A stretch of DNA of 64,000 nt from the NCBI RefSeq assembly GCF_003334405.1, contig NZ_QOWM01000001.1. One strand, given 5' to 3'. The translations under genes were made by a program, and so were the position numbers. The DNA is from Escherichia coli (GTDB lineage: Bacteria > Pseudomonadota > Gammaproteobacteria > Enterobacterales > Enterobacteriaceae). This document shows, one piece after another, positions 1 through 64,000 of this stretch (position 1 is the first letter of the stretch; every line of letters begins with the position of its first letter). The notes beneath the pieces are model-generated. The model was given only the letters and a program-made list of their open reading frames with translations, was not told the origin of the DNA and ran no database searches.

Positions 1-23837: not shown

Positions 23838-25040
23838 ATGTTAAAAGTGGAAATGTTATCCACCGGGGATGAAGTGTTACACGGGCAAATCGTTGACACT
23901 AACGCTGCCTGGCTGGCCGATTTTTTCTTTCATCAGGGGTTGCCATTATCTCGCCGCAATACGGTGGGGGATAACCTTGATGACTTAGTCACCATTCTTC
24001 GCGAACGTAGTCAGCACGCCGATGTGCTGATCGTTAACGGCGGGCTGGGACCGACCAGCGATGATTTAAGCGCACTCGCCGCTGCGACAGCAAAAGGTGA
24101 AGGCCTGGTGCTGCATGAAGCCTGGCTCAAAGAGATGGAACGCTATTTCCACGAACGTGGACGAGTAATGGCACCGAGCAACCGTAAACAAGCGGAGCTG
24201 CCTGCCAGTGCTGAATTTATCAATAACCCGGTAGGCACCGCCTGTGGTTTTGCCGTGCAGCTTAATCGTTGCCTGATGTTCTTTACTCCCGGCGTACCGT
24301 CAGAATTTAAGGTGATGGTCGAGCACGAAATCCTGCCGCGCCTGCGCGAGCGTTTTTCTTTACCGCAGCCGCCGGTTTGTCTGCGTTTGACTACTTTTGG
24401 TCGTTCGGAAAGCGATCTGGCACAAAGCCTGGACACTCTACAACTGCCGCCGGGCGTAACAATGGGCTATCGCTCCTCAATGCCTATCATCGAACTGAAA
24501 CTCACCGGACCGGCAAGCGAGCAACAGGCGATGGAAAAACTGTGGCTGGATGTTAAACGTGTTGCCGGACAGAGCGTGATTTTCGAAGGCACTGAAGGAC
24601 TGCCCGCGCAGATCAGTCGCGAATTGCAAAACCGCCAGTTCAGCCTGACGTTGAGCGAGCAATTCACCGGTGGTTTATTGGCTTTGCAACTTTCTCGCGC
24701 AGGTGCTCCATTGCTGGCGTGTGAAGTGGTTCCTTCACAGGAGGAAACCCTGGCGCAAACTGCGCACTGGATTACAGAACGGCGGGCCAACCATTTTGCC
24801 GGGCTGGCACTGGCTGTTTCGGGTTTCGAGAACGAGCATCTCAACTTTGCGCTAGCCACGCCAGACGGCACTTTCGCTCTGCGTGTGCGTTTCAGCACTA
24901 CGCGCTACAGCCTGGCTATCCGTCAGGAAGTGTGCGCAATGATGGCACTGAATATGCTGCGCCGTTGGTTAAACGGCCAGGATATCGCCAGTGAGCATGG
25001 CTGGATTGAGGTTGTTGAGTCCATGACCTTATCTGTCTGA
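23838..25040 (+). CDS. yfaY: CinA-like protein YfaY
   Basis: 400-aa ORF, MoaB/MogA-like N-terminal domain (GDEVLHGQIVDTN). Confidence 0.85.
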   Translation: MLKVEMLSTGDEVLHGQIVDTNAAWLADFFFHQGLPLSRRNTVGDNLDDLVTILRERSQHADVLIVNGGLGPTSDDLSALAAATAKGEGLVLHEAWLKEMERYFHERGRVMAPSNRKQAELPASAEFINNPVGTACGFAVQLNRCLMFFTPGVPSEFKVMVEHEILPRLRERFSLPQPPVCLRLTTFGRSESDLAQSLDTLQLPPGVTMGYRSSMPIIELKLTGPASEQQAMEKLWLDVKRVAGQSVIFEGTEGLPAQISRELQNRQFSLTLSEQFTGGLLALQLSRAGAPLLACEVVPSQEETLAQTAHWITERRANHFAGLALAVSGFENEHLNFALATPDGTFALRVRFSTTRYSLAIRQEVCAMMALNMLRRWLNGQDIASEHGWIEVVESMTLSV

Positions 25041-25259
25041 TTCCGCCACTCTGTGCCGGTTTACTGCACCGGCACATTCCCCCTCCGGCAAAATTTGTCC
25101 AACCTGTTGTACTCAATAAGAAAAAATCCGTGCGCTGATTCACAAATTTGTGCGTAATTTCTCCAGTCTGCTGGACGAGGAGCGGGATTTGATGCGCTTC
25201 ACAATTTTACTCCCCCTGAGCAACGAGACTGATTCCAGTATCTAAGACTGGAGTCCAGT

Positions 25260-26042
25260 ATGTTGGAATCAAGCAAAGTTCCCGCCCTGACACGGGCTAT
25301 TGATATTCTCAATTTGATTGCCCGCATTGGCCCCTGTAGTGCTGCGACGATCATTGACACATTGGGAATCCCTAAAAGCACGGCCTATTTGCTGCTTAAT
25401 GAACTCAGGCGTCAGCGTTTTCTTAGCCTTGATCACCAGGAAAATTTTTGTTTGTGGACCAGGCTGGTGGAGCTTTCCGGTCATGCGTTAAGCAAGATGG
25501 ATCTCCGGGAACTGGCTCGACCGCGTTTGACGCAACTGATGGATACCACCGGGCTGTTATGTCACCTGGGGATTATTGATAACGGCAGCGCTTATTACAT
25601 TTTGAAAGTGGAGTCATCAGCCACTATCAGCGTGCGTTCCCATGAAGGAAAAAGCCTTTCGCTTTATCGCTCCGGAATAGGTAAATGCCTGCTTGCCTGG
25701 CAACCTGCAGCGGTACAGCAAAGTATTATCGAAGGGCTGGTCTGGGAGCAGGCGACACCCACAACGATTACTCATCCACAGCAACTTCACGAAGAACTGG
25801 CGCGTATTCGCCGTCAGGGCTGGAGCTATGACAACGGCGAAGATTACGCCGATGTCCGTTGTGTCGCTGCGCCGGTGTTTAACGCCAATAACGAGCTTAC
25901 CGCTGCGATCTCGGTGGTCGGTACCCGCTTACAAATCAATGAAGAATACCGTGATTATCTGGCGGGCAAGGCCATTGCCTGCGCCAGGGATATTTCACGT
26001 CTGTTGGGATGGAAAAGTCCCTTTGACTTACAAGCCTCATAA
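25260..26042 (+). CDS. rhmR: IclR-family transcriptional regulator of L-rhamnonate utilisation
   Basis: 260 aa, N-terminal HTH and IclR effector domain. Confidence 0.85.
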
Positions 26043-26056
26043 CAATGGAGAACATC

Positions 26057-27262
26057 ATGACCCTACCAAAAATTAAACAGGTTCGCGCCTGGTTTACTGG
26101 CGGTGCGACAGCAGAAAAAGGCGCTGGCGGCGGTGATTATCACGACCAGGGGGCGAATCACTGGATAGACGATCATATTGCCACCCCGATGAGTAAATAC
26201 CGCGATTACGAGCAGTCACGCCAGTCATTTGGCATTAACGTTCTTGGCACGTTGGTTGTTGAAGTCGAAGCAGAAAACGGCCAGACCGGATTCGCCGTTT
26301 CGACAGCCGGTGAAATGGGCTGTTTTATTGTCGAAAAACATCTTAACCGTTTCATTGAGGGTAAATGTGTCAGTGATATCAAACTGATCCACGATCAAAT
26401 GCTCAGTGCCACCCTGTATTACTCCGGCTCTGGTGGCCTGGTGATGAATACGATTTCTTGTGTCGATCTGGCTCTGTGGGATCTGTTCGGCAAAGTGGTC
26501 GGGCTTCCGGTTTATAAACTTTTAGGCGGCGCTGTTCGTGATGAGATTCAGTTCTACGCCACAGGTGCGCGTCCGGATCTGGCAAAAGAGATGGGCTTTA
26601 TCGGTGGCAAAATGCCGACGCACTGGGGGCCACATGATGGCGATGCGGGGATCCGCAAAGATGCCGCTATGGTCGCGGATATGCGTGAAAAATGCGGTGA
26701 GGATTTCTGGTTAATGCTCGACTGCTGGATGAGTCAGGACGTGAACTATGCGACCAAACTGGCCCACGCTTGCGCGCCCTATAACCTGAAATGGATCGAA
26801 GAGTGCCTGCCGCCACAGCAGTATGAAAGTTATCGCGAACTGAAACGCAACGCGCCAGTCGGAATGATGGTCACCAGCGGTGAGCACCACGGCACACTGC
26901 AATCTTTTCGTACGCTTTCAGAAACCGGTATCGACATTATGCAGCCGGATGTTGGCTGGTGCGGTGGTTTAACCACGCTGGTGGAAATTGCCGCAATCGC
27001 CAAATCCAGGGGGCAACTGGTGGTGCCGCACGGTTCGTCTGTTTACTCTCACCATGCGGTGATCACCTTCACCAATACGCCATTCAGCGAATTCCTGATG
27101 ACCAGCCCGGATTGTTCAACGATGCGTCCGCAGTTTGACCCGATTCTGCTCAATGAGCCGGTTCCGGTGAATGGTCGTATTCATAAATCAGTGCTTGATA
27201 AACCCGGTTTTGGCGTCGAACTCAATCGTGACTGCAATTTGAAACGCCCCTACAGCCACTAA
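26057..27262 (+). CDS. rhmD: L-rhamnonate dehydratase (enolase superfamily)
   Basis: 401-aa product from the second in-frame ATG of the 405-aa ORF. Confidence 0.9.
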
Positions 27263-27318
27263 TCACTCCGGGCGTTGCTGTGACAACGGTAACGCCCACA
27301 TATTCTAAGGAGCTTTTT

Positions 27319-28608
27319 ATGAGCACCGCTTTGCTTGACGCCGTGGTGAAGAAAAACCGTGTGCGTTTAATTCCGTTTATGTTGGCGCTGTATGTGCTGG
27401 CGTTTCTCGACCGTTCGAATATCGGTTTTGCCAAACAGACCTACCAGATTGATACCGGGTTGAGTAATGAAGCTTATGCGCTGGGAGCAGGCATTTTCTT
27501 TGTGGTATATGCGTTTCTGGGTGTTCCGGCGAATCTTTTGATGCGCAAACTGGGGGCCAGAACCTGGATTGGTACGACAACACTGCTGTGGGGATTTCTT
27601 TCGGCAGCCATGGCATGGGCCGATACTGAAGCGAAATTTCTGATAGTTCGCACTCTGCTTGGTGCTGCGGAGGCCGGATTTTTCCCTGGTATGATTTATC
27701 TCACCTCGCAATGGTTTCCGCAGCGTAATCGCGCCAGCATTATGGGGCTGTTCTATATGGGCGCACCGCTGGCGTTAACACTGGGATCACCGCTTTCCGG
27801 CGCGCTGTTGGAGATGCATGGATTTATGGGGCATCCCGGCTGGTTCTGGATGTTTGTGATTGAAGGATTGTTGGCAGTCGGTGCTGGGGTATTCACATTC
27901 TTTTGGCTTGATGACACACCGGAGCAGGCACGTTTTCTGAGTAAACAAGAAAAAACGTTGCTTATCAATCAACTGGCAAGTGAAGAACAACAGAAAGTGA
28001 CTTCTCGGCTGAGCGATGCGCTGCGTAATGGCCGAGTCTGGCAACTAGCGATTATCTACCTGACCATTCAGGTGGCGGTTTACGGATTAATTTTCTTCCT
28101 GCCGACCCAGGTTGCGGCATTGCTGGGAACAAAAGTGGGCTTTACAGCGTCGGTGGTCACCGCCATTCCGTGGGTTGCGGCCTTGTTTGGGACCTGGCTT
28201 ATTCCGCGCTATTCCGATAAAACCGGCGAACGGCGTAATGTCGCAGCGCTGACATTACTGGCGGCGGGCATTGGTATTGGTCTGTCCGGGCTGCTTTCTC
28301 CAGTAATGGCGATCGTAGCGCTGTGTGTTGCAGCTATCGGGTTTATTGCCGTGCAGCCAGTGTTCTGGACGATGCCGACACAACTGCTTTCCGGTACGGC
28401 GCTGGCTGCGGGAATTGGTTTTGTAAACCTGTTTGGTGCAGTGGGCGGGTTTATTGCCCCGATCCTGCGCGTGAAAGCAGAAACGTTATTTGCCAGCGAT
28501 GCGGCGGGATTACTGACGCTGGCAGCGGTGGCGGTCATCGGTTCGCTGATTATTTTCACTCTGCGTGTAAATCGCACTGTTGCGCAGACCGACGTGGCAC
28601 ATCATTAA
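27319..28608 (+). CDS. rhmT: MFS transporter (putative L-rhamnonate permease)
   Basis: 429-aa product from internal Met of the 442-aa ORF, 12-TM MFS-like. Confidence 0.85.
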
Positions 28609-28625
28609 ATAGGTTAAGGAACACG

Positions 28626-29429
28626 ATGAACGCATTATTAAGCAATCCCTTTAAAGAACGTTTACGCAAGGGCGAAGTGCAAATTGGTCTGTGGTTAAGC
28701 TCAACGACTGCCTATATGGCAGAAATTGCCGCCACTTCTGGTTATGACTGGTTGCTGATTGACGGGGAGCACGCGCCAAACACCATTCAGGATCTTTATC
28801 ATCAGCTACAGGCGGTAGCGCCCTATGCCAGCCAACCCGTGATCCGTCCGGTGGAAGGCAGTAAACCGCTGATTAAACAAGTCCTGGATATTGGCGCGCA
28901 AACTCTACTGATCCCGATGGTCGATACTGCCGAACAGGCACGTCAGGTGGTGTCTGCCACGCGCTATCCTCCCTACGGTGAGCGTGGTGTCGGGGCCAGT
29001 GTGGCACGGGCTGCGCGCTGGGGACGCATTGAGAATTACATGGCGCAAGTTAACGATTCGCTTTGTCTGTTGGTGCAGGTGGAAAGTAAAACGGCACTGG
29101 ATAACCTGGACGAAATCCTCGACGTCGAAGGGATTGATGGCGTGTTTATTGGACCTGCGGATCTTTCTGCGTCGTTGGGCTACCCGGATAACGCCGGGCA
29201 CCCGGAAGTGCAGCGAATTATTGAAACCAGTATTCGGCGGATCCGTGCTGCGGGTAAAGCGGCTGGTTTTCTGGCTGTGGCTCCTGATATGGCGCAGCAA
29301 TGCCTGGCGTGGGGAGCGAACTTTGTCGCTGTTGGCGTTGACACGATGCTCTACAGCGATGCCCTGGATCAACGACTGGCGATGTTTAAATCAGGCAAAA
29401 ATGGGCCACGCATAAAAGGTAGTTATTGA
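28626..29429 (+). CDS. rhmA: 2-keto-3-deoxy-L-rhamnonate aldolase (HpcH/HpaI family)
   Basis: 267-aa product from ATG at 28626 ([11 protein letters not shown]...); longer ORF from 28323 overlaps rhmT and is rejected. Confidence 0.9.
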
Positions 29430-29469
29430 TATCAAAGGCCCATGGGGATCGGCTGTGGGCCTGTGTTAA

Positions 29470-29655
29470 TTAGTGGTTATTCGCTGCCAGATCGGCTTCG
29501 CTTAGCTGGGTGGCCGCGAGCACCTGGTCACGATCAAAGCCCTGTTCCAGCATGCGCAAAGCAATTTTAATGGCTTGTTCATGCAAACCTTCTAATTTAC
29601 CTTCCTGCCAGCCAATTTGATGTCCTTCCTGCCGCAGCCGTTCAGCAATAGTCAT
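29470..29655 (-). CDS. ypaA: YpaA, free-standing duplicate of the RpnE C-terminal module
   Basis: 61-aa ORF whose DNA and protein closely match the last 56 codons of rpnE; identical SD/ATG context AAAAGGAGAGATTAATGACT. Confidence 0.7.
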   Translation of the reverse strand: MTIAERLRQEGHQIGWQEGKLEGLHEQAIKIALRMLEQGFDRDQVLAATQLSEADLAANNH

Positions 29656-29667
29656 TAATCTCTCCTT

Positions 29668-30567
29668 TTAATGACAGTTCGGAATATCAGCATCAGTGAG
29701 TTGGGTTGTCGCCAGCACAATCTCACGTTCAAAGCCCTGCTCCAGCATGCGCAAAGCAATTTTAATGGCTTGTTCATGCATACCTTCCTGCCAGCCAATT
29801 TGATGCCCTTCCTGCCGTAGCCGTTCAGCAATAGTCATTAATCTCTCCTTTTGTAGTGGTGAACGTTCGGCAATCTCCTCAATAAAACGGGTGAAACGGG
29901 AGGTATCGCCGCATTGCAGCAGATAATTAAACAGTGTTTGTAGCTGGCTGTCATTAGTGAAGCCTCTAACCAAAAGCGTGGTGATCCTGTCGACCATGCC
30001 GATTAAATCGCGGTCGCGAATATGCTTTTGAATCAGTTCCAGCAGAGCTATACGCCGATGTTGCATGATCTCATCGTCAGGTACGATGGTGATATCCACC
30101 AACGGAAAAGCTTCGGTGTACAACTGCCGGGCAAGTTGCGGATCGTCAAACTCATCCAGCCAGTTGAGTGAGTACGGGTAAGGCGAGGTTTCGCCATGAT
30201 AAAACAGCAACGGCACCACCAGCGGGACTCTGTCATAGCCTTTGTCCAGGTGACGCTGCATGGCGGCAGTGGCATAGCGCATTAGCCGAAAAGCCATATT
30301 CTTTTCTGCAGAGCTTTGATGTTCAATCACGCAGTAGATATAGCCGTCACCGTCGCTGGTTTCCACGGACCACAAAACATCCGAGTAGTAAGCGCGTAAA
30401 CTTTTTTCAATAAAACTAGTGGGTTCCAGGCGTAAGGTTTGCAGGTTGCAAAGCTTGCGCAGTGGTTCTGGTAAATGTATTTCGAGAAAATCCCGTGCGG
30501 TTTCGGGTGTGAACATAAAGGTTTTAAATACCGCATCATGCGGGGAGGAGGTTGTTGATTCGGTCAT
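29668..30567 (-). CDS. rpnE: Rpn-family (YhgA-like, transposase_31 / PD-(D/E)xK-type) recombination-promoting nuclease
   Basis: 299 aa, recalled as K-12 YfaD/RpnE; internal in-frame ATG at 29836-29838 preceded by GGAGAG. Confidence 0.85.
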
Positions 30568-30718
30568 GGTTGTCCGTCACCTGATATTTATGATGACGCG
30601 ACATTACGGTTATCCCAGGCCTTTGACATCTGCCAGTTTCAGCCTTTGCGAGACGTTTTCAGAGGAATTTTCACTGCGTTGCAACGCATACATTGGGCAC
30701 GGAATCGTGTACGCAAAA

Positions 30719-30748
30719 ATGCCCGGTAACCACATGCTTACCGGGCAT
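30719..30748 (-). terminator. intrinsic terminator of glpACB
   Basis: 11-bp stem ATGCCCGGTAA / TTACCGGGCAT, 12 nt past the glpC stop, followed on the minus strand by UUUUGCG. Confidence 0.55.
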
Positions 30749-30759
30749 CAGAAAGGAGT

Positions 30760-34824
<4,065 letters not shown>

Positions 34825-35096
34825 TGTTATCCCTCTGAAGTTCGTTTTTTACCATTTAGCCATAGTAAAAACATGAATTGTTTGATTTCGCGCATATTCG
34901 CTCATAATTCGAAAGTGAAACGTGATTTCATGCGTCATTTTGAACATTTTGTAAATCTTATTTAATAATGTGTGCGGCAATTCACATTTAATTTATGAAT
35001 GTTTTCTTAACATCGCGGCAACTCAAGAAACGGCAGGTTCTCTCACTGAATCAGGCTGTTAATCATAAATAAGACCACGGGCCACGGAGGCTATCA
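34825..35096. promoter_or_regulatory. divergent glpACB / glpTQ control region with CRP site at 34971-34986
   Basis: 272-bp AT-rich spacer; TGTGCGGCAATTCACA matches CRP consensus; several TTCG/CGAA half-site-like motifs may be GlpR operators. Confidence 0.65.
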
Positions 35097-36455
35097 ATGT
35101 TGAGTATTTTTAAACCAGCGCCACACAAAGCGCGCTTACCTGCCGCGGAGATCGATCCGACTTATCGTCGATTGCGCTGGCAAATTTTCCTGGGGATATT
35201 CTTTGGCTATGCGGCTTACTATTTGGTTCGTAAGAACTTTGCGCTTGCTATGCCTTATCTGGTTGAGCAGGGATTCTCACGCGGTGATTTAGGTTTTGCC
35301 CTTTCGGGGATCTCGATTGCTTATGGATTTTCGAAATTCATCATGGGTTCGGTATCGGATCGCTCGAATCCGCGCGTTTTCCTGCCCGCAGGTTTGATTC
35401 TGGCGGCGGCAGTGATGTTGTTTATGGGCTTTGTGCCATGGGCGACGTCGAGCATTGCGGTGATGTTTGTACTGTTGTTCCTCTGCGGTTGGTTCCAGGG
35501 GATGGGGTGGCCGCCGTGTGGTCGTACTATGGTGCACTGGTGGTCGCAGAAAGAACGTGGCGGCATTGTGTCAGTGTGGAACTGTGCGCACAACGTCGGT
35601 GGTGGTATTCCGCCGCTGCTGTTCCTGCTGGGGATGGCCTGGTTCAATGACTGGCATGCGGCGCTCTATATGCCTGCTTTCTGCGCCATTCTGGTGGCAT
35701 TATTCGCCTTTGCGATGATGCGCGATACCCCGCAATCCTGTGGCTTGCCGCCGATCGAAGAGTACAAAAATGATTATCCGGACGACTATAACGAAAAAGC
35801 GGAACAGGAGCTGACGGCGAAGCAAATCTTCATGCAGTACGTACTGCCGAACAAACTGCTGTGGTATATCGCCATCGCCAACGTGTTCGTTTATCTGCTG
35901 CGTTACGGCATCCTCGACTGGTCACCGACTTATCTGAAAGAGGTTAAGCATTTCGCGCTAGATAAATCCTCCTGGGCCTACTTCCTTTATGAATATGCAG
36001 GTATTCCGGGCACTCTGCTGTGCGGCTGGATGTCGGATAAAGTCTTCCGTGGCAACCGTGGGGCAACCGGCGTTTTCTTTATGACACTGGTGACCATCGC
36101 GACTATCGTTTACTGGATGAACCCGGCAGGTAACCCAACCGTCGATATGATTTGTATGATTGTTATCGGCTTCCTGATCTACGGTCCTGTGATGCTGATC
36201 GGTCTGCATGCGCTGGAACTGGCACCGAAAAAAGCGGCAGGTACGGCAGCGGGCTTTACCGGGCTGTTTGGTTACCTGGGCGGTTCGGTGGCGGCGAGCG
36301 CGATTGTTGGCTACACCGTGGACTTCTTCGGCTGGGATGGCGGCTTTATGGTAATGATTGGCGGCAGCATTCTGGCGGTTATCTTGTTGATTGTTGTGAT
36401 GATTGGCGAAAAACGTCGCCATGAACAATTACTGCAAGAACGCAACGGAGGCTAA
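35097..36455 (+). CDS. glpT: glycerol-3-phosphate:phosphate antiporter (MFS)
   Basis: 452 aa, recognised as GlpT. Confidence 0.95.
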
Positions 36456-36459
36456 TGGC

Positions 36460-37536
36460 ATGAAATTGACGCTGAAAAACCTTAGCATGGCGATCATGAT
36501 GAGCACTATAGTCATGGGAAGCAGTGCAATGGCGGCGGACAGCAACGAAAAAATAGTCATCGCCCATCGCGGTGCCAGTGGATATTTGCCGGAGCATACG
36601 CTGCCAGCAAAAGCGATGGCGTATGCGCAGGGAGCGGATTATCTGGAACAGGATTTGGTGATGACCAAAGACGACAATCTGGTTGTTCTGCATGACCATT
36701 ACCTCGATCGTGTTACTGATGTTGCCGATCGTTTCCCGGATCGGGCGCGCAAAGACGGTCGTTACTACGCGATAGATTTCACGCTGGATGAAATTAAGTC
36801 GTTGAAATTTACCGAAGGTTTCGATATTGAAAACGGTAAAAAAGTGCAGACTTATCCGGGGCGTTTCCCAATGGGTAAGTCCGACTTCCGGGTGCACACC
36901 TTTGAAGAAGAGATTGAATTTGTTCAGGGGTTAAATCACTCTACCGGGAAAAATATCGGTATTTATCCAGAAATCAAAGCGCCGTGGTTCCATCATCAGG
37001 AAGGGAAGGATATTGCGGCAAAAACGCTGGAAGTGCTGAAGAAATATGGTTACACCGGTAAAGACGATAAAGTTTATTTGCAATGTTTTGATGCTGATGA
37101 GCTGAAGCGTATTAAGAATGAGCTGGAACCCAAAATGGGCATGGAGCTCAATCTGGTACAGCTGATTGCCTATACCGACTGGAATGAAACGCAGCAGAAA
37201 CAGCCGGATGGAAGCTGGGTTAATTACAACTACGACTGGATGTTTAAGCCGGGTGCCATGAAACAGGTGGCGGAATATGCAGATGGTATTGGTCCGGATT
37301 ACCATATGTTGATTGAGGAGACATCGCAGCCGGGTAATATCAAACTCACTGGCATGGTGCAAGATGCTCAGCAGAATAAACTGGTAGTGCATCCTTATAC
37401 CGTGCGGTCAGATAAACTGCCTGAATACACTCCTGATGTGAATCAGTTATATGATGCTCTGTATAACAAAGCGGGTGTAAATGGGCTGTTTACTGATTTC
37501 CCTGATAAGGCAGTAAAATTTCTTAATAAAGAGTAA
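36460..37536 (+). CDS. glpQ: periplasmic glycerophosphodiester phosphodiesterase
   Basis: 358-aa product with signal peptide (MKLTLKNLSMAIMMSTIVMGSSAMA) and HRGASGYLPEHT motif. Confidence 0.95.
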   Translation: MKLTLKNLSMAIMMSTIVMGSSAMAADSNEKIVIAHRGASGYLPEHTLPAKAMAYAQGADYLEQDLVMTKDDNLVVLHDHYLDRVTDVADRFPDRARKDGRYYAIDFTLDEIKSLKFTEGFDIENGKKVQTYPGRFPMGKSDFRVHTFEEEIEFVQGLNHSTGKNIGIYPEIKAPWFHHQEGKDIAAKTLEVLKKYGYTGKDDKVYLQCFDADELKRIKNELEPKMGMELNLVQLIAYTDWNETQQKQPDGSWVNYNYDWMFKPGAMKQVAEYADGIGPDYHMLIEETSQPGNIKLTGMVQDAQQNKLVVHPYTVRSDKLPEYTPDVNQLYDALYNKAGVNGLFTDFPDKAVKFLNKE

Positions 37537-37544
37537 TGTTACTG

Positions 37545-37570
37545 CAGGATGGCGTTCATGCGCCATCCTG
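37545..37570 (+). terminator. glpTQ intrinsic terminator
   Basis: 10-bp stem CAGGATGGCG / CGCCATCCTG, followed by T-rich TCTCATATCAAATTTTT. Confidence 0.55.
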
Positions 37571-37577
37571 TCTCATA

Positions 37578-37784
37578 TCAAATTTTTCCAATCGCCACTA
37601 ATTGTTCCATGCACATTTGTAGTAAAAACAGTGGACTGCCTTCTACCGGCTTTTCTTTAGCCAGCAACGAAATCTGTCGATAGAAAGTTGGTTCGAGAGG
37701 AACGGAACACAATTCACCTGCAATGCTTTTCAGCGTTAACTCTGGTTGTAAGGCGATGCCTAATCCCTGTCGAATAAAATTCAT
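37578..37784 (-). pseudogene. yfaH: yfaH, remnant of a LysR-family regulator (C-terminal effector-domain fragment only)
   Basis: 68-aa ORF resembling a LysR C-terminus; no HTH-encoding region upstream. Confidence 0.6.
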
Positions 37785-37998
37785 CGCTGTATCCGCCTGA
37801 TTAAATTCACATTTTATCTGCTGGGCGCACTATTAGTGGTAGTGGCTGGTGGAATCTATGCGCTGCAAATGAAGGGTAAAAGCGGTGTCAAGCTAGTAGT
37901 GGCAAAAGAAATTCATTAATACGACACGTTTCATTAAGATTTTCCTCAGGTAACCACCTATAGTCATTGTCGTTAATAAAAATGACAGGCGATAGGGT

Positions 37999-38649
37999 AT
38001 GGCAGTTTCAGCAAAGTACGACGAATTTAATCACTGGTGGGCAACAGAGGGCGACTGGGTTGAAGAGCCTAACTATCGCCGTAATGGTATGAGCGGGGTG
38101 CAATGCGTCGAGCGCAACGGCAAAAAGCTGTATGTAAAGCGCATGACGCATCATCTGTTTCATTCCGTACGTTATCCGTTCGGCCGACCAACGATTGTCC
38201 GTGAGGTTGCGGTAATTAAAGAACTGGAACGGGCCGGTGTCATCGTGCCGAAGATCGTTTTTGGTGAAGCGGTGAAAATTGAGGGTGAATGGCGAGCGTT
38301 GCTGGTGACTGAAGATATGGCGGGGTTCATCAGCATTGCTGACTGGTATGCCCAGCATGCAGTATCGCCTTATTCTGACGAAGTACGGCAAGCCATGTTG
38401 AAAGCAGTGGCGCTGGCGTTTAAGAAAATGCATAGCATTAATCGTCAGCATGGCTGTTGTTATGTTCGCCATATCTATGTGAAAACAGAAGGTAATGCAG
38501 AAGCTGGTTTTCTTGACCTGGAGAAAAGTCGTCGCCGCTTGCGTCGCGATAAAGCGATTAATCATGACTTCCGCCAGCTGGAAAAATATCTGGAGCCAAT
38601 CCCCAAAGCGGACTGGGAGCAGGTGAAAGCGTATTACTACGCCATGTAA
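37999..38649 (+). CDS. inaA: InaA, Kdo/WaaP-like lipopolysaccharide kinase family protein
   Basis: 216 aa, recognised as InaA. Confidence 0.9.
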   Translation: MAVSAKYDEFNHWWATEGDWVEEPNYRRNGMSGVQCVERNGKKLYVKRMTHHLFHSVRYPFGRPTIVREVAVIKELERAGVIVPKIVFGEAVKIEGEWRALLVTEDMAGFISIADWYAQHAVSPYSDEVRQAMLKAVALAFKKMHSINRQHGCCYVRHIYVKTEGNAEAGFLDLEKSRRRLRRDKAINHDFRQLEKYLEPIPKADWEQVKAYYYAM

Positions 38650-38655
38650 TCGTTG

Positions 38656-38696
38656 TAGGCCAGATAAGACGCATAAGCGTTGTATCTGGCACTACA
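38656..38696. repeat. REP-like palindromic element between convergent inaA and yfaE
   Basis: GTAGGCCAGATAAGACGC ... GCGTTGTATCTGGCACTAC imperfect inverted repeat. Confidence 0.55.
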
Positions 38697-38702
38697 ACCA
38701 AT

Positions 38703-38957
38703 TCACATCTCGATTTCAATATCGCCTTTTGCCCGGCAACAACAGGGCAAAATTTCCCCCGGCTGAATAAAGGCTAACGGTTCGGCAATCCAGTCAACTT
38801 GACCTGCAACCAGGCGTGTGCGACAGGAGCCGCAGTAACCTTCGCGACACTGGTACTCAACCGCCACATTGTGGGATTCCAGCGCCGCCAGAAGGGAAGG
38901 GTGTTCATCCTGGCACAGCAGTTGTGTGCCAGTGATGCGCAGGGTAACGCGGGCCAT
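38703..38957 (-). CDS. yfaE: 2Fe-2S ferredoxin YfaE (NrdB diferric-tyrosyl radical maintenance)
   Basis: 84 aa with CxxxxCxxC cysteine cluster; TGATG overlap with nrdB stop. Confidence 0.9.
   Translation of the reverse strand: MARVTLRITGTQLLCQDEHPSLLAALESHNVAVEYQCREGYCGSCRTRLVAGQVDWIAEPLAFIQPGEILPCCCRAKGDIEIEM

Positions 38958-64000: not shown

Follow-up and report, generated by a model that had tools for sequence, protein, structure and literature searches.

The rpnE locus of Escherichia coli is, in all likelihood, the known intragenic toxin-antitoxin-type module, in which the gene for a putative nuclease carries the in-frame start of its own small protein and is accompanied by a duplicated small-protein gene, ypaA. 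We analysed this locus in a 64-kb stretch of E. coli DNA (hereafter the window) and compared it with the corresponding loci of other genomes. A sequence-only reading of the window had proposed that rpnE contains an internally initiated C-terminal ORF and that this ORF recurs in tandem as ypaA. Both the internal antitoxin start and the ypaA duplication are correct and were already known from studies published in 2019 and 2023. Added here are the exact boundaries of the duplicated unit, its prevalence, the selection acting on it, an exact deletion chimera between the two copies, and a near-universal mismatch in repeat number between RpnE and YpaA.

The Ribo-RET data of Meydan et al. (2019) show in-frame initiation peaks inside each of the five E. 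coli rpn genes, and the authors pointed out the likeness of the RpnE internal product to the independent gene ypaA (10.1101/520783). Use of the internal starts in K-12 has been documented by Ribo-RET, Onc112 and SPA tagging (10.1101/520783; PMC10400941). For RpnA, RpnB and RpnC, Zhong et al. (PNAS, 2023) established that the RpnS small proteins are antitoxins, which bind and block the toxic RpnL proteins, and they solved the structure of RpnA_S (PMC10400941). Hypervariable four-amino-acid repeats are located in the RpnS dimerisation helix (PMC10400941), and in the case of RpnC, one extra repeat in RpnC_S abolished neutralisation unless the toxin carried a matching number (PMC10400941, Fig. 4D; commentary PMC10400984). 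Protection against phage was reported for the plasmid-encoded RpnP2 only (PMC10400941). The same authors renamed ypaA as rpnE_Ss, inferred its origin from rpnE, detected both RpnE_S and YpaA as SPA-tagged proteins, described that rpnSs genes can be lost via deletion or fusion, and suspected a phage factor behind the repeat variation (PMC10400941). The main text of that paper makes no mention of a repeat mismatch between RpnE and YpaA (PMC10400941).

The Shine-Dalgarno-to-stop module of rpnE is repeated in tandem as ypaA

On the minus strand of the 64-kb window, the gene order is glpC, rpnE and ypaA, followed by the convergent yfaU. The rpnE gene (yfaD; positions 29668-30567, minus strand) encodes the 299-aa protein RpnE_L, which consists of an N-terminal PD-(D/E)XK nuclease domain (PF04754) and a C-terminal HTH_Rpn_C domain. 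Within it, the in-frame internal ORF rpnE_S (29668-29838, minus strand; 56 aa plus stop, zero four-aa repeats) begins with an ATG at 29838-29836 and ends at the rpnE stop codon. This ATG is preceded by a Shine-Dalgarno sequence and spacer, AAAAGGAGAGATTA (29839-29852, minus strand), which also form the 5' edge of the first repeat unit; the GGAG motif is positioned 6 nt from the ATG and represents a strong Shine-Dalgarno with good spacing. The proposal that the last 56 codons of rpnE open with an ATG behind a strong Shine-Dalgarno is hence confirmed to the base. The second copy, ypaA (rpnE_Ss; 29470-29655, minus strand), is a free-standing S module of 61 aa with one four-aa repeat (KLEG) and a diverged tail. 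The junction between the copies (29656-29669, minus strand) consists of the ypaA Shine-Dalgarno and spacer, again AAAAGGAGAGATTA, which begins within the rpnE TAA stop codon and shares the final two bases of that codon, leaving an intergenic gap of 12 nt.

Both starts share one 30-mer, AAGGAGAGATTAATGACTATTGCTGAACGG, and so have the identical Shine-Dalgarno-ATG context that had been read from the sequence. This 30-mer is present in exactly two copies in the window, at 29821-29850 and 29638-29667, and none was expected according to 100 shuffles. A repeat search revealed two direct-repeat pairs that define the duplication: one of 72 nt with 97% identity and a spacing of 183 nt, and one of 102 nt with 84% identity and a spacing of 195 nt. 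The difference in spacing corresponds to a clean 12-nt insertion in ypaA, AATTAGAAGGTT (29587-29598, minus strand), which was located by aligning the copies at the hypervariable position of helix 1 and provides YpaA with its extra repeat. It interrupts an ATG codon and thereby results in KLEG plus an M-to-L change. The tandem unit measures 183 nt in rpnE_S and 195 nt in ypaA and extends exactly from the Shine-Dalgarno to the stop codon, with nothing upstream of the Shine-Dalgarno included. An ACCACTA microhomology at the unit boundaries was considered as the origin of the duplication and dropped, because the junction that it predicts is not the one observed.

The two copies share 87% identity overall, and their divergence is mosaic: the first 116 nt hold four differences, the final 55 alignment columns 24 (maximum chi-square of 44, reached in 0 of 5,000 permutations). 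The tandem copy is therefore real, while its description as about 185 bp of near-identical sequence overstated the similarity; the four-codon KLEG insertion and the diverged tail, on the other hand, had been recognised correctly. The Shine-Dalgarno is conserved as AAAAGGAGAGATT[A/G] wherever the module is retained among the sampled E. coli loci, as well as in E. fergusonii and a cryptic-clade Escherichia. Locus L011, which is cut off by IS2, is without it.

A terminator scan found no terminator within the 12-nt gap between rpnE and ypaA. From this result and the short gap, and from these two features only, we infer that ypaA is most likely co-transcribed with rpnE. A GC-rich hairpin lies between the convergent ypaA and yfaU genes (29436-29462; terminator scan match on the plus strand). 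As minus-strand RNA it folds with -12.1 kcal/mol (z = -2.1) and its T-run on this strand is weak; it is probably the end of the rpnE-ypaA transcript. A simple scan for sigma-70-like promoters between 29300 and 30800 returned no site, and an internal transcription start is cited from dRNA-seq by Zhong et al. (PMC10400941).

Throughout both small ORFs, the window sequence is identical to that of K-12. Translation from both starts, which the sequence-only reading had put forward for experimental mapping, is documented in K-12 by initiation peaks (10.1101/520783) and by immunoblots of SPA-tagged RpnE_S and YpaA (PMC10400941). The repeat alignments together with these published K-12 experiments establish ypaA as a tandem duplicate of the internally started C-terminal isoform.

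RpnE retains the catalytic residues of Rpn nucleases

Profile searches placed RpnE firmly within the Rpn family. Residues 8-209 matched Pfam PF04754 (Transposase_31, YhgA-like; E=7e-88), and the protein scored 699.5 bits against the NCBIfam equivalog NF007418 (cutoff 583) and 173.5 bits against TIGR01784 (cutoff 52.1). RefSeq labels rpnE as an 'ISNCY family transposase'. Residues D11, D63, E82, Q84 and R94 and the PDDEI motif, which are essential in RpnA (Kingston et al., PMC5350276), were all retained in the window allele and in 26 other alleles. A search against PADLOC-DB 2023 matched neither RpnE nor YpaA; this library is without Rpn models and the result is uninformative on function.

In published assays of toxicity, SOS induction and recombination, K-12 RpnE showed no activity (PMC5350276). 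Since it was non-toxic in all assays, toxin activity of RpnE is regarded here as putative. The window protein, which has the consensus residues L107 and P155, differs at these two positions from K-12 RpnE (Q107 and L155), and the two K-12 substitutions are private to that strain. Because the only RpnE allele assayed carries these two private substitutions, the reported inactivity may not be representative of the species.

The restraint of Rpn-family nucleases by a small isoform, mentioned in the sequence-only reading, has been demonstrated for RpnA, RpnB, RpnC and RpnP2 (PMC10400941). By analogy with RpnA, RpnB and RpnC, RpnE_S would pair via its long first helix with the identical C-terminal domain of RpnE_L and block the nuclease. 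The RpnE_L nuclease would then stay inactive until triggered, perhaps by phage infection.

YpaA resembles the crystallised antitoxin RpnA_S

When aligned with the crystallised RpnA_S (PDB 7TH0), the start of rpnE_S coincides with residue 1, and the only gap in the alignment is at the repeat site. The same structure was the best PDB sequence match of YpaA (E=3.4e-4), and YpaA aligned to positions 244-308 of the NF007418 profile with E=3.3e-31. An AlphaFold2 model of YpaA (mean pLDDT 72.9) comprises three helices, a long one spanning residues 3-37 and two short ones. Foldseek ranked 7TH0 first among the matches of this model (probability 1.00, target-normalised TM-score 0.70), and all other matches were insignificant (E >= 2), the weaker ones being helix-turn-helix repressors. 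Against Pfam-A, YpaA gave no significant match in a release that predates PF27070; this family, HTH_Rpn_C, is recorded on YpaA homologues in precomputed annotation. NCBI names the domain 'Rpn/YhgA-type helix-turn-helix domain'.

YpaA residues 1-19 are identical to RpnE_S, as are residues 25-40 following the repeat, which correspond to RpnE_S residues 21-36. [quoted passage not shown]

RpnE and YpaA differ in repeat number in nearly all combinations

Across strains, the number of four-aa repeats varied from 0 to 8 in both RpnE and YpaA. Written as (RpnE, YpaA), the window has the combination (0,1), which looks like the commonest two-copy type, going by an evenly spaced sample. In total, 15 combinations were identified: (0,0), (0,1), (0,5), (1,4), (2,5), (3,1), (5,0), (5,1), (5,2), (5, odd variant), (6,2), (6,4), (6,5), (8,4) and (8,6). 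The numbers were unequal in 14 of them, the single matched combination being (0,0), which was found in one genome and through a targeted query only. A targeted query for (5,5) in 5,426 genomes retrieved none; for both of these synthetic haplotype queries, the match spans were too noisy for a full census. Twelve of the 26 look-up loci (L022-L027, L029, L030, L033, L035, L037-L039) derive from metagenome assemblies, in which repeats could be mis-assembled.

If fast-changing repeat numbers paired at random, the 15 combinations should include about 1.7 matches, and the one match observed does not amount to significant avoidance of matched numbers. Genome-level counts of mismatches are unusable, because the lineages are not independent. 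The mismatch is a fact and not evidence of selection.

These repeat numbers bear directly on whether YpaA acts as a true second antitoxin, in line with the antitoxin-like role suggested in the sequence-only reading. Such a protein would bind RpnE_L in trans and supply either an extra dose of inhibitor or one with different stability or regulation. Several observations fit such a role, namely the homology of YpaA to the solved antitoxin RpnA_S, the two segments identical to RpnE_S, the position of ypaA 12 nt downstream of rpnE on the same strand, the production of YpaA in vivo (PMC10400941), the purifying selection on ypaA described below, and the existence of one matched (0,0) genome. In contrast, YpaA has one repeat and RpnE none in the window, the two numbers are unequal in 14 of the 15 combinations, and a single extra repeat was enough to end the action of RpnC_S on RpnC_L (PMC10400941, Fig. 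4D). The window pair accordingly lacks the repeat match that a cognate antitoxin of the RpnC type has with its toxin. We consider a true second antitoxin possible but doubtful: in RpnC a difference of one repeat put an end to neutralisation, and by analogy YpaA is unlikely to serve the RpnE encoded beside it simply as a further antitoxin. The repeat-match rule was established for RpnC only and may not transfer to RpnE and YpaA. Because YpaA has one repeat more than RpnE in the window, we infer that it probably forms its own homodimer and not a complex with RpnE_L.

A different possibility is that YpaA acts elsewhere than on RpnE_L, either as a helix-turn-helix DNA-binding regulator of the locus or as a sensor of, or decoy for, some phage factor directed against RpnS-type proteins. 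Such an activity would agree with the helix-turn-helix-like domain indicated by the NCBI name, by Pfam HTH_Rpn_C and by the weaker repressor fold matches, with the phage factor that Zhong et al. suspect of driving repeat variation (PMC10400941), and with a mismatch that leaves YpaA free to form homodimers. However, a repeat search and the promoter scan detected neither operator-like repeats nor a promoter near the locus, and the fold matches other than 7TH0 were, as described, insignificant. We regard an action of this kind as improbable.

The two copies recombine

In single-copy genomes, rpnE ends in a YpaA-type tail. The single-copy alleles are polyphyletic: for each of them, at least one two-copy allele is nearer than any of the remaining single-copy alleles. 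The clearest example is strain DLI.5a, whose nuclease domain is that of the window (0 differences in 699 nt) and whose single S module is an exact chimera, with its 5' part from the rpnE copy and its 3' part from the ypaA copy of the window. The crossover lies within a 41-nt identical stretch 3' of the repeat site. Judged by its sequence, this locus (L008) is the product of a 195-nt deletion through homologous recombination. In addition, a 60-nt block of five repeats is identical at 59 of 60 positions between rpnE of (5,x) genomes and ypaA of (x,5) genomes, and hybrid tails were found among the sampled loci. These allele comparisons indicate that the rpnE_S and ypaA copies recombine, giving rise to deletion fusions as well as to transfer of repeat blocks.

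ypaA is widespread and under purifying selection

The rpnE gene was detected in 5,421 of 5,426 complete E. coli genomes, and the junction of rpnE stop, Shine-Dalgarno and ypaA start in 3,132 of the 5,426 (58%), being absent from about 42%. Two copies are also present in E. fergusonii and cryptic-clade Escherichia, and the duplication therefore predates E. coli.

To assess conservation of the small proteins, both small ORFs were extracted from 48 loci. Wherever the two start sites are retained, their Shine-Dalgarno and ATG are conserved, and the ORF, Shine-Dalgarno and ATG of ypaA were intact in all sampled two-copy loci, including those of E. fergusonii and the cryptic clade. Length changes in ypaA were multiples of 12 nt, rare variants excepted. 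With repeats excluded, the mean pairwise dN/dS of YpaA was 0.08, between the values of the nuclease domain (0.06) and RpnE_S (0.13); for the ypaA-specific tail alone it was 0.12, with dS of about 0.10. These low ratios indicate that ypaA is constrained, that is, under purifying selection. The low dN/dS of the 5' part of ypaA could partly stem from gene conversion by rpnE, yet the ratio stays low, at 0.12, in the tail that is specific to ypaA.

In most of the genomes sampled, RefSeq labels ypaA a partial pseudogene ('incomplete; missing N-terminus'). This label would suit a ypaA that is a decaying relic of faulty duplication or recombination, with no function of its own, as would the lack of the gene in about 42% of the complete E. 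coli genomes and its repeated loss via recombination. Against such decay stand the intact ORF, Shine-Dalgarno and ATG in every sampled two-copy locus, a constraint on ypaA, its specific tail included, that equals the constraint on the nuclease domain, length changes that (rare variants apart) come in 12-nt steps, and the detection of YpaA protein in K-12 (PMC10400941), so that a functionless remnant appears very improbable. The RefSeq annotation is misleading on both genes, as ypaA is expressed and under purifying selection and rpnE is called a transposase.

Across species, the rpnE-type tail showed no synonymous variation, and the tract of low divergence reaches back from this tail to about nt 420 of rpnE. 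An overlapping regulatory element in the tail was considered as a cause; in this small sample, the extent of the tract looked more like introgression.

Discussion

Our analysis places rpnE and ypaA next to three known kinds of system. Like the RpnL/RpnS systems exemplified by RpnA (7TH0), RpnE is a PF04754 protein of the PD-(D/E)XK type with all catalytic residues kept, contains an in-frame Shine-Dalgarno-ATG start that yields a three-helix C-terminal protein with the same opening residues as RpnA_S, and has the hypervariable four-aa repeat site in helix 1. It differs from these exemplars in that its toxin, antitoxin and defence roles are assigned by analogy and its K-12 allele was inactive (PMC5350276), and in that rpnE is located between the metabolic genes glpC and yfaU, outside any defence island. 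The second kind are the rpnSs genes, which include rpnC_Ss of certain E. coli strains and DUF4351 (PF14261) genes of other species; ypaA is their named example rpnE_Ss (PMC10400941). All features of this class are found in ypaA, which is a separate gene downstream of its own rpn, is expressed, varies in repeats and may disappear through deletion or fusion, and we see no difference in kind.

The third comparison is with hsdS shufflons and with pilin or antigenic-variation cassettes, in which an expressed gene is likewise flanked by a partial homologue and recombination alters a C-terminus that determines specificity. The rpnE-ypaA pair is not a member of this group: it is without a recombinase and without inverted repeats, its copies are direct, its recombination events are deletions and conversions over evolutionary time, and ypaA itself is translated.

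Returning to the intragenic module with a duplicated small-protein gene, ypaA is a tandem duplicate of the Shine-Dalgarno-to-stop module and is probably read from the same transcripts as rpnE. It may be maintained as another C-terminal or specificity module, available to rpnE through recombination, or as a binder of something else. As a tentative and rather unlikely extension, YpaA could be deliberately non-cognate, a maintained module whose recombination with rpnE re-assorts repeat block and tail and resets the toxin-antitoxin specificity of RpnE, and in the meantime free YpaA homodimers might act as decoys for a phage factor directed at RpnS proteins.

The principle of antitoxins encoded as genes within genes is important, yet it has been published with the RpnE locus among its examples. 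The near-universal repeat mismatch reported here turns the function of YpaA/RpnE_Ss into a sharp question that is cheap to address. If YpaA is indeed such a non-cognate module, ypaA would be a cassette through which a defence nuclease slowly switches its specificity by recombination.

Annotation and integrity of ypaA

The NCBI pipeline labels ypaA, the tandem copy of the C-terminal S module of rpnE, a pseudogene in the majority of complete E. coli genomes (RefSeq records of comparison loci L001-L020 and L040-L045), with the wording 'incomplete; partial in the middle of a contig; missing N-terminus', and the same pipeline gives rpnE the product name 'ISNCY family transposase'. Despite this label, the ypaA ORF is intact and under purifying selection (dN/dS 0.08), and, contrary to it, the YpaA product has been detected by experiment. 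One ypaA variant (L045, NZ_AP022298.1, 1204-1434; protein P0032) carries a separate in-frame duplication of 11 codons, which lies within helix 1/2 and not at the 4-aa repeat site.

A GC-rich hairpin was located by terminator scan and RNA folding at 29436-29462, between the convergent ypaA and yfaU genes. It was rated terminator-like for yfaU, on the plus strand; the minus-strand RNA has a folding energy of -12.1 kcal/mol, but the U-run after it is no more than weak.

Recombination between the two copies

A natural single-copy allele in strain DLI.5a (L008, NZ_CP103972.1, 1083-1256) is an exact recombinant of the two copies in the window haplotype. The crossover maps inside module nt 58-98, and the event removed 195 nt, leaving an RpnE that has gained the YpaA tail and retains 0 repeats. 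Matched repeat numbers in RpnE and YpaA (0,0) were found in a single genome, that of strain BHUCD02 (L044, NZ_CM183444.1, 961-1317), whose hybrid rpnE tail, an 11-residue stretch leading to ADIPNCH, suggests from its sequence a recent conversion between the rpnE and ypaA copies. In strain UTME-10 (L011, NZ_CP157104.1, 1054-1698), an IS2 insertion cuts rpnE off after ~211 codons, and both the S module and ypaA are lost.

Conservation of the rpnE-type tail

The final 60 nt of rpnE (29671-29730 in the window; 1426-1485 in both L046 and L048) are the same in E. coli, E. fergusonii, and a cryptic-clade Escherichia, the sole exception being a C/T site in the last codon. The nuclease domain diverges by 4-9% among the same species, and the ypaA tail has also diverged. 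The six E. coli tail alleles showed 0 synonymous and 5 nonsynonymous differences. The low-divergence tract of rpnE seems to start at ~nt 420. Introgression could account for it, as could a constrained element lying upstream of where ypaA starts.

Private substitutions in the K-12 allele of RpnE

Comparison with the MG1655 record (L021) showed that the window does not come from K-12, in whose RpnE L107Q (CTG>CAG; codon 107, 30247-30249) and P155L (CCG>CTG; codon 155, 30103-30105) are found. L107 and P155 are present in the window and in all other 25 alleles examined. Other K-12 laboratory strains listed in the rpnE comparison likewise showed 99.8% identity (2 mismatches in 1,181 nt). One of the two K-12-private changes is located 8 residues ahead of the PDDEI motif. 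Only the K-12 version of RpnE has been assayed to date, and it was inactive (PMC5350276); the private substitutions are a candidate cause of this inactivity.

Follow-up and report, generated by a model that had tools for sequence, protein, structure and literature searches.

The window analysed here is a 64,000-nucleotide stretch of an Escherichia coli genome, of which positions 36000-40000 were found by sequence comparison to be base-for-base identical to E. coli K-12 MG1655, as the reverse complement. The gene order along the window is glpT, glpQ (ending at 37536), a 68-codon open reading frame on the minus strand, inaA on the plus strand, yfaE and nrdB/nrdA. The small frame (37578-37784, minus strand; 68 codons and a stop) is an exact match to MG1655 b2238, yfaH, which is flagged as a pseudogene in NC_000913.3, and public protein databases carry its 68-residue product under the name 'Putative protein YfaH' (UniProt YFAH_ECOLI). 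The NCBIfam model NF007272 (PRK09729, YfaH equivalog) matches it over model positions 1-68 with 164 bits, against a cut-off of 139; as this model describes the fragment itself, a score above the cut-off shows identity and not function. In the literature, a search for 'yfaH' turned up nothing beyond incidental listings and its role as a site for marker replacement. In MG1655, yfaH was replaced by a marker cassette, which provided a selectable linked marker for co-transducing and moving gyrA alleles (PMC2714960).

The frame had been described in the first-pass annotation as the C-terminal 68 or so codons of a LysR-type regulator. It is real, lies on the minus strand and is derived from LysR, but its length was understated. 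When the DNA was aligned to the intact loci of strains O157:H7 (L001), RS571 (L003) and E8 (L006), homology was found to extend to 37820. The LysR-family remnant thus occupies 37578-37820 on the minus strand, with 80 codons and a stop that correspond to residues 213-292 of a 292-residue intact protein. Over these residues it shares 86% amino acid identity with the syntenic intact regulator of O157:H7 (E = 1e-47), and its DNA is 93-96% identical to, and colinear with, that of intact alleles, with which it shares the stop codon. The intact proteins (WP_000176738.1 and WP_000176734.1) are encoded at the orthologous locus with the same flanks, the DNA identity being approximately 94% over the C-terminal 80 codons. 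In contrast, the MG1655 annotation marks only the 68-codon frame, while the LysR homology runs 36 bp further. PGAP calls the remnant a pseudogene in K-12-like genomes, incomplete and with its N-terminus missing.

Two Pfam domains were recognized in the intact regulator, HTH_1 at residues 3-63 and LysR_substrate at residues 88-267, and the protein also matches many LysR NCBIfam models and PDB LTTRs such as CysB, BenM and OxyR. The first residue left in the remnant is 213, so that the N-terminal winged HTH (PF00126, HTH_1) and the linker helix are missing, together with most of the effector-binding domain (PF03466, LysR_substrate), whose two Rossmann-like subdomains are represented only by what remains in residues 213-292. 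In an alignment with CysB, the remnant covers no more than the last strand-helix elements. The first-pass remark that no HTH-encoding sequence lies upstream was confirmed by translation of the region 5' of yfaH, in which all three minus-strand frames run into stops and no HTH-like stretch appears. Given the loss of the DNA-binding domain and of most of the effector-binding domain, the remnant would be unable to act as a regulator. Judged by its domain content, yfaH is not a functional LysR-type regulator, both of the defining domains being either absent or incomplete.

A second gene fragment, overlooked in the first-pass annotation, was found within the yfaH scar. Positions 37815-37919 on the plus strand contain the last 34 codons and the stop of an MFS transporter gene, equivalent to residues 363-396 of a 396-residue protein, with 94% identity to those residues of the intact transporter (E = 1e-18). 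This fragment is unannotated in NC_000913.3, and in PGAP it figures only as a partial 'hypothetical protein' with a missing N-terminus. A functional MFS transporter would be expected to contain around 12 transmembrane helices; here only residues 363-396 are encoded, without a start codon. Compared with the intact pair (LysR of 292-299 aa; MFS of 396 aa, WP_000660231.1), what is left in K-12 is 27% for the regulator and 9% for the transporter. The MFS fragment also bears on an earlier suggestion, that the LysR remnant shares its upstream region with the inaA promoter. This does not hold, as the native upstream region was common to the divergent MFS gene and is now deleted, and what adjoins the remnant at 37815-37919 is the 3' end of the MFS gene.

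In O157:H7, RS571 and E8, a full LysR gene (292-299 aa, minus strand) and a divergent 396-aa MFS gene (plus strand) lie between glpQ and inaA, and the MFS gene ends 80 bp before the inaA start. A synteny scan beyond E. coli, using one genome per prokaryotic species, revealed the order nrdB-yfaE-inaA-MFS-LysR-glpQ-glpT also in two cryptic Escherichia lineages and in E. whittamii, while in Kluyvera and Pseudocitrobacter the LysR-MFS pair adjoins yfaE/inaA. On this synteny evidence, the intact LysR-MFS arrangement is ancestral. The reverse order of events, with the K-12 state ancestral and the full genes inserted later, was considered and ruled out, given that both remnants are cut within coding sequence and that the outgroup species are intact.

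No specific function could be assigned to the intact LysR and MFS proteins from NCBIfam or Pfam; the best NCBIfam matches were GltC, CidR and CynR for the regulator and the MFS model PRK05122 for the transporter, all far below their cut-offs. The 90%-identity cluster of the transporter WP_000660231.1 takes in several Salmonella enterica serovars and Citrobacter species, which implies that the LysR-MFS module is widespread in Enterobacteriaceae. The C-termini of the intact regulators vary. The RS571 protein (L003 5157-6056) has 299 residues and ends in ...VESGKFDMRQDGA, whereas that of O157 (L001 6887-7765) has 292 residues and ends in ...VVSGKI, the same ending as in the K-12 remnant; a 1-bp indel near the end accounts for the difference. 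The LysR allele of E8 is only approximately 76-80% identical in DNA, which suggests either old allelic lineages or recombination at the locus.

It was also observed that in O157:H7 strain H6437 a 1.7-kb AT-rich segment (L001 5166-6874; 30-34% GC) with one 356-aa ORF is present between glpQ and the LysR gene. The product of this ORF showed no Pfam or NCBIfam match. The segment occurs in around 1,050 of the 5,426 complete E. coli genomes surveyed, in intact-module (O157) as well as scar-bearing (CE0026f, frameshifted) backgrounds. Neither K-12 nor RS571 has it, nor do those loci of cryptic Escherichia (E1V33) and E. whittamii that reach glpQ, a distribution from which horizontal acquisition seems probable.

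The earlier proposal that the 5' part of the regulator had been lost through deletion, and that alignment with intact homologues would define the breakpoint, proved correct in both respects. Three-way alignments with L003, L001 and L006 gave a single gap of 1,879 bp between colinear flanks, or of 1,892 bp when the divergent E8 allele is compared. On the left, the flank containing the LysR 3' end continues through 37820, and the right flank runs from 37813 via the MFS 3' end into inaA. The 8-bp overlap at 37813-37820 is the junction, and it holds one retained copy of the microhomology TTTATCTG; intact alleles have two copies at a distance of 1,879 bp, one within the LysR gene and the other within the MFS gene. 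No filler DNA, foreign bases, IS or inversion is found at the K-12 junction. The deleted segment comprised LysR codons 1-212, the shared divergent promoter region of the two genes and MFS codons 1-362, the native start codon and promoter of the regulator being included. For yfaH there is therefore both an intact syntenic orthologue and a definable breakpoint.

Spontaneous deletions between short direct repeats, arising by microhomology-mediated events or replication slippage, have been described for lacI in E. coli. The yfaH junction resembles them in that one 8-bp repeat is kept, 1,879 bp are lost and no filler is present; it differs in that the event is ancient and its mechanism is read from the scar alone. 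Slippage, or illegitimate recombination at microhomology, classically leaves a single repeat copy without filler, and such a mechanism would account for the junction.

The locus was found to be polymorphic when the region 37400-38100 was compared by megablast with the 5,426 complete E. coli genomes. The K-12 junction allele, detected with a 141-bp spanning probe at a coverage of at least 80%, is present in 3,132 genomes, and the intact LysR-MFS allele (2.3-kb module, coverage of at least 80%) in 1,213. A third allele, represented by UTI89 and 83972 and recognized by a 202-bp glpQ-inaA spacer, was found in 1,057. The three classes together cover 5,402 of the 5,426 genomes, with 58% carrying the scar, 22% the intact module and 19% a near-total loss. 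The UTI89-type spacer (L005 2138-2339, strain 382634_2f) keeps the inaA promoter and approximately 20 bp of the MFS 3' end, and its left 120 bp or so has no match within the intact locus. In this allele the LysR-MFS module seems to have been lost almost completely, in an event of its own. IS1-associated variants are found among the remaining genomes. In strain 2020C08-115 (L007 5287-5984), an IS1 directly connects nudI with the region upstream of inaA, an arrangement implying that the glp/yfaH side was lost or rearranged, and in strain 300081 (L020 570-1266) IS1 lies within the MFS remnant. The seven remnant alleles sampled all agree in their junction coordinates and have five or six derived substitutions in common, a pattern that fits a single ancient origin of the deletion.

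Substitutions within the LysR remnant point to relaxed constraint. Intact alleles that are up to 17% apart in DNA keep QIKYEFNHPDTAISFIRQGLGIALLPELTLKT unchanged, whereas all remnant alleles show the changes Y to C, I to M, S to N or K, L to Q and T to S, with further changes varying among alleles. By the Nei-Gojobori method, dN/dS between the remnant and the nearest intact allele is 0.9-1.3, compared with 0.05-0.12 between intact alleles, the estimate for the remnant resting on small counts (around 15 substitutions in 243 bp). Polarisation with outgroups places 8 non-synonymous and 2 synonymous changes on the branch of the K-12 remnant, small counts that are about the neutral expectation. The start codon of the 68-codon frame (37782-37784) is itself derived, being ATC (Ile) in every intact allele and ATG in every remnant. 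Secondary lesions were seen in small samples, namely a frameshift in the LysR remnant of strain EC1908157 (L019) and the IS1 insertion of strain 300081; the 68-codon frame is open in the other six of the seven remnant alleles sampled. Judged from these substitutions and lesions, the yfaH remnant is evolving neutrally, in the manner of ordinary gene decay.

Taken as a whole, yfaH would be an inert deletion scar of a LysR-MFS pair, produced by one microhomology deletion and subject to neutral drift since, a reading to which a probability of roughly 0.96 is given. The ancestral Escherichia order would have been glpT-glpQ, the LysR gene (minus strand), the divergent promoter region, the 396-aa MFS gene (plus strand) and inaA-yfaE-nrdBA. 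In an ancestor of the K-12-like lineages, one deletion of 1,879 bp between the two 8-bp direct repeats TTTATCTG, one in each gene, would have brought the two 3' ends together, LysR at 37578-37820 (minus strand) and MFS at 37815-37919 (plus strand). Promoter, ribosome-binding site and original start codon would have been lost from both remnants, and the LysR piece presumably is not expressed. It would have drifted neutrally afterwards, with the ATG of the 68-codon frame arising through one later substitution. The inaA promoter, 3' of the MFS stop in a 79-bp spacer, would have been untouched by the deletion.

Several other explanations were weighed. The first-pass annotation had allowed that the frame might be a chance one without LysR ancestry, to be recognized by an intact LysR gene never occurring at this locus in relatives. 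Such genes do occur there, in 1,213 of the 5,426 E. coli genomes, in cryptic Escherichia and in E. whittamii. Beyond the small size of the frame and the lack of an upstream HTH, nothing speaks for chance, and that reading was ruled out outright by the match to the C-terminal end of the intact LysR at the syntenic locus (E = 1e-47, 86% identity), to which the colinear DNA (93-96% identity) and the common stop codon may be added. It is extremely unlikely that the truncation came about through a mobile element or a complex rearrangement, such as an IS-mediated deletion or inversion. IS1 has been active elsewhere at the locus, in the MFS remnant of L020 and the nudI-inaA join of L007, but the K-12 junction contains neither IS nor foreign bases nor inversion, and its colinear flanks meet in an 8-bp direct repeat. 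A transient IS that was afterwards lost precisely could in principle have left such a junction. Moreover, no intermediate allele with an IS at the breakpoint was met in a non-exhaustive search of the 5,426 genomes.

The 68-residue frame might instead encode a functional small protein, either as a stand-alone C-terminal LysR fragment or as a new micro-protein initiated at the post-deletion ATG. Both this ATG (from ATC) and an SD-like AGGCGG 8 nt upstream (from CACCCGG) originated within the remnant lineage, six of the seven sampled alleles have the frame open, and a database entry ('Putative protein YfaH') and an NCBIfam equivalog model exist for the product. Weighing against these points are the dN/dS of about 1 relative to intact alleles, the frameshift in L019 and the lack of promoter-like sequence upstream in a crude scan. 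The product would comprise the last 80 of approximately 205 residues of the effector-binding region only, with no DNA-binding domain; both the reference annotation and PGAP treat it as a pseudogene, and strain construction has made use of a marker cassette in place of yfaH (PMC2714960). A functional small protein is therefore considered very unlikely. In a broader form, which would take in either a newly born, translated 68-aa ORF using the post-deletion ATG and AGGCGG or a selected, repeated loss of the module, the idea builds on coincidences of sequence and is still quite unlikely. If the newborn ORF were true, its frame would have stayed open in most of the scar-carrying E. coli (58% of genomes). 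As for selection, the module has been lost twice in E. coli, once by the K-12-like microhomology deletion and once by the UTI89-like near-complete removal, and this could reflect selection for uncoupling inaA, which lies downstream in the same direction, from LysR-controlled read-through.

That yfaH is an annotated K-12 pseudogene was already known, and it is a textbook deletion remnant. What is new beyond the reference annotation is the breakpoint with its microhomology, the 80-codon extent of the LysR homology, the MFS fragment and the allele frequencies. The scar itself matters little and the added value is descriptive; the annotation could be tidied if the pseudogene were lengthened as far as 37820 and the MFS fragment included. 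The LysR-MFS pair of O157:H7 and other strains is uncharacterised, and work in K-12 cannot address it.

The inaA upstream spacer (37920-37998, plus strand) consists of the 79 bp from the MFS stop to the inaA ATG and lies outside the deletion. It is followed by an intact inaA (37999-38649, plus strand), which encodes a putative lipopolysaccharide kinase. The spacer sequence, with a -10-like TATAGT at 37959-37964, is conserved among Escherichia irrespective of which of the three locus types is present. A search for a marbox-like site in the inaA promoter had been proposed. No match to the 20-bp marbox consensus AYNGCACNNWNNRYYAAAYN with two or fewer mismatches was found in the inaA upstream region, and one weak candidate with three mismatches is located at 37921-37940 on the plus strand; matches of this quality number 138 in the window against 141 expected by chance. 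The candidate ends 18 bp upstream of TATAGT and is largely conserved in Escherichia, and its placement would fit an activator site overlapping the -35 region.

A crude consensus test for sigma-70 promoters and terminators over 37500-38050 returned no call on either strand. A GC-rich hairpin is nevertheless present at 37544-37571, between the convergent ends of glpQ and yfaH and outside the deletion; it went uncalled by the scan because it lacks a T-run. With a 12-bp stem and a folding energy of -22.5 kcal/mol (z = -5.4 on the plus strand; it folds on the minus strand too, z = -3.4), this hairpin is probably the glpQ terminator. An Rfam search of 36000-39500 gave only two sub-threshold matches, to RmaA at 37529-37628 (E = 0.43) and to naRNA4/REP at 38658-38725, and no RNA gene that would explain the region. 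Just 3' of inaA, at 38650-38725, lies a REP-like palindromic element, for which the naRNA4 score is 26.7 bits compared with a gathering score of 59.5.
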